DNA from: a virus | Taxonomy: Duplodnaviria; Caudoviricetes | DNA length: 64,000 nt | Reading direction: 5' to 3' (one strand) | Virus record (IMG/VR): IMGVR_UViG_3300032038_000018 | Span: 32,001-96,000 of that record | Part shown: positions 1 through 64,000 of the stretch, in pieces | Numbering within the stretch: the first letter of the stretch is position 1 | How the letters are laid out: every line of letters begins with the position of its first letter | Notes under the pieces: generated by a model | The model's database searches: none | Seen by the model: only the letters and a program-made list of their open reading frames with translations | Told to the model about the DNA's origin: nothing | Made by a program: the position numbers and the translations under genes

Positions 1-188
1 CTGATCGTAATGCTGCTATAGCTGCCATACATCAATTCTCTCAGGTGAAGAGAGACCATGGCGAACATGGTCTTTCTCCATATGAAGAGCGATCATTACA
101 AACATTCGATGCAGCCGAAGTTGTAATGATGACTAAGTTAGAAATAACTGAAGAAAAGTTATATGGAGGTGCTTGTCATGCCCACTGA
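1..188 (+). CDS. 3' end of an upstream gene (partial, unknown product)
   Basis: Frame 3 is open from the window start to TGA at 186-188 and overlaps the next gene's start. Confidence 0.5.
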   Translation, partial: DRNAAIAAIHQFSQVKRDHGEHGLSPYEERSLQTFDAAEVVMMTKLEITEEKLYGGACHAH

Positions 189-1029
189 TTGTGTAGACAC
201 TTGTGGTGCTGGTTGTGGTGCAGCATGTAGCCTTGAATGTGCTGACATATGTTCGAGTTCATGTAGAGGTGAATGCGCAAGTGAATGTGGATCAGGTTGT
301 GCTGCATCTGCTACAACTCCCAGCAAGTTTATAGACCCAGATCATATTACCAATGATTTCATGCTTGAAATAATTCGCAATGTAATGCGATATATTATTC
401 TGCTAGGTAATAAGTCTGATATAATTACTTCGGCTGAATCACTGTTTAGCGTAATCGTTGAGCCAATGTATTATGTCGTTATAGTGACATGTACCAATAC
501 AGATACAAATCCTTCAGAAGCATATCCGAATGCAGTAGTTGATGATAATGGTGGAGTTCTTCATAAATACGAGAATGTATTTAGAATAAACCGAGTTAAT
601 AATGAAACTACTGTAACCAATCATGACTATATCAAATTCTATTCGCTATATGAATCAACTGTAGAAGAAACCGTTGGTAATGTAACTATAACCCATTATC
701 AAGGTAGCAGAGTAGTTAAGCAATATACTGTATATGCTGAGCCTACTATAGATTATGTAAATTTCTATTATAATGGAATTCGTACAGAGAGAGCAGAGAT
801 ACATCATGCTATAGGAGATCCATGTGTTCGTTATAAGTATTATGACCATAAAGAATATGACGAACATGCTAATCTTACCAATGACATAGGCGACATATAT
901 GTTGATGAGAATGGTCAACCTGTAATAGAAGGTTATGATGTAACTGAATATGATACGCATTGGGTAAAGCTCGATTCACGTACATATAGAAAAGATAAAG
1001 ATACCGATTCTTGGGTACCTGTTAACTAA
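178..1029 (+). CDS. Protein with N-terminal CxxxC-repeat segment (10 Cys every 4th residue); possible radical-SAM modification target
   Basis: CVDTCGAGCGAACSLECADICSSSCRGECASECGSGC; GGAGGT RBS at 165-170 favours ATG 178. Confidence 0.7.
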   Translation: MPTDCVDTCGAGCGAACSLECADICSSSCRGECASECGSGCAASATTPSKFIDPDHITNDFMLEIIRNVMRYIILLGNKSDIITSAESLFSVIVEPMYYVVIVTCTNTDTNPSEAYPNAVVDDNGGVLHKYENVFRINRVNNETTVTNHDYIKFYSLYESTVEETVGNVTITHYQGSRVVKQYTVYAEPTIDYVNFYYNGIRTERAEIHHAIGDPCVRYKYYDHKEYDEHANLTNDIGDIYVDENGQPVIEGYDVTEYDTHWVKLDSRTYRKDKDTDSWVPVN

Positions 1030-1207
1030 CACGAAAATATACACTATGCGTCAAGCATAGTGTATATTTAACGGAGGTAACAGAAAAGGAGAAACCAAAA
1101 ATGTCTACAAAGAGAGTAACCTTTTGATTTTTCTGTATTATTTTAGTGTTTAAAAAATAATGCATTTTATACATATAGAGAACATATAATACATTAATGC
1201 CATCTGG

Positions 1208-1221
1208 GACATTTGGTTAAT
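1208..1221 (+). promoter_or_regulatory. Putative late promoter GACA-N6-TAAT
   Basis: gacatttggttaat upstream of 1254; same motif precedes 7 other genes. Confidence 0.6.
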
Positions 1222-1253
1222 TTATATTTGATAGGTAAAGAGGTGACATTCAA

Positions 1254-2513
1254 ATGAATCTTTATAATCCAGAGATATTCTATGATGCCGCTATGGAGAA
1301 TTTTTTTTATGGTGAAGCTATAGAAGCTGTCGATAGAGAAAAGAATACAAAGATTCTAAAGAATGCTTTATATAAACTCATAGCAGATAATATTGCTATA
1401 GAGAAAAATAAGAAAGAATTATTTAGATACATAGCTCAATTTAGAAATAGATATATCAATGTCTTATCTAGTCCTGCTATAACTACAATTATACCATTCA
1501 ATCATTCAGGTGAAGATGCTAAAGTGGTCTATAGGTGCTGTGGTATAGACGAGAAGCTGGTTAATACTGCTATAGATACTGCTAAGAAAGCTATAAAGCT
1601 TGATGCTGTTGGTAAGAACGTGACTCCATTTAATGTAGTTATGATATTCTTAATTAGTATCTTCTATAATGATAAACAGAAACTAAATGCATTATTATTA
1701 TACTATGCATGCGGAATGTATTATCTCATATATTCCGGAATGTTTAAGAAGTTTGCACCAGATCCTGATTGTATGCAATATACTATAGATAATCTTTCTA
1801 ATAAGTTTATCTTAAAGAAAGAAGGCTCATTAGAAAAGGCAATGGTTGCATCTTTATGGACAGGTGCAGATCACTATAAAGGAATATTAAAGTCATTATC
1901 TGACTATGATATATGCTGTACATTAATCCCCGGATTTAGAACCAGAGTTGCATCCATGTTACAGTCTGTGGCTAGTGAATACTTTGCTAACTATGAGAAA
2001 GGCAATAAAGTATTTGATCAGAAAGAATATAATGATGAAGGTGAATTCATCATAGATAGAGAATCTGATATAGCTAGAGTACAAAGAGCAGCATCTTCTG
2101 CAACTATATCATTCTATTCTAATCCAATAGATCTTAATGTAATACGAACTATAGCTAAGATGCATACAGACGCATCTGCTAATGAGATAAGAGCTTGTGT
2201 TGAATATATACATGATGATTCATCTTCTAAATCTGTATTGAAATTCTATGAGTGCATATTCTCATCGTTCTTTAATGAGAATCCTAATGCAACAGGTGAA
2301 GATCTTCATAGTATGAAATTCTTAGCATCTGCTAATGCTATATACAAGAAAGGTAATTCAAAAGACGATAATATTACAAATATAAAGAATATTACGCATG
2401 AATGGCTTTCTAAAGGATCTCCTGTATATGCAAGAACTCAAAGAGTTGCTACAATGAATACATATAGAAAATGTATCTTCTTATACTTCGTAATGATAGT
2501 ATCATCTAAATAA
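1254..2513 (+). CDS. Hypothetical protein, probably virion/head-associated
   Basis: 419-aa ORF with RBS GAGGTG, late-type promoter, N-terminal AME/AIE candidate protease sites. Confidence 0.6.
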   Translation: MNLYNPEIFYDAAMENFFYGEAIEAVDREKNTKILKNALYKLIADNIAIEKNKKELFRYIAQFRNRYINVLSSPAITTIIPFNHSGEDAKVVYRCCGIDEKLVNTAIDTAKKAIKLDAVGKNVTPFNVVMIFLISIFYNDKQKLNALLLYYACGMYYLIYSGMFKKFAPDPDCMQYTIDNLSNKFILKKEGSLEKAMVASLWTGADHYKGILKSLSDYDICCTLIPGFRTRVASMLQSVASEYFANYEKGNKVFDQKEYNDEGEFIIDRESDIARVQRAASSATISFYSNPIDLNVIRTIAKMHTDASANEIRACVEYIHDDSSSKSVLKFYECIFSSFFNENPNATGEDLHSMKFLASANAIYKKGNSKDDNITNIKNITHEWLSKGSPVYARTQRVATMNTYRKCIFLYFVMIVSSK

Positions 2514-2561
2514 TATATACGGTATACCAATAGGTATACCGTAATTTGTTTCTTTTTGTAT

Positions 2562-2629
2562 TATATATTCTATAAGTAGTAGAATAAATGATCGCCCGCA
2601 AAATCGCGGGCATGTCTTATGGAGGTAAC
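2562..2629 (+). repeat. Promoter plus leader-hairpin cassette, copy 1
   Basis: TATATATTCTATAAGTA ... GCCCGC-AAAATC-GCGGGC ... ATGGAGGTA; near-identical to 3922-3989. Confidence 0.75.
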
Positions 2630-2633
2630 AATT

Positions 2634-2975
2634 ATGACTACTAATACACTCACAAAGATAATAATACCTAATTCGCCAATCGATATTACACATACATCAT
2701 CCGAGGTGTATATAAAAATACCGATTACGGCTGGATTGGAATCTTGGTCAGATCTGACCGGGATTCTGACCAAGCTTTTTGGTGACAGGCTCACCAAAAA
2801 GATAGTTGTTCGCGTTCTCAATCAGATGGGTACAGTTATATCGATGGAGAACAAAGTGGCATCTTCCACAAGAATATCCATAGAAGGTCATGGCAACGCG
2901 CATATTGACGTGTGTGCAAATAGAACCTTCGTAAGCATCAATGCTTACGGATTTCAGGTCAAGCCTATGACTTGA
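2634..2975 (+). CDS. Hypothetical (putative early) protein
   Basis: ORF with GGAGGT RBS, own promoter and terminator. Confidence 0.7.
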   Translation: MTTNTLTKIIIPNSPIDITHTSSEVYIKIPITAGLESWSDLTGILTKLFGDRLTKKIVVRVLNQMGTVISMENKVASSTRISIEGHGNAHIDVCANRTFVSINAYGFQVKPMT

Positions 2976-2982
2976 CCTGAAT

Positions 2983-3014
2983 AAACCCTAACTTCGGTTA
3001 GGGTTTATTTTTTT
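2983..3014 (+). terminator. Intrinsic terminator
   Basis: AAACCCTAAC-TTCG-GTTAGGGTTT plus T-tract. Confidence 0.85.
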
Positions 3015-3101
3015 GTATGCACCCTTGGTATTTTCTTTTATTTTGTATTTATATATTCTATTATAGTAATAAAATGTCTTTTATAGTGAAAGGAGCTCAT
3101 T

Positions 3102-3437
3102 ATGAAGCAGTACTCAACCGCAACTAGGATCAAGGCATATTCGAACAAGTTCGCATTATACCGTGTCGATAATATGGAAGGTTTAAATATTATCGATACA
3201 AACGGAAAGCCGACAACCACTGATAGAAATATCATTGGTGTCAGCCACATCAATTTTACTGGTTGGGCTAAAGGCAAAACTGGTAAGCATGCATTAAATG
3301 CTGACAACACTGAAAAGATTGTTGTTGGCACTATCCGTGTACTGTCGGATGGAAAGTTAATCGCAAATGATTGGCATTTAGTCAATCAGGATGAAGTCAA
3401 CAAGCTGTATTCACAGCGTGTTGAATTCAACATATAA
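3102..3437 (+). CDS. Hypothetical (putative early) protein
   Basis: AAGGAG RBS; TATATATTCTA at 3050-3060. Confidence 0.7.
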   Translation: MKQYSTATRIKAYSNKFALYRVDNMEGLNIIDTNGKPTTTDRNIIGVSHINFTGWAKGKTGKHALNADNTEKIVVGTIRVLSDGKLIANDWHLVNQDEVNKLYSQRVEFNI

Positions 3438-3449
3438 GGAGGAAAAATT

Positions 3450-3848
3450 ATGGCAGTAAACAAATTTGGATTTGATCCCGACTACAAAATTTCAGTTACT
3501 CTGCTTCGTGCAGATGCAGAAGAAGCTAGACATGCACAGGAAGCGAAGGATGCAGAGAAAGCTGCTATCAAAGCAGAATATGACGAAGCTTTGGAATCTG
3601 TAATCACAATGATTAGAGATTCAATCGACTATCTAATAGAAGATAGAGCCACAGCAAAATATGTTGACGGTGATAAAGCTGCTCAACATATTGTGCGTTG
3701 TTTATTAAAACATAATGTACCATTAAGAATGATACATGAAGCATCCGAATGCTGCCGCGTAAGATATGTAAATGCGAGAAATAATCTCGGAAGAGATTTC
3801 GCACATTGCGTTGATGTTGCATCGAGATCGGATGAGGATTTCGTGTAA
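3450..3848 (+). CDS. Hypothetical protein, paralogue of 3994-4380
   Basis: Shared N-terminus NKFGFD.DY.I, Ala/Glu-rich helix and NVP motif. Confidence 0.75.
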   Translation: MAVNKFGFDPDYKISVTLLRADAEEARHAQEAKDAEKAAIKAEYDEALESVITMIRDSIDYLIEDRATAKYVDGDKAAQHIVRCLLKHNVPLRMIHEASECCRVRYVNARNNLGRDFAHCVDVASRSDEDFV

Positions 3849-3861
3849 TACCCGAAATCAT

Positions 3862-3890
3862 AAAGCCACCTTCGGGTGGCTTTATTTTTT
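3862..3890 (+). terminator. Intrinsic terminator
   Basis: AAAGCCACC-TTCG-GGTGGCTTT plus T-tract; same core at 4397-4423. Confidence 0.85.
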
Positions 3891-3921
3891 ATATGAGCCC
3901 CGTAATTTTCGTATGTTTCTT

Positions 3922-3989
3922 TATATATTCTATAAGTAATAAATAAAATAATTAGCTCGCAAAATCGCGGGCACGTCTTAATGGAGGTA
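3922..3989 (+). repeat. Promoter plus leader-hairpin cassette, copy 2
   Basis: TATATATTCTATAAGTA ... GCTCGC-AAAATC-GCGGGC ... ATGGAGGTA. Confidence 0.75.
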
Positions 3990-3993
3990 CATT

Positions 3994-4380
3994 ATGTCTA
4001 TTAACAAGTTCGGATTTGATGAGGATTATTCTATCTACTGTATGTCTCTTGCCGCTATAGCAAGAGATAGACGGGAGGCTGCAGAGGCTGAGGCTAAGGC
4101 AGCTGCAGAAAAGGCCGAAGCTGTCAATGCGGTATTTACCATGCTGGTGGATGCGATAAAATATCTCGAAAGAGATATTCCTTATCTTAAGCCAGATGAG
4201 ATAGCTGAGCAGTTCATGCACAGCTTATCTGTCAATAATGTCCCTGTTGACATTATTGAATCTGCAGTCAGGGACTACCTTAATTGCAGAGAGTATAATG
4301 ATACAATCGAACTGGCATTGCAACTCATGATAAAGCAGTGCACAGTCAAGCCGACAGACGATGTCGGATTCGGACTGTAA
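3994..4380 (+). CDS. Hypothetical protein, paralogue of 3450-3848
   Basis: MSINKFGFDEDYSI; GGAGGT RBS. Confidence 0.75.
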   Translation: MSINKFGFDEDYSIYCMSLAAIARDRREAAEAEAKAAAEKAEAVNAVFTMLVDAIKYLERDIPYLKPDEIAEQFMHSLSVNNVPVDIIESAVRDYLNCREYNDTIELALQLMIKQCTVKPTDDVGFGL

Positions 4381-4396
4381 TGTCCGAAGAAATAAT

Positions 4397-4423
4397 AGCC
4401 ACCTTCGGGTGGCTTTATTTTTT
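4397..4423 (+). terminator. Intrinsic terminator
   Basis: AGCCACC-TTCG-GGTGGCT plus T-tract. Confidence 0.85.
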
Positions 4424-4431
4424 GCTCTGAA

Positions 4432-4445
4432 AACATTTTTTTAAT
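4432..4445 (+). promoter_or_regulatory. Putative late promoter AACA-N6-TAAT
   Basis: aacatttttttaat upstream of 4472. Confidence 0.6.
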
Positions 4446-4471
4446 CAAGACTCTAAGGTAGGTGAAATATC

Positions 4472-5251
4472 ATGGCTGATATATCTGCTAAAAGAAAACA
4501 GTTTATGAAAACTCTTTTAGATACAATGAAACTATTAGACCCTAGTGGTAATAATGTTGATTTATATAAACGTAAATTTGAGAAAATGACAGACGCTCAA
4601 TTCGATAAATGGATGAAAGATTTCAGAGATGATGATAGAGCTAACTTCTATTTAGAGATAATTGAATTTGAAAGAGAATTAACTCTGGAGAATATTGAAG
4701 CGGCAGCTAATTATCTGAAGATCCCTCTATATGAATATGTGTGCGTTCCTTATATCAATGAAGTAAATACAGACGATCCTTCTAAGAGTAAAGATCCAAC
4801 AGCAGAAATTGTAGTTACTCCTACAAGATGCCCTGTTGGATATATACATATTAAGAGAATGCCACAGTCTGTTCACCATAAGAATTCTACAACGACATCT
4901 AATACTAAGAGAAATACTAAGACCGGACAAGTTACAGGAGATGACAAGAACGGTCGTACTACAGATGTAGAGACATATGCTCTTACAGTATACGGTGCAG
5001 AGAATTCTCTTAAAGAACTCATGGGTTTCCGTGCAGATGACCAAGCTGCTAAACAGCAAGCATATGCATCTATTGAAAGAGATGGATATGTACAACTTAG
5101 TGATCTGCAATCTTCTCAACAAGATAAAGTTGCAGTTAATACGCTTAATGCATATTATTGGGCACAAGGATTTGCAACTAATATGGTCAATGGCGGCTAT
5201 ATGTTAACATCCGCTACGCCTCCTGAGTGGAAAGTTAAAAACGATATATAA
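4472..5251 (+). CDS. Multisubunit RNA polymerase beta C-terminal fragment (probably virion RNAP)
   Basis: PVGYIHIKRM...RNTKTGQVTGDDKNGRTTDVETYAL..YGA..LKELMGFRADD parallels the RpoB C-terminus (GYMYMLKL...GEMEVWALEAYGA...KSDD); late-type promoter. Confidence 0.8.
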   Translation: MADISAKRKQFMKTLLDTMKLLDPSGNNVDLYKRKFEKMTDAQFDKWMKDFRDDDRANFYLEIIEFERELTLENIEAAANYLKIPLYEYVCVPYINEVNTDDPSKSKDPTAEIVVTPTRCPVGYIHIKRMPQSVHHKNSTTTSNTKRNTKTGQVTGDDKNGRTTDVETYALTVYGAENSLKELMGFRADDQAAKQQAYASIERDGYVQLSDLQSSQQDKVAVNTLNAYYWAQGFATNMVNGGYMLTSATPPEWKVKNDI

Positions 5252-5322
5252 TTATATATAATATAAGTGTAAATGCTACACTGGGTAGCATTATAACCAT
5301 TTATATTATAGGAGGCAAATTT

Positions 5323-5658
5323 ATGATGGACGAAAAAGACGTCATCGGTTTGATGGCGGGTACAATCGAGAGCACAAATGGGGCCGTTGACAACAGTGTA
5401 TGCGACAACGGTAATGCGGCAGTTAGCAAAGAAACTTTTGAGACTATGATGAACTCAATTGACAGCAGACTTTCCACCCTCAGTAAAAGAGTGTACAATT
5501 TAGAGTACACCGAGCAATGCGCTAGTTCACCTTCATTGTATATGAAAGAATTGCGCAAAGATCTCAATTCTCTCATGCACAAGGTTGATCAAATTGAGGC
5601 TGCACTAAGCATGTCAAAGAAGTATAGAAAAAGACGTGCTAAACTCAGCAGAGACTAA
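5323..5658 (+). CDS. Hypothetical coiled-coil protein with basic C-terminus
   Basis: AGGAGG RBS; heptad pattern; ends KKYRKRRAKLSRD. Confidence 0.65.
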   Translation: MMDEKDVIGLMAGTIESTNGAVDNSVCDNGNAAVSKETFETMMNSIDSRLSTLSKRVYNLEYTEQCASSPSLYMKELRKDLNSLMHKVDQIEAALSMSKKYRKRRAKLSRD

Positions 5659-5723
5659 ATGTATTTATGGGATAATTAATATTATCCCTTATTTTCCCTT
5701 TTTAATATATGGAGGTAACAATT

Positions 5724-6572
5724 ATGGCAAACACAAGCAAAATTTCGGAAACAATCAAAAACATCAATGACCGTCTTAACAAGATAGTAGATGGCTTCAA
5801 TTCAGATGATGCAATGGTTGCACTCACACATATATTGAATATATGTGAACCAATCGCATACGATACATCGTTTGTATCGGTATACAAAATTAACGATGCC
5901 GGCATAGAATGTGCGATTAAGATAGTTGATCCCGCTGATGACAAAATTCCATTACTGAAAGAACTGACCGATTATGTCAGCACGTTAAAGGATAACGATT
6001 TTTGGCGTTACGTCAGAACTAAAAAGACTGACGAAGAACCCGCTCCGATTAAATTGGATTCCGATGAAGCAAAAACTTTGGATGCAATGATGGATAGACT
6101 CTCTGACAGAATAAATTCTGTCGACTGCGAAGTCGAAGCCATCAAGGATCATCTTACCGAACTTGGTCTCGGTCTTGATGAGACATGTGATAACTCTATT
6201 GAAGATGACGATGATGGATTTGACTGCAGAGAGGATGTCATTACGATCTATGACAAACTTGAGCACATAGATGATCAAATCATCAATCTTTCTGCAAACG
6301 ATGACAACCTCGAAGTTGATGTCGAAGAACATGGCGAACGACTTGATAGGCTTTCATCCACAATAGAAGAGCTGAGCAATCGACTCACTAGCATTGAGAT
6401 TTTCAATGCACAGCTTTGCGCAACTCTCGTTCAGGACAAGAGATTCAGGAAGAATTTCGACAGAACCGCAAAGAAAATCAGAAAATCTGTAAAGGCAATA
6501 AAGCACGTCGATAATAGCATCAACACTGATAAGCTCGTTCCTGAGAAGGAGATAAAGCCCAGTGAAGAATAA
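5724..6572 (+). CDS. Acidic coiled-coil hypothetical protein
   Basis: GGAGGT RBS before MANT; D/E-rich heptads and basic tail. Confidence 0.65.
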   Translation: MANTSKISETIKNINDRLNKIVDGFNSDDAMVALTHILNICEPIAYDTSFVSVYKINDAGIECAIKIVDPADDKIPLLKELTDYVSTLKDNDFWRYVRTKKTDEEPAPIKLDSDEAKTLDAMMDRLSDRINSVDCEVEAIKDHLTELGLGLDETCDNSIEDDDDGFDCREDVITIYDKLEHIDDQIINLSANDDNLEVDVEEHGERLDRLSSTIEELSNRLTSIEIFNAQLCATLVQDKRFRKNFDRTAKKIRKSVKAIKHVDNSINTDKLVPEKEIKPSEE

Positions 6573-6861
6573 AGACTATAAGAAGTCTATAGAGAAATCT
6601 ATAGATAATTACGGTCAAACTCAATTACTTATAGCCTGTGAAGAAATGGGCGAACTTATACAGGCTATAAGTAAAATGGAAAGAGCTATTAGCTCTAAAG
6701 AAGACCGCAAGAAATGTAAAGAACACATAACAGAAGAAATAGCTGATGTTATGATAGTTCTTGACGAACTTATGTTATACTATAATATAAGTGAGTCAGC
6801 TGTAAAGAAAGTCAAAAATGAGAAAAAGGTGCGCTTGCAAAAGCGCACCAAACATATGTGA
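6562..6861 (+). CDS. MazG-like nucleotide pyrophosphohydrolase
   Basis: EEMGELIQAISK ... EEIADV motifs. Confidence 0.85.
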   Translation: MKNKDYKKSIEKSIDNYGQTQLLIACEEMGELIQAISKMERAISSKEDRKKCKEHITEEIADVMIVLDELMLYYNISESAVKKVKNEKKVRLQKRTKHM

Positions 6862-6879
6862 AAGGAATGGATAATTTTT

Positions 6880-8085
6880 ATGGAATTACAGAAGACACTC
6901 ACCAACACAACACTCAAAATTGGTTATGTTGGCATAGGCAATGCTGGTTCTCAGGTAGGTGTTGAACTCAGCAAGAATGGCATTGAAACCATTCTCATCA
7001 ATACATCTACAAAAGATCTCGATGCTTCTATCATCAAGGAAGACATCAAGTGTTATCTTATTGGCGACTCTAATGAGACAGCTAGAGGTGCTGGGCACTC
7101 TAGAGATAATGCCAAGAAGATATATAACAACTCAACTGATAAGGTTATCAAGGATGGTCAGTTCATTGACTTCATCAATGAAAATGATATAACCGTTATC
7201 GGATGCTCTACAGCTGGTGGTACGGGCTCAGGCATAACGCCTACACTCACTTATCAGCTGAAGAATATATTCCCAAATAAGGTATTCATTATTCTGGGAA
7301 TACTTCCTAGGCTGACAGAATCTCCTAATGCGCACTTTAACACTTCTACATTCGTAGATGAGGTTAACAACCTTTCCAAGAATGGTTGTGAACTCACCTA
7401 CATGATGTATGATCTTGAGAAGTATAAGGATTATGCTTCTGATGATGCTTACAAGAAACTTGCTAAAGAAATATCAAAAGCATTTGGAATTATGCGTGGC
7501 GATATGTCTTATATCTCCAATCATGGCATGGTTGACGAACGCGATATGCTAACCATACTCTCCACACCCGGTCTTATCAATATCTATTATAAGACAGATA
7601 TTGATCTGAATAAAGTTCCCGAAGGTGGAGTACAGAAGATACTCACCGACCAGATAAAAGTATCTCCTTGTGTAACTCAGCAGAAAGATAAACTCGTTAA
7701 GTGGTTTGGTATCTTCCTTCTTCTTCCTGAAGACATTGATGATGATGTAAGAAGGAATGACTTCAGACAACTTGAGACAGCTATAGGTAAACCTTGGGAT
7801 ACATTTGTTAATCATGCTGTTACAGATAAGCCTAAGGGTGAAATAGCTGTAATAGCTTCGGGTATGTCTTTCCCATTTGACAGAATAGATACTTCGCTTG
7901 ATATAGTGAAGACATATACCGATGGCGTTAAGACAAAAACATTTGATATTCATGGCGAACTGGATGGCGCAAAGCTCTTTGCTAAGAATGATTCAGTTAA
8001 CATGATTATGTCTTCTAAGAATAAAGTTTCTGCTGAAGACATTAAGGATGTCACTATCCCTTCATTCCTTGATAGTGATTTCTAA
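6880..8085 (+). CDS. Tubulin/FtsZ-family GTPase (PhuZ/TubZ-like)
   Basis: GIGNAGSQ, INTS, RGAG, AGGTGSG signature loop, VDERDM T7-like loop. Confidence 0.9.
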   Translation: MELQKTLTNTTLKIGYVGIGNAGSQVGVELSKNGIETILINTSTKDLDASIIKEDIKCYLIGDSNETARGAGHSRDNAKKIYNNSTDKVIKDGQFIDFINENDITVIGCSTAGGTGSGITPTLTYQLKNIFPNKVFIILGILPRLTESPNAHFNTSTFVDEVNNLSKNGCELTYMMYDLEKYKDYASDDAYKKLAKEISKAFGIMRGDMSYISNHGMVDERDMLTILSTPGLINIYYKTDIDLNKVPEGGVQKILTDQIKVSPCVTQQKDKLVKWFGIFLLLPEDIDDDVRRNDFRQLETAIGKPWDTFVNHAVTDKPKGEIAVIASGMSFPFDRIDTSLDIVKTYTDGVKTKTFDIHGELDGAKLFAKNDSVNMIMSSKNKVSAEDIKDVTIPSFLDSDF

Positions 8086-8164
8086 TTTTAAATATATATT
8101 GTATTATCAACAGATGTGGTAACAACATCTGTTGATAAATATTTTTTAAATGGAGGTATGGAGC

Positions 8165-9226
8165 ATGTTTTTAGACTTGTATCCGGAAAAGGATAGAGAA
8201 CGACCTTTCTCTATCAATGAAGCCATCGATACTTTCTCAGATATGGATCTCAAGATGTCCAAGAAAGAGAAATATCTCGATAAGCTTTTGTCTTCAAAGA
8301 ACTTCTATGGCTATATATTCATCTGCAAAGATGATGATGGACCGAAGAAAGAAAAACTCAAGAAGTTCTATAAGACGATGACTCACATCGACAATCTCAA
8401 GTGCATTCTCAATACACTTGAGGACTTTAGGATAGATGACTATCCTAGATCTTCTGCTGCATTCATATTTACAGTATGCCAGTATGTTCTGGCTGAATGT
8501 AATGACAGTGCAGCAAAGGTAGATGATGACTACAGAAATGGGGCCATCAGACGTGGCGAGAAAGAAGATCGCTACGATTCGATTGAAGAAAAGTTCGCAT
8601 ATATTAAGAGGATTAATGAATACATCAACGACTTCATTAAGCCTTTTGCGAAGAAGATCTACAGAAAGTCTGGCGTTCCTAAGGACGTTGCGATGACTGT
8701 AATTAAGAACGTTCCCGAGAAGCAGTACATCACCAAGTGGCAGCTTGGTGGATTCATGAATATCATTACCGATGCACTGTATCAGGGTATTGATGATTGT
8801 GAAGAAATTGACAGAATTGATTGGGAACCTTTCTTCGAATCAATAGTTGGTAAGGATCTTCTTAAGGATGTAGCTGTATACCTTACAGTAGAGGGAACTT
8901 CCAGAATTAAGAGAAACTGGAAGAATGCAGCTAGAATTCAGGAAATATGGGACTCTCTGACAACATTCGCATTGGATACTCTTGAAGAATCACCTTCCGA
9001 TGATATCGATCATATGGTCGGTATATATAAGAAGATGGTTGCAGGAATGTCCGGCGATGAGAAGAATGATCTCAGAGTTGATCTGACCAAACTTAAGGAG
9101 GAAGTCTTTCCTAACATTTGCAAGAGTGTTGAAAAGTGTTATAACACTATCAAAGACGCTATTAAGGTAGCAAAGGGAAAGAAAGACAGATTCAAGAGTG
9201 ACGACGAAATCGAAACTCTTAACTAA
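8165..9226 (+). CDS. Hypothetical helical protein
   Basis: Long ORF with GGAGGT RBS; TATATATTGTA at 8093. Confidence 0.7.
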   Translation: MFLDLYPEKDRERPFSINEAIDTFSDMDLKMSKKEKYLDKLLSSKNFYGYIFICKDDDGPKKEKLKKFYKTMTHIDNLKCILNTLEDFRIDDYPRSSAAFIFTVCQYVLAECNDSAAKVDDDYRNGAIRRGEKEDRYDSIEEKFAYIKRINEYINDFIKPFAKKIYRKSGVPKDVAMTVIKNVPEKQYITKWQLGGFMNIITDALYQGIDDCEEIDRIDWEPFFESIVGKDLLKDVAVYLTVEGTSRIKRNWKNAARIQEIWDSLTTFALDTLEESPSDDIDHMVGIYKKMVAGMSGDEKNDLRVDLTKLKEEVFPNICKSVEKCYNTIKDAIKVAKGKKDRFKSDDEIETLN

Positions 9227-9369
9227 GACCATCAACAATGGGAATGATTAAGTTCGTTCCCATTGTTATTTTTTTGCTTAAAATAATAACGATATTAAAC
9301 ACTGATATTAATATATCTGTGGGATCAGATGTTCTCATAGAGTGTGTGACACGTTATGGAGGAAATAAC

Positions 9370-10332
9370 ATGAAAACCTGTAATATTAAAATTATTAATC
9401 CTGTATTTTGGAAAGCCGATGGTACTTCTATCGATTCAGTTTCATATGAGACTTCTGAGTTTGTAGCTAAGGATAATATCAATCTTGTATCCGAAACTAT
9501 CAACACTATTGCCGATAGCAAGAAGAATAAGAAGGTATCATTAGCTAAGTTAATCACAAGAAAAGACGACGATAGCGATATCATTTTATATTCTCATTCA
9601 AATAAATACATTGAGAAATATAGAACCATCAATACTACATTCAATACAGTTAAGGCTGATGCATTTAAAGCTGGCGAGAGTGAAGAGTCTGTCGATAGCG
9701 TATATGTGATTGCTGTCATTCCGTATAATGGCGCATTCACATCTATAATAATTGATAAAGTTGACGAAGGATGCTCAGCTGAGATAATTGCAGCTAAGAC
9801 TGTTTCTGCTGATGCACTTAAGATTAATCTGCAAGATAAAGTTTTATATAGTAAAGTATGTTATCTTATAATAAAGGTAGATCCTGTTAAGGGTACTAAA
9901 GACTATAGCGGCTTTGATATAAACTTCACAACATCATCTTTCAGATGGAATGAAGATCATTCTTCTTGCACAAAGGTTGCAAGAGATATTGTTTTTACCG
10001 TTACCAGCGGCATGATTTCTGATACATCTGCTATGTCATATGATAACATAAAGCCAGATGTTAAGAAAACTAGTATGTTTGCGGTAGAACTTACTAAGGA
10101 TGGAAAGATAGCTGAGCCAGCAGTTAAGTTTAATTCTCTCTTTAAGATCAATATAGACAAGACTGTTAAGAATGGATCAGATTTCATTCCTAAGAAGAAT
10201 TTCAAGAAAAACAACGATGTAGTTAAAAGTTATTTTATGACAAATAAAGACAATAATGCAAACCAGCAGAGTCGCAGGAACAAGCGTTTTGAAGATGCTA
10301 AAAGGCGTTATGCTGAAGACGACTATGAGTAA
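9370..10332 (+). CDS. Hypothetical protein
   Basis: GGAGG RBS precedes ATG 9370; the upstream extension crosses a terminator-like hairpin. Confidence 0.65.
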   Translation: MKTCNIKIINPVFWKADGTSIDSVSYETSEFVAKDNINLVSETINTIADSKKNKKVSLAKLITRKDDDSDIILYSHSNKYIEKYRTINTTFNTVKADAFKAGESEESVDSVYVIAVIPYNGAFTSIIIDKVDEGCSAEIIAAKTVSADALKINLQDKVLYSKVCYLIIKVDPVKGTKDYSGFDINFTTSSFRWNEDHSSCTKVARDIVFTVTSGMISDTSAMSYDNIKPDVKKTSMFAVELTKDGKIAEPAVKFNSLFKINIDKTVKNGSDFIPKKNFKKNNDVVKSYFMTNKDNNANQQSRRNKRFEDAKRRYAEDDYE

Positions 10333-10432
10333 TTAACATAAGCCCTATCTGAAATATGATAGGGTAATTTTTATTCTTTTGATTCAATTGTATATGATAA
10401 TTATGTATTCAACGGATTCGGAGGGTTTAAAA

Positions 10433-10648
10433 TTGAATATTTATATGGTAAAGCGCGGCGAAGAGAAAGTACTCGAAACCGTAAGTTATAGTCATGCATT
10501 ATCAGTATGTGAGAGTATTGATAAAACGCATGGCAATGGATCTGCCACATTGTGGCATATGAATACGGATAAAGATAAGACGTATTCAAGACTTAATCGA
10601 TCTTATGGAACCAGTGTTGGTATTCATGATAATTCAATTTGGAGGTAA
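10433..10648 (+). CDS. Small hypothetical protein
   Basis: GGAGGG RBS at ~10420; abuts the recA-like gene. Confidence 0.5.
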   Translation: MNIYMVKRGEEKVLETVSYSHALSVCESIDKTHGNGSATLWHMNTDKDKTYSRLNRSYGTSVGIHDNSIWR

Positions 10649-10653
10649 ACAGA

Positions 10654-11892
10654 ATGAGTACACCATTACTAAATTCACTTAAATCGGGTAAGCACAAGAA
10701 CTTATTTGAGTCTAACAATGAGTTCGCTGTGTATTCCACAGGTTTTGCTGCAATAGATGCAATCAATGCATTTGCAGTACCCTATAATCTTCCCGATGGT
10801 ACAATTGCTACAGATATAGCAAGAGGTATTATCGGTGGTAGATTTATGACACTCGTAGGAATGGCAGGTACAGGCAAATCTACATTAGCAGATCAGATAG
10901 GATGGAATATAGTGAAAAACTATCCTAATGGTCTTCTTATTCATGCAGATATAGAGGGAACTGTAATAAGACCCAGACTTCTTGAGATACTTGGAATATC
11001 TGCTAGTAGTCCTGATAATGAAAGAATCATTGTTAAGAAAGAGAATGTCTATATAGAAGATATGCTCACTCTTATAGATGATATCTGTGTAACAAAAGAG
11101 CTTCTTGGTGATGAAGCTAAGTATGAGACAGATGGCACTTGGTTTGGTAAAAAGAAGATAAAAGTCTATGAGCCGACGGTGGTAATTGTAGACTCTTTAC
11201 CTGCATTTACTACATCTTCAGTGGATACCACATCTATAGATGGTCAGATGACCACAAATAGAGATGTTGCTATGGTATCTCAGTTCTATACTAAGCTTAT
11301 TTCTAAGATAAGCAAGTACAATATTACTGTGATTGCAACAAATCACATAAAACCTAAAATCGTAATTGATCCATATAATCAGCCGCCATCTCAGCTTATG
11401 TTACTTAGTAAGACTGAGTCATTACCTAGAGGCCAAGCTCCTATATTCTATGCAACGAATATAATCAGACTGTATGCTTCCGGTAAGAGTGCGCTTCTTA
11501 AGAAAGAAGAATATGGATTTGACGGATTTGAAGTTACAGCAGTTGCAGCTAAGTCTAAGACTGCTTTCGTTGGTGCAAGTTGTAAGTTGATATTCAGAGA
11601 AGATAAAGGTTTCGATGAAGCTTATACATTACTTGCTACCGCATATGATAACGATATTGTATGTGGCAGAAATCCTTATCTGTATATGAAAGGTGCAGAG
11701 AATTATAAATTCTCTAAATCGACATTTGGTGAAAAATACAATACAGATGAAGAATTCAGGAAAGCTATATACGATGCAATGGAACCATTTATTCTCGCTA
11801 AGGTATATGAGAGAATAAATAACTTAGAGAAGCTCAAAGATAAGAAAGATGTTAAAATCGATCAAGACGGAAATATAGTAGGTGACGCGTAA
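10654..11892 (+). CDS. RecA/UvsX-like recombinase
   Basis: STGF..ID, Walker A GMAGTGKST, DIEG, Walker B VIVDSL, ATNH, PRGQAPIFYA. Confidence 0.85.
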   Translation: MSTPLLNSLKSGKHKNLFESNNEFAVYSTGFAAIDAINAFAVPYNLPDGTIATDIARGIIGGRFMTLVGMAGTGKSTLADQIGWNIVKNYPNGLLIHADIEGTVIRPRLLEILGISASSPDNERIIVKKENVYIEDMLTLIDDICVTKELLGDEAKYETDGTWFGKKKIKVYEPTVVIVDSLPAFTTSSVDTTSIDGQMTTNRDVAMVSQFYTKLISKISKYNITVIATNHIKPKIVIDPYNQPPSQLMLLSKTESLPRGQAPIFYATNIIRLYASGKSALLKKEEYGFDGFEVTAVAAKSKTAFVGASCKLIFREDKGFDEAYTLLATAYDNDIVCGRNPYLYMKGAENYKFSKSTFGEKYNTDEEFRKAIYDAMEPFILAKVYERINNLEKLKDKKDVKIDQDGNIVGDA

Positions 11893-12086
11893 TGACTGTA
11901 GATATTAATGAATTCGAAGCTAAGAAAGCTCCTGAGATAAAGACTTGTGAGACATGCAAATGTCTCACCTGTCAATCTGGAAAGTTATGCATTTCCAATG
12001 TATCATGCCCGCATGGAGTTAATTGTTCTATGTGTAATGGTAAGAAACCATTGAGTGAATGCACTTATTATAAATCAAGCTTTTAA
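11892..12086 (+). CDS. Small Cys-rich (metal-binding) protein
   Basis: 9 Cys in 64 aa; start overlaps the recA-like stop. Confidence 0.55.
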   Translation: MTVDINEFEAKKAPEIKTCETCKCLTCQSGKLCISNVSCPHGVNCSMCNGKKPLSECTYYKSSF

Positions 12087-12109
12087 TATGTAAGATATGG
12101 AGGTACACA

Positions 12110-14581
12110 ATGCAAAGGGCCGATTTGATAAAGAAGCTAGATACCGAAATAGCTGATATTGGGTATTGTCATTCAATAACTTCAATATCACCCGGAACTG
12201 AATGTAATGCGTCAAGAGCACAGATGCTTGCCAATAACTTGAAGCAGACACAGGTTATGGAAAATCCTGATTTCCCTAGAGTATTCTCTGGTATGGAGAA
12301 CTCTTTTGGTAAATTCTGTAGAGGATATAAACGTATAGAAGGCGATTGGCGAGTTATAAAGAGAATACAGAAATACACTAATGGTAAAATATTCTCAGTC
12401 GTACTCTTCAATGACAAGACAAATACACTAGACATAATAGAGAATCCATTTGCTGAAGATGGACCTGAAAGATTCGGATACAAATATAACTATGACGAAC
12501 TTGATAAACTTCATGATGGAGATGTAGTTAAGGATGGCACTGTAGTTTATAAATCTAATTCATATGATGACCATATGAATTATTGCATGGGCTTCTCTGC
12601 TAGAGTTGCTTACAATACATCTGTATCTACTCTTGAAGATGGTATTATCATTAGAAAGAGTTTCGCTGATAGTAAGTTTACTAATGAAGTAAGTAGCTTT
12701 GTTGTATCTATAAACGACAATGAGATTCCCTTGTTAATTCATGAATATGATGGTGGATTTCATTCAATACCTAAGATAGGTGATCCCGTAAAGGGAACAG
12801 ATCTCGTAGCTATCAAGAAGATCAATAAGAGAAAGATAGCATTTGACTTTACCAACGATGCAGTTACTAAGCCTGATAAAAACTGTGCTATGTATACTGT
12901 AGGTAAGAATAGTGTAATCTATGATATAGATATATACTATAACGATAGCAATGAATTCCCTGATAATTCATTCTATAAAGAGCTCGCTGTATATTACAAA
13001 GAGCAATACAATTACTATTCTCAGATATTTGATATCTGTGAAGAGTTTAAACATAAAGGATGCAATAGAACTTCCAATGCAGATCTTATGCACAAGAAAG
13101 CTAAGGATTTTGTCAATGTGCATGATAGCGATTTCAAATGGAAGAATAAAGAAAGAGCATTCTCATACATCAACATAGTATTTCATTGCATAAAGACATT
13201 ATCACTTCATGAAGGATATAAGATCGTTGGTAGATATGGAGACAAAGGTGTTATATCTGAGAGACGTGATGATGCATCTGAGATACTGACTAAGAGATTT
13301 GATCCTACTAATCCGAGAGATAAAGCTATAGCTAAATATCTTGGTATAGAAGGATCTCCTGAAATGAATATTAGCATTGTACCCGATGCATGTATGTATT
13401 ATGACGAAGATGGCAGATATGTAGATATATGCCAGAATGCAGCAGCTGCATACAGACGCGAGGATACAGGACAGCTTACAGAAGTAGAAATCAATTTCAT
13501 ATCTGAAGAGATAGTCAAAGAGGCTAAGAAGAGATATGAAAAAGATGGATTAGATGCTGCATTTGAACTTCTTATGAGCTATGCTGAGCAATTCCCTGAT
13601 AGTGAAATGAGAGCAATAGCTAAAGAATTCGATTTGGTATATGTCGTATCTAAGAAACTCTGGAAGACTAGTAAGAAAAATAAGCAGAGATTTGTAGAAG
13701 ATATCTTTAGAGATGGATTCTATCTGCAGAAACTTCCTACTGCAGATTGGAGATTCGATAGGATATGCAAACTGTACGATATGTATCCTTTCATTAAGAG
13801 AAAGACAATGTATATCAATAACTTTGGTATAAAGCATAAAGTAGTTAATCCTATGATAGTAGGAGAGAAATACTTCTTTATACTTAAGCAGAACTCTAAT
13901 AAGAATTTCTCTGCTAGAAGTGTATCTAAAGTAAATAAGTTAGGTTTACCATCTAAGAGTGCTGATAAGAAAGAGTCAAGAACTAATATATCAGATACTC
14001 CTATCAACAGAGGTGAGACTTATAACTTACTTGCTGCAGTAGATGCTGCAACACTTATGACAAGCGATATATTCACTAAGAATTCTCCTGTAGCTAGGAA
14101 GGATTTCAAGAATATTATTACATCACCATTGGATCCATTCAAGTATAGACAGATGAAGATTAAGCAGTCTTATACCAATGTGAATGTACTTAATCTTAAA
14201 GCTAGACTTAAGACTATGGGTATCGGGTTTGATATCATAACTAATAAGTCTCTGGGTCTTGCTATAATAGATCAGTATAAGACGTTTATGAAGTTTAATG
14301 AGATAACTTTCTTTGATTATGGTTATAATAGAAAGTATTATGCTTTCATTATCAATAACTATAATAAGCTCAAAGATCCTAAGAAATCGTTTGATGATAC
14401 TTGGGAAGAGCTTATATCAATGGAAGAATTTAAACTTCTGGAAATTGATGACGAAATAGTAAAGACTGCACATGACATTATGGAAAAGTATTATTACGTG
14501 GAGCCATCTGCTGCAGATGCACTTATTGAAGATGATATCCACGAGATAATAACAGTCGACAATATTCCCGATAAAGACTAA
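12110..14581 (+). CDS. RNA polymerase beta subunit, C-terminal part (probably non-virion RNAP)
   Basis: ASRAQMLANNLKQ, LEDGIII, GYKIVGRYGDKGVIS, VGEKYFFILKQ..FSARS. Confidence 0.9.
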   Translation: MQRADLIKKLDTEIADIGYCHSITSISPGTECNASRAQMLANNLKQTQVMENPDFPRVFSGMENSFGKFCRGYKRIEGDWRVIKRIQKYTNGKIFSVVLFNDKTNTLDIIENPFAEDGPERFGYKYNYDELDKLHDGDVVKDGTVVYKSNSYDDHMNYCMGFSARVAYNTSVSTLEDGIIIRKSFADSKFTNEVSSFVVSINDNEIPLLIHEYDGGFHSIPKIGDPVKGTDLVAIKKINKRKIAFDFTNDAVTKPDKNCAMYTVGKNSVIYDIDIYYNDSNEFPDNSFYKELAVYYKEQYNYYSQIFDICEEFKHKGCNRTSNADLMHKKAKDFVNVHDSDFKWKNKERAFSYINIVFHCIKTLSLHEGYKIVGRYGDKGVISERRDDASEILTKRFDPTNPRDKAIAKYLGIEGSPEMNISIVPDACMYYDEDGRYVDICQNAAAAYRREDTGQLTEVEINFISEEIVKEAKKRYEKDGLDAAFELLMSYAEQFPDSEMRAIAKEFDLVYVVSKKLWKTSKKNKQRFVEDIFRDGFYLQKLPTADWRFDRICKLYDMYPFIKRKTMYINNFGIKHKVVNPMIVGEKYFFILKQNSNKNFSARSVSKVNKLGLPSKSADKKESRTNISDTPINRGETYNLLAAVDAATLMTSDIFTKNSPVARKDFKNIITSPLDPFKYRQMKIKQSYTNVNVLNLKARLKTMGIGFDIITNKSLGLAIIDQYKTFMKFNEITFFDYGYNRKYYAFIINNYNKLKDPKKSFDDTWEELISMEEFKLLEIDDEIVKTAHDIMEKYYYVEPSAADALIEDDIHEIITVDNIPDKD

Positions 14582-14644
14582 TCAATATTAACGACTAATA
14601 GATTATTTCTATTAGTCGTTAATAAACTAAAGGAGGAAAATGAT

Positions 14645-15307
14645 ATGAAAAAGTTTCTCGCTATCTGTGAATATGGTAGCTTTATGAAGATATTGTTTAC
14701 TAATGACAGTAATTCTAAAGACCTTATTTCTGAGGTACAGAATGCTATCACAGAATGCCCTTATGAGACATTTGAAACACCCATGGGTATTTGTAAGATA
14801 TATAAAGAGAATAATACTTGGGTAGCAGTTACAGATGACATGTGCGTAGAGATACTTGAGAACGAAACAGATGTTGAAGTACATCTTGACTTTGAAGATG
14901 AAATTAATGACCTTAGTGACTTTAAGGATATAATATATCTTAAGATATGCTACATACTCGGATATATTATCTATAGAGATCCGAAGATATATACGGACTT
15001 ACTTATACCTTATATGTCTAAGGTAATTGGTGGAGTTGAAGGAAGTTCTATTAATTTTAATGAATATAAGATATTCACTGATCTTGAAGAGAAGGTCAAC
15101 AATATAACTGATCACATTTCTATGCAGGATATCATATTCCACAATAACATGAGGAATTATGTTGGCTCTGATGAAATAATTGCAGTTACAGTTATAGATA
15201 TGACATTTGCTACCAATATATTTAAAATAAAGGATATATTCTGTATAGGAGAAGAGCTTTACGAATACAAAAAGGAGATGGACAAAGGACTCGTTACAGA
15301 GCAATAA
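14645..15307 (+). CDS. Hypothetical protein
   Basis: AGGAGG RBS; 220-aa ORF. Confidence 0.7.
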   Translation: MKKFLAICEYGSFMKILFTNDSNSKDLISEVQNAITECPYETFETPMGICKIYKENNTWVAVTDDMCVEILENETDVEVHLDFEDEINDLSDFKDIIYLKICYILGYIIYRDPKIYTDLLIPYMSKVIGGVEGSSINFNEYKIFTDLEEKVNNITDHISMQDIIFHNNMRNYVGSDEIIAVTVIDMTFATNIFKIKDIFCIGEELYEYKKEMDKGLVTEQ

Positions 15308-15311
15308 GAAT

Positions 15312-15346
15312 TATAGCATATGCTACCCGCATATGCTATATTTTTT
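15312..15346 (+). terminator. Intrinsic terminator
   Basis: TATAGCATATGC-TACCC-GCATATGCTATA plus T-tract. Confidence 0.8.
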
Positions 15347-15367
15347 GTTTATATATTATATTATTGA

Positions 15368-15955
15368 TGAGGATAGGTAATAGCCCGGGATGATGCCCCC
15401 GGACCTATCCACTTACAGATGCGTGGTCAACTGTAAGCGGTATGGGCGCTTGGGTTTGGGAACCCCTGGGTCGGCGCCAATGCCATCGTTTCCAGAGGAA
15501 ACTCAATATCTGGTTCAGCCTTGTGCGTCAATAAAAGGCGCATGACGAGCAAATTGGATTAGAGTATCTCTCTTGCTACCACTTTGGAGACGATGAAACA
15601 AAACATGATTAACAGCGAGGCTTATGCACACTTCACATACATTATTCGGAAACGGATACATTATGTTGGTGGCCTCACCGCTTACAGGGTGAACTGATAT
15701 AGAAGATCATTAAGAAACTCATTACTATATAGAGATGGTTGCATCGTCTCTATAGAACTAACGATTCTTTAGCATAGCTAATCCACTAGCGTGCTTTAGA
15801 TATACAATGATCCGATATAACTACGTATCAATATCTTAAATGGATTTATATGCAAAGGTGCATCACGCCAGATGCAATCGGAGGATATAATGAAGTATAA
15901 GAAATTGATATGTACACAATAGTCATCTGTATAAGTACATGCTTGCATGTACTTC
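15368..15955 (+). ncRNA. Candidate large structured ncRNA, unassigned
   Basis: No ORF of 60 aa or more, GC-richer than flanks, promoter motif at 15350, many local and long-range helices, terminator at 15933-15963. Confidence 0.7.
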
Positions 15956-16012
15956 TTTTTTTTGTTTATTTTTTGTATTTACTGGATACATATTTATAAA
16001 GGAGTGATAACT

Positions 16013-16930
16013 ATGAAGCCTAAAGACTTAACGGAATCATTCTATGATAAAATGATAAATATATTATATTCATATATTAAAGATTGCATAGATTGGAAAA
16101 AGATAAATGACATTGCACCTAGAAAAATACATTGGTATACAGGTAAAAAGAGATGCCAATTACTATTAGCAATCACTGATACAAAATCACCATATACTGC
16201 AAAATACTTTGGTGATGATGTATCTGCCGCTCAAGCTATGAGCCATTCTATATATTGCACTCAATCGTATATAGATAATTTCAGACCAACCAGATCTCTA
16301 ATGTACATGAAAGCATTTAGAAAAAGTTATATGGTAGATATATTTGATATGTGCACATGTAACTATGATAATATACTAAAACATGCTGATTATTCACATG
16401 ATAAAGCGTTGGCTGTGGTTAAATCATCCGGTGCAGATATGTTAATACAAACGGCCAATCAACTTAAGGCTGAATGTAGAACTAATCAGCTCAATCCTAC
16501 TGCTGAAAATTTTGAAACTGTCATAGAGCAAAATGAATTAATAATTGATATGTGCAATGAGCTAAGTCAAGTTACTAATCTATTTAGCTTAAATTGCAAA
16601 AGAGTTACAAGCAATGTACTTTTTACAATGTTTGATATTCAATCTCTATATAATATAGCATTCGATCCTGCATTTTCTGCTCTACAAAGATCTGATATAG
16701 ATGGATTCGAAATAGCTAGAAGACAAAAGATAGCCGGAGAAATTATATCTGCTATTGTAGATGCTATACATTCTAATGTAACAAGCTCTTACAAAGTAGA
16801 GATGGAATATGACAAAGAATATCAATGTGCAATGAAAGTACATAGACTAGCTATTCCTATAGAAGAAGACGAAAGTACATTATATGAAGTAAGAATATCG
16901 CATGCTGATCCATTAATAATATCGACTTAA
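16013..16930 (+). CDS. Hypothetical protein
   Basis: AAGGAGTG RBS before MKPK. Confidence 0.7.
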   Translation: MKPKDLTESFYDKMINILYSYIKDCIDWKKINDIAPRKIHWYTGKKRCQLLLAITDTKSPYTAKYFGDDVSAAQAMSHSIYCTQSYIDNFRPTRSLMYMKAFRKSYMVDIFDMCTCNYDNILKHADYSHDKALAVVKSSGADMLIQTANQLKAECRTNQLNPTAENFETVIEQNELIIDMCNELSQVTNLFSLNCKRVTSNVLFTMFDIQSLYNIAFDPAFSALQRSDIDGFEIARRQKIAGEIISAIVDAIHSNVTSSYKVEMEYDKEYQCAMKVHRLAIPIEEDESTLYEVRISHADPLIIST

Positions 16931-17012
16931 ATAGAGGCGTCAATTAAGACGCCTCTATTTAATTTATATATTATAATATTGATAATGACTGACAATTTAA
17001 GGAGGATTGCTT

Positions 17013-17156
17013 ATGCTATTAGTAATAATATGTATTATATTAGGATTTTCATTGTTTGTTGAAAAAGGAAAAAGAATCGCCGCTGAGATGGCAAATTCAT
17101 TTTTCAAATTTATAATTGTAATTCTTATTATAGTCATTATCATTATAATAAAGTAG
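17013..17156 (+). CDS. 47-aa two-TM membrane microprotein
   Basis: TATATATTATA at 16965, AAGGAGG RBS, MLLVIICIILGFSLFVEKGKRIAAEMANSFFKFIIVILIIVIIIIIK; below the ORF-track cutoff. Confidence 0.65.
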   Translation: MLLVIICIILGFSLFVEKGKRIAAEMANSFFKFIIVILIIVIIIIIK

Positions 17157-17179
17157 GCCTCGGCCTACTTTATTTTTTT
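17150..17179. terminator. Terminator between convergent genes
   Basis: AAAGTAGGC-CTCG-GCCTACTTT plus T-tract. Confidence 0.8.
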
Positions 17180-17180
17180 G

Positions 17181-19418
17181 TTATAGGTAATTAGAAAATC
17201 TGTTATTCTCTCCAGCTTCTAACTCAACGCCATATTTTTTTGCATATTTCTTGATATTCTTAGCTAATTCAGCTTCATGTTCTTTATCAACATAATTAAA
17301 GAATTTGATAGCTAATTTAACATGCTTAGCATCTGGCATTGGATATTTCTTTAAAGAAGGAATACCAAAGTCGGTCCTATCTTCTGCAGGTAATGATCCT
17401 TCTTTAGCTACTTCTTTATCAAATTCTTGTAGTCTCTTATCATTACCTATAGTATACTTAAGTCTTCTAAATGATGGATCTTGATCGGCATTCTTTTTAT
17501 CTCTTATTGTACCTTGTATATAAGATTTAGCTACAGATGTGCCTTTAATGATAAGAGGTTGACCAGATACATATTTCTTATATGCAAATCCAATCTCTTT
17601 ATCTTTATCAGCTAACTGTATGCCTTCTATTATATACAGATTCTTACTGTCTTCATGGCATATTCTGATGATTTCATCTATTACTGCATCATACAGTTTA
17701 ACATTGAAATGCCCAGAAGGATTAAATTGCTCTCTATCTTTTGCTTCTGGATATTTCTTATATACTTTAGCTAATATTCCTTTACCAGAAGAATCATAGC
17801 CATGTTCTATACCATCTATTTCAAACATATGTGCATTATACTTCTTCTCATATTCTTCAGCTAAAGTAGTTTTACCAGAACCAGACAAACCAGTTACAAA
17901 TAATATGTTATTTGGACCTGGTTCCCATTTCTCAATGTTTCTAATAGTATCTTTCTTAGATACTATCAAATTTTCAGTAGCAGGTTCTGCTTCTTCTGTA
18001 GCCGCTTTTTCGAATCCATCCAAGTGCTTTTGCATACGCATATTACATTTAATACTGCGTTTATATTCTTTAATACTATTATCAGCATCGCCATTGTTAA
18101 TATTTCTTTTAGCCGCACGTATGCTGGAAGTTAACATTGACGTGCCTTTAACTATTAAAGGTTGTCCTTTTATCAAATCAACGTACTTATATGTTGCACC
18201 ATTTTGATCAACATCCGCTCCAGCCATTTGAATGCCTTCTATTACATACAGATTATTTTTGTCTTCATGACATATTTTGACAACATATGCCATTATATCG
18301 TTATACATATCCATCGGAAAACTTGTTTTCTTAGCTTTGTAATCTGCAAATTTCTGTTTCCATGTAGGAAACTTTTTATAAATTTTTTCGAGTATACCCA
18401 TACCTGAAGAGTCATAGCCATACTCGATATTATCCAATTCAAACTTATATGCATTGTATTTTTTCGCATACTCTTCCGCAAGAGTGGTTTTACCGGATCC
18501 AGAAAATCCTGTAACAAACAAAATGTTATTAGGACCGGGTTTCCATTTTTCAAGATTGTATACGCCATCTTTCTTAGGAATAATTACATTTTCAGTAGCA
18601 GGTTCTACTTCTTCTAATGCAGCATCTATTCTAGGACTTCTACTCTGGATATATGCATTCATATTCTCCATAGCTGCATCATCTATTTCAAACTTCTTAT
18701 CGGTAAGATACTTAAAGAATTCAGTATAATCTTTATCAAGAATCTTGAAATAGTTTACACTAGGATTCTTACTCATTACTTCATCTTTAAGTTTCTCTTT
18801 TACTTTATCTACAGCTTGTATCTTATGATGCATATTCTCATCTGTCTTGATTTCTATTTCCAGATTATAGTTAGGAATATAGAAGTCTGGTATATATACA
18901 TGAGCTTTACCTTCATACATGTAGATATAATTATGAGGAGATGGTCCCATTATATCTTTAGCACTAAAGCCCATGATATGATCCATTGTATACAGGAAGT
19001 CTTTCTCATAAGAACCAACATAGTCAACATAACCGGATTTATTACTAAATTTGTAAGAGCCTGAGATGGATTTATTCTTAAGCATCTTTCTCTGCATATT
19101 GGGATCATTTAACAGATGTGCTTTACCATATTTATCAATCATTCTCTGTTTAGCTATCTTAGTATATTCTTGCTTACATTTGGGATTATTGCAAAATCTA
19201 TTATATTTACCATTAGCTTCATTCCATGTAGTATCTTTACCACATTGAATACATTTGCCATGAGTCTTACCAGTTATGCAATAATATAAGAACTGCATAT
19301 CTGTATATCCTTTAGGCTTTAATCCGGGATGGTGTACCTTAATATGTTTTGACCATCCTGGCATCGAAGAAAATTTCATGCCACATTCAGGGCATTTAAA
19401 TGTAGTTATCTTTCTCAT
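17181..19418 (-). CDS. Multidomain protein: Zn fingers, TnsA/T4 gp4-like PD-(D/E)xK nuclease, two tandem P-loop kinase-like domains, short C-terminal domain
   Basis: CPECG..H..HH; CIQC..C...C; YIPDFYIP..LEIEIK; GFSGSGKTT and GLSGSGKTT each with a downstream IEG; DFGIPSLKKYPMPDAKHV. Confidence 0.75.
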   Translation of the reverse strand: MRKITTFKCPECGMKFSSMPGWSKHIKVHHPGLKPKGYTDMQFLYYCITGKTHGKCIQCGKDTTWNEANGKYNRFCNNPKCKQEYTKIAKQRMIDKYGKAHLLNDPNMQRKMLKNKSISGSYKFSNKSGYVDYVGSYEKDFLYTMDHIMGFSAKDIMGPSPHNYIYMYEGKAHVYIPDFYIPNYNLEIEIKTDENMHHKIQAVDKVKEKLKDEVMSKNPSVNYFKILDKDYTEFFKYLTDKKFEIDDAAMENMNAYIQSRSPRIDAALEEVEPATENVIIPKKDGVYNLEKWKPGPNNILFVTGFSGSGKTTLAEEYAKKYNAYKFELDNIEYGYDSSGMGILEKIYKKFPTWKQKFADYKAKKTSFPMDMYNDIMAYVVKICHEDKNNLYVIEGIQMAGADVDQNGATYKYVDLIKGQPLIVKGTSMLTSSIRAAKRNINNGDADNSIKEYKRSIKCNMRMQKHLDGFEKAATEEAEPATENLIVSKKDTIRNIEKWEPGPNNILFVTGLSGSGKTTLAEEYEKKYNAHMFEIDGIEHGYDSSGKGILAKVYKKYPEAKDREQFNPSGHFNVKLYDAVIDEIIRICHEDSKNLYIIEGIQLADKDKEIGFAYKKYVSGQPLIIKGTSVAKSYIQGTIRDKKNADQDPSFRRLKYTIGNDKRLQEFDKEVAKEGSLPAEDRTDFGIPSLKKYPMPDAKHVKLAIKFFNYVDKEHEAELAKNIKKYAKKYGVELEAGENNRFSNYL

Positions 19419-20740
19419 GTTGCATTACCTTGTCCTTCTTGGGTTTGATTGTTTTTCTGATTTGCATTTTTACCTTTATCGGCAGTTAATGCCTTAGGAG
19501 CATTGTATGCATATCTAATCAATAATTCACAAGATATAGCTCTTTCTTTGAGAATAGTTATATAGAAATCTATAAATGCTGTGCATTCATTCAGACCCTT
19601 AGATGTACCAACGAATACTTTATTTATAGATTTCTGTAATTCTTCATTTACGTTCTGAATACCTTCAACCTTTTTACAAATATCTTCAAATGATGTAAAT
19701 GCATTCTTTATTCCATCTCTTGCAGTATTTGCAAATTTTAAATAATTCTTATAATCTCTAATAAACGATTTTGCATTATCGAGCATTGCCATATTATTCT
19801 TGAGTAATACTTTCTTAGGTTTATTGTCATCTGCACTTGTGCCCTTTATCTGTGCATAACAATATTTCTTAACGCTAGTTGCATTAGCATCTCCTATATT
19901 CTTAGCATCAATATGAAGTTTACCCATCATTATTTCGGCAGGAGATGTTATCTTAATTGCATTAACGTCATTTGTGCTACTATCTGCAGGAGGATTTTCT
20001 GTAGTAGCATCCTCTGCGGCTTCATTGACGTTTGTTGTTTTTGTTGTTGATTCGGGATTACCATTAGCATCAACTTCTACTGTGGTTGCAGTCTTAGTAG
20101 CTTCATTCATATTGCCTTCAGATGCAAGTTTAATTGCTTCATCAATCTTGGCTTTATTAGCATTACATGCATTTGCATAATCTGTAACAGTTGCAGTTAA
20201 TGCTTTAGAGAAATCAGATATAAAGTTATCATTATATTGATAATCTGTAACTACTATATTATCATCTAACTTTCGAGTTCTCATGATACGGTCAAGCTCA
20301 GCTGCAGTATCAGCATTATCATTTAACATCTGAGACATTGATGCACCTAGATTAGCTAAATGCTCTCTGATAAACTGAGTTACTTTAGCTGCAATCTGTT
20401 TTGCAGTATTAACAACTTCTTCTTTTAATTTAGGATTGTCTTTACCTGCAGCTTGATTCTGTGTCTTCTGTTGGTCAGCAGCTTGCGCATTATTTTCAAC
20501 TCGATTTACATTATTTTCAGCACCATCTAACTGGTTTGTAACTTTTTTTACTGTTGCATTACCACCGCCACCAGTGGAAGAAGTTCCACCAGTAGTTCCG
20601 CCAGTAGAACCAGATGGTGACGATGGTGGATCACCTTCCAGTGCAAATGTATATCTTAAATCGCTTTCGTAGAATATCTCTTCGATAGCAAGGTCTCTAT
20701 CCTGATATTCTTCGTCAAGTCTTTCATAATATTTTTCCAT
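19415..20740 (-). CDS. Probable internal head/virion protein with acidic propeptide
   Basis: Acidic N-terminus ending FALE, Gly/Ser/Thr linker, late-type promoter at 20773-20786. Confidence 0.6.
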   Translation of the reverse strand: MEKYYERLDEEYQDRDLAIEEIFYESDLRYTFALEGDPPSSPSGSTGGTTGGTSSTGGGGNATVKKVTNQLDGAENNVNRVENNAQAADQQKTQNQAAGKDNPKLKEEVVNTAKQIAAKVTQFIREHLANLGASMSQMLNDNADTAAELDRIMRTRKLDDNIVVTDYQYNDNFISDFSKALTATVTDYANACNANKAKIDEAIKLASEGNMNEATKTATTVEVDANGNPESTTKTTNVNEAAEDATTENPPADSSTNDVNAIKITSPAEIMMGKLHIDAKNIGDANATSVKKYCYAQIKGTSADDNKPKKVLLKNNMAMLDNAKSFIRDYKNYLKFANTARDGIKNAFTSFEDICKKVEGIQNVNEELQKSINKVFVGTSKGLNECTAFIDFYITILKERAISCELLIRYAYNAPKALTADKGKNANQKNNQTQEGQGNAT

Positions 20741-20772
20741 TTTATATAAACACCACGCTTTGTATTAATATA

Positions 20773-20786
20773 ATTATATCGATGTT
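20773..20786 (-). promoter_or_regulatory. Putative late promoter AACA-N6-TAAT
   Basis: Minus strand aacatcgatataat. Confidence 0.6.
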
Positions 20787-20849
20787 TTTGGGCATTTTGG
20801 ATTAGAATGATAACTATATATTATAGACACAAGAAAGGAGTGATTCTCT

Positions 20850-22958
20850 ATGATAGAGATCGAAAAGTATTTTTGTAATGTATATGACAAACTCGAAACT
20901 GGTGAATATGGAATTGAGTCTCTGGAAGAATATGAACCTGATATGGAGTTAAAGTCAAAATCGTATGTCAACTATGTTAAGACAAGTACGAAAATTTCAA
21001 CCACTGCATTGTTAAAGTTTCTGATAATCCAATTGGATTATTATACATTCTCTCTTACAGGAAATGTATTCATATCCGATAGCGATTATGATGAATGTAT
21101 GCAAGCATATTTGACATTAAATCCGGGTGCGAAATTGATTACCGAGAACCATTTTCAGCCTAAGGTAAACACTTGGCAAATCAAACAACATAGTGCTCCA
21201 CAGATGGTTGGTTCTGTAGAGAAAGTATTCAGTAAGGAAGACGTAATTAAGTTTATCCACAGTGAATGTGACAATGCATTTGGTAAATCTAATATATTCT
21301 TCTCGCCAAAGTATGATGGTGTTGGAGTATGTCTTCAGTACGATCCAGTTAAGGTAGATATTGTATCTGCATTAACTAGGAAGGACGGAACGTATGGACA
21401 AGAATTAATCAAACTAGTTAAGCGTACTAAGAATTATGATGACATTGTAAATCATGCAAGAGAAGAATTTGGCAGTAATGAAGGTTTTATCAAATGTGAG
21501 ATCGTAATGTCTCAGAAAGACTTTGAAGAACTCATAAAAGAGAAACCTTATAAGAATAGACGTAATGGTACTTCTGGAATAATTAATACTCCAGCAAATA
21601 TAGAGTATGCTAAATATCTAACGATTATTCCTCTTATATTTGGTATAAAGGGTAAGACTAAGTTTACTTATAAGTATTTGCCAAATATGGAAGAATATTC
21701 TGCATTTACATTTACCTATCCAAAATCTAATGAAGAATTTGAAGATATGGTAAGCGATTATATTCAGAATGTGCTTGATAAAACACATACATCTGAATAT
21801 GAATATAGGACAGATGGTGTAGTTATCTTTATAGACAATTGCCATTTTCAGTATCCTAATGTAATGGATCATGCAATTGCTTATAAGACAAATTCTAATG
21901 CTGCAATAACTAAGATAGTCAATGGTTATATCTCTATAGGAAGAACTGGTAAAGCAACTCCTATGGTAAAGGTAGAACCATGCGACTTGAATGAGACAGT
22001 TGTAACAGACGTTTCATTATCAAACTTTGCTAAGGTAAAGAAGCTTGGTTTAAGAGAAGGCGATACAATCCAGATAGTGTCATCCGGTGATGTTATCCCT
22101 ATGGTAAATAATATCATCAAGCATAATACTATATCTGATTTATACTTCGAGCTCAAATGTCCAATATGTGGATTTGATTTAGTGCCTTATACAACTAATG
22201 ACGGCATCACAGAATATGAATGTGACAATCCAAACTGTCCTAGACTCATAGCAGGTAAAGTAACCAATTTCCTAGAGAAGTTAGGAGCCAATGGAATCAG
22301 TGACCAAACTATTCTTAATATCTATGAAGCTCTTAACATTAGAGATATTATAGAATTCTTAGATACTAAAAAGTATAAGAGTAAGCTCAGTGAGCTTCCT
22401 GATTGGGGAGTTCAATCTGCGAATAATTTCTGTAATGAAATAGAGCGTATTAAGAGTAAGCCAATCACTCATGGTGAATTCTTAGGAGCTATGGGTATAC
22501 CCGGTATAAGTACTAAGAAGTGTAAATCATTATTCACATATGTGGATTATGATGAGTTCATGGAGTATTGTCATGCCGGAAAATATGATATAGCTGATAG
22601 AGGCCTATATGAAGTCAAAGGTTTCTCTGTTAAATCAGTAGAAACATTCATGGATTTCATAAAGCATAATATCACTATAATTGATCGACTCTCTAAGATC
22701 CTTACATTAGTAAAGGATAAGAGAAGTGAAGCTAACATAGTATTCACAGGGTTTAGAGATAAAGAAGCAGAGGAATATGTCTCTAAGAAAGGTATAGATG
22801 TTAGCGAAAATATAAACGGTCAAACTATAGCTGTAATTAGTGCCAACAAAAATAGTGGCAAAACTAAGAAAGCTATAGAAAGGAATATTCCTATATTCGA
22901 TGCGTACAGTGCACCGATAATAGAAATATGTGATTATATAATCGCCAATCTAAAGTAG
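20850..22958 (+). CDS. ligA: NAD-dependent DNA ligase
   Basis: KYDG adenylation motif, TRKDG..G, TDGVVI, GRTGKATP, GDVIP, Zn finger CPICG..CDNPNC, HhH and BRCT-like (VFTG) C-terminus. Confidence 0.93.
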   Translation: MIEIEKYFCNVYDKLETGEYGIESLEEYEPDMELKSKSYVNYVKTSTKISTTALLKFLIIQLDYYTFSLTGNVFISDSDYDECMQAYLTLNPGAKLITENHFQPKVNTWQIKQHSAPQMVGSVEKVFSKEDVIKFIHSECDNAFGKSNIFFSPKYDGVGVCLQYDPVKVDIVSALTRKDGTYGQELIKLVKRTKNYDDIVNHAREEFGSNEGFIKCEIVMSQKDFEELIKEKPYKNRRNGTSGIINTPANIEYAKYLTIIPLIFGIKGKTKFTYKYLPNMEEYSAFTFTYPKSNEEFEDMVSDYIQNVLDKTHTSEYEYRTDGVVIFIDNCHFQYPNVMDHAIAYKTNSNAAITKIVNGYISIGRTGKATPMVKVEPCDLNETVVTDVSLSNFAKVKKLGLREGDTIQIVSSGDVIPMVNNIIKHNTISDLYFELKCPICGFDLVPYTTNDGITEYECDNPNCPRLIAGKVTNFLEKLGANGISDQTILNIYEALNIRDIIEFLDTKKYKSKLSELPDWGVQSANNFCNEIERIKSKPITHGEFLGAMGIPGISTKKCKSLFTYVDYDEFMEYCHAGKYDIADRGLYEVKGFSVKSVETFMDFIKHNITIIDRLSKILTLVKDKRSEANIVFTGFRDKEAEEYVSKKGIDVSENINGQTIAVISANKNSGKTKKAIERNIPIFDAYSAPIIEICDYIIANLK

Positions 22959-23038
22959 ATTATATATTATATATGTGGAGTGAATGACAAGATTTGCTCC
23001 ACATATAATAAATTTATTAACCGAAAGGAGACAATGCA

Positions 23039-24070
23039 ATGGCAGAAAACAGCAACGTTTTTCAGAAATTTGCACCCGGACAGATTTGGAACCTCAGACT
23101 GCAGCAGTGCGCTGCAACAGACGAGAAGCTTAGACCCTATTTAATACTAGGCGCCGTAAAGAGGAGATTGATCCTCATTAGGCTGACGCACGAAGGCGAA
23201 TTCAGTTCAAACTGGATATATACTATCAAGAATGATGATGGAACTTCAAGTAATTTCATCATCGATTGTCCTATAGTTGTGAATCCATGGGATATAAAAG
23301 ACCAGATAAATGCCGATGATCTCAGGATATTAAAGCGACAGGAATTTCTGGCAATAATGAAAATGTTTATTGCAATGATAATATACAATAGCACATATGA
23401 AGACATGCTGCTTACTGAATCAGCAATAGACGACATTAAAGAAGAAATATCTAGGCATGAAGAAACAATGTACAGTTTCTCGAGATATGGAACTTATAAT
23501 GACGTGACGAAAATTTCATCACCGTTTAAGATTAAAACACCAATAATGGAGGCACCGCCTATCGAAGTAAAAGAAGAAGAATCCACTGAGAATGATATCG
23601 ATAATGCAGACGTATGGGAGTGCGACAAAGAAAACAATGAAGAAATTGACACTACAGACGAAGATACTGATGACGATGATGATATAGTAAGACGTCGTTG
23701 TTATCATAGCATAAAGACAACCATGGCGTCTCTCAAAATTGAAGACATCGTCATCTTTGGTGAGGGGTCAACCACACTTGAAGATGTATACAAAGCATGC
23801 GACCAATTTGGGATCAAAAATCCCAAGTTTGAACTTAGCACTTTATGCCAGCGTAAGCGTTGTGCATATGTTGGTGGTAAGTACAATTTCACATTGAAGA
23901 TGTACTTCAATAAAGACAAGAATGCTGACAAGAGAAAGGCAAGGAACTTCAAGAAAGTTAAGAGGAACTTGATTGAAGATGTTGATAATTTTGGTGCAGC
24001 TGTAACTGCATCTATTTGGGGTACATCACCAGCTACCGTATATTATTATGCCAAAAACAGGACTAGGTAA
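23039..24070 (+). CDS. Hypothetical protein with possible PemK/MazF-like N-terminal fold and C-terminal HTH
   Basis: PGQIW...KLRPYLIL; acidic linker; ASIWGTSPATVYYY. Confidence 0.5.
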   Translation: MAENSNVFQKFAPGQIWNLRLQQCAATDEKLRPYLILGAVKRRLILIRLTHEGEFSSNWIYTIKNDDGTSSNFIIDCPIVVNPWDIKDQINADDLRILKRQEFLAIMKMFIAMIIYNSTYEDMLLTESAIDDIKEEISRHEETMYSFSRYGTYNDVTKISSPFKIKTPIMEAPPIEVKEEESTENDIDNADVWECDKENNEEIDTTDEDTDDDDDIVRRRCYHSIKTTMASLKIEDIVIFGEGSTTLEDVYKACDQFGIKNPKFELSTLCQRKRCAYVGGKYNFTLKMYFNKDKNADKRKARNFKKVKRNLIEDVDNFGAAVTASIWGTSPATVYYYAKNRTR

Positions 24071-24081
24071 GGAGAAAAAAT

Positions 24082-24705
24082 ATGAATATAGCAATTTGCG
24101 ATAATTGCAAATCAGTTCACCCGATAGGCGACGATCACAAACCAATAAGAACATGCAATTGCGATGCAGATATTTGGGAATGCGATGAAGAAATATATCC
24201 TCTTCTCAGAATGCTTTGGGATAAAGGATACACTACCAAATTTTCATGCGCCGGACATTCTTTTTCTGAGAAATATGAAGAGGATGAATTAGCTGGTGTA
24301 TCGGATTACCCCAACTGCGATGTATACATAATGCTTGATGCTAGTAAAATCAAGATTAATGACATAACGAAATACAAATATGGAAGCGCGTTCATAGAGC
24401 GTAATTCCATAGAGAAGATATATGTAGACGCAATGAAAATGCGTGGTATCGAGTTGCCAGAAGAGTATGTATTCGATGTCGATGAACCGATATTCGTAAG
24501 CTACATTTACGATTTATATGACTCAAAGGAGGAAGCTGATAAAGAACTCGACTGGCTCAGAACAGCGCCCCCATTCGATTATCGCATAAGCGTATTATAC
24601 GAAGGGCATAACAAATGCCGTAACTATATCCAGCGCTTCATGAAACTTCTTGAAATGAGAAGTGACATGGCAAAACTGGTAGATTTGTTACCGATTAACA
24701 AGTGA
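24082..24705 (+). CDS. Hypothetical protein with GY-T-xx-SC-x-GH motif
   Basis: DEEIYPLLRMLWDKGYTTKFSCAGH; AGGAG RBS. Confidence 0.6.
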   Translation: MNIAICDNCKSVHPIGDDHKPIRTCNCDADIWECDEEIYPLLRMLWDKGYTTKFSCAGHSFSEKYEEDELAGVSDYPNCDVYIMLDASKIKINDITKYKYGSAFIERNSIEKIYVDAMKMRGIELPEEYVFDVDEPIFVSYIYDLYDSKEEADKELDWLRTAPPFDYRISVLYEGHNKCRNYIQRFMKLLEMRSDMAKLVDLLPINK

Positions 24706-24745
24706 GAAAATATCCACTCTCTTAGAGAGTGGATATTAATTTTTT

Positions 24746-24821
24746 TGGCTCCCACAGCTGGACTCGAACCAGCGACCCTTTGATTAACAGTCAAATGCTC
24801 TACCGACTGAGCTATATGGGA
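24746..24821 (-). tRNA. tRNA-Asn(GTT)
   Basis: TCCCATA..TAGCTCAGTCGGTAGAGCA, TTTGA-CTGTTAA-TCAAA, GGTTCGAGTCC, encoded CCA. Confidence 0.95.
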
Positions 24822-24964
24822 TTATAATGACAGTTTTTAATGTGTTTCATGATATCTCGGATAACTGTCAACCTCAACCACCTAATTTTTTAATTGGTAA
24901 GCTACCCAATATAGTGGTGCCGGTGACGGGATTCGAACCCGTAAGGATTTCTCCGAGGGATTTT

Positions 24965-25646
24965 CGTACCACTATATCTTTCGATACCTAATATAATAAA
25001 TATATTAGTTTGTGGTCTGGAATCAATCTTCGTCTGTTCTAGACGGGACATGTATATTCTCTACGCACTCACCCTAAGGTGATTGGCACGGTATTGCCAT
25101 TGGGAAAGGTTTCACCGTTTAGTGTCCATTCATCGTAAGTATCCCTACTTACATGCTCGCGCCCACCGAATTTTTCCAAAGTTTCTTCACTTCTTTTAAT
25201 CTATCTTCTAATTCATAGTAAAAGATATAATCACCACCAGCTTTAGCTGAACATGATTTGGAACAGGTTAAATACCGCGGTCTGTTTCTATTAAGATCAG
25301 CATAAAACCTAGCCCACATGTGATACGTTATTGTAAATGGCTTACCACAAATCATGCATATTTCTTCAGTGGTTTGATATCTAAGTGCATGCTCTCTTTG
25401 GTGTTCACCATGTTTAACTACTTCCAGATTTGATAAGTCATTATTAGATGGATCACCATCTATATGATGAACATCTTCATTCGGCTCTAATAGTCTGCCC
25501 AATTTCTCTTCCATTAGAATTCGAGGATATGAACCAAAATGATTTTTGCCATTTTCGTCTTTATAATAATAACGAACACGGCCGTCTTTACAATTATAAG
25601 TTCTAATATTTTTCATATTTATTATCCTCTCTGGATTTTTATTCTC
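24965..25646 (-). mobile_element. Group I intron (682 nt) in the tRNA-Leu anticodon
   Basis: Follows U, ends in G; P3 GGACA/TGTCC; P AAACGGTGAAACC, Q GGCAATACCGTGCC, R GTAGAGAATATAC, S GAAGATTGATTCC. Confidence 0.88.
25149..25616 (-). CDS. Intron-encoded HNH homing endonuclease
   Basis: RILMEEKLGR..EDVHHIDGDPSNNDLSNL..H...H; C-terminal CxxC..CxxxC; GAGG RBS; lies inside the intron. Confidence 0.88.
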   Translation of the reverse strand: MKNIRTYNCKDGRVRYYYKDENGKNHFGSYPRILMEEKLGRLLEPNEDVHHIDGDPSNNDLSNLEVVKHGEHQREHALRYQTTEEICMICGKPFTITYHMWARFYADLNRNRPRYLTCSKSCSAKAGGDYIFYYELEDRLKEVKKLWKNSVGASM

Positions 25647-25783
25647 AAGTCCCTTTTGTATTCCAATTCCAACACACCGGCTTATTACGCGAGTTTTGTT
25701 TCATAACATGAATGGAGTCGAACCACACAATGATGGATTTTTACCATCTTACTCGCGGGACATCCGATGCCCTCATTTTTTAA

Positions 25784-26362
25784 TTATTCATCTGTCATAG
25801 GAATTGCCCTAGTGCAAGGTCTTACTGTAGCAGATGATTTAGTAACATCTCTTACTATATCAGCAACGATCTTGTGAGCATTGCCACAGTAATCTGATGT
25901 ATCATCATTGAAGAATGTGATGATTTCTCTCTCAAATACTGCAAAATCAATCTCGGGAAGACCGGGAAGAGGCTCCTCAGATACGATTGTTGAGAACAGA
26001 GGATTACCCTCAAATGCAGTAGTCCAATCTTCTGCAGTTGCAGGAGTATCATCTGCTTCATAGTTAACGTTTATCTTAAGAGTTATGTTACCCATAGGAA
26101 CTACAGTCTTAAGAATCTTGTTAAGAGCTGCAACTTTAGCAACATCATTGGAAGTAACATTGAAAGAGTAAACACCGTTACCCTCTTCTGTGATATGATC
26201 GTCAACTGTTACGTTGGCATCATCCTTGAACAGATTCCATACTTCCTTATGATAGGTTTCCCAAGGTGCAGAAAGACCAACGGTCTCTTTCTTGTCAACC
26301 TTCTTCTTAAGGTTTCTTGCTACTGACATATTAATGCCAGTATATGACTTTCTAGTTGCCAT
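25784..26362 (-). CDS. Hypothetical protein within the tRNA cluster
   Basis: AAGGAGG RBS before MATRK; the longer start would overlap tRNA-Gln. Confidence 0.75.
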   Translation of the reverse strand: MATRKSYTGINMSVARNLKKKVDKKETVGLSAPWETYHKEVWNLFKDDANVTVDDHITEEGNGVYSFNVTSNDVAKVAALNKILKTVVPMGNITLKINVNYEADDTPATAEDWTTAFEGNPLFSTIVSEEPLPGLPEIDFAVFEREIITFFNDDTSDYCGNAHKIVADIVRDVTKSSATVRPCTRAIPMTDE

Positions 26363-26403
26363 GATTGTATTCCTCCTTAATAATAAATTTGTTTTTAAGG
26401 GAA

Positions 26404-26479
26404 TGGTTTCGATAGTAGGACTCGAACCTACATTACGGGTGTCAAAGGCCCGGATCCTGACCAATTGGATGATATCGAA
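26404..26479 (-). tRNA. tRNA-Gln(TTG)
   Basis: TTCGATA/TATCGAA acceptor stem, CGGGC-CTTTGAC-ACCCG, GGTTCGAGTCC, CCA. Confidence 0.88.
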
Positions 26480-26486
26480 ATCTATC

Positions 26487-26562
26487 TGGTGCGCTAGACG
26501 GGACTCGAACCCACGACCACCGGATTAAAAGTCAGGTGCTCTACCGACTGAGCTACTAGCGC
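26487..26562 (-). tRNA. tRNA-Lys(TTT)
   Basis: GCGCTAG/CTAGCGC, TAGCTCAGTCGGTAGAGCA, loop CTTTTAA, GGTTCGAGTCC, CCA. Confidence 0.95.
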
Positions 26563-26657
26563 ACAGGTAATAAAGAAATGTTTATGACTATATAAAAATA
26601 AATTATATATACTAAAAATGTATCAAACCACAAACAATCCCAAAAGGAGGAATTTTT

Positions 26658-27332
26658 ATGGGAGCAACCAAGCGTAACTTTATTCCTGTAAATCAACAGG
26701 AACGTGATCTTATCTTAAAGATCCAAAAATCAGTGTGTGATTCTGAATTTATGGATAAATTCAGAATTAACTTAATTCCCGAGACCTTTGATATTTACAC
26801 AACGGTCATTGCATTTATGGATGGCATTCATAAAGTATTCGGCAATGCGGATGTTGACATCGTTAATATATGTGATCTCTTCATTATAGAGAAAACATAT
26901 AGAGATGTACAGAAGGCTGAGAAGTCTGGCAATATCAACTGCAACATGTATCTTGGTGATGTTGGTAACGATATCGTTGCTAATGGTATCTCTGGATATA
27001 GAGATACACTACCGGATGATGAAGAAATGCTGACTCAAATGCGTGCTGCAGCTGCACATGCAATTATGTATTTACAAGATTATGCAATCGGTGGACTCAA
27101 ACCCGATGATGTAATACATATTGCAGTATCATTCTTTGTATATCTGATACTTACTGTAGATGAATATTCTAAGAATGAAAATGTTAAGCCTGAAGAGTTT
27201 GGTATTGAGATTGGTTCGCATCTGGCATATTTCAAGATCAGATTTGTTAGAAAGAATAATGCACCAATCGTAGTAATTAATGTAGGTCCCGCATTAAAGC
27301 TGACTGTAAAATCGGATGCGATAACCGAATAA
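26658..27332 (+). CDS. Hypothetical protein
   Basis: AGGAGG RBS; 224-aa ORF. Confidence 0.7.
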   Translation: MGATKRNFIPVNQQERDLILKIQKSVCDSEFMDKFRINLIPETFDIYTTVIAFMDGIHKVFGNADVDIVNICDLFIIEKTYRDVQKAEKSGNINCNMYLGDVGNDIVANGISGYRDTLPDDEEMLTQMRAAAAHAIMYLQDYAIGGLKPDDVIHIAVSFFVYLILTVDEYSKNENVKPEEFGIEIGSHLAYFKIRFVRKNNAPIVVINVGPALKLTVKSDAITE

Positions 27333-27412
27333 TAATTAATATCGCACAGAAAAATATGGATAAGACAGTGAAAATATCTGCCTTATCCATAAATTTTTTG
27401 GGAGGGAATTAA

Positions 27413-29164
27413 ATGAAGGACATAATTCACACCATTGAGAATCCTTATGAAAAGGATTTCAATATGGAATTTTTGACATCATCTAATGATTATCCGTTGG
27501 AAGATCTCGTTATCATGGTAATGAAAGATACTGAGATAATTAAGAATATCACGGTAGAGTCATACGAGATTGACAATAATTATGACGAGATCGATTACCG
27601 TTGGCATGACGTTAACATTAACTTCAAAAGGAAAGATCCTTATAACATAAACATACCCAACCATAAGTACATGATAGAGTCTTATTACTCTAAGATAACA
27701 TTTACCATTAGAATTGAGACTAACATCAATTCCAGAGTGATAAAGAAGTCTATCATAGTTCCCAAGCTTACTGATGATGGATATTTCATAATCAGTAATA
27801 AGAAAGCCAAAGCTATATGGCAGCTTGTTGAAGCATCAGTATATGTACAGAGAGGTAAAATTACTCTCAAGAGTAGAATGCCTATTATAATGTACAAGAC
27901 TGTTACTAAAGAGATGACAGATACTGAAGGAAATACATATTCATTCAAGCCGTATTCATATGCTATGGATGCGTTTGCTAAGAAAAAGTCACCGACTGCA
28001 TCAAGCAGAAGAGTGAATAATAAATTCATAAATCCTTTTGTAATATTTGCATCTAAGATGGGATTGAATCAGGCAATAAAGTTCATGTGTGTAGATGAAC
28101 TTATATCTATCGTAAAGGTAGATGTACTCGAAGAACATGACTGTTACTCGTTTATACCATTTAACGATTTATATATAAGATGTCCCAAGGTAGCTCTTGA
28201 GAATGATCTCATCTGTAGTCTGGTAGGAATGCTATTCTTACTTCAGACTAATGAATTCCCTGTTTCGTATGAAGACCTCGACAATAGGGATTACTGGATA
28301 GCACGTATAGGTGTAGTTGGTTCTAAACATGATAAGCCTCTGAATGAATTCAGAAATAAAGGCTATACTACACTTATGATGATAGAAAGACTTCTTGATA
28401 ATATGACTATCAGAAATCTTAGACTTCCCGATGGATATAAAGGCAATATCTACGAGATACTCAGATGGATGATAGCAGACTTTGACGAACTTAAGATAAA
28501 AGACAATATAGACATCAATAACAAGCGTATACGTAAGAACGAATACATTGTTAAGTCAACTCTTGGCAGAAAACTCAATGAGAATATCAATAGAGTTATC
28601 ACGCATAGGAGTGACTCAAGGCAGAATACTATAGACGCACTTCTGGAAATATTTAATTTCCCTGATAATATTATTCTCAACGGAATGAGGATAATCAATG
28701 ACCTTATTAAGTCAGAAGACATCACAAATGATTTCACAATCATAGAAGACCTCGCGTATTCATCTAAAGGACCTGAGTCTCTTGGAGATGGAACTACTAA
28801 GAATGTAATGGTTAAACTTCGTGATGTTCATCCATCCTTTATGGGTAAGATAGACTGCGAAGTTATATCTCAATCAGATATAGGTATGACTGGTTCATTT
28901 GTACCATATCTGAAACTTTACGATGGATTCTTCTTTGACCCCAATAGAGAACCTGATGGCAGACTGTATGAAACAGTTGTAGAATTCAAAGATCTCTATG
29001 ATAGAACTAAAGGAGAAACCATTATCAATATGGCAACGGGTGAAGTATTAGAACTTCCATATACTGATCTCTCTGATAAAGATGCATTTAATGAATCTAT
29101 TAAAACCAGAGATGAAAAGTTTGGAATTACGTATGAGCCCATTGAGATAGTTGAATACACTTAA
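27413..29164 (+). CDS. RNA polymerase beta subunit, N-terminal part (probably non-virion RNAP)
   Basis: VPKLTDDGYFIISNKK..IWQL; SKGP.SL; LRDVHPSFMGKID...DIGMTG resembles RpoB RDVHPTHYGR. Confidence 0.85.
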   Translation: MKDIIHTIENPYEKDFNMEFLTSSNDYPLEDLVIMVMKDTEIIKNITVESYEIDNNYDEIDYRWHDVNINFKRKDPYNINIPNHKYMIESYYSKITFTIRIETNINSRVIKKSIIVPKLTDDGYFIISNKKAKAIWQLVEASVYVQRGKITLKSRMPIIMYKTVTKEMTDTEGNTYSFKPYSYAMDAFAKKKSPTASSRRVNNKFINPFVIFASKMGLNQAIKFMCVDELISIVKVDVLEEHDCYSFIPFNDLYIRCPKVALENDLICSLVGMLFLLQTNEFPVSYEDLDNRDYWIARIGVVGSKHDKPLNEFRNKGYTTLMMIERLLDNMTIRNLRLPDGYKGNIYEILRWMIADFDELKIKDNIDINNKRIRKNEYIVKSTLGRKLNENINRVITHRSDSRQNTIDALLEIFNFPDNIILNGMRIINDLIKSEDITNDFTIIEDLAYSSKGPESLGDGTTKNVMVKLRDVHPSFMGKIDCEVISQSDIGMTGSFVPYLKLYDGFFFDPNREPDGRLYETVVEFKDLYDRTKGETIINMATGEVLELPYTDLSDKDAFNESIKTRDEKFGITYEPIEIVEYT

Positions 29165-29188
29165 TCGTGTATAGCGGAGGTACCGATA

Positions 29189-31333
29189 ATGTCACTATTA
29201 AACAATGCGAGAGAAATCTCGGAAACGAAAATTGATAAACACGTTAGACGACCAATAGTAACAAACATTTTGGACAATGACAGCGTTAATGATATCAACT
29301 ACACGACAATTCGTGTTGATATGAATACCATTGATAGTTTCTTTGCACAGTCTAAGAAATTTGACTTAGATGAGATCCTCAAGAATCTCAAATCATGGAA
29401 AGACTTCTATCAGTGCTGTGTGTATTATATGATGTATGGTGTTTCTGATGAAGTTATGAGATATAGAACCGTCATCATATATAGGAGCACTGATCCTAAC
29501 TTTAAACCAATGTGCATATCTGTTATAAAGCTTGCTTGTAACATGGTATTATTCTATGCATTGGTTAAGCTTGACTGTACTGATATCATATCAAATGATA
29601 TGATAGTAATTAAGCCATATGCTTTAACAGCTAATTATATCCAGAGCTTTATTAACAAGTACATCATATATGCTGATGGTGTTAATAAGTATGACAAATG
29701 TAAGATTATAGATGACATATGCTTCCATTATGTATCACTTGCAAAGGCATTCGGCGATATCATAGGCATAGGTCTTTCTATAAGAACATTCTATGATGTA
29801 ATGAAACGCTCCGATGATCTTCGTGATGCGTTTAATGCGCAAATCGATCCTACAAAACAGCCTAAGGAAATAGAGGAAGCTATAACTGCTCAGGTAAAGA
29901 AAATAGCTGGTGCATTATCTGAGTCTAATAATGAAATCCAGACACTATTTAGGTCAGGTAGCATTATTACTCCCGGACAGGTTGGCGAAGTTTCTGTAGC
30001 AGTTGGATTTAAATCTGACCTTGATAATAATACTATTCCTATAGCATGTATGAATAATATTATGATAACAGGTCTGACCAATCCTTCCGATAAATATATA
30101 GACTCAGTTGGTGGTAGAAAAGCTGCTATCAACTCAAAGCTTGGCATATCCAAACCCGGCGCCATTTCTAAGATGATGAATGCCAATGCTGGAGACTTTA
30201 CTTTAAGACACAATATGGAAATGTGTAACACGGACACATTTATCAATTTTGAAGTAAAGAATGATGCATATCTCAGAGGTATCGAAGGACATTGGTATTA
30301 CGATGATAATAATGAGCTTCAGTATGTAAGACCAACAGATGTTCATCTTATAGGTAAAACTATAAAGAAAAGATCTGCTATAACATGTATGTGTGGTGAT
30401 ACTGAAACTTGCAGATATTGTTATCCCAAGATACTGACAGAATGTAATGAAATGTATGCATCTATCGGTTCTATTGCAGCACTTGTAATGGGTGAACCTT
30501 TAGGACAGATGATGCTTTCAACTAAACACTTCAATGGCACGAATTCATCATATATTAAATTCTCTGATGATTTCTATAATGACTTTGAGATGAATCTCTC
30601 AGATGTACACTTAAAAGAAATTGATTCAGATATGATGTACATAGCAATCCCTGAAATCATTAAAGGCGATCCTGAAGATGATTTAGCTGAATACAGATGC
30701 ACGTATTTTAATGTGCTTGATAAGCATAGCAATTTACTGTATACTGTAGAAGAAGAATCGGGTGCTAATATATACATAGTAGGTATCATGGAATCTATCC
30801 TTAAGACATATAAGCCCAAGGATAGAACTTCTATGCTAGTCAATATCTACAATGATGGCATAATGGAATCAGATGAACCATTATTCATGATAGAGGTTGC
30901 ATCTGCTCAAGCTAACGATGCAGCTAATAAAGTTAGCAAACTTCTTAAGACTAAAGATAAATGTGGATGTCAAACATATGAGGATCTCTTATATGCTCTC
31001 ATTGATACTTATCTTGGTTCCGGTCTTGAGATGAACTTTGCTCACTTTGAAGTAATGATAAGAACTCTTCTTAGAAAAGCTTCTAATGAATATGATTATC
31101 CTGACTTCACTGCTAATGGAAATAAAGATGACTATGTAATACTGTCTCTTAGTGATTCACTGTATAAATCTCCATCTCCTACAATTTCTCTTAGATCTTC
31201 CAATCTTAAGAAACAATTTATAGATGCTGGTTTGTATAGTAGTGATAAGATGAAACCGTCTCATCTGGATGTATTCTTTGCAGAGAATCCATATGATGTA
31301 TTACCGGCAATAATGCTGTCGGATGAAGACTAA
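29189..31333 (+). CDS. RNA polymerase beta-prime subunit, C-terminal part (probably non-virion RNAP)
   Basis: Bridge-helix-like GGRKAAINSK...PG, Zn site RSAITC..TCRYCY, trigger-loop-like GSIAALVMGEPLGQMMLSTKH, HFEVMIR. Confidence 0.88.
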   Translation: MSLLNNAREISETKIDKHVRRPIVTNILDNDSVNDINYTTIRVDMNTIDSFFAQSKKFDLDEILKNLKSWKDFYQCCVYYMMYGVSDEVMRYRTVIIYRSTDPNFKPMCISVIKLACNMVLFYALVKLDCTDIISNDMIVIKPYALTANYIQSFINKYIIYADGVNKYDKCKIIDDICFHYVSLAKAFGDIIGIGLSIRTFYDVMKRSDDLRDAFNAQIDPTKQPKEIEEAITAQVKKIAGALSESNNEIQTLFRSGSIITPGQVGEVSVAVGFKSDLDNNTIPIACMNNIMITGLTNPSDKYIDSVGGRKAAINSKLGISKPGAISKMMNANAGDFTLRHNMEMCNTDTFINFEVKNDAYLRGIEGHWYYDDNNELQYVRPTDVHLIGKTIKKRSAITCMCGDTETCRYCYPKILTECNEMYASIGSIAALVMGEPLGQMMLSTKHFNGTNSSYIKFSDDFYNDFEMNLSDVHLKEIDSDMMYIAIPEIIKGDPEDDLAEYRCTYFNVLDKHSNLLYTVEEESGANIYIVGIMESILKTYKPKDRTSMLVNIYNDGIMESDEPLFMIEVASAQANDAANKVSKLLKTKDKCGCQTYEDLLYALIDTYLGSGLEMNFAHFEVMIRTLLRKASNEYDYPDFTANGNKDDYVILSLSDSLYKSPSPTISLRSSNLKKQFIDAGLYSSDKMKPSHLDVFFAENPYDVLPAIMLSDED

Positions 31334-31434
31334 TCAAATACGCATGCAGGTAAATCTGCATGCGTATTATTTTAAACATCATCGAGTACATTTATATATA
31401 TTATAGTCGAAATAATATAAAGGAGGACATTACC

Positions 31435-31626
31435 ATGCCCGTAACAGCTATATCCCATGAGTTCTATGTCATTAATGAGGATGACGTTAAGAAGATGATA
31501 CGTGTTGTATTCCCCCAGATGAAAAAGAATGAACAGATCTGGGCAACATGCAACATTTCTAGTCATAAGTATCATCTGGATAAACCTTTGGACTCCAGAA
31601 GGAGGAGAGTATTCAATGCCGAATAG
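31435..31626 (+). CDS. Small hypothetical protein
   Basis: AGGAGG RBS before MPVT; TATATATTATA at 31395. Confidence 0.55.
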   Translation: MPVTAISHEFYVINEDDVKKMIRVVFPQMKKNEQIWATCNISSHKYHLDKPLDSRRRRVFNAE

Positions 31627-33088
31627 AGTTATCCGTAAAACGATAACCGGAATGGTACTTGAAAACTATCAAGCTGGAGATTTACTCCAGCTTGAGAGAC
31701 AAACTTCGGTTTATGATAAATTATATCATAAACATGTACCAACATCTGGTTTTATACTAGACAATGAATTTGCGACATATAAGTTTGACGAGAATTATCT
31801 AAGATCTATAACATATAATTCGCCATATAAAGATTTTGTAATCGAGAATATACCTCTTGAATTAGGTGAACCAACTTTACCTTATAAGAGTAATATCAGA
31901 TTACAAAAAAATCAACGCGTGATATTTGATAAGATGCTTTCATCTACTAAAAATCAAATATTCTTAAACATTCCTACCGCAACAGGAAAGACAGTATTAG
32001 CTGTAAACTATATCTCTAAGATTCAGACTAAGACAATCATAGTTTGTTTCAAAAAGAAGATACTGCATCAGTGGTATGATACATTTGTAGAAAAGACCAC
32101 TATCGACCCAAGCAGAATTAAAATAATAGATTCATGTCAGTATCTATATGATATCATCTCAGGAGATGAAGATCATAATGATACCGATATATGGTTAATA
32201 ACCCAATCGCTCATAACTACATTTTTTAATGATAATGGTTGGGATATGCTTCCTGAGTTATTTGCATTTATGGGCATAGGCTTTAAAGTTATTGACGAAG
32301 CACATAGATGTTTCGGAGCTACTATCAAGATAAATGCATATACGAGCATACGTACGTTATATCTAAGTGCTGATTATAATCAAGCTAATGCAGATATACG
32401 AAAGATGTTCTATGAAGCATTAAAAGACGCCGATCTATTAACATACGATGCTGAGACAATGAATGATCTGAAGCATATAACATGTGTGCAATATGAATAC
32501 AATTCATTCCCGAGAGATGAGGATATCTTTGTGATTACCAATCCTGCTAAGAAGAATAAATATCATTGGGATCATTTTGGATATACCAAATATCAAATGA
32601 AGAATTGTACTGTATATGATCATTTGATGAAAATTATCGATCAGATAATAAAGACTAATATGACAAGTGATAGTGGTAAGCCATATAAGATATTGATACT
32701 CACTAATATGATAGATGCAGTCGATAGAATATACGATATGCTAAAGCATAAAGTAAAGCGTACTATAACCAGATATCATACTAGGATACCTAAAGAAGAA
32801 GTTTCAAAATGTTTTGATGGCGATATTATCATCTCTACGTATCAAGCATTTGCCGAGGGTATAGATATCACGACGCCACAAATTCAACATGTAATATCTC
32901 TTAATCCTGTAGATCCCGTAACAGCAAATCAGTCTGCGGGCAGATGCAGACCTATACCGGATACGATGTCTTATTATTGGATGCTGGTCGATATGGGTTT
33001 CGAGTATTGTAGAAATACAGAAACCAGAGTTACAAACTATTTAGCTAGATCAAAAATTGGTAAAATATCAAGGATTGATGCAACGTGA
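31616..33088 (+). CDS. Superfamily 2 DNA helicase (UvsW-like)
   Basis: PTATGKT, DEAH, LSA, EGID, QSAGRCR. Confidence 0.88.
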   Translation: MPNRVIRKTITGMVLENYQAGDLLQLERQTSVYDKLYHKHVPTSGFILDNEFATYKFDENYLRSITYNSPYKDFVIENIPLELGEPTLPYKSNIRLQKNQRVIFDKMLSSTKNQIFLNIPTATGKTVLAVNYISKIQTKTIIVCFKKKILHQWYDTFVEKTTIDPSRIKIIDSCQYLYDIISGDEDHNDTDIWLITQSLITTFFNDNGWDMLPELFAFMGIGFKVIDEAHRCFGATIKINAYTSIRTLYLSADYNQANADIRKMFYEALKDADLLTYDAETMNDLKHITCVQYEYNSFPRDEDIFVITNPAKKNKYHWDHFGYTKYQMKNCTVYDHLMKIIDQIIKTNMTSDSGKPYKILILTNMIDAVDRIYDMLKHKVKRTITRYHTRIPKEEVSKCFDGDIIISTYQAFAEGIDITTPQIQHVISLNPVDPVTANQSAGRCRPIPDTMSYYWMLVDMGFEYCRNTETRVTNYLARSKIGKISRIDAT

Positions 33089-33669
33089 TATCAATTCTAC
33101 GTACACTATTAGCTGTAAATGAAATTAAACTATATTCTGCATGTACAAGGTTTGGCAGTCCTCAACTAGATATTGCTCAAGGATTTGCCAGACCGGATTA
33201 TAGTATCAAACTTTCATTTATACATACTGTAACTAAGAACAAGTTCAAGATTACACCTCAAAATCTGTATAATGTAGTACATAATTTAGAGATTGCAGTA
33301 AATTGGTTTTATGATCCTAATATGAAAGATATGTTTTACATTGAAGATGAAATATTAAACTTTAACTATGATTATGCAAAGTTATATGTCAATGCATCTT
33401 CTCCTGATGGAAATCATATAGAGATACGACCAGTAGTTGATTACTCAAGATCTGAAAGAGGTAATGAAGGAATAGTTATGTACATCAATGATACAGAAAG
33501 TCAGACTATTATGCAGAGAAGTGATCTTGAAGCATTTTATATCACCTTGAAGAACTTTTCATTTCAGACAGAAGCGTTATTACTACTATATGAGCTAGAC
33601 CGATCCGTAAAAGAGTATGTTGATAATGGAGGAACCATAAATGACACAGACACCTACAATTTTATCTGA
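33085..33669 (+). CDS. Hypothetical protein
   Basis: GTGA overlap with the helicase stop. Confidence 0.65.
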   Translation: MISILRTLLAVNEIKLYSACTRFGSPQLDIAQGFARPDYSIKLSFIHTVTKNKFKITPQNLYNVVHNLEIAVNWFYDPNMKDMFYIEDEILNFNYDYAKLYVNASSPDGNHIEIRPVVDYSRSERGNEGIVMYINDTESQTIMQRSDLEAFYITLKNFSFQTEALLLLYELDRSVKEYVDNGGTINDTDTYNFI

Positions 33670-34396
33670 TGCAAAGAGCTATGATATATCGTATATCATA
33701 TCAGATGATGGATACGTCTATAATGCCGTGGCTTATGATAAGAATAATATCGATTTCGATTATAAGTACGCGTACATTATAGACGATGTATTTCTTCCCT
33801 ATAGAGGAGAATACAGAGAGAAGAAATCTTCTCTTCCCGGATTATATTCCAAAGATAAAGATCATGTCATAATAATGCCGACAGAGGCAGAGCTCGAAGA
33901 ATATAAAGCAGAGACTCATTATGGCAGAATAGACATTGATGCTTTATATGATGGCATTGTTGCTAAAGAAGATACATTCCAGATATATGCAGATGGAAAG
34001 AATGCATATATTCCCGATATATCTATTAACGATGATCCGTTTAAGAGAGCACTTAAAGAAGCTATCATTACTAAAGGTATTGATATAGATTCTATTAAGG
34101 ATAGATTCTCAGATCGAAATGCGGTATTCAACTTCAAGAGTGTAATGAAAGGAGACAACAAAGTCTCTACTCTTATTTTCGAAAGAGGTTGCGAAGCATT
34201 TGGCTTAGGATATTGCATAATACTTTTCGATAAGGATAAAAACAATATCATAGGTCATCCTATAGACAGCAAGGAGACCGAACAGAAAATAAATACTATA
34301 AGGAAACAGACAGGAATAGTATCAAATGGTATTCCTGAGGGATATTCTATTATAGTATCCGATACAGACAAGATCGAAATAAAAGGAGATCTCTAA
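33641..34396 (+). CDS. Hypothetical protein
   Basis: GGAGG RBS; coupled to sbcC-like gene. Confidence 0.7.
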   Translation: MTQTPTILSDAKSYDISYIISDDGYVYNAVAYDKNNIDFDYKYAYIIDDVFLPYRGEYREKKSSLPGLYSKDKDHVIIMPTEAELEEYKAETHYGRIDIDALYDGIVAKEDTFQIYADGKNAYIPDISINDDPFKRALKEAIITKGIDIDSIKDRFSDRNAVFNFKSVMKGDNKVSTLIFERGCEAFGLGYCIILFDKDKNNIIGHPIDSKETEQKINTIRKQTGIVSNGIPEGYSIIVSDTDKIEIKGDL

Positions 34397-37050
34397 TGAA
34401 GATTACTTTATTAGAATTGACTAATTTCGCGGCTATATATGTGGGTCTGAGACGAGAACGTCTCAGACTCGACTTTTCTAAATTTGATAATATAATAACC
34501 ATCATAGTTGGCGAAATGGGTACTGGTAAAACTACCATATTATCTCAACTTCATCCATGGTCTAATATAGGAGTATTGGATGAGAGAAACTCAGATCAGA
34601 TGATTAGATCTGAAAAAGACGGAATAAAACACATAGTATTTAAAGACGGAAATGATACATTCGATATAGTCCATAAATATACATGGACTAAAGACCATCA
34701 TTCTACTAAATCATTTTTTAAATTTAATGGAGAAGAATTGAACCCAAATGGAAATGTATCTTCTTTTAAAGATATAGTAACTAAAATGATGGGTGTTGAC
34801 CAATCATATCTAAGAATAACTAGGCTCGGTCCTAATGTATCTAATCTAATAGATATGCCATGGAACCAACGTAAATCATATGTTGCATCTATAATAGAGA
34901 ATGTAGATATCTATACTAATATCTTAGTAGAGATAAGAAACATGATAAAGTCATGTGATGCTGAATTATCTGCTCTTACCAAACAAGTTATGGGTGTAAC
35001 AGATGATGAACTAAAGAATATGAAAATACAATTAGTAGAATTAGATAAATCATTAGATGATGATTCTAAAAAGATACTAAATATGTATGCTGATATACAA
35101 CAGATAGTATCAGAGAATAATCTGATACTAGGTAAATATGAAAATGATATATCAGCTGCTAAAGGAAAAATAAATAGCAGACTATCTAGAAATAGAGATA
35201 AACAATCTGATTTATCTAATAGGATAAGAGAGCTTGATGGAAATATTGACATAAATACAGTCATGATGGAAATCGGTAGCATATCTGCTAATATAGACAA
35301 TACTAAACAGAATAGATCTCTACTTGAGGATCAATACAATACATTATCTGTACAACTAAATCAATTAGAGACTAAGAAGAATAATTCAGCAGATTCACGG
35401 TATATGGAAGAGCTCATAAAGAATTATCAAGATCTGGTTAATAAGGTATCATTCTATAATGAGCAATTAGCTAATTATAAGCCCGGAATGACATCTGCCG
35501 AAATAAATAGTCTAATATCCGATATACGGACATTAGATGAAATAATATTTGCTACCAGATCTTACAATAGACATATTCTAAATGATATCTTATCATCATC
35601 TATGAATAATCCTGTATCATATGCTAAAGAGCAGATAAGTAAGTTACAGGAGAGAATAATCAAATTAAAAAGACATATATCCAATCTCAGATATCTTGAA
35701 TCATATAACGTAACTAGTGAATTACCTGAGATAACTAATAAAGAATGTCTGTTATGTCCTTATTATACTACACATCCAAATATAGCTAAGAAAACAAATC
35801 AAGGGAAGACAGAATCTAAGATAAAAGAAATAAATGCTGAGATAGAAGAATGCCAGAATAAAATTAACTTGTATGATGATTACTCTGTGGTAAATACCAA
35901 GATAGAGCAATGCAAACGTTTATTCTATAATATAAAAGATAGTGTACAAAAGCTTAGTGCACTTAAGTCTTATGATATTAAAGGCATACTGCTATCTAAC
36001 AATGTGTGGTATGATTATGATAAAATAATTACAGAGCTAGAGTTGGCTGTAAACTATAATGACAGAAATATTATATCATCAAAACTAATTGATCTGAAAG
36101 CTGAGATAGACAGATATGAGCATTTAAATTTAGATGAAATAGTTAAGCAGATAAAATCTAAATCTGATATGCTGGAAGATACTAAAACTGCAATTAAAGA
36201 ATGCGATGACAATATAACTAAGCTTAATGGTGAATTAGAGCGTCTTAATAAAGTAATGAATGATTACACTATAATAGATGATCTGAAAAGAGATCTATCT
36301 GTAGTGGAAAAATTACTCGAAGATGATGACAAACTATTGGAAGAATTACTAAAAGATTCCGATAAATTGCAATCAAATAAATTCGATTTAAATGATTTAC
36401 AAGATAGGTTCGACCACTTACAGGGACAATACAATTCAAACAAAACAAACTACGAAAAGTTATCCAATACAATCAATATTATAGAGACTAGTAAAGCTCA
36501 GATAAATGATTTACAAGAAAAGAAATACATATATGAATTAATAAAGGATGCATCATCTCCACAGACAGGTATTCCTCTTTTATATGTACAACTATTCTTG
36601 AATGATTGTATTACAATAACTAATCAACTTATATCTATGGTATTGGATGAGTCTGTAGAAATAATGGGTCTAGATTTATCTAAACCTGATATGAAAATCC
36701 CTTATAGAAAAAATGGTCAAATCATGGAAGATGTAAAGAGTGCATCTCAAGGTGAAAGAGCTGCTATATCTTTAGCATTATCATTTGCATTTATGCATAA
36801 ATGCTTAGCTATGAATAAAGGAGATTATAATTATAACATCTTACTTTTAGATGAAATAGATGCTCCATTTGATTCTAATGCCAGAGATAAATGCATTCAG
36901 ATATTAGCTCAACAGATAAAAGTCAATAATGTAGAGCAAGTATTCTTCATTACTCATAATGATAGATACGATGGATATCCAGTTAATGTTATAGCTACAT
37001 CTGACTCACCAAATATAAGAAAAGATGTACCTCTACTGAAAGTATACTAA
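34396..37050 (+). CDS. SbcC/Rad50-like SMC ATPase
   Basis: Walker A GEMGTGKT, long coiled coil with central CLLC hook, signature SQGE, Walker B LLLDEID, H-loop ITH. Confidence 0.92.
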   Translation: MKITLLELTNFAAIYVGLRRERLRLDFSKFDNIITIIVGEMGTGKTTILSQLHPWSNIGVLDERNSDQMIRSEKDGIKHIVFKDGNDTFDIVHKYTWTKDHHSTKSFFKFNGEELNPNGNVSSFKDIVTKMMGVDQSYLRITRLGPNVSNLIDMPWNQRKSYVASIIENVDIYTNILVEIRNMIKSCDAELSALTKQVMGVTDDELKNMKIQLVELDKSLDDDSKKILNMYADIQQIVSENNLILGKYENDISAAKGKINSRLSRNRDKQSDLSNRIRELDGNIDINTVMMEIGSISANIDNTKQNRSLLEDQYNTLSVQLNQLETKKNNSADSRYMEELIKNYQDLVNKVSFYNEQLANYKPGMTSAEINSLISDIRTLDEIIFATRSYNRHILNDILSSSMNNPVSYAKEQISKLQERIIKLKRHISNLRYLESYNVTSELPEITNKECLLCPYYTTHPNIAKKTNQGKTESKIKEINAEIEECQNKINLYDDYSVVNTKIEQCKRLFYNIKDSVQKLSALKSYDIKGILLSNNVWYDYDKIITELELAVNYNDRNIISSKLIDLKAEIDRYEHLNLDEIVKQIKSKSDMLEDTKTAIKECDDNITKLNGELERLNKVMNDYTIIDDLKRDLSVVEKLLEDDDKLLEELLKDSDKLQSNKFDLNDLQDRFDHLQGQYNSNKTNYEKLSNTINIIETSKAQINDLQEKKYIYELIKDASSPQTGIPLLYVQLFLNDCITITNQLISMVLDESVEIMGLDLSKPDMKIPYRKNGQIMEDVKSASQGERAAISLALSFAFMHKCLAMNKGDYNYNILLLDEIDAPFDSNARDKCIQILAQQIKVNNVEQVFFITHNDRYDGYPVNVIATSDSPNIRKDVPLLKVY

Positions 37051-37117
37051 AATATACGGGCATACTATGCCCGTATATTATTTTTTGTAACTTATATATT
37101 ATAATAGTGGAAAGGAG

Positions 37118-37525
37118 ATGATTAATATGACCACAAACGAGTCATATCAAATGTATCTAGACAACCAAGAAGTGTGTGAGATTTGCAACTCACATGCTTC
37201 CGATTTGAGGACAATCGCGGAGAACCGCGATGTGTTCTCACTCCTTAAGGAGGACCTGCCACGCCCTCCAAAACGCAGGAAGGTAATAAAGCTTTTCAAG
37301 GAGAAGTTGGTTATCATCCTAATCGCATTCTGTTGCGCAGCATTGTCCATCCAGCACATAGTGCTGACGATGCACGCAGCAGGTGCAGACGCTCCAATCT
37401 TCTACAAAGGGTGGCAACAAGAAGATTGGTGTATCTGTTTACTAATGCTCATTGCGATGGGCATTGACTACTGCGCACTGCTAGTAGTCAGACGCAACGA
37501 AAGGAGGGTTGAGCATGGAGTTTGA
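37118..37525 (+). CDS. Putative membrane protein (2 TM)
   Basis: Two hydrophobic segments; TATATATTATA at 37093. Confidence 0.6.
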   Translation: MINMTTNESYQMYLDNQEVCEICNSHASDLRTIAENRDVFSLLKEDLPRPPKRRKVIKLFKEKLVIILIAFCCAALSIQHIVLTMHAAGADAPIFYKGWQQEDWCICLLMLIAMGIDYCALLVVRRNERRVEHGV

Positions 37526-37650
37526 TACTTCCATCGTTGTGGTTATAGATTGAATTGAATGATATAATTTAATCTATAACAAATGAAATGAAAATAAGGT
37601 ACCTCAAAAGGGTACCTTATTTTTTTGTTTTTTTTATCGTGCTATGCGAC

Positions 37651-38313
37651 TCAATTAGCCTTAGACTTATTGGGTGCATGTGTGGGGTTCTTGCCCCTCT
37701 CAGAAGTCTGCTTAGATACATCTACGCGCTTCTTGAGATCCTTGCCAGATGCAGTTGTGATATTGGAAGCCTTAGCAGAAGAATTATGCTTAGCCTTAAG
37801 CACATTAGCCCTTGCCTTATTCTCGTACTTGTCAAAGATCTTCTGTCTATTGGTACGCATAAGACCTCTGAACTTCTTATACTTTGCATAGAGAGGATCA
37901 CCCTTCTTGCAAGCTATACGGATGCACTCTCTACGAATAAGACGCTGGCGATTCTTTGCTTTCCAGTCATCAATCTTAAGAGTCTTTATTGCTTCAAGAG
38001 CTCTGGATGCACTAGGAATAAGACCATAAAGTTCCCACTCTACAGCATTCTCCTGTACATAGTCAACGAACTCTGCATCGCTCTCAAAAGATTCACGAAC
38101 TGTATCAAGGAAGATAGTTGCTTCAGCAGCTTCAGTTAATTCAGTATCATCGTCTGCATCTTCAAATACAGGATCAAAGTCAACGTCAAAATCAACGTCA
38201 AAGTCGAAGCTCTCATCAGCAACGTCATCTGCATCTTCGAAATTATCATCGAACGCAATATCATTATCATCATCGTCAAAAGATATAGCGTCGAGCTCTT
38301 CATCTTCAAACAT
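37651..38313 (-). CDS. Probable internal head protein with very acidic N-half and very basic C-half
   Basis: D/F-rich N-terminus, RALE at the charge switch, K/R-rich C-terminus; AAGGAG RBS; AACA-N7-TAAT upstream. Confidence 0.7.
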   Translation of the reverse strand: MFEDEELDAISFDDDDNDIAFDDNFEDADDVADESFDFDVDFDVDFDPVFEDADDDTELTEAAEATIFLDTVRESFESDAEFVDYVQENAVEWELYGLIPSASRALEAIKTLKIDDWKAKNRQRLIRRECIRIACKKGDPLYAKYKKFRGLMRTNRQKIFDKYENKARANVLKAKHNSSAKASNITTASGKDLKKRVDVSKQTSERGKNPTHAPNKSKAN

Positions 38314-38457
38314 TATTGTTTTCCTCCTTTATGAGAATTGGATACGATTTCCGCACCTAATTAACAATGTTGTTCCACAGTGTATTCATATTATATAATT
38401 TAATTATATATTTTAACTCTGACAAAATGGTAAATTTAGTAAAGGAGGATATAAAAA

Positions 38458-40509
38458 ATGACATTCAAAGACGGCTGGATAAAACAGATGTCTGATGTGT
38501 TAAAAATGAATTCATCATCCGATATCAATATGTCAGATGACGAATTAGCATCAGCATTATCTAGCATTTATGATGAACATGTTAATTCACCAAATGTGAG
38601 TTTAGTTAATAACTACAAAGGCTTTGCGGTGCAATGCTCATTAGAAGAAATATTTAACATTATAACGAGTGACAACGCAATCTTAGCCGGTGATGGAGTT
38701 TTATTCCGGAAGCAAAATAAAGAGCTTTCTGATATGGTACCTGTAATTATTAAGTACCAACAAGACAGAAAGAAAGAGAAGAATCTTATGAAGCAGTATG
38801 AGAAAGGTACTGCAGAATATTTATATCATGACAGAAATCAGAGAAACAAGAAAGTTGTCATTAATGCATTATACGGATTATTTGGATATGCTAAGTTTAG
38901 ATTCTTTAATATAAACATAGCACAATCTGTTACTGCATCTGGTCAGTTGATAATATCAACTGCAACATGTTGTTTTGAGAACTTCTTGGCAGACAATACT
39001 AAGTTTATTTTATTTGATGAGTGTATTTTATTCATCAATAGAATGCAATCATTCTATAATAGTTTACCTGAAGAAGATAAACTCTTATTTATGTATCTGC
39101 CAGATATTACACTGGAAGATGCCGTTCATCGTATCAGTGAACATTCATACAGCAACTATACTGCGAATGAAGCAACATATATAATTGACTGTCTAAAGAA
39201 TTTATCGCAAGATGAATTAAAACTTATATATTATAAGAATAATCTAAGGGCATTCAATGATACTGATTATGTGCACAATTTACTACAAGAAATATTTGAC
39301 GCAATCGAACATCTGCAATTGGGTGAATTAACTGCATTCGATTCACCTGAAAAGTTTAATACAATATGCCAACCAAATGCAAAAGGATTGGTTGAGAAAC
39401 TTATTCACTTATATGACATATTTGTTTTAGACACACATCAAGTCTTCGATAGAGTTAGACGTACTAAATATACATCAAAGAAATCTGTAATGTATATTGA
39501 CACCGACTCAAACTTTGTAGCGCTTGAAGAATTTGTAGATTATTTCACAAATACTGTACATGATAAATATAACAATATGGATTCATTCATATTCAAGTGT
39601 ACTTCTATACTAACCATAATAGTATCGCATGTAGTAGCAGAAACATATACTGAATTTGCTAAGAGCATGAATATTGAAATGAGTTATGGTAGTAGAATAC
39701 GAATGAAGAATGAATTCTTATTCTCTATATTAGTATTTGGTACATCTAAGAAGAGATACTTTGGTAAGATGATAATACAAGAGGGCAAACTTATCAAAGA
39801 AGGTAAAGGTGCTATAGAGATAAAAGGTTTTGACTTTAAGAAAGCAGCAACAAAAGTCGAGATCTATGATAAGATATGCAAGATGCTATTTGACACAATA
39901 CTCGACGTAAATCAAATTTCATATGGCGATGTATTAAGAAGTGCCAATGATTTTAAAGAAAACATCAAGAAAGACATTTTAAACGGCAGCAATCTATACT
40001 ACAAACAGTTATCCGTTAGTACACCAGATAAATATAAGAACCCTTATAGTATGCAAGGCATCAAAGGCGTTCTTCTCTGGAATGCTATAGTTGATAAACA
40101 AGATAGGATGGAATTTCCAACGGAAGTTGATATAATTCCTATACCATTTGATAAGTTTAGCGATAAGAAATTCAAAGAGTTTTTGAATAATCCGAAAGCG
40201 TTCTTTGAAGCAAATGGTAGAGATCCTAAGTATAGTGCGTTATACAATTTCTATTCAAATCATAGCGAACAGTTTACACGCATGATTATAACTATGACAG
40301 AACACCCAGATATATGGACAAAATTCCCATCTAGTATAGCTAAACCTAGGGCAATGACAGAATTGCCTGATTGGTTAAAAGATATAATAGATATTGACAC
40401 AATCGTCCATAACAATGTAAACTTAATAAACCCAATTTTAGAGAGTGTTGGCATTCCTATTATCAATGAGAAATTAGGCCCAATGTTTACCACTCTAGTT
40501 AGTCTTTAA
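38458..40509 (+). CDS. Family B DNA polymerase, polymerase-domain subunit (split gene)
   Basis: Motif B KVVINALYG, motif C YIDTDS, KKRY, IKGFD; lacks exonuclease and motif A. Confidence 0.9.
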   Translation: MTFKDGWIKQMSDVLKMNSSSDINMSDDELASALSSIYDEHVNSPNVSLVNNYKGFAVQCSLEEIFNIITSDNAILAGDGVLFRKQNKELSDMVPVIIKYQQDRKKEKNLMKQYEKGTAEYLYHDRNQRNKKVVINALYGLFGYAKFRFFNINIAQSVTASGQLIISTATCCFENFLADNTKFILFDECILFINRMQSFYNSLPEEDKLLFMYLPDITLEDAVHRISEHSYSNYTANEATYIIDCLKNLSQDELKLIYYKNNLRAFNDTDYVHNLLQEIFDAIEHLQLGELTAFDSPEKFNTICQPNAKGLVEKLIHLYDIFVLDTHQVFDRVRRTKYTSKKSVMYIDTDSNFVALEEFVDYFTNTVHDKYNNMDSFIFKCTSILTIIVSHVVAETYTEFAKSMNIEMSYGSRIRMKNEFLFSILVFGTSKKRYFGKMIIQEGKLIKEGKGAIEIKGFDFKKAATKVEIYDKICKMLFDTILDVNQISYGDVLRSANDFKENIKKDILNGSNLYYKQLSVSTPDKYKNPYSMQGIKGVLLWNAIVDKQDRMEFPTEVDIIPIPFDKFSDKKFKEFLNNPKAFFEANGRDPKYSALYNFYSNHSEQFTRMIITMTEHPDIWTKFPSSIAKPRAMTELPDWLKDIIDIDTIVHNNVNLINPILESVGIPIINEKLGPMFTTLVSL

Positions 40510-41099
40510 TGAGGTATAAAATGCCAAAAATGGAAATACGCCCGAGAGATGATTTAGAAGCCTTTGCTGCACTCGAAGAACAGGAAATGAAGGCTTCAAA
40601 AAAGAATATGCACCCATTCACAGGTGAGCAGATACGGAAACTCTGTGAGAATGAATATGTCGAGCAGATATCTGCATATAAGATAAAATACACCGATAAA
40701 TTCAAGGAGTATTTTATAATGCGTTGGCAGCAAGGCATGAGTGCATTTCAAATATTTTCAGAATGCGGAATAGATCCAGAAATAGTTGGCAGAGGTCGAA
40801 TCTGGAATTTTCGTAGAAGCCTTGGTATAAGATGTCGCCCTCGAAGAACAGGAAACGAAGACTTCAAAGCTGATGCTATATCTGAAAAAGTTACAACAAC
40901 ACAACTAATTGATAAGATTGACTCAATTGTATCAATCAGCAACGAAATGAAATACCAGTTAGATTTAATGAAACAGAATGAGAAAAATGTGATTTTGATG
41001 TTATTTGATTCATTACCGTATGATGATAAAGCAGATATTATTCTCAAATTACAATATAAACTGAGAGCATTGGAAGCAATGCAACAAAATTTAACATAG
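40509..41099 (+). CDS. HTH plus coiled-coil protein resembling IS3-family OrfA-like DNA-binding domains
   Basis: KYTDKFKEYFI...GMSAFQIFSECGID..IVG..RI. Confidence 0.5.
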   Translation: MRYKMPKMEIRPRDDLEAFAALEEQEMKASKKNMHPFTGEQIRKLCENEYVEQISAYKIKYTDKFKEYFIMRWQQGMSAFQIFSECGIDPEIVGRGRIWNFRRSLGIRCRPRRTGNEDFKADAISEKVTTTQLIDKIDSIVSISNEMKYQLDLMKQNEKNVILMLFDSLPYDDKADIILKLQYKLRALEAMQQNLT

Positions 41100-41182
41100 T
41101 ATTTAAATTAGTATGGTTGATTGGATTTAATTTACCAATCAACCATACTATAATTTTTAATATATTAACGGAGGAAATTAAT

Positions 41183-42013
41183 ATGGCAGACTTTAATAAC
41201 GGTGGCGGATATAATGCCACATACTTTAGACCATCTACTGATGGTCTAGCACTGTTTAATGAAAACACGATGCTCAAGATTGCATATTATGATACATATA
41301 TGAAATTTGAGCTAAGAGAGAAAAATATGGAAGGAAAGTTTCCAACTCCTGAGCCAGGCAGAGATATATCCGTATTGCTGAGCGCAGAAAAGGCTGCAGC
41401 ATTTATGCTAATGCTTGATGAGTTTGAGGAAAAAATCATTTCATATAATAATGATTTTGCAGATGGTAAAGACTGCAGTGGTTATAAGCCATTCTCAATA
41501 GCAATACATGTTGGGTCAACTCCCGAGAAGACCAGAGTACTTCAGATAAGTACAGGTACTGCTATAGAAGGACAAGGATTTGTTCCTGTAGTATTCATTC
41601 ATGTAGGTGTTGATTCTACACTCGCTGCAACTAGCACATATACATTCCAGACAAAGACATGTCCATGTCTGGTTGACTATGAATCAACATCCGGCACATT
41701 TGAATTAGTCCATAAGCTTGGTCAGTATGAAGTAATTGCTCTGGCTATAAGAGGCTTTGCGTATGCAAGTAGCAGAGCAGTTTCTCATTTCAATAAGACA
41801 CGCATCAATGATGAAAGACTCATGACTATGGAAAAGGTTGTTAATCTATTAGCTGAGCATTTCAATATTCAGATACCTGATTCGAATAGCTCCAATAATA
41901 AATTTAGAGCAGTTTCACCATTTGAATCATTCGTATCTAATACACCTCAGCAGCCACCAGTTATAGAGAATGGTGGAGATTTGGGAACCCTTCTTGGAAT
42001 TCCTAATACATAA
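41183..42013 (+). CDS. Hypothetical protein
   Basis: GGAGG RBS before MADF. Confidence 0.7.
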   Translation: MADFNNGGGYNATYFRPSTDGLALFNENTMLKIAYYDTYMKFELREKNMEGKFPTPEPGRDISVLLSAEKAAAFMLMLDEFEEKIISYNNDFADGKDCSGYKPFSIAIHVGSTPEKTRVLQISTGTAIEGQGFVPVVFIHVGVDSTLAATSTYTFQTKTCPCLVDYESTSGTFELVHKLGQYEVIALAIRGFAYASSRAVSHFNKTRINDERLMTMEKVVNLLAEHFNIQIPDSNSSNNKFRAVSPFESFVSNTPQQPPVIENGGDLGTLLGIPNT

Positions 42014-42067
42014 ACCCATTATAATATGGGTGCTTTTCGGCACCCATATTTTTTTGGAGATGTAACT

Positions 42068-42889
42068 ATGAATTTATTTGATAGTATAAAAGACGCTAAT
42101 CGAGATGAGATAATAGCAATCCCATTCTATGGATGGATCAAAAATCCTGTAGAGAGTATGATACGTTATCTCATGTCTACAGGTAAATTTAGCAAATGGC
42201 TATCTAAATATCCTGATCTAAATTTGTTTCCTATAACTGACCAGAATAGATTATTTAGTTTATCATCTCAATATACAATAAATTCGTTTAGACGATTATT
42301 GATTGAATCGGGTAAAAGAAATGGTATAAATGAAAATCAAGCAGATGCCGACTTTAATGAAATGCTAATGAATGCAGATCCACGAAGATGTGTAGCCACA
42401 CTAATGGAACTCGTAGTGGCTAAATTATTAAATGAGCCATTTGTTAAATACATTTATATCTATGAGCCCGTGATGAGTGATGCGATAAAGAGATATCTGG
42501 CTGACATATATACGGAAAATACCGAGAGAATAATTTTACTTGAGTCAAACATCAAAGCGATAATAGAATCAAGTAAACCTAAATTCACTACGATATATGT
42601 AGAAGATACAGATCAATTCATGGATGTGTTACAATCATATACTAAAGAAGAACGTGAAAAGTATATGACGACTACATATTATATACTGCCTGCAAAATCA
42701 AGTTTAACTGATAAGGCTAAACAATTATCTGCATCTATGGGAGTATTACCTACAGGTGAAGATCCATATAGATATCAGGGCTTTATTAAAGGTACATTAG
42801 CTGAAACAAAATCTACAGCAGATTTTATGCAGCTTAAATACATTGGGTATAATGAACCAAAAAATAGTAAAACGGAGGAAAAGAAATAA
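42068..42889 (+). CDS. Hypothetical protein
   Basis: GGAG RBS before MNLF; coupled to the chaperonin gene. Confidence 0.65.
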   Translation: MNLFDSIKDANRDEIIAIPFYGWIKNPVESMIRYLMSTGKFSKWLSKYPDLNLFPITDQNRLFSLSSQYTINSFRRLLIESGKRNGINENQADADFNEMLMNADPRRCVATLMELVVAKLLNEPFVKYIYIYEPVMSDAIKRYLADIYTENTERIILLESNIKAIIESSKPKFTTIYVEDTDQFMDVLQSYTKEEREKYMTTTYYILPAKSSLTDKAKQLSASMGVLPTGEDPYRYQGFIKGTLAETKSTADFMQLKYIGYNEPKNSKTEEKK

Positions 42890-44919
42890 TGGTAAGCCAA
42901 GATTTTATAAATGATATAAAGATAGGTACCAATGTTATAGACGGAAAAGAATACAAAGATACATTACAGGCAGTAGCTGAGATTACATGTGAGATTGTAA
43001 TGAAGACTCTTGGTCCATATGCATCTACTACTGTTATCGATGATGGCTCTTCTACTTATTCTACTAAGGATGGCTGGAGCGTTGTCAATAGAATAAGATT
43101 TAGTGATGCAATAGAGAATATTCTTTTTGGTTTTATAAAAGATATATCATTCTCTCTGAATAGTAAAGTTGGTGATGGTACTACTACAGCTATAGTAGCA
43201 GCTAATACTTTCATCAAGAAATTCAGATCTTGGATAGAAAATGCAAGGAATGATAGTGATTCAGACTTCCATAATTTGAGACAAGCAGATCTTCTTAAGG
43301 CTATAGAAGAAACTGCAGACTCTATTATAAATGAACTCAAGTCTGATTCAAGAGTAAGGTATATAGAAAATCCTGAAGATGTATACAAGATTGCATATAT
43401 ATCTACTAATGGTAATGCGCAGATATCTAAAATGATATCTGATATTTATAGAGAAACATCTAATCCTAATATTCATGTAACTCTTAATACAGGTGGAGAA
43501 ACCAGAGCAGAAATAGAGAATGGGTATAAGATAGATGCTAAGCTTCTTAATGCTGCTTGTCACTTCAATACAAGTGAAGAAACATGCGAATTTAATGATG
43601 AATGCAAAGTTGTAATATTCGATCATAATGTTACATACACTAAGCACTATAAGCTGATACAGTCATTAATTAATTCTATATGCAATCAGCAGAAGCCTCA
43701 GGCACTTGTTATAATTGCACCTTACTATGATGAAATATTTGCATCTGTTATGAGTGCAACTATTCGTAAGATAACTAATAATGGACAAATTAGTCCTGTT
43801 ATGTTGGTACAAGTACCTTATAGTACTACTAATCAGAAATGCTACATCAATGACTTTGCTGTATTGTGTGAAACTCAGATATTTGATTCATCTAAATTAG
43901 AGATGTACACACAGATGAATAAAGCACTTAGCGGTGAAGTTGAAGAAGATGAAGAAGCTCAGTCAATATTCAAGTCATTAATGGAAGCTAATGAATTCAA
44001 GACACCTGAAGATATACTGGATTGCTCTATAGGTAAAGCAAGAAAGCTTACTGTAGGTAAGAACTTTGTTTTATTGGAGAAATTCAGAAAAGATACTACT
44101 ATGTATAAGAATACATATGACTTCATTAATAAAGAATATGAAGCAGCTAAAGCAAAGGCTGATGCAAATCAGAATAGAATTAGTCTTTCATATTCTGAAG
44201 CACATATGCGTCTTATAAAATTCTCTGGTCAGACAGGCACAATATTTGTTGGTGGAGACAGTGAGCTCTCATGCAAATGCCTTAAAGATGCAGTAGACGA
44301 TGCAGTACTTGCATGCAGATCTGCATATGAACATGGCTATATAAGAGGGCTCAATCTTGAGACATTATCTGCTATAACAAAGCTTAGTAATGAGCTTGCA
44401 GTAACAGATACACAGAGTAAACTCAAGAAAGAATGCCTTAGCATGTTCTTTGATGTATTCGAGGAATTAGCTATCAACGTAATGTATAACAAATATGCTG
44501 ATGACGATATTAGCAGAGAAGATTTCGCAAATGCCCCTGTATGGAATAACAAGTGGGTAGGCGGAGATTCAAATAAGCTTTATCTTAATGATAAAGATAT
44601 CAATACTCCTAAGCTTATTCTGTATGCATGCATTGAGAATAATTATGAGTATAATATAGTTACTGAGCAATTTGCTCCTGCAGGTTTCTCTGTAGTAAAC
44701 TCTGTATCTACTGATATAGAAGTTATAAAAGCTACTACCAGTATTCTTTCTCTGCTCCTATCATCTAATCAGCTTATATCTATCAATAGGCAATTTGATA
44801 GAGATAAGAGCATAGAAGAAGCAGAGAAGCGTGAGAGACAGCGCTATGCAAATATTGCTGATGGCATCATGTCTTCTGTTAATAAGTATCTCCCAATAAA
44901 GATAAAACCTATGACATAA
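42889..44919 (+). CDS. GroEL-like phage chaperonin
   Basis: KTLGP, TKDG, VGDGTTTA, IFVGG, DAVDDAV. Confidence 0.9.
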   Translation: MVSQDFINDIKIGTNVIDGKEYKDTLQAVAEITCEIVMKTLGPYASTTVIDDGSSTYSTKDGWSVVNRIRFSDAIENILFGFIKDISFSLNSKVGDGTTTAIVAANTFIKKFRSWIENARNDSDSDFHNLRQADLLKAIEETADSIINELKSDSRVRYIENPEDVYKIAYISTNGNAQISKMISDIYRETSNPNIHVTLNTGGETRAEIENGYKIDAKLLNAACHFNTSEETCEFNDECKVVIFDHNVTYTKHYKLIQSLINSICNQQKPQALVIIAPYYDEIFASVMSATIRKITNNGQISPVMLVQVPYSTTNQKCYINDFAVLCETQIFDSSKLEMYTQMNKALSGEVEEDEEAQSIFKSLMEANEFKTPEDILDCSIGKARKLTVGKNFVLLEKFRKDTTMYKNTYDFINKEYEAAKAKADANQNRISLSYSEAHMRLIKFSGQTGTIFVGGDSELSCKCLKDAVDDAVLACRSAYEHGYIRGLNLETLSAITKLSNELAVTDTQSKLKKECLSMFFDVFEELAINVMYNKYADDDISREDFANAPVWNNKWVGGDSNKLYLNDKDINTPKLILYACIENNYEYNIVTEQFAPAGFSVVNSVSTDIEVIKATTSILSLLLSSNQLISINRQFDRDKSIEEAEKRERQRYANIADGIMSSVNKYLPIKIKPMT

Positions 44920-44970
44920 GATAGTACATTCCCATAAGCTCGATATTTTACACATAAGGAAGTGGTATAT

Positions 44971-45141
44971 ATGGGTATAATTCGAGACTTATGGGAATTC
45001 CGTTTATCTAGTATTGAGAAAGAGCCCAACAAACTTATTTATTTGGAAGATTGGTTTAAATTGAATCCCCAATATAAACCAACGAATGGTACTAAAGATG
45101 ATAAAGATAAGCCCAAGTCAATGAAGTTCGATAATGAGTAA
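44971..45141 (+). CDS. 56-aa hypothetical protein
   Basis: MGIIRDLWEFRL...; AAGGAAGTGG upstream; hairpin at the 3' end. Confidence 0.45.
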   Translation: MGIIRDLWEFRLSSIEKEPNKLIYLEDWFKLNPQYKPTNGTKDDKDKPKSMKFDNE

Positions 45142-45169
45142 ATACACTCATTATCGAACTTTCTCTGGG

Positions 45170-45183
45170 GACAACTTATTAAT
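45170..45183 (+). promoter_or_regulatory. Putative late promoter GACA-N6-TAAT
   Basis: gacaacttattaat upstream of 45219. Confidence 0.6.
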
Positions 45184-45218
45184 TATTTTTTATGGAAATC
45201 CACGGAGGTGGGAGATCA

Positions 45219-47276
45219 ATGATTAATAAGATTAATAATAAGACAGGTGAAGATTTGCTTGCTAGTATAGCTAATTCGATGGCTAAACTTCCAAATATAT
45301 CTTATCTTGCATCTGTTGTACAAAATATAAAAGATGTCGCTATAACAATGGTTGGTGCTACTGCAACTCAACCCGGTGTAGGTGGTTTCGTTCCAACCCC
45401 GCCTGCATTAAATCAAACAGGTGGCTCATATGGATTTCTAGGATCAGATGGAGAATGGCATACACAAGTTAGTGCAACTTTACAACAGTCTAATTTCAAC
45501 AGAACTAAAACTTCTGCAGCTACAACTGAGAATAAAGTATACTTACTTGGAGCTGCTAATGATTTACCATTAAGCCAAGATCCTACAAGTATCAATATAA
45601 GCACAGTACAGAATGCATCTGAATTATATGCAACTTCATATGTTGGTAAACCTCTTACAGTAAATGGCATATTGAATTCATTACAAGATGATGATATTGG
45701 TAACTATTATGCATATAATGGTTCTATGACAGGCGAATATATGCCATTGTATAATGGATCTCAATATGTAAACAGACTTGTATTCTCTAATAGTGTAATC
45801 AATACATATACTGAGAAGAGATGTACTAATGAATTTCTCTTAGGTAAACATGTAGCTATAGTATCAAACTCAACCGAAATTAATTCTAGTACTGCACCTA
45901 GAGCTGCAATAGTTTTAGGTAATCTCCAGTTTAATGCATCTGCTGCATATAAGCCATTTTTAATAAAAGCATATGGCAATAGCATGAAAATAATGCATGC
46001 TACTGAAACCGGTCATTATATTGGCTCTACATATGATACCACAATAGATCCTAATTCTACTATGTCTAAATGGATATTCAGTTCAATGAATAGATTTAGA
46101 TTTAATAACTTCTTAGAAGTAGTTGGTAAGAATGCTGGAGATAATGTACAGAATATAGCTACTAGTGGATTTAATTTAGATAGCTATTGCACATTTGCAG
46201 ATGGAACTGTTAAAGGATCATTTACAAGTGCTAATGAAATAAAATTCTTATCAAACTTCCTCTATAATAATAGAAGATATTTGAACGAATTTGGATTGTA
46301 TTCTGGTGAAGGCGGTAATGATGGATACTTATTCAGAACAGCAAATATCAATAATGGTATAACTATTGCTAAGTATGAAGTTCCTAATATTGCAGTACCT
46401 GATTATTCATCTACATATAGTAAAATCAAATTAGCTGCATTCCTGAAACTGGATAGAGATTTATATATCTCTACCAATACAGATATCAATGGTGTTTTAT
46501 CAATTAAGTCAATCACCGCTGATGTTAGTGATGTTGAATATCGTCAATGGGCAAGTGATAACTTCTCTACGCATGGAAACTTTATGCATAATTCTGGACA
46601 GACTGTTGACATTAAATCACCAACGATTGATTTTATCGGTCCTTATAATGGATTTGATACATACTCATATCCGATACCAGCTGAAAGATCTCGTAACGGT
46701 GATGCTAAATTCTTTATTAGGGTAAATAATTTGGATTCGTCTAGTAGTTCTGCATTACCTGCACAATGTCAGACATTTTCTATTTGTAGTTATAACACAT
46801 CTTTCTCTGAAGCTACAAATGAAATATTTAAGATATATCGTGCTAATTCAACCTCTGCTGCACAGATAGCTGAGAGAACTGTTATAATCATAAATGCAGA
46901 GAATACCAATTTCAATAATAAAGAAGTTAGTGGTGTTAATAAATTAACATCTACAAATATCTTATCTAATAGCATAACAAAATCAAGTGCAGCTGCAACT
47001 TTAGTAGTACGCCCAACAACTATAGCGGCAGATGCTTCTACCCAAACAGTTGCTAAATTTAATAATAAGAAACCTTTATATGCAGCTAGTGATACAACTG
47101 TTGTATCTCAAAGTGGTAACGTATGTGCATCAGGCACATTATCAGATCTTCCTGTTGATGAGACAACAGATGATGGTGTTTACTGGTATAGACCTATTAT
47201 CGTTACAAAGAGTTCATCTTTAAATGATAAGGTTAGAAATGCTAAGAATGGATATATCTGGGCATATACTGGATAA
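45219..47276 (+). CDS. Probable tail/baseplate fibre-like structural protein
   Basis: S/T/N/G-rich, beta-prone 685 aa; GAT..QPGVGGFVP.P..FLGSDGEW motif typical of tail fibres; late-type promoter. Confidence 0.55.
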   Translation: MINKINNKTGEDLLASIANSMAKLPNISYLASVVQNIKDVAITMVGATATQPGVGGFVPTPPALNQTGGSYGFLGSDGEWHTQVSATLQQSNFNRTKTSAATTENKVYLLGAANDLPLSQDPTSINISTVQNASELYATSYVGKPLTVNGILNSLQDDDIGNYYAYNGSMTGEYMPLYNGSQYVNRLVFSNSVINTYTEKRCTNEFLLGKHVAIVSNSTEINSSTAPRAAIVLGNLQFNASAAYKPFLIKAYGNSMKIMHATETGHYIGSTYDTTIDPNSTMSKWIFSSMNRFRFNNFLEVVGKNAGDNVQNIATSGFNLDSYCTFADGTVKGSFTSANEIKFLSNFLYNNRRYLNEFGLYSGEGGNDGYLFRTANINNGITIAKYEVPNIAVPDYSSTYSKIKLAAFLKLDRDLYISTNTDINGVLSIKSITADVSDVEYRQWASDNFSTHGNFMHNSGQTVDIKSPTIDFIGPYNGFDTYSYPIPAERSRNGDAKFFIRVNNLDSSSSSALPAQCQTFSICSYNTSFSEATNEIFKIYRANSTSAAQIAERTVIIINAENTNFNNKEVSGVNKLTSTNILSNSITKSSAAATLVVRPTTIAADASTQTVAKFNNKKPLYAASDTTVVSQSGNVCASGTLSDLPVDETTDDGVYWYRPIIVTKSSSLNDKVRNAKNGYIWAYTG

Positions 47277-47322
47277 CGTAATAAATGTCTATTGAAGTAT
47301 TTAACTTCAATAGACATTATTT

Positions 47323-48318
47323 TTATACTGATATGTATTTGTATTTACGTTGTAACTGATCTGTTGCAGTTCCAGTTCTATTATTGATCTCGAATGTTAA
47401 AGAATCAATATCTTTAGGAATAGGATAGTCATCTATGATATTTCCTTCTGCATCTTGTGCATAAATAGTCTTATCACCATTATCTCTTTCTTCCAATACT
47501 AATTCTACACCACGATTTTCATACTTGATGAATTTATCTCCTTCGGTCTCTTCATCATTATAATTGAAATTTTGATTATAAATCATACTTCCATATTCAT
47601 CGCTATCTTCAGGAGCTTCATCGTAACGTATTGCACCACTAGATCCTTCTCTTCCATCTACACTATTAAGAAGTGCATCATGACCTATACCGAATATATT
47701 TTGTAATATACTACCAGATGCCATAGCCGGATCCATTGTATCAGCTGTATTCTTATTAAGCTTGCTCTTTATGTCAAACTTATTCTTTTCTATTGCAGAC
47801 ATTTCTTTTATAATGCTAAGAGTAGTATTATGCAATGCTGCTTTTGTTTCTATCAGTTCATTCATTCGCTGATAGTTCCTACCATTAGTTAATCGTCTTA
47901 TCTGACTTATGTCCTTTTCAACTTCTTCTGTATCTTTATTTACCGCAATTAATAAATCTTTCAATTTATTCTTTTGTGGTTCGAATGCTTTATCGACTTC
48001 AGATACAGTTCCGTCGTCTTCGTGTAATAATGCATACTTTCTACCAAGACCTATCAGATTAGATTTGAATCCACGATTTTCATCGTTCATATCTATGCTG
48101 TCAAATATATCATCTACGTCGTCGGCATATTCTTTGAGTACATCATTAGCTTTGGGATCATTTAATATCTTTTCGATACTTACTCGATCATCATCGCGAT
48201 TACGTGATATATCAATGTCACGCTTTGGTGTATAAGTTGGCTTATCATCAGATAATGTAGACGAAAATGGATTATGAATACTTGATAAAGTTTTGAGATT
48301 ATTTAATGTATTGCTCAT
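47323..48318 (-). CDS. Hypothetical coiled-coil protein, probably late/virion
   Basis: GGAGG RBS; GACA-N6-TAAA at 48344-48357 (minus). Confidence 0.6.
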   Translation of the reverse strand: MSNTLNNLKTLSSIHNPFSSTLSDDKPTYTPKRDIDISRNRDDDRVSIEKILNDPKANDVLKEYADDVDDIFDSIDMNDENRGFKSNLIGLGRKYALLHEDDGTVSEVDKAFEPQKNKLKDLLIAVNKDTEEVEKDISQIRRLTNGRNYQRMNELIETKAALHNTTLSIIKEMSAIEKNKFDIKSKLNKNTADTMDPAMASGSILQNIFGIGHDALLNSVDGREGSSGAIRYDEAPEDSDEYGSMIYNQNFNYNDEETEGDKFIKYENRGVELVLEERDNGDKTIYAQDAEGNIIDDYPIPKDIDSLTFEINNRTGTATDQLQRKYKYISV

Positions 48319-48446
48319 CTTCTAGCCTCCAAAATCTATCGAATTTAAGGAAATGTCCATAGATTTATAAAATATCGAGTAAAAAACTTAAATATAACTT
48401 TAAGCTTATTTGCATATTATATGCCTATAAGGAGGAAATAAAGCTT

Positions 48447-50240
48447 ATGAAAGTTTTAAAATCATATAAAGAAGGCATGAATATAGTGCCTCTTAAAGTA
48501 GTATATAGTACCGAATATAATAAGAAAGACATAATGGCAATCGTATATAAAGACGTAGATACAGGCAAGAAGTATGTAGAAAACATAGAAGAACCTGTAT
48601 ACGAAATGTATATCATTAAAGAGCAATATAGAAATAATCCAGATCTCAATGCTAAGTTTTCTAGTGCATATATGCACGATGCAGTTGAAAAAGATTTGTG
48701 TGATGTAATCGTATGTAAATGGGCATCCAGAGCATATGTTGCAGCCAAGATACTTGGGATTGATTATAAAGATGTGGCTTATTCTCCATATGTGTTTAAT
48801 TATGATATCAATATAAGTAACTGGTATTTTAGTCAGATATTAAAAGAGTATCCATATAATAAACCAGTTGCAATAAAGTCTGGATATATAGATATAGAGA
48901 CAGATATCTCTCGTACAACCATAATGGGAGAATCTCCAATAGTGTGTATTACATATATATCCGAGACTACGAATACTGTATATAACTTGGCAGTTAAAAG
49001 TGACAAGTATGCTAAGAACGATTATTATGTAGAGCATATGAATGAATTCATCAAAGATTGTAAAGAATCTTTTGCTATGTATAATAAATACATAGATGGC
49101 GAATGGAATTACGAATGCTTAGTATATGATACTGAGATTGAAATGATGAAAGCAATATGGGAATTGATTCATGCTATAGACGATGACTTCTTAGGAGCTT
49201 GGAACGCTCCTTTCGACTTCGTGTCTATGGTAGAAAGAACTGAGAAACTTGGGTTGGATAAATATAAAACCATATGCGATCCAAGATTTAAGTTTAAGAA
49301 AATAAATATAGAAGTAGATAATGCAATTAAGGTTACTAAGAGACGTCATACATTTGATGTATCCATAATTCCTGTACTTGCTTGCTTTATGTCAATGTAT
49401 GGTAATACTCATTCGGCTGATAATGTAATACCATCATTTAAACTTAATGCTATAGCAGATAAAGAATTACATGATAAGAAAGTCGAATATAAAGATATTT
49501 ATAAGAATATCACAGACTTCCTGTATAATGACTTCTATACATTCAATAAATATAATATCAAAGACGTATTTCTTATGGTTGGTATCAATCATGAGAGTCA
49601 TGAAGTAGACGATACATTTTCCAGAACTCAGTCTTATGGAATTCAATTCCCAGATGTATTTTCATCTAATCATATGATGCAATCAGTTCTCATGAATGAA
49701 TTCAGTGATATGGGTTTAGTATTTGGCATAAACAGAAATAAAAACAATATAGCATCGGAATTAATCATGGTAACTGACGATGATGATGACGAGTATGATG
49801 CTGATGCTAGACGTGTTGTGCTTGAGTCACAGGAAGTATTCGACGAGAATGGCGAAAAGAAAAAATTCGTAGGTGCATTGGTTCAGAACCCCAAAAGAAT
49901 GCAGAATACAGGATATAAGATAAATGGAGTTCCTGCAAAATATGTCCATACATGGTGTATGGATGAAGATATAGAATCCGAGTATCCTACAGCAATGATT
50001 GTATTCAATATGTCTAATAAGACTATGGTTGGTAAAGTAATCCTTACTAATGATAATGATATAGATTTACCTATCTATAGACCATATGAGTTTATAGATA
50101 ATGAAGCTGCAGATTATTACTGTAATAAAGTTGCAGTTATATGCGAAACTGTAGCTCAAGGTGATTATATCATTGCAGGTAATATAGGATTAAAATTACC
50201 AAATGCAACTCAAGTATTAGAATTATTAAGGAGCAAATGA
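48447..50240 (+). CDS. Family B DNA polymerase N-terminal subunit (3'-5' exonuclease plus motif A)
   Basis: ExoI DIET, ExoII WNAPFD, ExoIII YNIKD, FVGALV, motif A DIESEYPT. Confidence 0.85.
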   Translation: MKVLKSYKEGMNIVPLKVVYSTEYNKKDIMAIVYKDVDTGKKYVENIEEPVYEMYIIKEQYRNNPDLNAKFSSAYMHDAVEKDLCDVIVCKWASRAYVAAKILGIDYKDVAYSPYVFNYDINISNWYFSQILKEYPYNKPVAIKSGYIDIETDISRTTIMGESPIVCITYISETTNTVYNLAVKSDKYAKNDYYVEHMNEFIKDCKESFAMYNKYIDGEWNYECLVYDTEIEMMKAIWELIHAIDDDFLGAWNAPFDFVSMVERTEKLGLDKYKTICDPRFKFKKINIEVDNAIKVTKRRHTFDVSIIPVLACFMSMYGNTHSADNVIPSFKLNAIADKELHDKKVEYKDIYKNITDFLYNDFYTFNKYNIKDVFLMVGINHESHEVDDTFSRTQSYGIQFPDVFSSNHMMQSVLMNEFSDMGLVFGINRNKNNIASELIMVTDDDDDEYDADARRVVLESQEVFDENGEKKKFVGALVQNPKRMQNTGYKINGVPAKYVHTWCMDEDIESEYPTAMIVFNMSNKTMVGKVILTNDNDIDLPIYRPYEFIDNEAADYYCNKVAVICETVAQGDYIIAGNIGLKLPNATQVLELLRSK

Positions 50241-50241
50241 T

Positions 50242-50883
50242 ATGAGCTATATTCCATTACCAAAAGATCTCAAGTTAGCAAATCTGAAAGAGATAGCTGC
50301 GATGGTATCGCACATTTTAATTAACGACGGATTTGTAGATTGGGCAGGTGTGATTATAGGAGAATCAAAATCCGATGCTTATCTGCCAAAGTTTTACATT
50401 AAGGATACTGCGTTTATAAATTATTTTCGTAATACACTTATAGACTTTGACTTATTATATGAATTCTGTAAAATGGCATCAGCCAAAAACACTCAATGTG
50501 AATTAGATGATAGTGGTAACATTATCAAATTAATATATAATAATAACATAGAGTATATGGATTTAAGAATCAATAGAGTTCATATTGAGACAGATGACCC
50601 TATTACATTTGACAAATATGACAACGAACATATATTCAAAGCTACAGCCGTAAGAGATCTCGACTTAAATGATTTTATATATGCTATGACAAATGACTAT
50701 GTATACAGGTGGAACAAATATATTATCACTAAGGAAGCAGTCCCTAAGCCTAAGAAACTTATAGCTGGTCAGTTCACTATTAGTGATATAGTTTCTCCGT
50801 ATATATACTACACAACGGTGCTGAATTATGATTTAATGGATATCAAAATAGCTAGTGTATGTTTTGATTTAGATGCAGAGTGA
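50242..50883 (+). CDS. Hypothetical protein
   Basis: Follows the polymerase subunit; terminator hairpin at ~50888-50928. Confidence 0.65.
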   Translation: MSYIPLPKDLKLANLKEIAAMVSHILINDGFVDWAGVIIGESKSDAYLPKFYIKDTAFINYFRNTLIDFDLLYEFCKMASAKNTQCELDDSGNIIKLIYNNNIEYMDLRINRVHIETDDPITFDKYDNEHIFKATAVRDLDLNDFIYAMTNDYVYRWNKYIITKEAVPKPKKLIAGQFTISDIVSPYIYYTTVLNYDLMDIKIASVCFDLDAE

Positions 50884-50930
50884 ATAAATAGATCTATCAT
50901 GATATCATGATAGATCTATATTTTTTTTGA

Positions 50931-53246
50931 TTATTCGACAGGGTTTTCCCCTTCTTCATTAGTTATCTTAGCTTTCTCCATCTTTATATTGTCTGCAGTC
51001 TCTTCCAGAGCTACCCAGTCAATAAATGGAGCATTTGTCTTTACTATATTATATTTTACTTCTTGTATGAAATCTTTATTCTCATCTGTGGTTTCACCAT
51101 ATCTGAGAGTTGTAAATTGCTCAGCAAATCTAGCAGAACCTTCAAGGATTTCATTAGAGTTGGATACAGATAATGCTCTAGGTCTAGGAAGCTTTACTTC
51201 AACTGTATTAGATGCGAGTGTCTTTAACTTGTCATCTATATCAAGATTTTCAATTATTCTCTTATATAATGCAGTCAAAGGTTCCTCGTAGTCAGATTGA
51301 AGTCCAGCAACTATTCCGGCAAAACCGACGTGAGCTGTAGTAAATGCTCTAGAGAAATCAGCTTGATTAGATTGCTCTACAAGAAGAGGTGGTACACCAG
51401 ATGCTATGAGAGCTTGATTCTCTAATTCTTTCTCATAATCTGTAGACATATCAACTTGTTGACCTTCCATACGCTCAAACTCAACAAGTTTATTGCCAGA
51501 TCTTGATACAGGCATTAAGATATTACCATCTGCTGCATACTTATGGAACATGAGAGAAGAGTCACCTATAATATCACCAAATGTTATATTAGACTCTTGG
51601 AGATTTCTTAATACTCTCTGTGCTTGGTTTCTACCGGATACATCTGCTGTACCTTTTCTAACATAAGCGATAGTCTTATCAGCAGATCTATTTATGTAGT
51701 TTAATACTTTCCTTATTCTTATAGATGTAAGAAGTTTAGCTGGCCATAAAGATTGCTTGAGTACAGAAGTGCCATCACCCTTAGCATCTTCATTTATTTT
51801 AAACTCAAATACATCATCCTTAGGAATAAACTGTATTCTGTACTGTGTATTTACTACACCATTAGCCATTATACAGTCGGCTATGAGTTTCTTAAATACA
51901 ACATGATCGGATACGAACTTAGCACTAAACTGTTTAGCTACTTTAGATCCGAGCATACTAGCTATTCTCTCTATTGTAGATTGTTTATTAATGTTAGTCC
52001 ATTCTGCATTAGAGAATGTGATATTAGCTTTAGTCTTATTGATCTTCTTGCTATCTACATAGAAGTATCCGACCGTTTCGTCTAATATCTTTATCTTAAT
52101 CATATTCTTAGAGTCTATGAATTTAAGATATGTGCCAGTTACATTGAATTTATTCTTATGCTTCTTATCTGTAGAAGATAATTTATTATTAGTCTTAGTC
52201 TCTCTTGAGAAAGTACCATCAGCAGCACCTATCTTATCAGCTTCAGTTGCAGGTGTACATTTCTCAAATGTCATCTTAAGATCTTCTGTAATACCTAAGT
52301 TGTGAGCTAAATCGGGCATTTCTTCTAATACATTAAATGGTATTTCACTATCTACACATTCTACTGTAGCTATATTCTTACCAAAGTTTTTAAGCGCATC
52401 TGATTTATAGAATAAGTCATTTGAATCTAGTACATTAGATGATTTTATCTCATCAACTATTTCTTTTATTTCAGTAGACTCTAATGCACAAGTTAGATTA
52501 TTGTCAGATGACATTAATTCATCAAATGATACAGATTCCATTGCATTAGTACCAAATCCATATCTCTCAGAATGATCTATTTGTGTAGAATTAGCACCAT
52601 TCTTCTTTTTCTTCTCTAATGTCTTTGCATAATCAGTAAACAGCTTTTGATATGATGGCGCATATACATAGTAGGTTCCAGTTACAAGTGATTCGCCTAT
52701 AACAGAATTCTTTAACTTGTATAAGAGTTTATTATCTTTCTCAAATACTTTTATAGCAGCCATTATCTGAGCCTGTTCCTCTTGAGATAATGCAGTACCG
52801 AATGATATATTTCTCTTCACAGATCCGGATAAGTCATCACTGGATACTATATGAGTCTTATATATATTCAAAGCTTGTCCCAATGAAGGAATGAATTTAG
52901 CTATAAACATTAGGTCTTGTGCTTCTATAAACTTATTCTTATATCTTTCATTGTAATATTGATATATATTACCTGAGTTCTTAGTGAGATATTCTCCAAG
53001 GTCACTACTATCTTCAATACTAACCGTCTTATTAAACTTCTTGGATTCATCATTCATAGCTCTATTAAACTCTATGATATCTCCATTAGAAACACCATGC
53101 GCTAATTCGAGCTCTCTATTTATTATAGATTTATATTCTTCAGTCTTACTAGATAAATTCTGATTGGATACTAGGTCATTATCTAATTTAATTAGTAGCT
53201 TATTGACTACTACATCCATAGGCTTCGGTTTATTATTACGAGGCAT
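50931..53246 (-). CDS. Probable portal protein
   Basis: Size, position after sheath/tube, portal-like motifs (LVTGTYYVY, GTSVL, SGVPP); late-type promoter at 53278-53291. Confidence 0.6.
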   Translation of the reverse strand: MPRNNKPKPMDVVVNKLLIKLDNDLVSNQNLSSKTEEYKSIINRELELAHGVSNGDIIEFNRAMNDESKKFNKTVSIEDSSDLGEYLTKNSGNIYQYYNERYKNKFIEAQDLMFIAKFIPSLGQALNIYKTHIVSSDDLSGSVKRNISFGTALSQEEQAQIMAAIKVFEKDNKLLYKLKNSVIGESLVTGTYYVYAPSYQKLFTDYAKTLEKKKKNGANSTQIDHSERYGFGTNAMESVSFDELMSSDNNLTCALESTEIKEIVDEIKSSNVLDSNDLFYKSDALKNFGKNIATVECVDSEIPFNVLEEMPDLAHNLGITEDLKMTFEKCTPATEADKIGAADGTFSRETKTNNKLSSTDKKHKNKFNVTGTYLKFIDSKNMIKIKILDETVGYFYVDSKKINKTKANITFSNAEWTNINKQSTIERIASMLGSKVAKQFSAKFVSDHVVFKKLIADCIMANGVVNTQYRIQFIPKDDVFEFKINEDAKGDGTSVLKQSLWPAKLLTSIRIRKVLNYINRSADKTIAYVRKGTADVSGRNQAQRVLRNLQESNITFGDIIGDSSLMFHKYAADGNILMPVSRSGNKLVEFERMEGQQVDMSTDYEKELENQALIASGVPPLLVEQSNQADFSRAFTTAHVGFAGIVAGLQSDYEEPLTALYKRIIENLDIDDKLKTLASNTVEVKLPRPRALSVSNSNEILEGSARFAEQFTTLRYGETTDENKDFIQEVKYNIVKTNAPFIDWVALEETADNIKMEKAKITNEEGENPVE

Positions 53247-53353
53247 GTGTTATCATCCTCCCATTATTTATTTAAAGATTATCCCATTGTCACGGTTTTT
53301 ACGCGAAAAATACACCTGTGTTGCCACAGGTGTATGAAAAATAGTATGTCGTA

Positions 53354-54409
53354 TCAGCTCTCGAATTCGAAACGAACTCCAGCAGGTGTAGTGTTGGTGC
53401 TACCTGAAGAATATGTAGCATCTGCTGTAGATGTTTCTTTATCAAGCTCAAGGTTATAGTTAAGATCATTCTCGTCATCGATAGTAGAATGCTGATAGCC
53501 ATGCATCTTCCAAAGAGGATCGAAGTTGAGGTAGTTGTACTCAAGCTGGTCTTTGATGAGATAGTGTATAGCAAGGTCATTGATATACCTAGACTCATAC
53601 TTCATAACAGCAAAGTCAACTGTCATTTCAACAGGAGATCTATCACCACTAGAATAGTTGAGATGATCTTTCTTTACGCTCTTGGGGAATGCGTGAGCAA
53701 ACATACAAGCGTACTCAATATAGTGCGCAGTGGGATCCAGATCATAGTATACGAACTCAGCAGTATGGTTCTTTTCACCATAAGGAACCCAGATTTTACC
53801 TGCGTCATTATTATAGTCATTATTATAGTTACCCATTGCTGTATATCTGGGCGTCGCGTTTGTATCGTTTGTGCCATTGGAATTCCTAGAGTATATTGTA
53901 TTCTGAGGAGTCTCAACTACACCATGATAGTGAGCAACACCTGAACGAGGGTCTCTAACACCAGTTACCCATAATTCAAGGAACTCACGAACAGGGGAAC
54001 CAGTTTGCTCATAGATACCGATCTGTATCTGATCTGTATCATCGGTTACAGAGCTGATGACCTCATAGTTTTGGTTAGCCCAACCACCAGAGATCTGCTC
54101 AGAGTTAACCGACATATCGTTTATACCAGAGATAGACTTATAGCCTGTCTCAATGTAAGACTTGAAGTTGTCAGTTTCCTGGGGGAATGCTATCTGCATG
54201 AAGTAAGGTTCTTTATGCATAAACATTCTGGTTATACCGGGTATATACGGGGTAAGCTGATCAAGATTCTGATCAGTAACGTCTATGCCAGATATGAAAT
54301 ATGAAAGCCTTCTATAGTCTTTCGTATTCTTTTTCATATAGCTCTTAGGAGTACCGGCTTCAGAAGCATGTTCAACTGAAGATTGCATAGAATTACCAAG
54401 TCCAGCCAT
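53354..54409 (-). CDS. Probable tail tube protein
   Basis: Directly downstream of the sheath; YE.TGSPVR..LELW..G..DP.SG, AFPK motifs; C-ending codon bias. Confidence 0.7.
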   Translation of the reverse strand: MAGLGNSMQSSVEHASEAGTPKSYMKKNTKDYRRLSYFISGIDVTDQNLDQLTPYIPGITRMFMHKEPYFMQIAFPQETDNFKSYIETGYKSISGINDMSVNSEQISGGWANQNYEVISSVTDDTDQIQIGIYEQTGSPVREFLELWVTGVRDPRSGVAHYHGVVETPQNTIYSRNSNGTNDTNATPRYTAMGNYNNDYNNDAGKIWVPYGEKNHTAEFVYYDLDPTAHYIEYACMFAHAFPKSVKKDHLNYSSGDRSPVEMTVDFAVMKYESRYINDLAIHYLIKDQLEYNYLNFDPLWKMHGYQHSTIDDENDLNYNLELDKETSTADATYSSGSTNTTPAGVRFEFES

Positions 54410-54429
54410 AATTAGTTCCTCCTTTCATA

Positions 54430-57189
54430 TTAGTCTATATTTCTGTTAACATCAATGTCAACCATAACAATCTTAACAAGATTCTTATGAACTACAGAGA
54501 TGTACAGATGGAGAATGCCGTATTCAGCTTCTTCAGAAGTTCTAGTGAAGTTTGCAGATATTGACTTAACCTGTGCAGCCGCATATTTGGGAAGTACAGA
54601 GTTAGACAGTATCGTGTTGAACCTCTTAAGATCGCTCATCTCGTTAAACTGATATGCAAAGTTCTCGCATACATGCTCAACATCTTTCTTGATATCAAGT
54701 ACGATATGAACATTGTTGATCTCAGTGAGATTAGACAGAGTAAATGCATCACCGAGTACAGGATATCTGGTAGACTGAGTAGCACGAATTACATCGCCTC
54801 TGGAATTAACCTGAGCGTAGTTAACATGCTCTTCAATGAGTCTATCCATATGCATAGAGTCGAGACCCTCATCCATAAGCGGAAATACCGACCTAGGAAG
54901 ATAAGAATCGATTACAGCATACAGAGATCCAGCATAAGGAATATGCTTACCTGCATTTTCTCTCCAGTGCTGAACGAGATGTCTAGCTAAGTTATAAGTA
55001 GAAGTAACTTCTACTATCTTGTAGTTGTAGGGATCTTTGATTCTACCATAGTAAGCATCAATAGAGAAGTACCAGTACTTCTTATAGTCGTTACCATTAG
55101 TAGCTTCATCGAATGCCTGAACCCATGTATATGCGTCAACCTTAGATACAAGAGTCTCACTTGTACCAGCATCAAGATATACTACAAATTCCTCACTACG
55201 ATGGTTATTTGCCCAGTTGCAAATAGCTATCTTAGTTTCATAAGAATAGTTAGCATCTAAGAAGAAGTCTATCTCAGTCTTGTTCTTAGAGAGTATATCA
55301 GGATAAGGATAATCAGCAGTTACAGTATCAGGTGTAGCAGATATACGATCATCTAAAGTAGGTATCTCTATAACAGAACCATGCTTAGAAACTACAGTAT
55401 ATCTATCTGCAGAATCGGCAGTCATAAGAGGATCAATAGGATTGCCGTCTACATCTTTAATCATAAGGTCAAGCAGGAAGTTGTTATTCTCATCGAAGTA
55501 AAGAGTAACATCCTTAACCTTTCTTGTCTTAGTGATGGTCTTAACAGTTGTATCTTCTACCCAACTATATGTAACAGGGTCACCCGCAACAGATACACAC
55601 TTATAGTAAGTATTGTTAGTGTATATAGGAGCCTCAGTTGTGGTAGAACCGGTATAATGAACAGTGATACCAAGATTGCTAGCAGAAGCGGTTGCCATTG
55701 TGGTAACATCTTCAATTCTCTTGTTATCAGCAGTAACTACTTCAGGAACACCATTGAACACAATAGTGTTGATGTAGCTATAATATGCGGATCTAACAAC
55801 GGATTCACCCTGGAAGATCCTTGTATATGCAGCATCAGAAGCAGCCTTTATCTGTTCAGCGCTAGTAGCTTTACCACCATTGTCAATCATTGCAAAAGCA
55901 CCATCGTTACCGCTCTCAAGAGAAGTACCGATAATGGAGCTAAAGCTGAAGTAAGTAGCATCCTGTGTTCCTTCTTCTGCAGCAGAAACAGCATATGTAG
56001 GATAGTAGCCATGACCATAAGCCTTAAGCTGTTCGTATGTTGTTACGCCTTCAGGAAGAGGATCAGGTAAATTATCAGGAGCTATAGCTGTATTACAAAT
56101 GATGTAACCAGTCATAGTCTTGTCAGTGGTAACAACTCTGGAAGCTACCTTCCTCTTATCATGACCAAGAAGAGGATCGAACTCATCATAAGAGATATAA
56201 CCGGGATTTACTCTCTGGTTAAACTCATTATAAAGAAGCTTGATTGCATCTTCATTGAAGTCTACTCTAAGAACAGAAGAAGCATTACCGTCATTGTCAT
56301 CATCATTAACAACGTTAGGAATGTACTTAGATACATTTCTTACAATACCGTTAGAAGAAACGGTAACAGCAAACTTCTCTATTAAGCTAGAACCCTCATA
56401 GATCTGGAACCAATAATTCTTGAAGTTATTGGACTTATCTCTATTAGGATCGGAAGTAATAGAAAAGCTGATTGAGTTACCATAGTGGCCCTTACCAAGA
56501 GCTGCTATAGACATAACTCTAACTTCTTTCCAGTCATCAAGACCGCCTGCAGCCTGAGTAGGAACTGTAGGAATTACTCTATAAGGGACAACTTCACCGT
56601 CAACTGTAACAGTTGCAGGAGCGAGAGAATAAGTTTCAGTTTCACCAGTGCCATCAACAATCTTGTTGATAAGATTGTTTGCATACTTTTCGTCTGCAAC
56701 AAGATCAGCAACATTCTTGATAGTATCATCAGTCTTAGCAACGAAGTATACATCAATCTCGCCAGGTACTATTGCACCAGCTTTATATGTAACACCGTCA
56801 GGACCAACATGATCGTCTGCAGGAGAAATATAATAATCTCTAACTCTATATCTAGCAAAAATATGAAGGTTTGCTACTACTGCATCATCTGCAGTGGCAC
56901 GCAAACAATACATAGTGACATTGTTAGATAAAGCCATTGTACGTGCATTCAGTAAAGGCTGCCCGTATTGCGCTACAGAACCATTGCCATAAAGATCATC
57001 AAACTGCTCGATACCGGTTACTTTACGAATACCATCAGGACCCTTGGGAGACCTAAATACGCATAAAGTTTTACCGTACTCGGTACCAGTTTGTATATAT
57101 CTACGCAATGTATTGTCATTTATGTTAACTTCCACGTGCGGATACTGATGCGCGGGAAGATTAACCGACGTTATGGTTGCAATAGGCAT
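54430..57189 (-). CDS. Tail sheath protein
   Basis: YPHVEVNIND, F..LYG, G..GN.I, FFLDANY, VYLDAG, TQST, LTEINN, C-terminal V.IDVNR; late-type promoter at 57242-57255. Confidence 0.85.
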   Translation of the reverse strand: MPIATITSVNLPAHQYPHVEVNINDNTLRRYIQTGTEYGKTLCVFRSPKGPDGIRKVTGIEQFDDLYGNGSVAQYGQPLLNARTMALSNNVTMYCLRATADDAVVANLHIFARYRVRDYYISPADDHVGPDGVTYKAGAIVPGEIDVYFVAKTDDTIKNVADLVADEKYANNLINKIVDGTGETETYSLAPATVTVDGEVVPYRVIPTVPTQAAGGLDDWKEVRVMSIAALGKGHYGNSISFSITSDPNRDKSNNFKNYWFQIYEGSSLIEKFAVTVSSNGIVRNVSKYIPNVVNDDDNDGNASSVLRVDFNEDAIKLLYNEFNQRVNPGYISYDEFDPLLGHDKRKVASRVVTTDKTMTGYIICNTAIAPDNLPDPLPEGVTTYEQLKAYGHGYYPTYAVSAAEEGTQDATYFSFSSIIGTSLESGNDGAFAMIDNGGKATSAEQIKAASDAAYTRIFQGESVVRSAYYSYINTIVFNGVPEVVTADNKRIEDVTTMATASASNLGITVHYTGSTTTEAPIYTNNTYYKCVSVAGDPVTYSWVEDTTVKTITKTRKVKDVTLYFDENNNFLLDLMIKDVDGNPIDPLMTADSADRYTVVSKHGSVIEIPTLDDRISATPDTVTADYPYPDILSKNKTEIDFFLDANYSYETKIAICNWANNHRSEEFVVYLDAGTSETLVSKVDAYTWVQAFDEATNGNDYKKYWYFSIDAYYGRIKDPYNYKIVEVTSTYNLARHLVQHWRENAGKHIPYAGSLYAVIDSYLPRSVFPLMDEGLDSMHMDRLIEEHVNYAQVNSRGDVIRATQSTRYPVLGDAFTLSNLTEINNVHIVLDIKKDVEHVCENFAYQFNEMSDLKRFNTILSNSVLPKYAAAQVKSISANFTRTSEEAEYGILHLYISVVHKNLVKIVMVDIDVNRNID

Positions 57190-57260
57190 ACGCTTTTTCC
57201 TCCTTTATATAAATTATATTAATCTTTTGATTATAATAATCATTAATTAAATGTTACTTT

Positions 57261-58028
57261 TTAGAGATATAGCACTTTCTCTATAGGAGAGGCTTCCTGA
57301 TCTAATCCACGTCTTGTAATGTTAACTGCATTACCTAACATTCGACCCATATGCTCAAATGTTTGATTAGCAAATACAGACGAAGATGCAACAGAACCTC
57401 TTATGTTTGTAGTATAGTAATCATTGCTCTTCATATCTTTACCATACTCAAATCTAAACTGTTGGTCTATATTAGATCTCCTCTTATACAGAGATGCTAT
57501 AATGTATTGCATTACTACATACATTACTCTAGGATCAAAGTCATTGATTTCGACATTTTTTACCCATGCTGTATATACATCCTCATATTTTACAGTAGGC
57601 GGGATTTTACCTTTATTAATTAAATCAAGAAATTTAGTACAGTTATCTATATCTTTCTTGATCTTCGCATCCATCATGATATCTCCACGGTTATACTCTA
57701 ATACTCTATACTTCTCAGGAGTATCCTCATTATTGAGATTGAGAGTTGTATCATATGTATTAGACGGATATGTCTCTATCATATTAGGATACATAAATGT
57801 TTTTAATGGAGATGATTCTATAGTCTTAGATGCATCATCACCATTAGCATATCTGATATTAAATATACCAACTAATTTAAATCCATCACCAAAAGAAGAA
57901 GCAACGGCAGAGTGTACTATATCTATAGAGACTCTATCATCATCAAATAGATCTTTAGGTATATAAGCTCTTAATAGATCAACATTGACTATGATTTTAC
58001 CATCTTTCTTTATAAATTCGTTAGCCAT
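57261..58028 (-). CDS. Probable virion RNA polymerase beta-prime C-terminal fragment
   Basis: MQYIIASL...SVFANQTFEHMGRMLGNAV...SPIEKVL resembles RpoC HIEVIVRQM...SFISAASFQETTRVLTEAA...KENVI. Confidence 0.55.
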   Translation of the reverse strand: MANEFIKKDGKIIVNVDLLRAYIPKDLFDDDRVSIDIVHSAVASSFGDGFKLVGIFNIRYANGDDASKTIESSPLKTFMYPNMIETYPSNTYDTTLNLNNEDTPEKYRVLEYNRGDIMMDAKIKKDIDNCTKFLDLINKGKIPPTVKYEDVYTAWVKNVEINDFDPRVMYVVMQYIIASLYKRRSNIDQQFRFEYGKDMKSNDYYTTNIRGSVASSSVFANQTFEHMGRMLGNAVNITRRGLDQEASPIEKVLYL

Positions 58029-58095
58029 AACGATATTCACTTCCATTCATATGAAATAATATCCATATAACCCTATATAGAGGGTAATATGGATA

Positions 58096-58602
58096 TTATT
58101 TTGTGTAAATATATTGTTTTATCTTAGTATGACCATCTCTACTGGTAAATTCTTTACGCAGTGAGAATCCAAACTTAATAGCTAATGCAATAGATGATTT
58201 ATTTGTATCTACCACATTCCAGTATATAGTTTGATATTTTTTGTCTCTCTTAACTATAGCAAGTATATGTGACAATATTTTCTTAGCAATTCCACGATGT
58301 CTATATTCAGGATGTACTCCAAAATCTAATTCGCATTCAGATGTATACTTTTTAGTATCCGTATCATATGCTCTCATTACACATGCATATGCAACAGGAG
58401 TATTATCTATTAACATAGTTACTATAATACCAAAATCGTCATGTATAAATTTAGTAGCAAAATCTCCTTCAGGATTATATAGATAATCATTTGAATTTGA
58501 TTTAAAGCTACCTGCATTTACATAGTATCTATCTTGTTTATTAAATGATGAATAGACTTCATTTACTGAAGCTATATCATTATATACATATTGTATATTC
58601 AT
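58096..58602 (-). CDS. GNAT-family acetyltransferase
   Basis: VHPEYRHRGIA acetyl-CoA motif; N..SI.L..KFGF. Confidence 0.85.
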   Translation of the reverse strand: MNIQYVYNDIASVNEVYSSFNKQDRYYVNAGSFKSNSNDYLYNPEGDFATKFIHDDFGIIVTMLIDNTPVAYACVMRAYDTDTKKYTSECELDFGVHPEYRHRGIAKKILSHILAIVKRDKKYQTIYWNVVDTNKSSIALAIKFGFSLRKEFTSRDGHTKIKQYIYTK

Positions 58603-58715
58603 TGATTTATCCCCAATTTGGCATCTATTTCATCTTTATATTGTGGATATTTTGCTATTACGTCTTCATATTTGAGTTTATGCATTTTAATACGCATAAC
58701 GAGATAATCTACCAT
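58599..58715 (-). CDS. 38-aa small protein of the kind found after Firmicutes phage tail-fibre genes
   Basis: MVDYLVMRIKMHKLKYEDVIAKYPQYKDEIDAKLGINQ; stop overlaps the GNAT start; GAAGGTG RBS. Confidence 0.6.
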   Translation of the reverse strand: MVDYLVMRIKMHKLKYEDVIAKYPQYKDEIDAKLGINQ

Positions 58716-58717
58716 AA

Positions 58718-59038
58718 TTATACACCTTCTTCACCATTCATAAGAATAAAGTCAAGTACTTCTTCTATAGCAGTAATTCTGTCTGTTATAGTGAATTCAT
58801 CGCCGACAGTGTAAGTTAAATAATAATCTATATTATTTGCTATTTCTTGCTCAGATATTTCTCCGGTAGGAATATTGAAATTATTCTCTTCATAGTAATA
58901 TACGTCATACCGGTCTCCTGTTTCTTCATCTGTAACAGTTTCAGTAGATGTATGCTTACGCACATATATGATAGTAGTATCGCCTGCTATTGTATAATCA
59001 TATGAAGGCAATAATGTATTTGATTGTGTTATATACAT
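58718..59038 (-). CDS. Putative tail-fibre-associated small protein
   Basis: Downstream of the fibre genes; C-terminal T..DRI.A.EE coiled motif. Confidence 0.5.
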   Translation of the reverse strand: MYITQSNTLLPSYDYTIAGDTTIIYVRKHTSTETVTDEETGDRYDVYYYEENNFNIPTGEISEQEIANNIDYYLTYTVGDEFTITDRITAIEEVLDFILMNGEEGV

Positions 59039-59111
59039 AGATATCACTTCCATTTATATTTTATAAGGTTTTTCTTATGATTTCATATATATTTTCAGAA
59101 AGGTGGTTTTT

Positions 59112-59332
59112 AGAAAACTCTACCCCCTCTCCCTCTGCGCACGTGGTCGGTTAAGACCACGTGCGCATTCACCCTCTCCCCCTGTAAAGATGATTTAGGA
59201 AGCCCGAGCCGAGCACACGAAAGCCGCACGAGCGGCGAGGCTCCAGCCCGCGAACGAAAGGGTAGAGTTCGCATGAGAACAAAACGAGCCAGCGAAGCCG
59301 CCGGTGAGCAAGTAGCCAAACAACAGCACCTC
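59112..59332 (-). repeat. DGR-like variable region plus downstream conserved cis element, copy A
   Basis: GC-rich 221-bp gapless repeat of 61159-61379 (offset 2047 bp); hairpin at 59136-59167. Confidence 0.85.
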
Positions 59333-61096
59333 ATAAAGTCCACTCGTTTGGTCTCCACGATAGTAAACCGCGTCGCATAATCCCGTAGTTGCACTTCCAC
59401 CATCACAGTCTATGGTATAACCACCATTATTTAAATCATAATGTATATCTTTACCATGTTTCCAAGTAACGCCTGCCGTAGTATGAGTGAGATATCCTAT
59501 ATCAGTATAATCACTTGATATTGTAGCTGTAGTTTTAGTAACTGCCTTTAAGTCATTTTGTATTAATACATGTGCATTTGTATTACTATCATAACTATAC
59601 ACTGCATTGCCACATACTTCAAGTGTACCTGAAAAAAGTTCTATGCCACTCATTACACTTGGGAATCTGCTATTAACAGCAAAATTACCAACTTCATAAG
59701 TACCGTCTTTGCCAAGTATATCAAGAGAATATCCGGTTTTATATATAGAAGTTTGTACACTACAAGTTGTATCTACTGTAACATTGCTATCTATGTATAC
59801 AAGACTATATGTAGTCTCACCACTAGCACTATATCCTATAACATTACTATTGCCATCATATGCATATAGCGTATAAGTAGAGCCAGTAATATCCAATACA
59901 AGATTTATGTCAACATCGCTAGTTTCAGATGTATTAGGATCTGTATATGTAAATTGTATACTAATATTATTATCATCTAAATCTACTGCATTACCAGTAT
60001 TAGATATCTTCTTGCACAATATATCAAAATCTGTACTACTAGATATACTATAATCTGTATTAGATATGGTAAATCCAGTCTTTACATTCTTAAATAATAC
60101 GATATCATTAGATTTATTTGTAATAGTTGCATTGGAAGCTATATTCATGGATCTTTGATATTGTCTATCAGACTCTGGATTACCTATATCGATTCTAGTA
60201 TCTACATATAATTTATTTGCATCTGTAGTTGTAAGCACTACATAATTCTTATTAGTAGTGGCAGTCTGTATATACAGTCTATTATAATAATAAGAAATTA
60301 ATCCATTCAAATTATTTGCAAAGTTTGTATGGCCGTATTTCATCATGAATATACGCTGTATCATAGCAGCCTGACCCATTGTTATAGATGTCATGTTTTC
60401 ATTTCTAGCATGATACTTATCTACACATGTATTATACGAGGGACCGGTTACTGTGGTAAATGCTTGATGCACCCACGGATATTCACCAGCACTACTATAA
60501 GGAGCGCCATCTATCCATACAGATGGGAATTTAGTTATTGTATAAAATCCCTGGTCTTTACCATTTATATCTTTGCATAAATTATTTAACGTAAATCCGT
60601 CTCTGGGAGTATCTGTCCACTCTATGCACAAATAGTCTGTTCCATTTACGGTTTCTTTATATACCCTCTCATATACTGAAGCGAATAAGCATACTACGTC
60701 TACTTTGCCATAGTAACTAAATCCGGGTTCACCAACTATTGCATCTATTACTATATTGCCATCATCGCCATAGTGTACATTAGCATCTATAGATCTAAAT
60801 ACATTTATATTGGCATAATCATCTCTGCCAGCTACAGTACGTGTAGAAGGTTCTACTACTAAACCTTCATTAGCACCATATTTAGTACCGGCGGGGACGA
60901 TTACTCCAGCACTAGTGTAAGCGAATTTTACTCCATATATTTTTTCGTCTCTATTTGCTGCAAAATATAATTTCAGAAATTCAGATTTATTTTTAAATGG
61001 TAATTTATTTATTTTATTTAATTCTCTCTGTTTAGCTTTATCATTATAATATGATAATAAAGATGAATTAATTAGAGATTTATATTCATTTGCCAT
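59195..61096 (-). CDS. Putative receptor-binding protein with C-type-lectin-like variable C-terminus (DGR target A)
   Basis: Paralogue of 61242-63146; ends LLFG.L..GG.AG.F...AN..LS.A.W..AAR. Confidence 0.8.
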   Translation of the reverse strand: MANEYKSLINSSLLSYYNDKAKQRELNKINKLPFKNKSEFLKLYFAANRDEKIYGVKFAYTSAGVIVPAGTKYGANEGLVVEPSTRTVAGRDDYANINVFRSIDANVHYGDDGNIVIDAIVGEPGFSYYGKVDVVCLFASVYERVYKETVNGTDYLCIEWTDTPRDGFTLNNLCKDINGKDQGFYTITKFPSVWIDGAPYSSAGEYPWVHQAFTTVTGPSYNTCVDKYHARNENMTSITMGQAAMIQRIFMMKYGHTNFANNLNGLISYYYNRLYIQTATTNKNYVVLTTTDANKLYVDTRIDIGNPESDRQYQRSMNIASNATITNKSNDIVLFKNVKTGFTISNTDYSISSSTDFDILCKKISNTGNAVDLDDNNISIQFTYTDPNTSETSDVDINLVLDITGSTYTLYAYDGNSNVIGYSASGETTYSLVYIDSNVTVDTTCSVQTSIYKTGYSLDILGKDGTYEVGNFAVNSRFPSVMSGIELFSGTLEVCGNAVYSYDSNTNAHVLIQNDLKAVTKTTATISSDYTDIGYLTHTTAGVTWKHGKDIHYDLNNGGYTIDCDGGSATTGLCDAVYYRGDQTSGLYEVLLFGYLLTGGFAGSFCSHANSTLSFAGWSLAARAAFVCSARAS

Positions 61097-61158
61097 TATA
61101 AAACACCTCAATGAGAAATATATTTCAAGAAAGAGGTGGAGTGTTTATTTTCAGATTC

Positions 61159-61379
61159 AGAAAACTCTACCCCCTCTCCCTCTGCGCATGTGGGCTCAAC
61201 CGCCCACATGCGCATTCACCCTCTCCCCCTGTAAAGATGATTTAGGAAGCCCGAGCCGAGCAAACGAAAGCCGCGCGAGCGGCGAAGTACCAGGCCGCGG
61301 TCGAAAGGGCAATGTTCGCAAGAGAACAAAACGGGCCAGCGGTGCCGCCGGTGCCCAAGGAGCCAAACAACAGCACCTC
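61159..61379 (-). repeat. DGR-like variable region plus downstream conserved cis element, copy B
   Basis: Repeat of 59112-59332; hairpin at 61183-61214. Confidence 0.85.
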
Positions 61380-63146
61380 GTAGAAACCTGATTTCTGATC
61401 TCCAAGATAGTAAACACCATCACAGAACCCTGTAGTTGTAGATGCACCATCACAGTTATATAATAGACCACCTAATGCTAAGTTATAATGCACGTCTCTT
61501 ACATACTTCCAACTAGTTCCACTCGTAGTATGACTATGATATCCTGTATCTGTGTATTCTGCTGTGATTGTATTCGTGGTTTTAGTGATTGCTCTTAAAT
61601 CATTTTGTAATAAGATATGAACCATAGTGTTACTATCATAATTATAAACTGCATTACCACATACTTCGTTTGTGCCACACATCAGTTCTATGCCACTTAT
61701 TACACTAGGATTCCTCAAACTTGTATTAAATGCTCCGTTAATATAAGAACCATCTTTACCAAGTATTCCGAGAGAATATCCTGTATTATAACACGCACTG
61801 GTCTGAACACTGCATGTTGTATCTGCAGTTATCGGTCTGTCAAAGTATACTGCAGTATAAGTAGTTTCTCCACTAGCACTATATCCTATTACATTATTAC
61901 TGCCATCATATGCATATAGAGTATAAACTCCACCAGTTATGTCAAGTACTAAGTTTATATCTACTGTACTTTCTTCAGATGTATTGGGATCGGTATATAT
62001 AAACTGCATTGTGTTATTATCGTCATCTAAATCTACAGCATCTCCAGTAGATGCTAGTTTCTTACATAAGATATCAAATTCAGATTCACTAGCTATGGTA
62101 TAATTAGTATCGGATATAGTAAATCCAGCTTTTACATTTTTAAATAAAACTATATCATTAGTTTTACCGGTCACATACAAATTTTGGGCTACACTGAATT
62201 GTCTATACGATTGTCTAGCAGACGTCGGATCACCAACATCTATCTGTGTATCAGCATATAACTTATTGGCATCTGTAGTAGTAAGCACTACATAATTTTT
62301 ATTTGTAACAGCAGTCTGTAAATACAGCAATACTTGATAATACGAGGATAGACCATTCAATTTCGTTTGATAGTTTGTATGGCCATATTTCATCATAAAT
62401 ATACGTTGTATCGTAGCTAACTGACCAATAGTCATAGCAGACATATTTTCATTTCTAGCATGATATCTGTCAACACAGTTGTTATATGACGGACCAGCTA
62501 CTCCAGATATATGACCATTTACCCATGGATATCTACCAGCACTACTATAAGGAGCTCCATCTATCCATACAGATGGGAATTTAGTTATTGTATAAAATCC
62601 TTGATTTTTTCCATCTATTCCTTTACATAATATATTTAATGTAAACCCATCTCTGGGAGTATCAGTCCATTCTATACATAGCCACTCTACGCCAGATACC
62701 GTTTCAGTATATATTTTCTCATATACAGGAGCAAATAAGCATACTACGTCTACTTTACCATAATAGCTAAAACCATCTTCACCTTCTAAATAATCTATTA
62801 CAATACTTCCATCTGATCCATAGTGTACATTAGCATCTATAGATCTAAATACATTTATATTGGCATAATCATCTCTACCGGCTACAGTTCTAGTAGATGG
62901 TTCTACAACTAGCCCATTATTAGCACCATACTTAACTCCACCACTAGCTTGGATTACGCCATTAGCATCTTTGGGGAATTTAACCCCATATATTTTTCCG
63001 TCTCTATTCATCAGAAACATTTTGGCTAATTGCTCTGATTTGTCTTTTATATATTGACTCTTTATTAAGTCATCTTCTCTATCTGACTTATTGGAATCGT
63101 ATCTTTCCAATAAGTCAGTATTTATTAATTTACTATAGTCTGGCAT
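61242..63146 (-). CDS. Putative receptor-binding protein with C-type-lectin-like variable C-terminus (DGR target B)
   Basis: Paralogue of target A over its full length; GAGGT RBS. Confidence 0.8.
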   Translation of the reverse strand: MPDYSKLINTDLLERYDSNKSDREDDLIKSQYIKDKSEQLAKMFLMNRDGKIYGVKFPKDANGVIQASGGVKYGANNGLVVEPSTRTVAGRDDYANINVFRSIDANVHYGSDGSIVIDYLEGEDGFSYYGKVDVVCLFAPVYEKIYTETVSGVEWLCIEWTDTPRDGFTLNILCKGIDGKNQGFYTITKFPSVWIDGAPYSSAGRYPWVNGHISGVAGPSYNNCVDRYHARNENMSAMTIGQLATIQRIFMMKYGHTNYQTKLNGLSSYYQVLLYLQTAVTNKNYVVLTTTDANKLYADTQIDVGDPTSARQSYRQFSVAQNLYVTGKTNDIVLFKNVKAGFTISDTNYTIASESEFDILCKKLASTGDAVDLDDDNNTMQFIYTDPNTSEESTVDINLVLDITGGVYTLYAYDGSNNVIGYSASGETTYTAVYFDRPITADTTCSVQTSACYNTGYSLGILGKDGSYINGAFNTSLRNPSVISGIELMCGTNEVCGNAVYNYDSNTMVHILLQNDLRAITKTTNTITAEYTDTGYHSHTTSGTSWKYVRDVHYNLALGGLLYNCDGASTTTGFCDGVYYLGDQKSGFYEVLLFGSLGTGGTAGPFCSLANIALSTAAWYFAARAAFVCSARAS

Positions 63147-63176
63147 AATTCATATACCTCACATTCTAATCATAAA

Positions 63177-63875
63177 TTAATCTATTTTAATAGCCACTTT
63201 TGCATATGGAGATATATATGTAGTGTTAGAAATAATAAATGGCGTTAATAGACTAACTGAATTAGTACCGCAATCTATTGTATAAAAATTTCTAGCACAT
63301 TTATTTCCTACAAATATAGGCATAAGCACATAATAATCAGAAACTCCATTATTAAGAGCTGATCTAGCTGTAACATCAGCAGTCGTATTAATTATTGTAG
63401 CGTGGTCATTGACAAATCTATGATATTCGCTCGATGTGCCTTGACTAGAAGAGCCCGTATACATACATTCGTATCCAATGAATTCATCTCCTGTGCCTGT
63501 AGTAATGTCGGATATGGCCACAATTCTATACTTAGTAAAATTCATATCATTACCAAACATGACCATGAATACATGACTACTTACGCAGAATCTGAACCAT
63601 GTAGATACTATATAATTCGAATTATATGCAGATGCTGCAACCATTGTGAATTTATTAGCAAGTCCCTCACCGAAGCCTAATACATTAATATTACTATTGC
63701 CAACGGTGGCTTTATTTATTGAAATTAAAACTCCGCCTAAGTTATCTATAACAGCATGATTAGTACTATCAACTGTTATAAATTTATCCATCCCAGTCTG
63801 AGAGAAACAATTCTCCAGATTATCATAAGATAATAATACAGGATATGACCAAACACTAGATATTGTGCTTGCCAT
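63177..63875 (-). CDS. Hypothetical, probably structural, protein
   Basis: AAGGAGTG RBS before MAST; upstream of the fibre genes. Confidence 0.6.
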   Translation of the reverse strand: MASTISSVWSYPVLLSYDNLENCFSQTGMDKFITVDSTNHAVIDNLGGVLISINKATVGNSNINVLGFGEGLANKFTMVAASAYNSNYIVSTWFRFCVSSHVFMVMFGNDMNFTKYRIVAISDITTGTGDEFIGYECMYTGSSSQGTSSEYHRFVNDHATIINTTADVTARSALNNGVSDYYVLMPIFVGNKCARNFYTIDCGTNSVSLLTPFIISNTTYISPYAKVAIKID

Positions 63876-64000
63876 AATTATCACTCCTTTATAATTAAGC
63901 TTATACTGTAAGTCCAGATGCGGCTGCAAGCGCCTGCATTAATGCGGTGCCATTTGTATGGTAGAAATATCCATATTCTGCATCATATCTACCATGCTCT

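Follow-up and report, generated by a model that had tools for sequence, protein, structure and literature searches.

Positions 15366-15963 (+ strand) of the 64-kb stretch of phage DNA analysed here (the window) very probably hold the gene for a structured non-coding RNA that belongs to a new family absent from Rfam. Taken as a whole, our observations are best explained by a stand-alone non-coding RNA gene of ~600 nt whose product would be transcribed early and act in trans as an architectural RNA, and we consider this overall reading likely. Comparative sequence analysis has shown that it is the predicted fold of the RNA, and not its sequence, that is under selection. Judged by these features, the family is a new one within a known kind, that of the large ornate phage RNAs.

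The window belongs to a 128-kb IMG/VR record (~52% complete) of a jumbo phage whose genome encodes a split multisubunit RNA polymerase (RNAP) of the AR9/PBS1/phiKZ type and a tubulin. The RNA locus of this lytic-type jumbo phage is positioned between a gene linked to RNAP beta and a functionally unassigned gene. On the upstream side, the RNAP beta-like gene (12110-14581) is accompanied by the RNAP-beta-linked neighbor, a 220-aa gene. On the downstream side lies a 305-aa gene (16013-16930), which is encoded on the same strand as the RNA and starts 50 nt past the terminator of the RNA. No Pfam or PHROG family was found for either flanking protein. An earlier sequence-only reading of the window had drawn attention to the locus as one of the longest gaps without a substantial ORF, and the gap at 15308-15946 is indeed the longest in the whole 64-kb window to lack an ORF of at least 70 aa. 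The GC content of the gap is 0.46-0.505, compared with ~0.31 in both flanks. The RNA is single-copy in the 128-kb record, itself ~52% complete, and the nearest tRNA is at 24746, 9 kb from the RNA. The only other GC-enriched ORF-free gap of the window (24706-25148; 443 nt, GC 0.41) is located in the tRNA region, and an Rfam search of it at the gathering score returned three tRNAs and nothing else.

Transcription signals are present at both ends of the RNA unit. The upstream 220-aa gene terminates in a 12-bp hairpin (15312-15340) followed by a T-run (terminator 15312-15349, + strand), and this predicted terminator isolates the RNA unit from upstream transcription; a hairpin and T-run precede the unit in the closely related homologues also. 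The adjoining sequence TATATATTAT (15350-15359, + strand) forms an early-promoter core that is followed, after a 6-nt spacer, by a predicted start at G15366. The early consensus of phage AR9, AAATATATATTAT-(6N)-G(+1), has been established by dRNA-seq and primer extension and assigned to the injected virion RNA polymerase (PMC5312081). The arrangement of TATATATTAT, 6 nt and G15366 is identical to the core of this consensus, and by this analogy the TATATATTATA motif, previously proposed to be the RNA's own promoter, would indeed be the core of an AR9-type early phage promoter. We infer, again from AR9, whose RNAP beta is only ~25% identical to that of the window phage, that the promoter is an early one served by the virion RNA polymerase rather than a sigma-70-like promoter. 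The promoter is conserved in all relatives as TATATATTATAATAGTG, and the pattern together with its T-rich lead-in occurs five times in the window against 0.66 expected. A second exact copy of the AR9-type early promoter (TATATATTAT at 16965-16974, G16981, same spacing) is found 1.6 kb downstream of that of the RNA. It is followed by AGGAGG, by a 47-aa, very hydrophobic ORF (17013-17156) and by a hairpin terminator (~17150-17171) held in common with a converging 745-aa gene, and the segment 16965-17180 is, on these features, a tiny early membrane-peptide cassette. Since the same motif with the same spacing stands before this cassette, the motif appears to serve the genome as a promoter.

The 3' end of the unit is defined by an intrinsic terminator (15933-15963, + strand) composed of a 9-bp stem, a CUUG loop and then C and eight U. 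This is the terminator originally proposed for the RNA, and a hairpin and T-run close the RNA unit in every homologue. Terminator-like sites number four against 0.7 expected and include both 15312-15340 and 15933-15954. The positions of the promoter and terminator lead to a predicted non-coding primary transcript of ~598 nt (15366-15963, + strand), which corrects the size of ~570 nt that had been estimated at first. Between the terminator of the RNA and the RBS of the 305-aa gene there is a further motif, TACA-N4-TATAA (15987-15999, + strand), which can also be written (G)GTACAT-N-TATAA. The motif was read in seven of the eight relatives inspected (including L007, L008, L011, L014, L018 and L019), the exception being L003, which has GACA and no TATAA. 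TACA-N4-TATAA resembles the AR9 late promoter consensus AACA-6N-TA (PMC5312081) and may, by that likeness, be the 305-aa gene's own promoter. It occurs once in the window, and the idea of a general late-promoter motif was dropped for want of over-representation there.

The transcript is extensively self-complementary, as had been noticed by inspection. The + strand has an MFE of -197.3 kcal/mol, compared with -154.5 +/- 6.8 kcal/mol for dinucleotide shuffles (z -6.3; z -8.0 with a second shuffle set), and the - strand has an MFE of -173.3 kcal/mol (z -5.0). The predicted fold contains 190 pairs, of which 23 are G-U, and several multistem junctions are seen in the predicted folds. The helices listed in the sequence-only reading are all present where it had placed them and most are part of the MFE fold, including 15617-21/15672-76, the GAAA hairpin 15643-58, 15728-39/15743-54 and 15857-64/15871-79, but the pairing of TCCGAT with ATCGGA is not used by the MFE structure.

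The RNA (all elements on the + strand) begins with a 5' hairpin, P1 (15371-15410), made up of an outer stem (15371-78/15403-10) and an inner stem (15385-89/15398-402) separated by a one-sided 6-nt internal loop, AAUAGC, and capped by a conserved 8-nt apical loop, AUGAUGCC. In the MFE fold the 5' and 3' ends are joined by P2 (15414-15421 with 15924-15931). P2 corresponds to the closing helix of ~500 nt span that had been envisaged before, but among the relatives only the nearest, L007, retains an equivalent and the helix is not family-wide. A perfect 11-bp helix, P3 (15431-15441 with 15677-15687), closes a conserved core domain of 257 nt. Just inside P3 the MFE fold has a GC-rich hairpin, P4 (15445-15478), which is followed by one strand of P5 (15484-15497 with 15582-15595; 14 bp, with G-U pairs) and by the P6 hairpin (15518-15550, core 15521-15545), whose 9-bp stem is capped by an A-rich loop of 7 nt, AAUAAAA. 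The conserved motif CUUGCUACCA (15572-15581) is apparently unpaired, and the 3' strand of P5 begins one base past it. The irregular hairpin P7 (15617-15676) has a GAAA tetraloop cap (15643-15658) and, like the variable 3' domain (15688-15923), is taken from the MFE fold; the latter contains 4-5 hairpins, among them 15728-39/15743-54 and 15822-41/15895-914. The core that is conserved corresponds to the 5' half of the molecule (roughly 15371-15687). A search for loop partners gave no consistent site and supported no pseudoknot or tertiary contact. The candidate pseudoknot partners of the P1 loop and of the conserved motif were rejected, the complementary 7-8-mers that exist in most homologues being in inconsistent places.

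A blastn search with the region against 50,697 phage records gave no match, nor did exact-pattern scans of IMG/VR with three conserved stretches or single-protein look-ups there with the 220-aa neighbor and RNAP beta. Related metagenomic contigs were identified through RNAP beta. Ten contigs with an RNAP beta 82-90% identical to that of the window phage (L003, L007, L008, L009/L010, L011/L012, L013, L014, L018 and L019) have a counterpart of 260-612 nt at the same locus. The gene order is RNAP beta, a ~200-aa gene, a gap of 355-705 nt and a ~300-aa gene, and was seen in every contig in this identity range that reaches far enough. The relatives' gaps open with a terminator and TATATATTATAATAGTG and close with a hairpin and T-run. 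Beyond the promoter and the initial 60 nt, the relatives' RNAs cannot be aligned in sequence. The flanking proteins of the window and L003 are 31% and 28% identical, and their RNAP beta subunits 83%. All 10 homologous regions nevertheless fold with z scores of -5.8 to -13, and in 10/10 the + strand is the more stable, by 7-51 kcal/mol, in agreement with the original assignment of the RNA to the + strand from its G-U pairs (23 in the window fold). The comparison covers ~8 independent sequences from one narrow clade. On this sampling, the RNA is kept in a small clade of jumbo phages that are uncultivated and come from the gut and rumen.

Since MAFFT misaligns the variable helices, whether given the entire RNA or the core domain, the helices were tested one by one, with the alignments for P1 and P6 cut by hand around the predicted stems. 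Compensatory changes, which the sequence-only reading had left to be sought among homologues, were found in P1, P3, P5 and P6. For P1 (nine sequences, gap-free), 97.8% of the cells are paired and 8 of the 10 pairs show double compensatory changes. The covariation of P1 is 0.94 as against 0.24 in shuffles, where 0/500 reach the observed value, and is at most 0.23 with slid partners. The P1 loop and internal loop are conserved in sequence, with the loop variants GAUACC and CCGAUACC and an invariant core GAUGCC/GAUACC. The apical-loop sequence AUGAUGCC is found again on the 3' strand side of P3 in subgroup B (L003:13475-13482 and the equivalents in L009 and L013), and in the window and L007 AAUGCCA is situated immediately before P5.

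P6, tested on five distinct sequences, is 100% paired with compensatory double changes in 9/9 pairs, a result reached by 0/500 shuffles. The P6 loop has the consensus RMUAAAR, in which UAAA is invariant; L007 and L008 have no canonical P6. The motif CUUGCUACCA is located 18-30 nt past P6 in nine homologues with a recognisable P6. Minor variants included, it is present in the window, L003, L007, L008, L009, L011, L013, L014, L018 and L019, and is the most conserved unpaired element. P5 is seen as complementarity between the 30 nt after the conserved motif and a segment upstream of P6 (10/10, p ≤ 0.005 each), with 6 compensatory changes between the window and L007. P3 measures 9-19 bp and spans 210-282 nt, with unrelated sequences among the homologues. 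Among all helices possible between the two segments searched, it is the longest, at the same relative place, in 8/9 homologues and is individually beyond shuffles in 5/9, the longest-helix background in AT-rich sequence being ~9 bp. RNAduplex with wide windows was too noisy for P3, and the window and L007 differ in P3 by 6 compensatory changes.

Toward the 3' end conservation is of place more than of form. A hairpin occupies the place of P4 in L007, L011, L014 and L018, and the P7 site is also a hairpin in homologues, often capped by a loop of GNRA type (L007 and L011, GUGA; L003, GGGAA). The 3' domain differs among subgroups and is missing from the unit of L019 (L019:4903-5162), a natural 260-nt minimal form that retains P1, a single long helix closing the domain, P6 and the CUUUGCUACCA motif. 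A covariance model from P6 to the motif (R3), built without L019, recovers L019 with 41 bits and an E value of 4e-6. In uncut alignments, the window and L007 share 77 consensus pairs of which 21 are compensatory, and the three sequences of group B (~90% identical) give 145 pairs, 10 compensatory, with many G-U intermediates.

The locus gives no coding signal. There is no RBS or conserved start codon behind the promoter, and the unit contains a 51-aa ORF at 15390-15545. Six-frame comparison of the homologues found no conserved peptide, with most subgroups sharing only matches of 12-21 residues. These peptide matches are in mixed frames and strands, the short ones coincide with conserved nucleotide motifs, and one weak match of 55 residues and 38% identity between L011 and L014 is on the - strand. 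No frame opens consistently if TGA, TAG or TAA is read as sense. Rfam 15 finds only tRNAs in the window and nothing at the gathering score in the loci of eight relatives. Lowering the threshold yields unrelated chance matches only in the 901-nt region 15200-16100 at E ≤ 10 and nothing in six relatives' loci at E ≤ 1. ROOL (RF03087) and GOLLD (RF01998) give no match at the gathering score, in the 901-nt region at E ≤ 10 or in the six loci at E ≤ 1, and there is no Rfam match to tmRNA, RNase P RNA, group I/II introns, 6S, OLE or self-cleaving ribozymes. ARAGORN also reports no tmRNA. These searches bear out the earlier judgement that the RNA fits neither tmRNA, RNase P nor group I/II introns, and the Rfam check suggested at that time has found no matching family. 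Two candidate resemblances were discarded: a tRNA-like 3' end (ACCA) or permuted tmRNA, for which there is no T-arm and ARAGORN is negative, and a likeness of P6 to group II domain V, in which the loop is wrong and Rfam gives no match.

Four alternative explanations of the locus need to be weighed. It is extremely improbable that there is no RNA gene and that the locus is instead a DNA element (an origin of replication, or a site of packaging or recombination), codes for a small protein or folds by chance. Although perfect Watson-Crick inverted repeats make up many of the helices, the - strand has a good fold of its own (z -5.0) and the 51-aa ORF is present, the + strand is favored in 10/10 regions with 9-30 G-U pairs per fold that are impossible on the other strand, and the compensatory changes include G-U intermediates. 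Moreover, every homologue has the element set between a promoter and a terminator, no ORF is conserved, and by eye there is no direct-repeat or iteron-like pattern. That the RNA is a very divergent member of a described large-RNA family such as ROOL or GOLLD, one of the two possibilities raised in the sequence-only reading, we consider highly improbable. The lack of any ROOL or GOLLD match at E ≤ 10 (901-nt region) or E ≤ 1 (six relatives' loci), the single copy in the 128-kb record and the distance of 9 kb to the nearest tRNA weigh against such membership, despite a similar size, phage origin, rumen and gut source names and an ornate multi-helix fold with A-rich and GNRA-type loops. The other possibility then raised, that of a new class, is the one that holds.

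The remaining alternatives accept the RNA and assign it another role. The RNA could be a long cis-acting leader, the 5' UTR of the ~300-aa downstream gene, with the terminator functioning as a regulated attenuator. The RNA and the gene are on the same strand with 50 nt between the terminator and the gene start, they adjoin in all close relatives, and in the window four base pairs that extend P2 are in competition with the base of the terminator stem. With synteny covering the entire region, the adjacency nonetheless carries no information, and no conserved anti-terminator goes with the competing pairs, P2 being confined to the window and L007. A leader would also have to end in strong terminators (9-18 bp with 7-8 U), tolerate the AR9-late-like TACA-N4-TATAA between terminator and RBS in most relatives, and, in contrast to the leaders that are known, have a length of 260-690 nt of which one half is dispensable; all these points make this account improbable. 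More credit, if still on the unlikely side, is due to a trans-acting decoy or sponge that would be made at the onset of infection to neutralise a host nuclease, an RNA-sensing defence protein, RNA polymerase or ribosomes. Early-promoter timing would suit a decoy, as would the persistence of a small number of invariant single-stranded segments (the loops of P1 and P6, and CUUGCUACCA) in an RNA that otherwise evolves fast, and rapid turnover elsewhere with a dispensable 3' domain would fit an arms race. However, the RNA shows no link to a partner, does not mimic a known ligand (there is no CRISPR repeat, tRNA, 6S or tmRNA signal) and no defence or anti-defence genes surround the locus. As to the role of the RNA, we tentatively favor a trans-acting scaffold or particle over a regulator or decoy, by analogy with other large phage RNAs.

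Several such RNAs offer points of comparison. ROOL (RF03087) resembles the RNA in its size of ~580 nt, in its many helices and junctions, in the conservation of structure over sequence, in having a function that is not known, and in its association with phages and prophages; ROOL was discovered in metagenomes from the rumen. ROOL has six multistem junctions and three covarying pseudoknots (PMC5737381). The window RNA, in contrast, has no Rfam-model match, does not lie beside tRNAs, has no established pseudoknot, is under a predicted jumbo-phage early promoter and has so far been seen in one jumbo-phage clade; ROOL and GOLLD are often found beside tRNA genes or in prophages, and this RNA is not. 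GOLLD (RF01998) is likewise a large ornate phage-associated RNA with one conserved and one variable half. The conserved half is, however, 3' in GOLLD and 5' in the window RNA, of which the 3' part is variable, and GOLLD is >800 nt and tRNA-associated, whereas the window RNA lacks an Rfam-model match. ROOL, GOLLD and OLE share a pattern in which free helices serve as struts and invariant elements as contacts. A further parallel, by description, is the pRNA of phi29, as a phage-encoded RNA with an early promoter and conserved loops on covarying helices. The phi29 pRNA is a structural RNA of 174 nt encoded at the genome end; it oligomerises by loop-loop pairing and is part of the packaging motor of small podophages.

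In the architectural reading that we favor, the RNA would be made in the opening minutes of infection, the AR9-type promoter implying, by analogy, that the injected virion RNA polymerase transcribes it as soon as the DNA has entered the cell. Helices that change freely, a dispensable 3' domain and a few invariant loops and strands together make up the pattern of an architectural RNA. Such an RNA would act in trans. Its covarying helices would be the struts of a compact particle, with putative contact surfaces at the invariant loop of P1, the UAAA loop of P6, CUUGCUACCA and the GNRA caps. The partners at these surfaces might be other copies of the RNA, as in ROOL and GOLLD, or protein, the ribosome or another RNA. 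Likeness to ROOL and GOLLD in size, ornateness and phage origin is the sole basis of this scaffold or self-assembly mechanism. A more specific form of the proposal, which we regard as unlikely but worth stating, is that phages have here evolved independently, for a third time after ROOL and GOLLD, an RNA that self-assembles into a particle (a homo-oligomeric ring or cage), or else that the RNA is a subunit of a new phage ribonucleoprotein. The injected polymerase would then make the RNA only minutes into infection, ahead of the formation of the phage nucleus, and the P1 loop, the A-rich loop of P6 and CUUGCUACCA would provide the inter-subunit or partner contacts.

To our knowledge, very few bacterial or phage RNAs of >500 nt have conserved complex folds, namely rRNAs, group II introns, GOLLD, ROOL and OLE, and the large RNAs studied so far did unexpected things, RNA-only cages being an example. 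The new family could show what large phage RNAs are for. It offers a natural minimal form of 260 nt and a short list of invariant elements, and its timing may be inferable, by analogy, from an early promoter of the type that the virion polymerase recognises in nucleus-type jumbo phages. Because transcription in vitro can supply the RNA with no need to culture the phage, it is also a good target for cryo-EM and probing.

We also looked for the RNA at greater evolutionary distance. Two contigs with an RNAP beta 48-52% identical (L015 and L022) have no comparable gap. A third, L016 (RNAP beta 48% identical), has at the same place a 692-nt GC-richer unit (L016:9273-9964) that folds with z -13 and has an AR9-type early-promoter core (ATATATTAT-6N-G), a terminator, a look-alike GUGAUAAAGAC hairpin and a UUUGUUUACC motif. 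When L016 is kept out of model R3, the model fails to recover this unit, and we claim no homology for it. A profile look-up retrieved 74 distant jumbo-phage loci with RNAP beta 23-39% identical, at which no comparable GC-enriched gap follows RNAP beta and the P1 and P6 core models give 0 matches at E ≤ 1 in 1 Mb. The two core models, which represent two motifs only, also found nothing significant in the genome of phage RaK2. Among the more distant contigs, five (L060, L064, L078, L087 and L093) have ORF-free interruptions of 400-830 nt inside the RNAP beta gene, which are possibly introns. Others (L072-L075, L079 and L095; first 2.5 kb) contain multi-kb stretches without standard-code ORFs, possibly reflecting an alternative genetic code.

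Follow-up and report, generated by a model that had tools for sequence, protein, structure and literature searches.

A split tRNA-Leu(UAA) gene in a ruminant-gut phage

The window analyzed here is a stretch of 64,000 nt, corresponding to bases 32001-96000 of a 128-kb IMG/VR virus record that is estimated to be about half complete and has a GC content of 34.8%. The split RNA-polymerase beta-type subunits of this phage, together with its DNA polymerase, NAD-dependent ligase, GroEL, and tail sheath, indicate a jumbo-type phage. The stretch is present in bovine/ruminant gut metagenomes, as judged from the public runs X1 (share 0.96) and X2 (share 0.68), with the runs of small share set aside. Ordinary ARAGORN and Rfam searches of the window recover tRNA-Asn, tRNA-Gln, and tRNA-Lys only. 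When introns are allowed, ARAGORN calls in addition a tRNA-Leu(taa) at 24915-25681 on the minus strand. This split tRNA gene is thus overlooked by standard tRNA and Rfam scans, a point of consequence for annotation, and the phage therefore seems to be without a tRNA-Leu. As the split gene is the sole tRNA-Leu among the four tRNAs (Asn, Leu, Gln, and Lys) of the 128 kb, splicing would be needed to provide one.

The break lies in the anticodon loop, between nucleotides 35 and 36 of the tRNA (U34 and A35). Joining the exons gives GGGACTT followed by AAAATCCC and restores a complete type-II cloverleaf, and in blastn the joined exons share 84-92% identity with intact tRNA-Leu(UAA) genes on other viral contigs. 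According to the ARAGORN call, the insertion site is that of the class Leu.3Ug, which is defined by an insertion between U34 and A35 of tRNA-Leu(UAA) in the form CUU/n...g/AAAA (bioRxiv 10.1101/2020.01.27.920355). The insert of 682 nt ends in AC followed by a terminal G, and an ORF of 155 aa starts 30 nt into it. The ORF product matches Pfam HNH_3 with 42.9 bits (cut-off 24.8) and several PHROG HNH families. At its 3' end, the ORF runs over the predicted guide (25156-25159) and the P2 5' strand (25146-25152) with its last four codons and its stop codon. The locus is therefore as the initial annotation had described it from the letters alone, namely a complete tRNA-Leu broken between the U and the AA of its anticodon by an insert with a terminal G, with an HNH ORF close to the 5' end of the insert and the tail of that ORF entering the ribozyme. 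An independent 205-kb metagenome contig, L201, carries a 686-nt intron at the identical site of a tRNA-Leu(taa) (ARAGORN), as well as an HNH homologue that is 59% identical to that of the window.

Table 1. Predicted features of the split tRNA-Leu(UAA) locus, in window coordinates. R1 is a covariance model made from the window and L201 sequences.
Feature	Position	Strand	Basis
tRNA-Leu(UAA) 5' exon, 35 nt (nt 1-35, the last being U34)	25647-25681	-	ARAGORN -i; blastn against intact phage tRNA-Leu genes
Group I intron, 682 nt; first base G1, last base the terminal G (omega-G) at 24965	24965-25646	-	ARAGORN; comparative alignments
GAGG ribosome-binding site, 9 nt upstream of the ATG; AGAGAGGATA conserved in L201	25626-25629	-	sequence
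HNH homing-endonuclease gene, 155 aa, in the P1 loop	25149-25616	-	Pfam, PHROG, homologues, predicted fold
Internal guide sequence CGAG; its GAG pairs with CUU of the exon (splice-site pair U.G), its C with intron G1	25156-25159	-	alignment by R1 to the Nostoc trnL guide UGAG
P2 hairpin, 7 bp, GGGA loop; includes the TAA stop codon of the HNH gene	25135-25152	-	compensatory changes
P3 5' strand GGACA, partner 25046-25050	25123-25127	-	covaries in the family though outside the model
P4 (ACGGU/ACCGU) around P5 (CC/GG); J4/5 AAA, J5/4 CAAU	25088-25118	-	comparative alignments
P6 hairpin UCACC/GGUGA	25069-25082	-	comparative alignments
P7 5' strand G(A)GAAU, bulged A; partner 25019-25023	25056-25061	-	two-sided change, pair 210/327
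P3 3' strand UGUCC (P3/P7 pseudoknot)	25046-25050	-	comparison with L201 and family covariation
P8 hairpin CGUCU/AGACG	25031-25045	-	3 compensatory changes relative to L201; family alignment
J8/7 AAGAUUG and P7 3' strand AUUCC	25019-25030	-	comparative alignments
P9 ACCAC/GUGGU; inside it a variable hairpin (24988-25008) and a GAAA-tetraloop hairpin (24975-24986)	24968-25016	-	comparative alignments
tRNA-Leu(UAA) 3' exon, 50 nt, from A35 to the encoded CCA	24915-24964	-	ARAGORN; contigs of an RNA library and a DNA run diverge at 24964

Contigs from four public runs were placed on 24700-25900, a region in which the RNA runs give little coverage of the intron and the DNA runs are gapped. In the RNA library X21, a 151-nt contig matches 24868-24964 with 0 mismatches and diverges exactly at the 3' splice site. 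In the DNA run X2, one contig spans the site without mismatch and another, 146 nt long and with 4 mismatches, ends at 24964. The exon-exon joint is absent from the listed contig alignments of these four runs, whose coverage of 24700-25900 is gapped. The break in X21 fits spliced RNA and that in X2 fits an intron-less allele, which may be taken as a hint at either. Both contigs ending at 24964 could reflect an intron-less DNA allele.

Searching with the locus by blastn gave zero matches among GenBank phages and among plasmids. Scans of IMG/VR for the exact 3' junction, for HNH peptides, for the P4-P5 block, and for syntenic relatives (using a neighboring 192-aa protein and the ligase) were equally without result, and a near-identical intron-less sister phage was therefore not found. 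In a scan for promoters and terminators, counts were no higher than chance.

Comparative anatomy of the ribozyme

A search with the Rfam group I model (RF00028, Intron_gpI), a check proposed in the initial annotation, returned no match at the gathering score or at E<=10, including for a 300-nt slice. This is weak evidence against a group I intron, since the model gives the Nostoc tRNA-fMet intron 47.4 bits, below its own 50-bit cut-off, and its seed is without bacterial introns (Williams 2020, bioRxiv 10.1101/2020.01.27.920355). The structure was therefore derived by comparison. The first sign of a conserved RNA downstream of the ORF came from the HNH homologues, some of which read through into the peptide LNGETFPNGNTVPN, encoded in the window by the non-coding stretch past the stop codon.

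Comparing the window with L201 shows that all of the 44 proposed pairs form in both sequences, with six double compensatory changes (one each in P2, P5, and P6 and three in P8), one single change, and no broken pair. All 13 substitutions in paired columns preserve pairing, and sliding the partner strand by 1-3 columns lowers the pairing to 32-41%. The two ribozymes are 79% identical in a global alignment (88% in aligned columns), more than the exons (69%) and the ORFs (66%).

The resulting model contains the core helices P3-P4-P5-P6-P7-P8 with the P3/P7 pseudoknot, supported by covariation in a family alignment that is itself model-fitted. J3/4 is AAA. The U preceding the 5' splice site forms a U.G wobble with the guide GAG at 25156-25158, and the other members of the family end in G as the window intron does. 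In P7, G-C pairs that are invariant in the family (206/330 and 208/329) flank the bulged A, consistent with a predicted role of this helix as the guanosine site. The P9 region shares the motif AGACCACAAAC with the Nostoc tRNA-fMet intron. The guide lies downstream of the ORF, which places the ORF in the P1 loop.

Three other pairings were considered and rejected. A first model of the core, in which GGACA/UGUCC formed P4 and ACCAC/GUGGU formed P7, left no space for P3' and P8, and these strands were finally assigned to P3 and P9. A 12-nt complementarity between the ribosome-binding site and start codon (25614-25625) and the P9a hairpin (24993-25004) was set aside as a core pairing because it is missing from L201. 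The proximal GAG in AGAGAGG (25626-25632) has no pairing neighbors that would make it a guide and corresponds to the ribosome-binding site. A GGGA loop in P2 is accompanied by CU:AG in P8 in the window, compared to GGAA and CC:GG in L201; as only two sequences are involved, this was not counted as evidence. Both combinations agree with the loop-receptor rule.

The covariance model R1 leaves out P3, as this helix forms a pseudoknot. On the 7.5-Mb Nostoc genome, R1 finds exactly one place at E<=10, with 59.7 bits over the full model length. This place falls in a gene for tRNA-Met(CAU) whose intron is 244 nt long, which is where the cyanobacterial tRNA-fMet group I intron cited in PMC3984707 resides. 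In the three-way alignment of the window, L201, and Nostoc fMet introns, which is model-fitted, 15 pairs are changed on both sides and 99% of the cells are paired. With filters off, R1 matches the 286-nt Nostoc trnL(UAA) intron with 23.9 bits (E 1.7e-5 in a 6.5-kb search), and in this alignment the Nostoc guide UGAG sits on the window CGAG. By R1 score, the predicted ribozyme thus resembles the intron of cyanobacterial tRNA-fMet more closely than that of tRNA-Leu. The group I core elements seen in the insert by the initial annotation are borne out by the compensatory changes and by this match to cyanobacterial tRNA introns; as far as structure read from sequence can tell, the insert is a group I intron, its fold being shown by covariation.

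The blindness of the Rfam model to this ribozyme would fit an insert that is a decaying remnant, with a dead tRNA gene and a ribozyme and nuclease that no longer work. We consider this very unlikely, as all helices are intact, every paired-column substitution relative to L201 keeps pairing, the exons form a perfect cloverleaf, and the ORF is uninterrupted, with a ribosome-binding site and invariant putative catalytic and zinc residues; moreover, the ribozyme is more conserved than the exons. Another explanation would have the insert removed by proteins, through RNase P/Z-type trimming followed by an RNA ligase. It draws some support from the contig L202, where tRNA-like pieces without an anticodon arm follow a gene for an HNH protein 53% identical to that of the window. 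In the window, however, the ends of the insert are not tRNA-like, and a complete covarying group I core is present instead, with a guide and a terminal G, so that protein-mediated removal is improbable in the extreme. The intact, covarying structure argues for a group I intron at this site.

The phage intron family and its HNH nuclease genes

We scanned IMG/VR for a pattern common to the phage and Nostoc introns (TCCAGACCACAAAC, a spacer, GAAAG, and TAGT), which occurs in at least 117 stretches. Among the matches listed, an intron-split tRNA called by ARAGORN spans the motif at 103 of 118 sites; 66 of these 103 are tRNA-Leu(UAA) and the rest are Arg, Met, other Leu, etc., with some of the calls other than Leu(UAA) possibly being boundary miscalls. 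The introns of the family are mostly about 200 nt long, 22 of those among the matches listed exceeding 400 nt. The window intron is thus, by its predicted structure, a member of a large family of about 100 relatives in phage tRNA genes, and the scan shows that this compact, putative group I ribozyme of the tRNA type is common there.

R1 matches at least 104 places, which reduce to 80 distinct sequences. In the alignment of these 80 rows, 95.1% of the cells are paired (shuffled partners give 75.2% and slid partners no more than 42%), and 34 of the 39 pairs are changed on both sides among the distinct rows of the matches listed. This alignment is model-fitted, and because the 3' strand of P7 and the 5' strand of P9 were prescribed by the scan pattern, the family is no independent test of those two helices. 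P3, by contrast, is free of this fitting bias because it is in neither the model nor the scan pattern; at least 5 contiguous bp of P3 form in 71 of the 80 rows, with 61 different 5' strands, against a mean of 25 and a maximum of 32 rows for shuffled partners. The fourth pair of P7 (210/327) is A-U in the window and L201 and C-G in 75 rows, a two-sided change. At the guide position, GAG is found in 31 of 31 distinct tRNA-Leu members among the matches listed. The first intron base and the base preceding GAG form a canonical or wobble pair in 28 of the 31 (A-U in 18, G.U in 5, U.G in 4, and G-C in 1, the window). The nearest ribozyme relative among the matches listed is L415, at 139.8 bits.

The HNH protein has 96 homologues with identities of 40-93%. 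Ten residues are invariant in 36 homologues: D48, H50, H51, N59, N63, and H72, and the four cysteines C87, C90, C118, and C122. The AlphaFold model of the protein has a mean pLDDT of 88, and its top fold match is I-HmuI (PDB 1u3e), with a Z-score of 7.4 over 76 residues, an rmsd of 3.3, and 22% identity, the next best match having a Z-score of 5.2. The Foldseek probability of the I-HmuI match is 0.97; the score is modest and the match covers the N-terminal half only (residues 1-78). A sequence search of PDB chains with the HNH protein found nothing, and the C-terminal half, a four-cysteine module followed by helices, gave no structural match.

The genomic contexts of the full-length relatives point to the tRNA-Leu(UAA) gene as the likely target of the nuclease. 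Among about nine free-standing relatives, six directly precede an intact tRNA-Leu(UAA). Those of L203, L122, L123, L124, and L362 (GenBank MT835544) are directly upstream on the same strand, and in Salmonella phage PVP-SE1 (NC_016071) an unannotated ORF at 66022-66360 encodes a relative upstream of the intact gene. Six more relatives are within tRNA-Leu(UAA) introns (L201, L398, L415, L424, L469, and L474). PMC3984707 describes a route by which a free-standing endonuclease becomes part of a composite mobile intron, and these contexts fit it. That the intron is mobile, as the initial annotation had proposed, is supported indirectly, by the intact nuclease gene, by the relatives in or beside tRNA-Leu(UAA), and by a ribozyme that has diverged less than the exons around it.

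A real group I ribozyme could nevertheless harbor an HNH gene that is not a homing enzyme for intron-less trnL, the protein being a maturase or the gene a lodger that cuts elsewhere, in the tRNA cluster or in competitor or host DNA in general. The nearest fold, I-HmuI, is a nickase, which cuts intron-plus and intron-minus DNA alike. The relatives of L121 and L363 do not adjoin trnL(UAA). The P1 loop is also a general landing pad, as unrelated ORFs occupy the same loop in other members of the family. About one in five sampled copies has an insert of more than 400 nt, with room for a gene and mostly with an ORF in the P1 loop, and in the other long tRNA-Leu(UAA) introns the longest ORF is mostly in the 5' part on the sense strand (on the opposite strand in three). 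The clustering of free-standing and intronic relatives at tRNA-Leu(UAA) would, however, be difficult to account for if the nuclease had no target in or at that gene, and we regard a lodger or maturase as unlikely. The reading we favor is a nuclease directed at tRNA-Leu(UAA).

Proposed mechanism and comparison with known systems

Very probably, the insert that separates U34 from A35 in this phage tRNA-Leu(UAA) gene is a mobile group I intron, IC3-like and of the type known from bacterial tRNAs. From its anatomy and its relatives we infer self-splicing, homing, and the nuclease target in the following way. The tRNA cluster would be transcribed and the ribozyme P2-P9 (24965-25152) would fold, the guide CGAG forming P1 with exon CUU and the first intron base. 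A free guanosine bound in P7 would attack after U34 and would then be replaced by the terminal G. The exons, kept together by the anticodon stem, would be joined to an 85-nt tRNA-Leu(UAA) with the predicted junction GGGACUU followed by AAAAUCCC. The 155-aa HNH protein would be translated from its own GAGG site, and may cut or nick the intron-less tRNA-Leu(UAA) of co-infecting relatives, whose repair would copy the intron together with its gene (homing). Because the end of the ORF overlaps the guide and P2, translation of the nuclease and the splicing fold are expected to be mutually exclusive on any one transcript. As a counterpoint concerning P1, a loop of about 500 nt requires long-range pairing of only 4 bp.

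More tentatively, the intron and its HNH gene might serve as a weapon of phage against phage, cutting the intron-less tRNA-Leu(UAA) of co-infecting phages and perhaps of the host, with the intron providing self-immunity and riding the repair; we see this as a possibility that is somewhat doubtful. The initial annotation had suggested that the nuclease might also cut the intron-less trnL of hosts or competitors. If the weapon reading were true, the family would preserve all stages in the assembly of a mobile intron, from the nuclease free beside the gene and the bare 200-nt intron to the nuclease in the P1 loop, where one nuclease gene would have replaced another. The locus offers a small natural pair of ribozyme and endonuclease that can be tested at the bench, and an HNH enzyme that is probably specific for its target, a highly conserved site of 15-20 bp. 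The family adds a series of forms in which the union of free endonuclease genes with bare introns into mobile introns can be studied.

A review of 2014 stated that all phage introns then known were in protein-coding genes, despite the many tRNA genes of phages (PMC3984707). In the literature covered, which is incomplete, we found no description of endonuclease-bearing group I introns in phage tRNA genes.

One close system is the cyanobacterial trnL(UAA) intron, which shares with the window intron the gene, the site between U34 and A35, the U at -1, and the 3' G. In both introns, P1 consists of CUU and one base paired to NGAG just 5' of P2, J3/4 is AAA, J5/4 is CAAU, a junction reads CCAA, and P7 has a bulged A. 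The window copy differs in being in a phage and in carrying a 155-aa HNH gene in the P1 loop, for which the Nostoc intron is too short. P7 is GAAU/AUUC in the window and GACU/AGUC in the Nostoc trnL intron, and the P9 regions are unlike. The Rfam Intron_gpI model scores the Nostoc trnL intron at 78.4 bits and misses that of the window. Pre-tRNA introns of Azoarcus and Synechococcus are called group IC3 in papers listed in PMC3984707.

The Synechocystis tRNA-fMet(CAU) intron encodes the endonuclease I-Ssp6803I (Bonocora and Shub 2001, as cited in PMC3984707). The cyanobacterial tRNA-fMet intron gives the best R1 match outside phages and has in common with the window intron the AGACCACAAAC run and a GAAA hairpin in P9, and both are introns of a tRNA anticodon loop able to carry a homing endonuclease. 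It differs in its tRNA, in its site, which is before the anticodon after U33 (ARAGORN), and in being bacterial. I-Ssp6803I is a PD-(D/E)xK enzyme and not an HNH enzyme. Like the window protein, I-HmuI, encoded by the DNA-polymerase intron of Bacillus phage SPO1, combines an N-terminal sheet with HNH and is encoded by a phage group I intron. The host gene of I-HmuI is protein-coding, in contrast to the tRNA gene of the window, and the four-cysteine module and helices set the C-terminal half of the window protein apart.

Tandems of a free-standing endonuclease gene and an intron have been described under collaborative homing, a stage that precedes the entry of the endonuclease gene into the intron (PMC3984707), and phage T4 has SegB in its tRNA cluster (PMC2330249). 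Both resemble the HNH relatives that occur in phage tRNA clusters as separate genes next to an intact tRNA-Leu(UAA); the window gene differs in being already intronic, and SegB in being a GIY-YIG enzyme. In the Lak megaphages, 'enigmatic' unclassified introns, one possibly encoding a tRNA, were reported in tRNA genes by Devoto et al. (2019, PMC6784885), who stated that phage tRNAs had not previously been known to have introns. The Lak introns share with the window intron their location in phage tRNA genes and differ in being unclassified, whereas that of the window has the predicted structure of a group I intron and carries a putative homing endonuclease gene.

Features around the start of the HNH gene

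The stretch running from the ribosome-binding site to the start codon of the HNH gene is complementary along its whole length to part of P9a, the variable hairpin within P9 of the intron, where it matches one arm plus the loop (see table). Through this complementarity, the start codon could be hidden in the folded precursor. Because no such match between the ribosome-binding site/start codon and P9a was found in L201, the metagenome contig whose tRNA-Leu(UAA) is split at the same site, the pairing may be a chance match in AT-rich sequence. A sigma-70-like site straddles the 5' splice site, just before the HNH start. Sites of this kind occur in the region at chance level.

Upstream of the split tRNA-Leu, at a distance of 20 nt, lies a poor tRNA-like stretch, possibly a tRNA gene that has decayed. 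Only at a lowered threshold does ARAGORN report this stretch, as tRNA-?(Leu), with an 'anticodon' of two bases and a mismatched acceptor stem.

Features at and near the split tRNA-Leu (window coordinates)
Feature	Position	Strand	Detail
RBS-to-start-codon stretch	25614-25625	-	ATAATAAATATG
P9a arm and loop	24993-25004	-	
Sigma-70-like site	25621-25648	-	TTGAGA, 16 nt, GATAAT; 10/12 matches
tRNA-like stretch	25702-25781	-	

Ribozyme matches in other genomes

In several viral contigs (L432, L389 and L444), the ribozyme model matches at two or three distinct places within a few kb; some phages therefore carry several adjacent intron-split tRNA genes. The tRNA-Met(CAU) intron of a Nostoc MAG (L365/L368, G001:C99:103253-103480) scores 47.4 bits with Rfam Intron_gpI, below the gathering score of 50 bits, and would therefore be missed by routine Rfam annotation.

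Relatives of the HNH gene beside a tRNA gene or tRNA-like pieces

In the contig L202 (AUXO014979582.1), an HNH gene at 53% identity is followed by two tRNA-like pieces (500-600 and 780-850), which have acceptor and T arms without an anticodon arm and receive no ARAGORN call. In the cultured Salmonella phage PVP-SE1 (L361, NC_016071.1), an unannotated ORF at 66022-66360 shares 36% identity with the HNH protein; in related Salmonella phage records, it is annotated as an HNH endonuclease in some and omitted from others. An intact tRNA-Leu(UAA) lies about 70 nt downstream of the PVP-SE1 ORF, within a tRNA cluster.

Follow-up and report, generated by a model that had tools for sequence, protein, structure and literature searches.

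Tandem tail genes of a very large phage as probable targets of a DGR whose reverse transcriptase is missing from its usual site

Introduction

Two paralogous genes that lie in tandem in a viral contig, geneA and geneB, end in short tails that do not resemble the gene bodies in composition or in the way their codons differ. This raises the question of what wrote these tails, and whether the machinery that did so still resides in the same genome. Apart from diversity-generating retroelements (DGRs), no natural machinery for targeted protein hypermutation is known, and as DGRs are common in gut phages, this kind of system is familiar. We analysed the locus in a window of 64,000 nucleotides (positions 32,001 to 96,000 of the IMG/VR record IMGVR_UViG_3300032038_000018) and in the whole 128-kb record, for which CheckV gave a completeness of 52%. 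We consider it probable that geneA and geneB are real DGR targets in a derivative lacking the reverse transcriptase (RT), and that their variable regions (VRs) were written by a template repeat (TR) of the type found in a relative, L010.

Results

Three paralogous target genes

The genes and their VRs are as follows.

59195..61111, minus strand: geneA, probable DGR target gene; 638 aa from a TTG start, 633 aa by gene callers
59198..59330, minus strand: VR of geneA (VR3); 133 nt homologous to the TR, adenine-templated sites at ~59239-59314
61242..63146, minus strand: geneB, probable DGR target gene; 634 aa, tandem paralogue of geneA with 69% aa identity
61245..61377, minus strand: VR of geneB (VR2); adenine-templated sites at ~61286-61361
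genome 4327-4459, plus strand: VR1, in the third target

The setting of geneA is a tail module, with a tail sheath gene, a virion structural protein gene and an acetyltransferase gene as neighbours; the first two of these adjoin geneA and geneB. The N-terminal body of geneA matches phrog_17147, its VR lies within a C-terminal domain of ~180 aa, and the database protein P0006 is 100% identical to it. The C-terminus of geneB additionally matches phrog_5302 ('tail protein'). A Pfam search gave no match for the target genes, nor for the ORFs after the TR. The first-pass annotation of this DNA had described two target genes. Both were retained as targets, but they are not the only ones: a third paralogous target gene lies 29.5 kb before the window in the same 128-kb record, ~87 kb from geneA and geneB and beside helicase genes. 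All three target proteins were found in identical form on one 236,423-bp contig, the one on which the identical protein P0001 lies, and the genome hosting the targets would be that of a phage of ~236 kb. Elsewhere the returns were few: scans of viral contigs with the VR core and TR core patterns and a related-locus search with geneB gave no match, and the named-phage collection gave only three distant matches (26-30% identity).

Codon differences between the tails of geneA and geneB

The tails of geneA and geneB align without gaps and are GC-rich and A-poor, as had been claimed from the letters alone; the VRs have 5.9% A and 62-64% G+C, against 35-36% A and 32-34% G+C in the bodies. We reproduced exactly the earlier list of the 13 codons, among the terminal 45, that differ between the two genes: TAC/TCC, CTC/GGC, TTC/ACC, TCG/CCG, CAT/CTT, TCT/ATT, ACC/GCC, TTC/ACC, GGC/GCC, AGC/TAC, CTC/TTC, CGT/CGC and GTG/GTT. 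Our recount also agreed that 11 of these 13 changes are confined to codon positions 1-2, the other two being at position 3 only. In the aligned bodies, where 322 of 587 codons differ, changes at positions 1-2 only account for 70 of the 322 (22%) and changes at position 3 alone for 141 (VR versus body, position 1-2 changes: Fisher p = 4.8e-6).

The near-identity of geneA and geneB runs ~85 nt beyond the stop codon. At the 3' end of the VRs, a GC-rich stretch of 40 nt hardly differs between this genome's three VRs and the four relatives' VRs with which they were compared.

The writing template is of the L010 type and is not the resident copy

Our search of the window agreed that it contains neither TR nor RT. 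The prediction of a remote third copy carrying A at the variable sites was borne out, for most of these sites, in the same genome, 27.3 kb before the window:

from genome 4651, plus strand: TR-like copy, 3' of the third target, with AAC/AAT at the variable codons of the VRs

This copy is 86-88 kb from the VRs of the window, and with VR1, VR2 and VR3 it makes up the four copies of the VR sequence in the 128-kb record. In L010, an intact TR was found at 551-683, and every segment of the template that the first-pass annotation had reconstructed is present in it, in order.

We observed that the L010 TR differs from the window VRs almost only at adenines, which upheld the DGR reading of these tails. 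The VR of geneA is changed at 15 of 21 A-sites and at 6 of 111 non-A sites (p = 1e-10), that of geneB at 14/21 and 2/111 (p = 4.5e-12), and L010's own VR at 13/21 and 0/111. Across the seven VRs compared, the A-sites have turned into T, C and G in near-equal shares (34:31:30). Such adenine-specific differences between TR and VR are as in the BPP-1 DGR (mtd VR, TR, brt, avd).

The tails of geneA and geneB, together with the 85 nt downstream, are far more alike than the bodies, as would be expected if gene conversion among the paralogues had acted together with positive selection on binding residues, with no retrohoming at all. This explanation, however, leaves unaccounted for that the sites of variation coincide exactly with the adenines in a template copy that is non-coding (among the seven VRs, variation was seen in 20 of 21 A columns and in 12 of 111 non-A columns), that T, C and G are evenly spread, and that a DGR-type RT stands beside the template in relatives. 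We regard it as highly improbable.

The resident TR fits the VRs less well. Compared with each VR in turn, it mismatches at 17-23 non-A sites, the intact TR at 0-7; towards the VRs of its own genome the A bias is still significant, but the non-A mismatches number 20-23. Of the 21 adenines it has lost three, three other bases have changed, and its own non-A bases T43, G55 and C80 are in none of the three resident VRs. Given this drift and a 3' end that has diverged, the resident TR is, judged by its bases, not the copy that wrote the present window VRs. The earlier idea of one remote template thus holds for a remote template of the L010 type, but not for the resident copy. The 3' part of the resident TR was also considered as a classical diverged homing-site copy and rejected, as it lies beyond the point where the homology to the RT-bearing cassette ends; translated, it resembles the C-terminus found in other lineages of the family ('SRPAF').

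The RT cassette is replaced at its usual site

In L010, the TR is followed by an ORF of 396 aa with an RVT_1 match (E 1.6e-12) and the motifs YMDD and IGSYLSQ. The best real PDB match of this type of RT is 8ub7, a 328-aa 'Reverse transcriptase' (E 6.9e-10), which we take to be the bRT of BPP-1. The IGSYLSQ of L010 fits the DGR RT motif (I/V/L)GxxxSQ (PMC3521204); the two motifs are shared with BPP-1, here in relatives only. At the same site, an RVT_1 gene of 390 aa was found in a strain with 94.5% identity in the VR1 protein. In every RT-positive relative seen, the RT directly follows the TR at this site, and the cassette has the order target, hairpin, TR, spacer, DGR-type RT.

An RT/Avd gene had been expected beside the A-bearing copy. 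This expectation failed for the RT, which was found neither at the TR site nor in the 128 kb: an RVT_1 profile search of the 128 kb gave no match, a scan for YxDD found none in an RT-like context, and tblastn with the L010 RT gave a best E of 1.2. These searches covered the 128 kb directly and the unseen 48% of the genome only indirectly, via homologues of the L010 RT. None of these homologues lists the 236,423-bp contig, a result that would miss an RT unrelated to that of L010.

Aligned with this genome, L010 falls into two matching blocks, 1-641 (genome 4127-4741) and 2178-3730 (genome 4834-6400); what L010 has between the two blocks is missing here. About 1.5 kb of the RT-positive cassette, comprising the VR-identical 3' end of the TR, the spacer and the RT gene, has given way to ~90 bp, both here and in two or more further assemblies. 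The RT-less layout is common to this genome, L009 and a 119,954-bp ENA contig. An assembly artefact was rejected as its source, since three independent assemblies share the layout and the junction sequence is identical in this genome and L009. At a further locus, L016, neither TR nor RT is present at this site. One clade thus offers a series of RT-positive, TR-only and neither, with precise boundaries that show how a DGR is lost. Unlike BPP-1, this genome lacks the RT, the spacer and the TR 3' end.

The Avd gene of BPP-1 was likewise not detected here. There is no ORF between target and TR, and the 134/155-aa ORF after the RT site gave no Pfam match, and none even at E <= 10 to PF05635, presumably the Avd family. 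A divergent accessory protein may nevertheless stand beside the TR or RT.

As ~1.5 kb including the RT has been replaced and the remaining TR has drifted, we treat the genome as an RT-less derivative. With the RT absent from the site and from the 128 kb, and the unseen 48% covered indirectly, the cassette is filed as such a derivative, and the genes as DGR targets rather than as parts of a complete DGR. A record that is 52% complete still leaves room for an RT in the unseen part. The DGR could then be complete and autonomous, its RT, with or without a second intact TR, lying in the ~108 kb outside the record, and the copy at 4651 would be a spare, or else a TR that works with its diverged 3' end. 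In keeping with this, the writer TR, judging by the VRs, had C at 37 and 118, bases that no TR in the loci compared carries; VR1 differs at A-sites between two genomes that have no RT at the usual site; and the 3' end of the resident TR reads as a family C-terminus, 'SRPAF' as in other members, which argues that it is not a random scar. The site that directly follows the TR, occupied by the RT in all RT-positive relatives, is empty here, however, no L010 RT homologue lists the 236-kb contig with its three identical targets, and the resident TR's T43, G55 and C80 are missing from every resident VR. On balance we consider an autonomous DGR unlikely.

The spread of the targets is unusual. BPP-1 has one target, whereas here there are three, of which two are encoded on the strand opposite to that of the TR, at a distance of 86-88 kb. 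One TR with several paralogous targets, some far from the RT, is known from the multi-target DGRs of Treponema denticola and others, and multiple targets were found in 13% of DGRs surveyed (PMC5758913). In the same survey, non-adjacent targets of phage-associated DGRs were nearly always <50 kb from the RT, and almost all of those at >100 kb were cellular (PMC5758913); here, in contrast, the 86-88 kb are spanned by a single phage genome, a spread that only a very large genome allows. What this locus adds is a probable three-target DGR across 88 kb of a ~236-kb phage genome.

TR-VR pairs without an RT gene were reported in 6.5% of 53,630 high-quality MGV gut phage genomes (PMC8241571), and are therefore already on record as a class. 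Unlike in that survey, the RT loss is resolved here to its boundaries against RT-positive kin, and the resident TR was found not to be the writer. Surveys anchored on the RT would miss the three hypervariable tail genes of this genome.

Hairpin elements downstream of the VRs

Each VR is followed by a hairpin. The elements in the window are as follows.

59112..59194, minus strand: element after the geneA VR, with a perfect 13-bp hairpin at 59136-59167 and mirror-image G/A tracts on both sides
61159..61241, minus strand: element after the geneB VR, with a hairpin at 61183-61214

Folded as DNA, the hairpins gave -17.6 kcal/mol (z = -5.0) for geneA and -18.1 kcal/mol (z = -6.1) for geneB, and, compared with that of geneA, the geneB copy has a flipped loop and stem changes that compensate one another. 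The hairpin is present 3' of all three VRs (z -5 to -7), 30 nt from the first base of each stop codon, and was absent when looked for after the TR. A GC-rich 3' end and a DNA hairpin just after the VR have a precedent in BPP-1 (PMC3240598). Both target-site signals are present here, with a role assigned by analogy to BPP-1 (PMC3240598), and the element is probably a DNA hairpin or cruciform that marks the homing target. It differs from that of BPP-1 in that its stem has 13 bp and its loop 6 nt, with mirror G/A tracts on either side. Also unlike BPP-1, the relatives' intact TR matches the VR perfectly at its 3' end, as far as the stop codon, and only the downstream hairpin block separates VR from TR.

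From this sequence pattern and published work on other DGRs, the following mechanism can be proposed. One DGR would have served three paralogous targets, each ending in a C-type-lectin-like domain, from a cassette that lies 86-88 kb off, outside the window and beside the third target. The last 44 codons of each target would be overwritten by cDNA copied from the TR, with random bases opposite the template adenines, and the GC-rich 3' end and the downstream hairpin would mark each gene as a homing site. The writer of all three VRs would be an intact template of the L010 type. The VRs would now be frozen, or changeable only with RT and template RNA supplied in trans.

Variation between strains and diversification in trans

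Differences between strains cluster in the VRs. VR1 of this genome and of L009 differ at 10 of 21 A-sites and at 3 of 111 others (p = 2.5e-7), in loci that are 97.7% identical. A variant of geneA differs at 12 of the last 45 residues against 16 of the 588 others, and within clusters formed at 90%, 7-12 of the last 45 residues vary from member to member. Such comparisons document past diversification and between-strain variation rather than ongoing activity in this genome.

The VR differences at template adenines between two genomes both without RT are nonetheless a puzzle. If the RT was lost before this genome and L009 split, something has diversified VR1 since. The VR1 of L009 shares four to five bases with the adjacent drifted TR (T16, T43 and TC at 83-84, plus T37, the last of which is also in the intact L010 TR). 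This hints at information flow from the drifted TR, which a frozen relic does not explain.

One answer would be that the genome is RT-less and its VRs are still being diversified in trans by the RT and template RNA of co-infecting RT-positive kin, with homing into any genome that keeps the conserved VR 3' end and hairpin. RT-positive and RT-less variants do occur among strains whose VR1 proteins share at least 94% identity, the 3' ends and hairpins of all three VRs are intact, and the VR1 A-site differences between the two RT-less genomes would follow. The avd, TR and brt of BPP-1 work in trans from a plasmid (PMC5758913). The two VRs of the window point in opposite directions: measured against the intact TR, that of geneB has no private non-A change, as if recently written, whereas that of geneA has four, as if long untouched. 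Against the trans reading, there is no evidence of RT-positive and RT-less variants co-occurring in one sample, and the pattern could look no different if homologous recombination had carried the RT-less cassette, or alleles of the VRs, from strain to strain. We hold diversification in trans to be possible, though doubtful. With equal caution we suggest that RT-less genomes may not be dead ends, their three intact homing sites allowing the receptor-binding genes to be rewritten by co-infecting RT-positive kin. If true, the retroelement would be a shared good of the phage population, with RT-minus genomes as 'free riders'; should the A-site differences stem from the RT of a kin phage acting in trans, DGR function would be a trait at the level of the population.

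Fold of the C-terminal domain

A C-type lectin (CLec) fold had been proposed for the C-terminus. An earlier model from 25 sequences was unusable (pLDDT 52.8); the model of the last 180 aa had a pLDDT of 86. Its best three structural matches among 48,161 chains are DGR variable proteins of C-type lectin fold, in line with the proposal, and many C-type lectins (>10 domains) come next. The top match is TaqVP of Thermus aquaticus (5vf4; Z 5.4, rmsd 5.1, 135 aligned, 16% identity), followed by a Nanoarchaeota variable protein (5ioo; Z 3.2, rmsd 4.4, 102 aligned) and Mtd (1yu0; Z 2.6, rmsd 2.4, 53 aligned). The sequence profile matches the VR end of 5vf4 (residues 348-383, E 0.0046). Foldseek against the PDB gave nothing better than E = 2.8. 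The predicted placement of the VR residues in a C-terminal C-type-lectin-like domain has moderate support, because Z is only 5.4 and Foldseek was blank. As in BPP-1, the VR would be the C-terminal end of a tail protein with this fold.

Unlike the three matched proteins, to which its similarity is low, the domain here belongs to no Pfam family. It is a widespread module, with 217 representatives at E <= 0.001, and thus adds a target domain family outside Pfam. A few of these representatives sit on proteins with collagen repeats.

Variable 3′ ends of the tandem target genes

We analyzed the variable regions (VRs) of the two tandem paralogues in the window:
59195-61111, minus strand: geneA, tandem paralogue of geneB, with VR3 at its end
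61242-63146, minus strand: geneB, tandem paralogue of geneA, with VR2 at its end

The last 45 codons aligned without gaps and differed at 13 codons, 11 of them changed at positions 1-2 only, and this codon comparison exactly reproduced the list in the first-pass annotation. The gene bodies differ at 322 codons, of which only 70 were changed at positions 1-2 alone (Fisher p = 4.8e-6 vs the tails). The tails have 5.9% A and 62-64% G+C, compared with 35-36% A and 32-34% G+C in the bodies. The near-identity extends ~85 nt beyond the stop codon, and this block carries a perfect 13-bp hairpin flanked by mirror-image G/A tracts. DNA fold energies were −17.6 kcal/mol (z −5.0) for geneA and −18.1 kcal/mol (z −6.1) for geneB, and the two stem pairs that differ between the hairpins are compensated on both sides.

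A third target and a resident template repeat

The record holding the window at positions 32001-96000 (L007; 128,376 bp; CheckV completeness 52%) yielded four copies in a VR search. Two are in the window, and the others, in coordinates of the record (genome), are:
2549-4462, plus strand: 637-aa paralogue (third target), ending in the third copy (VR1)
from 4651, non-coding: fourth copy, 190 bp past the stop codon of the third target

At every site where the three VRs differ, the fourth copy reads AAC or AAT, and it is therefore the template repeat (TR). The TR is located on the opposite strand from VR2 and VR3, 86-88 kb away from them and 27.3 kb ahead of the window. Two targets of one remote template had been proposed; the remote TR exists, although the genome also has a third target gene. 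The resident TR departs from the VRs at non-adenine sites too, with mismatches common to all three, and beyond position 92 it diverges from them altogether. By its sequence, it is not the writer of the present VRs.

geneA adjoins genes for tail sheath, virion structural protein and acetyltransferase, with tail tube and tail C-terminal domains nearby in relatives, unlike the third target, which adjoins a helicase gene. VR1 and the geneA VR form inverted repeats of ~210 bp, 87 kb apart. In a 129,961-bp ENA contig (L015:5960-13525), a VR1-type target preceded by the helicase gene, with 91% nt identity to genome 2506-4489, has the geneA-downstream genes (106-aa ORF, acetyltransferase, 255 aa, 916-aa sheath, tail tube) directly after it. 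This arrangement reflects either a true inversion isomer of the genome or a chimera assembled across the repeat.

An intact TR with its reverse transcriptase

Scanning metagenome contigs with a TR-specific pattern, we found L010, a contig of 3,748 bp. On it, the first target gene's end is followed by the hairpin block and then by a TR that at its 3′ end matches the VR identically as far as the stop codon; next comes a 396-aa ORF. The ORF matches RVT_1 (E 1.6e-12) and contains YMDD and IGSYLSQ, the latter fitting (I/V/L)GxxxSQ, which marks the reverse transcriptases (RTs) of diversity-generating retroelements (DGRs) (PMC3521204). Its best real PDB match was 8ub7, a 328-aa 'Reverse transcriptase' chain (E 6.9e-10).

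Changes in the VRs relative to the L010 TR
L010's own VR: A-sites 13/21; non-A sites 0/111
geneB VR (window): A-sites 14/21; non-A sites 2/111
geneA VR (window): A-sites 15/21; non-A sites 6/111
third target VR1: A-sites 15/21; non-A sites 5/111

When seven VRs (five loci) are compared, variation is seen in 20 of the 21 adenine columns and in 12 of the 111 others, and T:C:G at the adenine sites is 34:31:30. Such a bias and base usage is the signature of adenine-specific mutagenic retrohoming. The mismatch pattern against the L010 TR bears out the DGR reading of both tails, and geneA and geneB are DGR targets. The observation and core interpretation of the first-pass annotation were thus right, as was, in detail, the template reconstructed from the window alone, every segment of which is present in the L010 TR.

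Absence of the RT from the 128-kb record

A third copy with A at the variable sites beside an RT had been anticipated; the AAC/AAT copy was found, but the RT is absent from the 128 kb. In this record an RVT_1 search gave no match, no YxDD site lay within an RT-like context, and tblastn of the relative's RT reached a best E of only 1.2; the ORFs 3′ of the resident TR matched nothing in Pfam or PHROG. In alignment, L010 1-641 corresponds to genome 4127-4741 and L010 2178-3730 to genome 4834-6400. The 1.5 kb between these L010 blocks comprises the VR-identical TR 3′ end, a spacer and the RT gene, in place of which this genome has ~90 bp with a terminator-like hairpin at the end. For want of the RT, we describe this genome's cassette as an RT-less derivative.

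The RT-less layout recurs in the 7.5-kb contig L009, whose identity to this genome is 97.7%, and in a 119,954-bp ENA contig, which rules out assembly error as its source.

A 39.7-kb contig with a 94.5% identical first target protein carries a 390-aa RVT_1 gene at the RT site, and in contig L014 this RT again precedes the same set of downstream genes. In the more distant L016 (first target 62% identical), neither TR nor RT lies between the target and the next gene, the whole cassette being absent at this site. Therefore, the clade includes RT-bearing, TR-only and neither-at-this-site forms. A 236,423-bp contig, a nearly full genome, contains all three target proteins letter for letter, and no homologues of the L010 RT are listed on it; this is indirect evidence that it, too, lacks the RT.

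At L016:8861-9127, the gene end is GC-rich and VR-like and the hairpin is a different one; the next gene is a homologue of a 134-aa ORF. A 234,195-bp relative (L008:8149-14011) has three tandem paralogues, the first with an AT-rich non-variable C-terminus and the second and third with GC-rich VR-like ends. Between genes 2 and 3 (12012-12059) lies a 48-nt copy of the VR/TR 3′ end, then a terminator hairpin; the 22-kb L008 locus contained no TR or RT.

The ~75-110 nt just 5′ of the TR (L007:4575-4650, L010:475-550) are one base apart between RT-bearing and RT-less lineages that elsewhere are 70-88% identical, and hold a small hairpin (CAGAATAT...ATATTCTG). This stretch is probably a promoter or structured leader of the template RNA, still kept in the RT-less genome.

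Strain variation and recent activity

Comparing VR1 of this genome with that of L009 gave differences at 10 of the 21 adenine sites and at 3 of the 111 remaining sites (p = 2.5e-7), with 1-2% difference in the flanks. Clustering at 90% identity brought out a geneA variant, P0053, with 12 changes in the last 45 residues and 16 in the other 588. This variant, from a strain ~97% identical outside the VR, has an almost template-like VR with Asn at most AAY codons, which looks like homing with little mutagenesis or very recent homing. Private non-adenine changes relative to the intact TR number 0 in the geneB VR and 4 in the geneA VR. Taken together, the strain differences and private-change counts argue for very recent activity of the element in this phage species.

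The adenine-site differences between RT-less genomes have three candidate explanations: supply in trans by RT-bearing kin, exchange of cassette or VR alleles among strains by recombination, or an RT not seen so far. L009 VR1 and its adjacent drifted TR share four to five bases (T16, T43, TC at 83-84, plus T37), of which T37 also occurs in L010's intact TR.

Target protein and predicted fold

The N-terminal body of the target proteins matches phrog_17147, and a PHROG annotated 'tail protein' is matched by the C-terminus of geneB. The final 180 aa constitute a module that recurs at the C-terminus of proteins of widely differing length, with 217 representatives at E <= 0.001, and for which no Pfam family was found. 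A structure model of it (75 sequences; pLDDT 86) was compared with 48,161 PDB chains; the top three were all DGR variable proteins, followed by >10 C-type lectin domains.

Top structural matches of the C-terminal model
TaqVP: Z 5.4; rmsd 5.1; 135 aligned
Nanoarchaeota variable protein (described as C-type lectin fold): Z 3.2; rmsd 4.4; 102 aligned
Mtd: Z 2.6; rmsd 2.4; 53 aligned

A sequence profile independently matched the VR end of TaqVP, and Foldseek returned no match with the model. The C-type lectin fold expected at first pass for the C-terminus is moderately supported by the model's top matches and the profile match, and only moderately because the structural scores are modest and Foldseek was blank.

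Comparison with known systems

The system appears to work like the BPP-1 DGR: mutagenesis targets adenines, the VR lies in the C-terminal lectin-fold part of a tail protein, and a hairpin follows it (PMC3240598). DGRs with multiple and non-adjacent targets are already known; in surveyed phage DGRs, non-adjacent targets nearly always lie <50 kb from the RT (PMC5758913), whereas here VR2 and VR3 are 86-88 kb from the TR. RT-less gut phage genomes with TR-VR pairs have been counted, not dissected (PMC8241571). The biology is of a known kind, and its moderate interest lies in how widely the targets are spread, in a target domain family that is new, in the loss series documented here and in the question of use in trans.

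ORFs beyond the cassette

Two ORFs after the cassette, L007:5326-5646 (106 aa) and L007:5664-5978 (104 aa), are tandem paralogues by reciprocal blastn cross-matches and gave no family match. A few genes past the cassette are a 538-aa ORF, at genome 8328-9944 (L007:8328-9944) and outside the window, and a 351-aa ORF; in related contigs, homologues of both matched PF27846 (tSAM_targ_Cxxx_rpt). The family name suggests a Cys-repeat protein acted on by a radical SAM enzyme; if so, it would be unusual cargo for a phage.

Follow-up and report, generated by a model that had tools for sequence, protein, structure and literature searches.

A conserved sequence frame around the hairpin that follows variable regions in one clade of phage DGRs, and its mirrored-tract version in a jumbo-phage lineage

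How the cDNA of a diversity-generating retroelement (DGR) finds and enters its target gene is an open question (PMC12875486). Apart from the IMH, the only target-side signal defined so far is a hairpin of reportedly irrelevant sequence: in phage BPP-1, efficient homing needs a hairpin located after the variable region (VR), of which the structure matters and the sequence does not (PMC3240598). The authors of a reconstitution published in 2026 argue for pairing of the cDNA with the sense strand while the latter serves as lagging-strand template, and for a stem-loop that prolongs the open state (PMC12875486).

The phage DNA studied here raises this question in a particular form: behind each of two DGR target genes lies a hairpin set between G-rich purine tracts. 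What is this element, and what might its flanks do for a DGR? The window (the whole stretch of DNA analysed, 64 kb) comprises bases 32001-96000 of a 128,376-bp IMG/VR record rated 52% complete.

Layout of the element and its target genes

The target genes T1 and T2 are tandem paralogues on the minus strand, each with a GC-rich terminal segment; with a third paralogue of the record, T3, they show pairwise identities of 73-83%. On the coding strand, 3' of the stop codon, the elements of T1 and T2 read GGGGGAGAGGG-TGAA-[13-bp hairpin]-GA-GGGAGAGGGGG (Table 1), and all three elements of the record start 12-13 nt past the stop of a VR-bearing gene. The two tracts are exact mirror images and, in T1 and T2, provide G-runs of 5, 3, 3 and 5 separated by loops of 3, 38 and 3 nt. 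Between the T1 and T2 elements the flanks are identical and the differences are confined to the hairpin: the stems differ by two changes, both compensated, and the T2 loop is almost the reverse complement of the T1 loop, for which reason the T2 hairpin looks like an inverted copy of the T1 hairpin. An earlier, sequence-only reading had described this same layout (exact mirror tracts, G-runs of 5, 3, 3 and 5, a 13-bp hairpin, identical flanks in both copies), and direct reading of the letters agrees with it.

Table 1. Features of the DGR targets and of the elements that follow them (positions are those of the window unless the genome is named).
Feature	Position	Strand	Basis and remarks
Target gene T1, tail-fibre-like, 638-aa ORF	59195..61111	-	stop TAA 59195-59197; homologues P0001-P0033
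Target gene T2, 634-aa paralogue of T1	61242..63146	-	stop TAA 61242-61244; VR about 61245-61377
T1 variable region	59198..59330	-	aligned to TR; 19/25 TR adenines mismatched
GC-only IMH-like core of T1 VR, CGCCGCTCGTGCGGC	59223-59237	-	alignment to TR
T1 spacer from stop to tract, ATCATCTTTACA	59183-59194	-	direct reading
T1 purine tract 1, GGGGGAGAGGG	59172-59182	-	corresponds to G-run 1 of the clade motif by alignment to covariance model R1
T1 TGAA linker	59168-59171	-	invariant in the clade motif; 29/29 unique full matches, RT-ascertained set
T1 13-bp hairpin P1	59136-59167	-	inverted repeat; first pair T-A as in the clade motif
T1 hairpin arms, TGCGCACGTGGTC and GACCACGTGCGCA, loop TTAACC	59155-59167 and 59136-59148	-	direct reading
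T1 GA linker	59134-59135	-	invariant in the clade motif (R1 alignment, RT-ascertained set)
T1 purine tract 2, GGGAGAGGGGG	59123-59133	-	mirror of tract 1; corresponds to G-run 2 of the clade motif
T1 conserved 3' flank, TAGAGTTTTCT	59112-59122	-	fills the place of the canonical loop and C-run (CCCCCT); C-run absent; compared with L089, L213, L442
Element copy 2 (T2)	61170-61229	-	tract 1 61219-61229, TGAA, hairpin 61183-61214, GA, tract 2 61170-61180
T2 layout including spacer and flank	61159-61241	-	3' flank 61159-61169; direct reading
T2 hairpin arms, TGCGCATGTGGGC / GCCCACATGCGCA, loop GGTTGA		-	direct reading
Element copy 3 (T3)	genome C1:4463-4545, outside the window		after the third paralogue; first tract one G shorter
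TR	genome C1:4651-4785, outside the window		about 105 nt after the third element; VR alignment

The arrangement is more than chance. In a window of 34.5% GC, a relaxed form of the pattern occurs at two sites (four overlapping matches), against 0.01 expected from shuffles; all six occurrences of the 9-mer GGGAGAGGG in the 128-kb record fall within the three post-VR elements; and three of the four G4-type patterns in that record are these same elements. Fold prediction gives the hairpin, as single-stranded DNA, -17 to -20 kcal/mol on either strand with z from -5 to -7 (for T1, -19.4 kcal/mol and z -5.0), and the purine tracts remain unpaired in the Watson-Crick fold model. As regards the mirror relation, GGGAGAGGG is its own mirror image, and hence the 11-nt mirror of T1-T3 is also a 9-nt direct repeat with two outer G per side. 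In consequence, the mirror symmetry is ambiguous in T1-T3 taken alone, and a true mirror is shown only by a relative, L416, described below.

That these genes are DGR targets is apparent from their ends: the final ~135 nt of T1-T3 match the template repeat (TR), with 18-20 of the 25 TR adenines changed. The 64-kb window contains no TR, and T1 and T2 have none alongside. In this record the element is present after the VRs and absent after the TR. The proposal of the sequence-only reading that it belongs to the target side of a DGR is thus borne out by its place behind every VR of the record, even in the two targets that have no TR alongside.

No RT was found in the 128-kb record, either as an RVT_1 match, as a YxDD-type ORF or as a tblastn match; as the record is only 52% complete, it cannot be concluded that the whole phage lacks one. 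In relatives, the RT gene lies after a T3-like target (L442) or after a T1-like target (L213, the P0007 contig, L446), and both of these syntenic sites are empty here. Among the 120 listed of the 710 clusters of L442 RT homologues, none lies on the ~236-kb contig carrying T1 and T2. The lack of an RT in the record had escaped the sequence-only reading.

When seven VRs (T1-T3, L212, L416, L418 and L441) are compared with the TR, 17-20 of the 25 TR adenines are mismatched, and all seven have common non-adenine mismatches at positions 54, 79 and from 93 onward; the IMH-like end reads CGCCGCTCG(C/T)GCGGC in the VRs versus TGGGTCTCGTCCTGC in the TR. Since every VR has the same non-adenine mismatches, the local TR appears to have drifted. 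It looks like a remnant, and a working template and RT, if they exist, would lie in the missing half of the genome. Given the lack of an RT and the drifted TR, the DGR may depend on functions supplied in trans by the missing 48%; alternatively, it may be defunct and its elements relics. There is some evidence of recent DGR activity: T3 and L212 differ in their VRs mostly at TR-adenine positions, with 13 differences in the last ~135 nt versus three in the preceding ~350 nt.

A motif of one reverse transcriptase clade

Related jumbo-phage contigs were reached through homologues of the target proteins. Other routes were less productive: (i) a single-protein search of IMG/VR for related loci found none; (ii) a search of IMG/VR with the exact mirrored-tract pattern yielded no relatives, only unrelated multi-copy elements on GC-rich contigs and G-rich tandem repeats; and (iii) a metagenome scan with the 3' flank gave one further relative (L441), the other 22 loci being chance matches. 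In the related contigs L089, L213, L442 and L444, the sequence GGGG(G)-TGAA-hairpin-GA-GGGGG-loop-CCCCC lies directly 3' of the VR, with hairpin sequences unrelated to one another and to those of T1-T3, and the start of the same motif is visible after a remote target truncated by the contig end (L443). In L213 and L442, the near-identity of TR and VR ends at the first base of the motif. Paralogues without a VR in these loci have no element. Nevertheless, VR-like ends without the motif occur in L090 and in gene 3 of L089, and hence not every VR depends on it.

Four unrelated GC-rich loci from the pattern scans described below served to build a covariance model, R1. Within the 64-kb window R1 finds only T1 and T2, and it also finds T3, L089 and L213, with scores that are weak in this phage (T1 18.8 bits, E 0.009; T3 13.1 bits, E 0.28; T2 10.9 bits, E 1); BPP-1 gives no match. 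T1, T2 and T3 align to R1 through G-run 1, TGAA, the T-A-closed hairpin, GA and G-run 2, on the sense strand and after the VR. The second helix of the model, AGGGG(G):(C)CCCCT, is missing from the three, with TAGAGTTTTCT at the position of the C-run.

Pattern scans found the same frame in many unrelated IMG/VR contigs with GC contents of 0.29-0.68. The order is VR, motif, TR and RT in the cases checked, and canonical cassettes carry the motif about 60-150 nt upstream of the TR, on the same strand. Pattern matches with a hairpin had a DGR-type RT in the fetched flank at 54 of 68 loci, versus 5 of 42 for matches without a hairpin. Two loci, L485 and L491, are possible instances of the motif outside DGRs.

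Conservation was assessed in 80 IMG/VR loci selected by RT homology alone, a set free of motif ascertainment. A VR upstream of the TR with adenine-biased mismatches is found in 70 of the 80, and a full R1 match in 66, one per locus, always on the RT strand and directly after the VR, in the form G4-6-TGAA-T[covarying hairpin]A-GA-G4-5-loop-C4-5-T. Seven further loci have a hairpin-less variant that keeps G-run 1, a linker of 7-8 nt and the G-run 2:C-run helix (in three of the seven, R1 matches the helix alone). The motif is on the coding strand of the target in every scored match. All 29 unique full matches keep GGGG-TGAAT and A-GAGGGG; G4 + G4 is the most frequent canonical class, its G-run 2 being paired to a C4 on the same strand, and G-run 1 is invariant without a Watson-Crick partner of its own. 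Conservation of the G-tracts in homologous targets had been set by the sequence-only reading as a check on which its proposal could fall, and the outcome favours the proposal: the G-runs that flank the hairpin are kept in those targets and across a large RT clade.

The hairpin, in turn, is conserved as a structure. In the larger alignment, ascertained by pattern, both partners change in five of the seven pairs, 98.7% of the cells are paired (a level reached by none of 500 shuffles), and the T-A pair that closes the stem is invariant. On the sense strand most loops are GNA or GNNA, and triloops of the GNA type with a C-G closing pair are characteristic of stable DNA hairpins. Internal stem mismatches comprise three G-T versus no A-C, a weak sign, from few data, that the sense strand is the folding strand.

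Judged by the phages compared, the motif is specific to one RT clade. This clade comprises 710 protein clusters at E <= 1e-30 (homologues of the L442 RT), and motif-bearing DGRs of gut and environmental phages have RTs 30-37% identical to that of L213. Two uncultured faecal phages with a full-length RT alignment carry the motif; it is absent from phages with more distant DGR RTs (Arawn, FP_Epona, vir215, BKO1-TP3, cr55_1, Perkons, BalMu-1, Versailles, a Vibrio phage and BPP-1), and in LBR48 it was not found in the fetched part, which is without its target. No family of Rfam 15 matches at the motif in the window, in the canonical examples or in the possible non-DGR instances; the only nearby match is a weak RT-19 match downstream in L220. 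The post-VR hairpin of a DGR is already known as a kind of element. By contrast, the frame of G-run, TGAA, GA and G-run:C-run, its restriction to a clade and the mirrored version were not found described in Rfam 15 or in the literature searched, whose coverage is incomplete, and they are apparently undescribed. The sequence-only reading, which recognised no described DGR element in the flanks, stands on this point.

Several simpler readings of the motif were rejected. The position of the stop codon ranges from -22 to +19 with respect to TGAA, which discards TGAA as a conserved stop codon, and hence coding does not explain the motif. An intrinsic terminator does not fit either (the terminator scan was negative and the T-run begins 18 nt past the stem). 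A kink-turn, hammerhead or HDV-like reading of TGAA...GA was discarded by eye: the G-runs cannot pair mutually, the core sequences misfit and there is no Rfam match. Pairing of the G-runs with the spacer RNA after the TR was set aside, as the spacer contains a conserved helix of its own, YTAGTAR...CGAAAG; the similarity of the spacer GGGGT stems from a covarying GC helix and is not seen in L213. G-run 1 could alternatively form Watson-Crick pairs with the C-run, but supporting covariation is lacking outside the G-run, and in this phage, which has no C-run, such pairing is inapplicable.

The T1-T3 elements are derived, diverged members of the clade motif. The derived form is common to T1-T3, L212, L418 and L441 and differs from the canonical one as follows: (i) G-run 1 is extended to GGGGGAGAGGG and G-run 2 to GGGAGAGGGGG (by AGAGGG / GGGAGA); (ii) there is no same-strand C-run, and TAGAGTTTTCT stands instead; and (iii) the hairpin is longer and its loop larger. 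The origin of the element in a wider motif with the core G-run, TGAA, T-A-closed hairpin, GA and G-run:C-run had been missed by the sequence-only reading.

A further step is seen in L416, an 86%-identical homologue of T1 from another sample, whose element reads GGGGGAGAGGGAGGG-A-(GGCCGCGCGC-CACCT-GCGCGCGGCC)-GGGAGGGAGAGGGGG, with the hairpin in brackets. Its tracts are exact mirror images over 15 nt without being direct repeats, its hairpin is entirely different, and the otherwise invariant TGAA and GA are gone. The mirror relation claimed from the window alone has, therefore, been preserved in L416 through the replacement of everything between the tracts. This is a single event, and a scan for further lineages with interrupted G-runs gave no additional mirror cases. 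The compensated stem changes between T1 and T2 and the mirror of L416 may be taken as signs of selection in the lineage.

A probable accessory structure and the readings that compete with it

Judging by position, conservation and analogy, the element is probably a DGR target-side accessory structure of the class of the BPP-1 post-VR hairpin, and a member of the clade motif. As such, it would mark the 3' end of each VR as recipient for mutagenised cDNA. When the sense strand is unwound, or serves as lagging-strand template, the hairpin and its G-rich flanks would fold into a stable non-B structure just 3' of the IMH; this structure would keep the VR single-stranded and would probably stall the polymerase copying the sense strand. 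A polymerase halted before the VR would, we infer, leave the VR free for the cDNA, which would then anneal and be joined at the IMH. The conserved GGGG-TGAAT and A-GAGGGG junctions would constitute a defined fold or a binding site matched to the RT clade; the strict conservation of TGAAT and AGAG points to a particular fold or to binding by a protein or RNP. In the jumbo-phage lineage, both G-runs have been expanded to mirrored purine tracts and the same-strand C-run has been lost. Because of this loss, the flanks here would have to act via purine-purine contacts (a G-quadruplex, or a triplex/H-DNA with the complementary strand) or via a bound factor.

A more specific version can be put forward tentatively, with more doubt than confidence: a large clade of phage DGRs may mark its targets by an apparently undescribed composite non-B fold (the hairpin on a short triplex of G-run 1 with G-run 2:C-run, or an equivalent G-rich structure) on the strand with which the cDNA pairs, stalling lagging-strand synthesis beside the IMH, and the jumbo-phage lineage may have rebuilt this fold with mirrored tracts, as H-DNA or as a quadruplex.

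What the flanks themselves do is where the readings diverge. It is possible, although we lean against it, that the GGGG-TGAAT and A-GAGGGG junctions form a sequence-specific site read by a protein or RNP (the N-terminally extended RT of the clade, or a host or phage factor), with the G-tracts as contacts. Conservation at the level of sequence in loci whose GC ranges from 0.29 to 0.68, limitation of the motif to one RT clade (eleven named phages with more distant RTs, BPP-1 among them, gave no instance, LBR48 being represented by a part without its target) and a stem that is free to vary below an invariant closing T-A pair are what such a site would lead one to expect; but L416 has dispensed with TGAA and GA and keeps its mirrored tracts, and mirror repeats are ill-suited to dimeric binders of duplex DNA. 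A purine-motif triplex appears somewhat unlikely, even though it is the sole model consistent with all the variants seen. In it, G-run 1 would pack antiparallel against the helix of G-run 2 and C-run, forming G·G-C triads, and the hairpin would stack above them; in this phage the 11-15-nt mirrored tracts would form H-DNA (G·G-C, A·A-T) with the complementary strand as pyrimidine partner. The canonical motif has the order that this fold needs, namely third strand, linker/hairpin, purine strand, loop and pyrimidine strand; the hairpin-less variants (L354 and L373 types) keep G-run 1, the 7-8-nt linker and the G-run 2:C-run hairpin; the invariance of a G-run 1 that has no Watson-Crick partner fits a third strand; and the expansions of T1-T3 and L416 are mirror-symmetric, as triplexes require, that of L416 without being a direct repeat. 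Nevertheless, triplexes of G4-5 are very short, 11-nt tracts are short for H-DNA, and a structured spacer of 38 nt is atypical. Moreover, only one independent event, that of L416, preserves a mirror (the mirror of T1-T3 being also a direct repeat, and the scan of interrupted G-runs having added none), and a triplex alone leaves the invariant TGAAT and AGAG unexplained.

The sequence-only reading had suggested a quadruplex-duplex hybrid or H-DNA as possible structures. As a three-tetrad G-quadruplex built from the sense-strand G-runs of 5, 3, 3 and 5, with the 13-bp hairpin as its central loop, and acting as a replication block or recognition signal, this reading is unlikely. The sequence is capable of it (G5-AGA-G3-[38 nt, self-paired]-G3-AGA-G5), L416 has still more G-runs, loss of the competing same-strand C-run coincides with the gain of G-runs, and such patterns are rare in this AT-rich genome outside the elements. 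As a general mechanism, however, the hybrid does not hold, the commonest class of the motif being G4 + G4 with G-run 2 paired to C4. As that class is unable to form an intramolecular quadruplex, such a structure would be a lineage-specific replacement of the ancestral role of the flanks; furthermore, a quadruplex has no need of mirror symmetry, and a central loop of 38 nt is beyond usual prediction limits.

Two further readings are less likely. That the element acts at the level of RNA, as a 3'-UTR stabiliser, a processing site or a roadblock ending reverse transcription upstream of the TR, seems improbable. Lying ~60-150 nt upstream of the TR on the same strand, the motif could belong to the template RNA, and the T-rich stretch in place of the lost C-run (TTTTCT) could pair with G by G-U in RNA; but remote targets without an adjacent TR (T1, T2 and L443) keep the motif, no U-tract follows the hairpin, which is not called as a terminator (L089 and L213 have a separate one downstream of the motif), Rfam has no match, and the GNA triloops closed by C-G point to DNA hairpins. 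Equally improbable is that the RT has been lost and that the elements are decaying remains, which owe their likeness to recent duplication or gene conversion. The 128 kb without an RT, the two empty syntenic RT sites and the drifted local TR would suit such a relic. Against this, the three paralogous copies have identical flanks although their genes share only 73-83% identity, and L212, L418 and L441 have the same flanks; stem changes are compensated, and L416 has kept the mirror symmetry; the differences between the T3 and L212 VRs fall mostly at TR adenines and are concentrated in the last ~135 nt; and the record holds only 52% of the genome.

Known counterparts and what the motif means for DGRs

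The reading of the element as a target-side accessory structure rests in part on its likeness to the hairpin/cruciform of the BPP-1 target (PMC3240598): in both cases an inverted repeat lies between a few and a few tens of bp past the VR/IMH, with none behind the TR, the stem keeps its pairing whereas its sequence may vary, and the structure is on the strand that pairs with the cDNA. The differences concern dimensions and flanks. BPP-1-type hairpins have a GC-rich stem of 7-10 bp and a 4-nt GRNA loop (in BPP-1 itself, an 8-bp GC stem with a GAAA loop), whereas here there are a 13-bp stem, 6-nt loops and 11-nt mirrored purine flanks, and the loops of T1, T2 and L416 (TTAACC, GGTTGA and CACCT) do not fit that type. 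After its stop, BPP-1 reads tag-CGGGGCC-GAAA-GGCCCCG, with no G-run, TGAA or GA flanks, so that the element is, as the sequence-only reading had it, more elaborate than the BPP-1 hairpin. With the clade motif, in turn, T1-T3 share the parts, their order, the strand and the distance to the VR, and the canonical form occurs in direct relatives.

Homopurine mirror repeats that form H-DNA, and quadruplex-duplex hybrids, belong to general nucleic-acid chemistry. At the level of sequence the element resembles them in its homopurine mirror, its four G-runs and its self-paired central insert; it differs from them in that the tracts are short (11-15 nt) and that a long hairpin takes the place of the few nucleotides at the centre. 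Among retroelements, group IIC introns target the hairpins of intrinsic terminators with U-tracts (PMC3240598). The likeness lies in the recognition of a single-stranded DNA stem-loop by structure and not by sequence; unlike the targets of group IIC introns, the element has no T-tract, and its flanks are conserved in sequence.

For the biology of DGRs, the post-VR hairpin of one large RT clade, mostly of gut phages, is set in a sequence frame that is strictly conserved and that one lineage has remodelled to give mirrored purine tracts. In place of an ill-defined need for a "hairpin" there are now specific nucleotides that can be mutated in the existing E. coli assay, and the motif offers a concrete handle on target recognition by these DGRs. 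It also offers a marker for remote DGR targets in metagenomes, and it may aid the engineering of orthogonal DGR targeting. If the composite non-B fold were true, it would be the first sequence-defined target recognition signal for DGR retrohoming.

Hairpins and IMH cores of the two target genes

The hairpins that follow the variable regions (VRs) of the DGR target genes T1 and T2 differ in their stems by two changes, both of which are compensated. The loop of T2, GGTTGA, approximates the reverse complement of the T1 loop, TTAACC, and, when the sequences are compared, the T2 hairpin looks like an inverted version of the T1 hairpin. The hairpin of a related phage (L418) is intermediate between both forms, with one uncompensated G-A. 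The GC-only core of the VR-end element (IMH) itself forms a 5-bp hairpin, GCCGC-TCGY-GCGGC, with a T-rich run 3' of it, and was flagged by the terminator scan inside the coding region.

Features located in the window, the phage record and other IMG/VR loci
Feature	Position	Remarks
T1 hairpin	window 59136-59167	
T2 hairpin	window 61183-61214	
GC-only IMH core	window 59223-59236 and 61270-61283	
Second type of VR-like gene end	L089:13811-14011; L090:13481-13681; L444:2743-2903	
Possible non-DGR AGGG-TGAA-T[hairpin]A-GA-GGGA frames	L485 ~2780-2900 (- strand); L491:3380-3500	
Unrelated elements	L008-L088, e.g. L018:2302-2349, L010:3959-4015	GC-rich IMG/VR contigs
A(A/G)GGACTYA box and spacer helix	L324-L403	~60-20 nt before each TR / ~150-200 nt after
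Sole template repeat (TR) of the record	genome C1:4651-4785 = L007:4651-4785	outside the window, ~27 kb ahead of its start

Other gene ends and similar elements

The second type of VR-like gene end, seen in related phages, carries a different IMH, containing …CGCGTCCGTCTCTTAACGG…, and the G-run motif is absent from all three sites. The L444 gene end is followed by a terminator hairpin (14 bp, AT-rich), and L089 retains, at ~12010-12060, a TR-like remnant belonging to this type.

Two loci may hold the AGGG-TGAA-T[hairpin]A-GA-GGGA frame outside DGRs: (i) L485, where an AT-rich stretch between genes contains two copies, one nested in the other, and no RT was detected within the fetched 14.3-kb locus; and (ii) L491, where a 10-nt direct repeat makes two alternative helices possible. 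The unrelated elements have the form CCCCTCTCCCC-N4-GGGGAGAGGG-[covarying hairpin]-GGGAGAGGGG, that is, one pyrimidine tract and two purine tracts that mirror each other, and are often multi-copy. The fetched loci of this type yielded no RT, and the elements resemble REP-type repeats, with a geometry capable of triplex formation.

Template repeat and reverse transcriptase

Common to the RT clade are an A(A/G)GGACTYA box shortly before the TR and a spacer helix around YTAGTAR...CGAAAG; the helix is probably the priming structure.

The TR of the record has drifted: the seven VRs compared all carry the same mismatches to it at non-adenine positions (54, 79, 93-97 and beyond). While L442 has a spacer and RT in the syntenic place, in this phage the TR is followed 3' by a terminator-like hairpin and unrelated ORFs.

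In relatives, the DGR RT lies directly 3' of either the T1-like or the T3-like target. Comparison of window 59053-59195 and L007:4546-4884 with L213:11855-13635, L442:4885-6679 and L446 found both slots empty in this phage and, because of this, its RT would be either in trans or lost.
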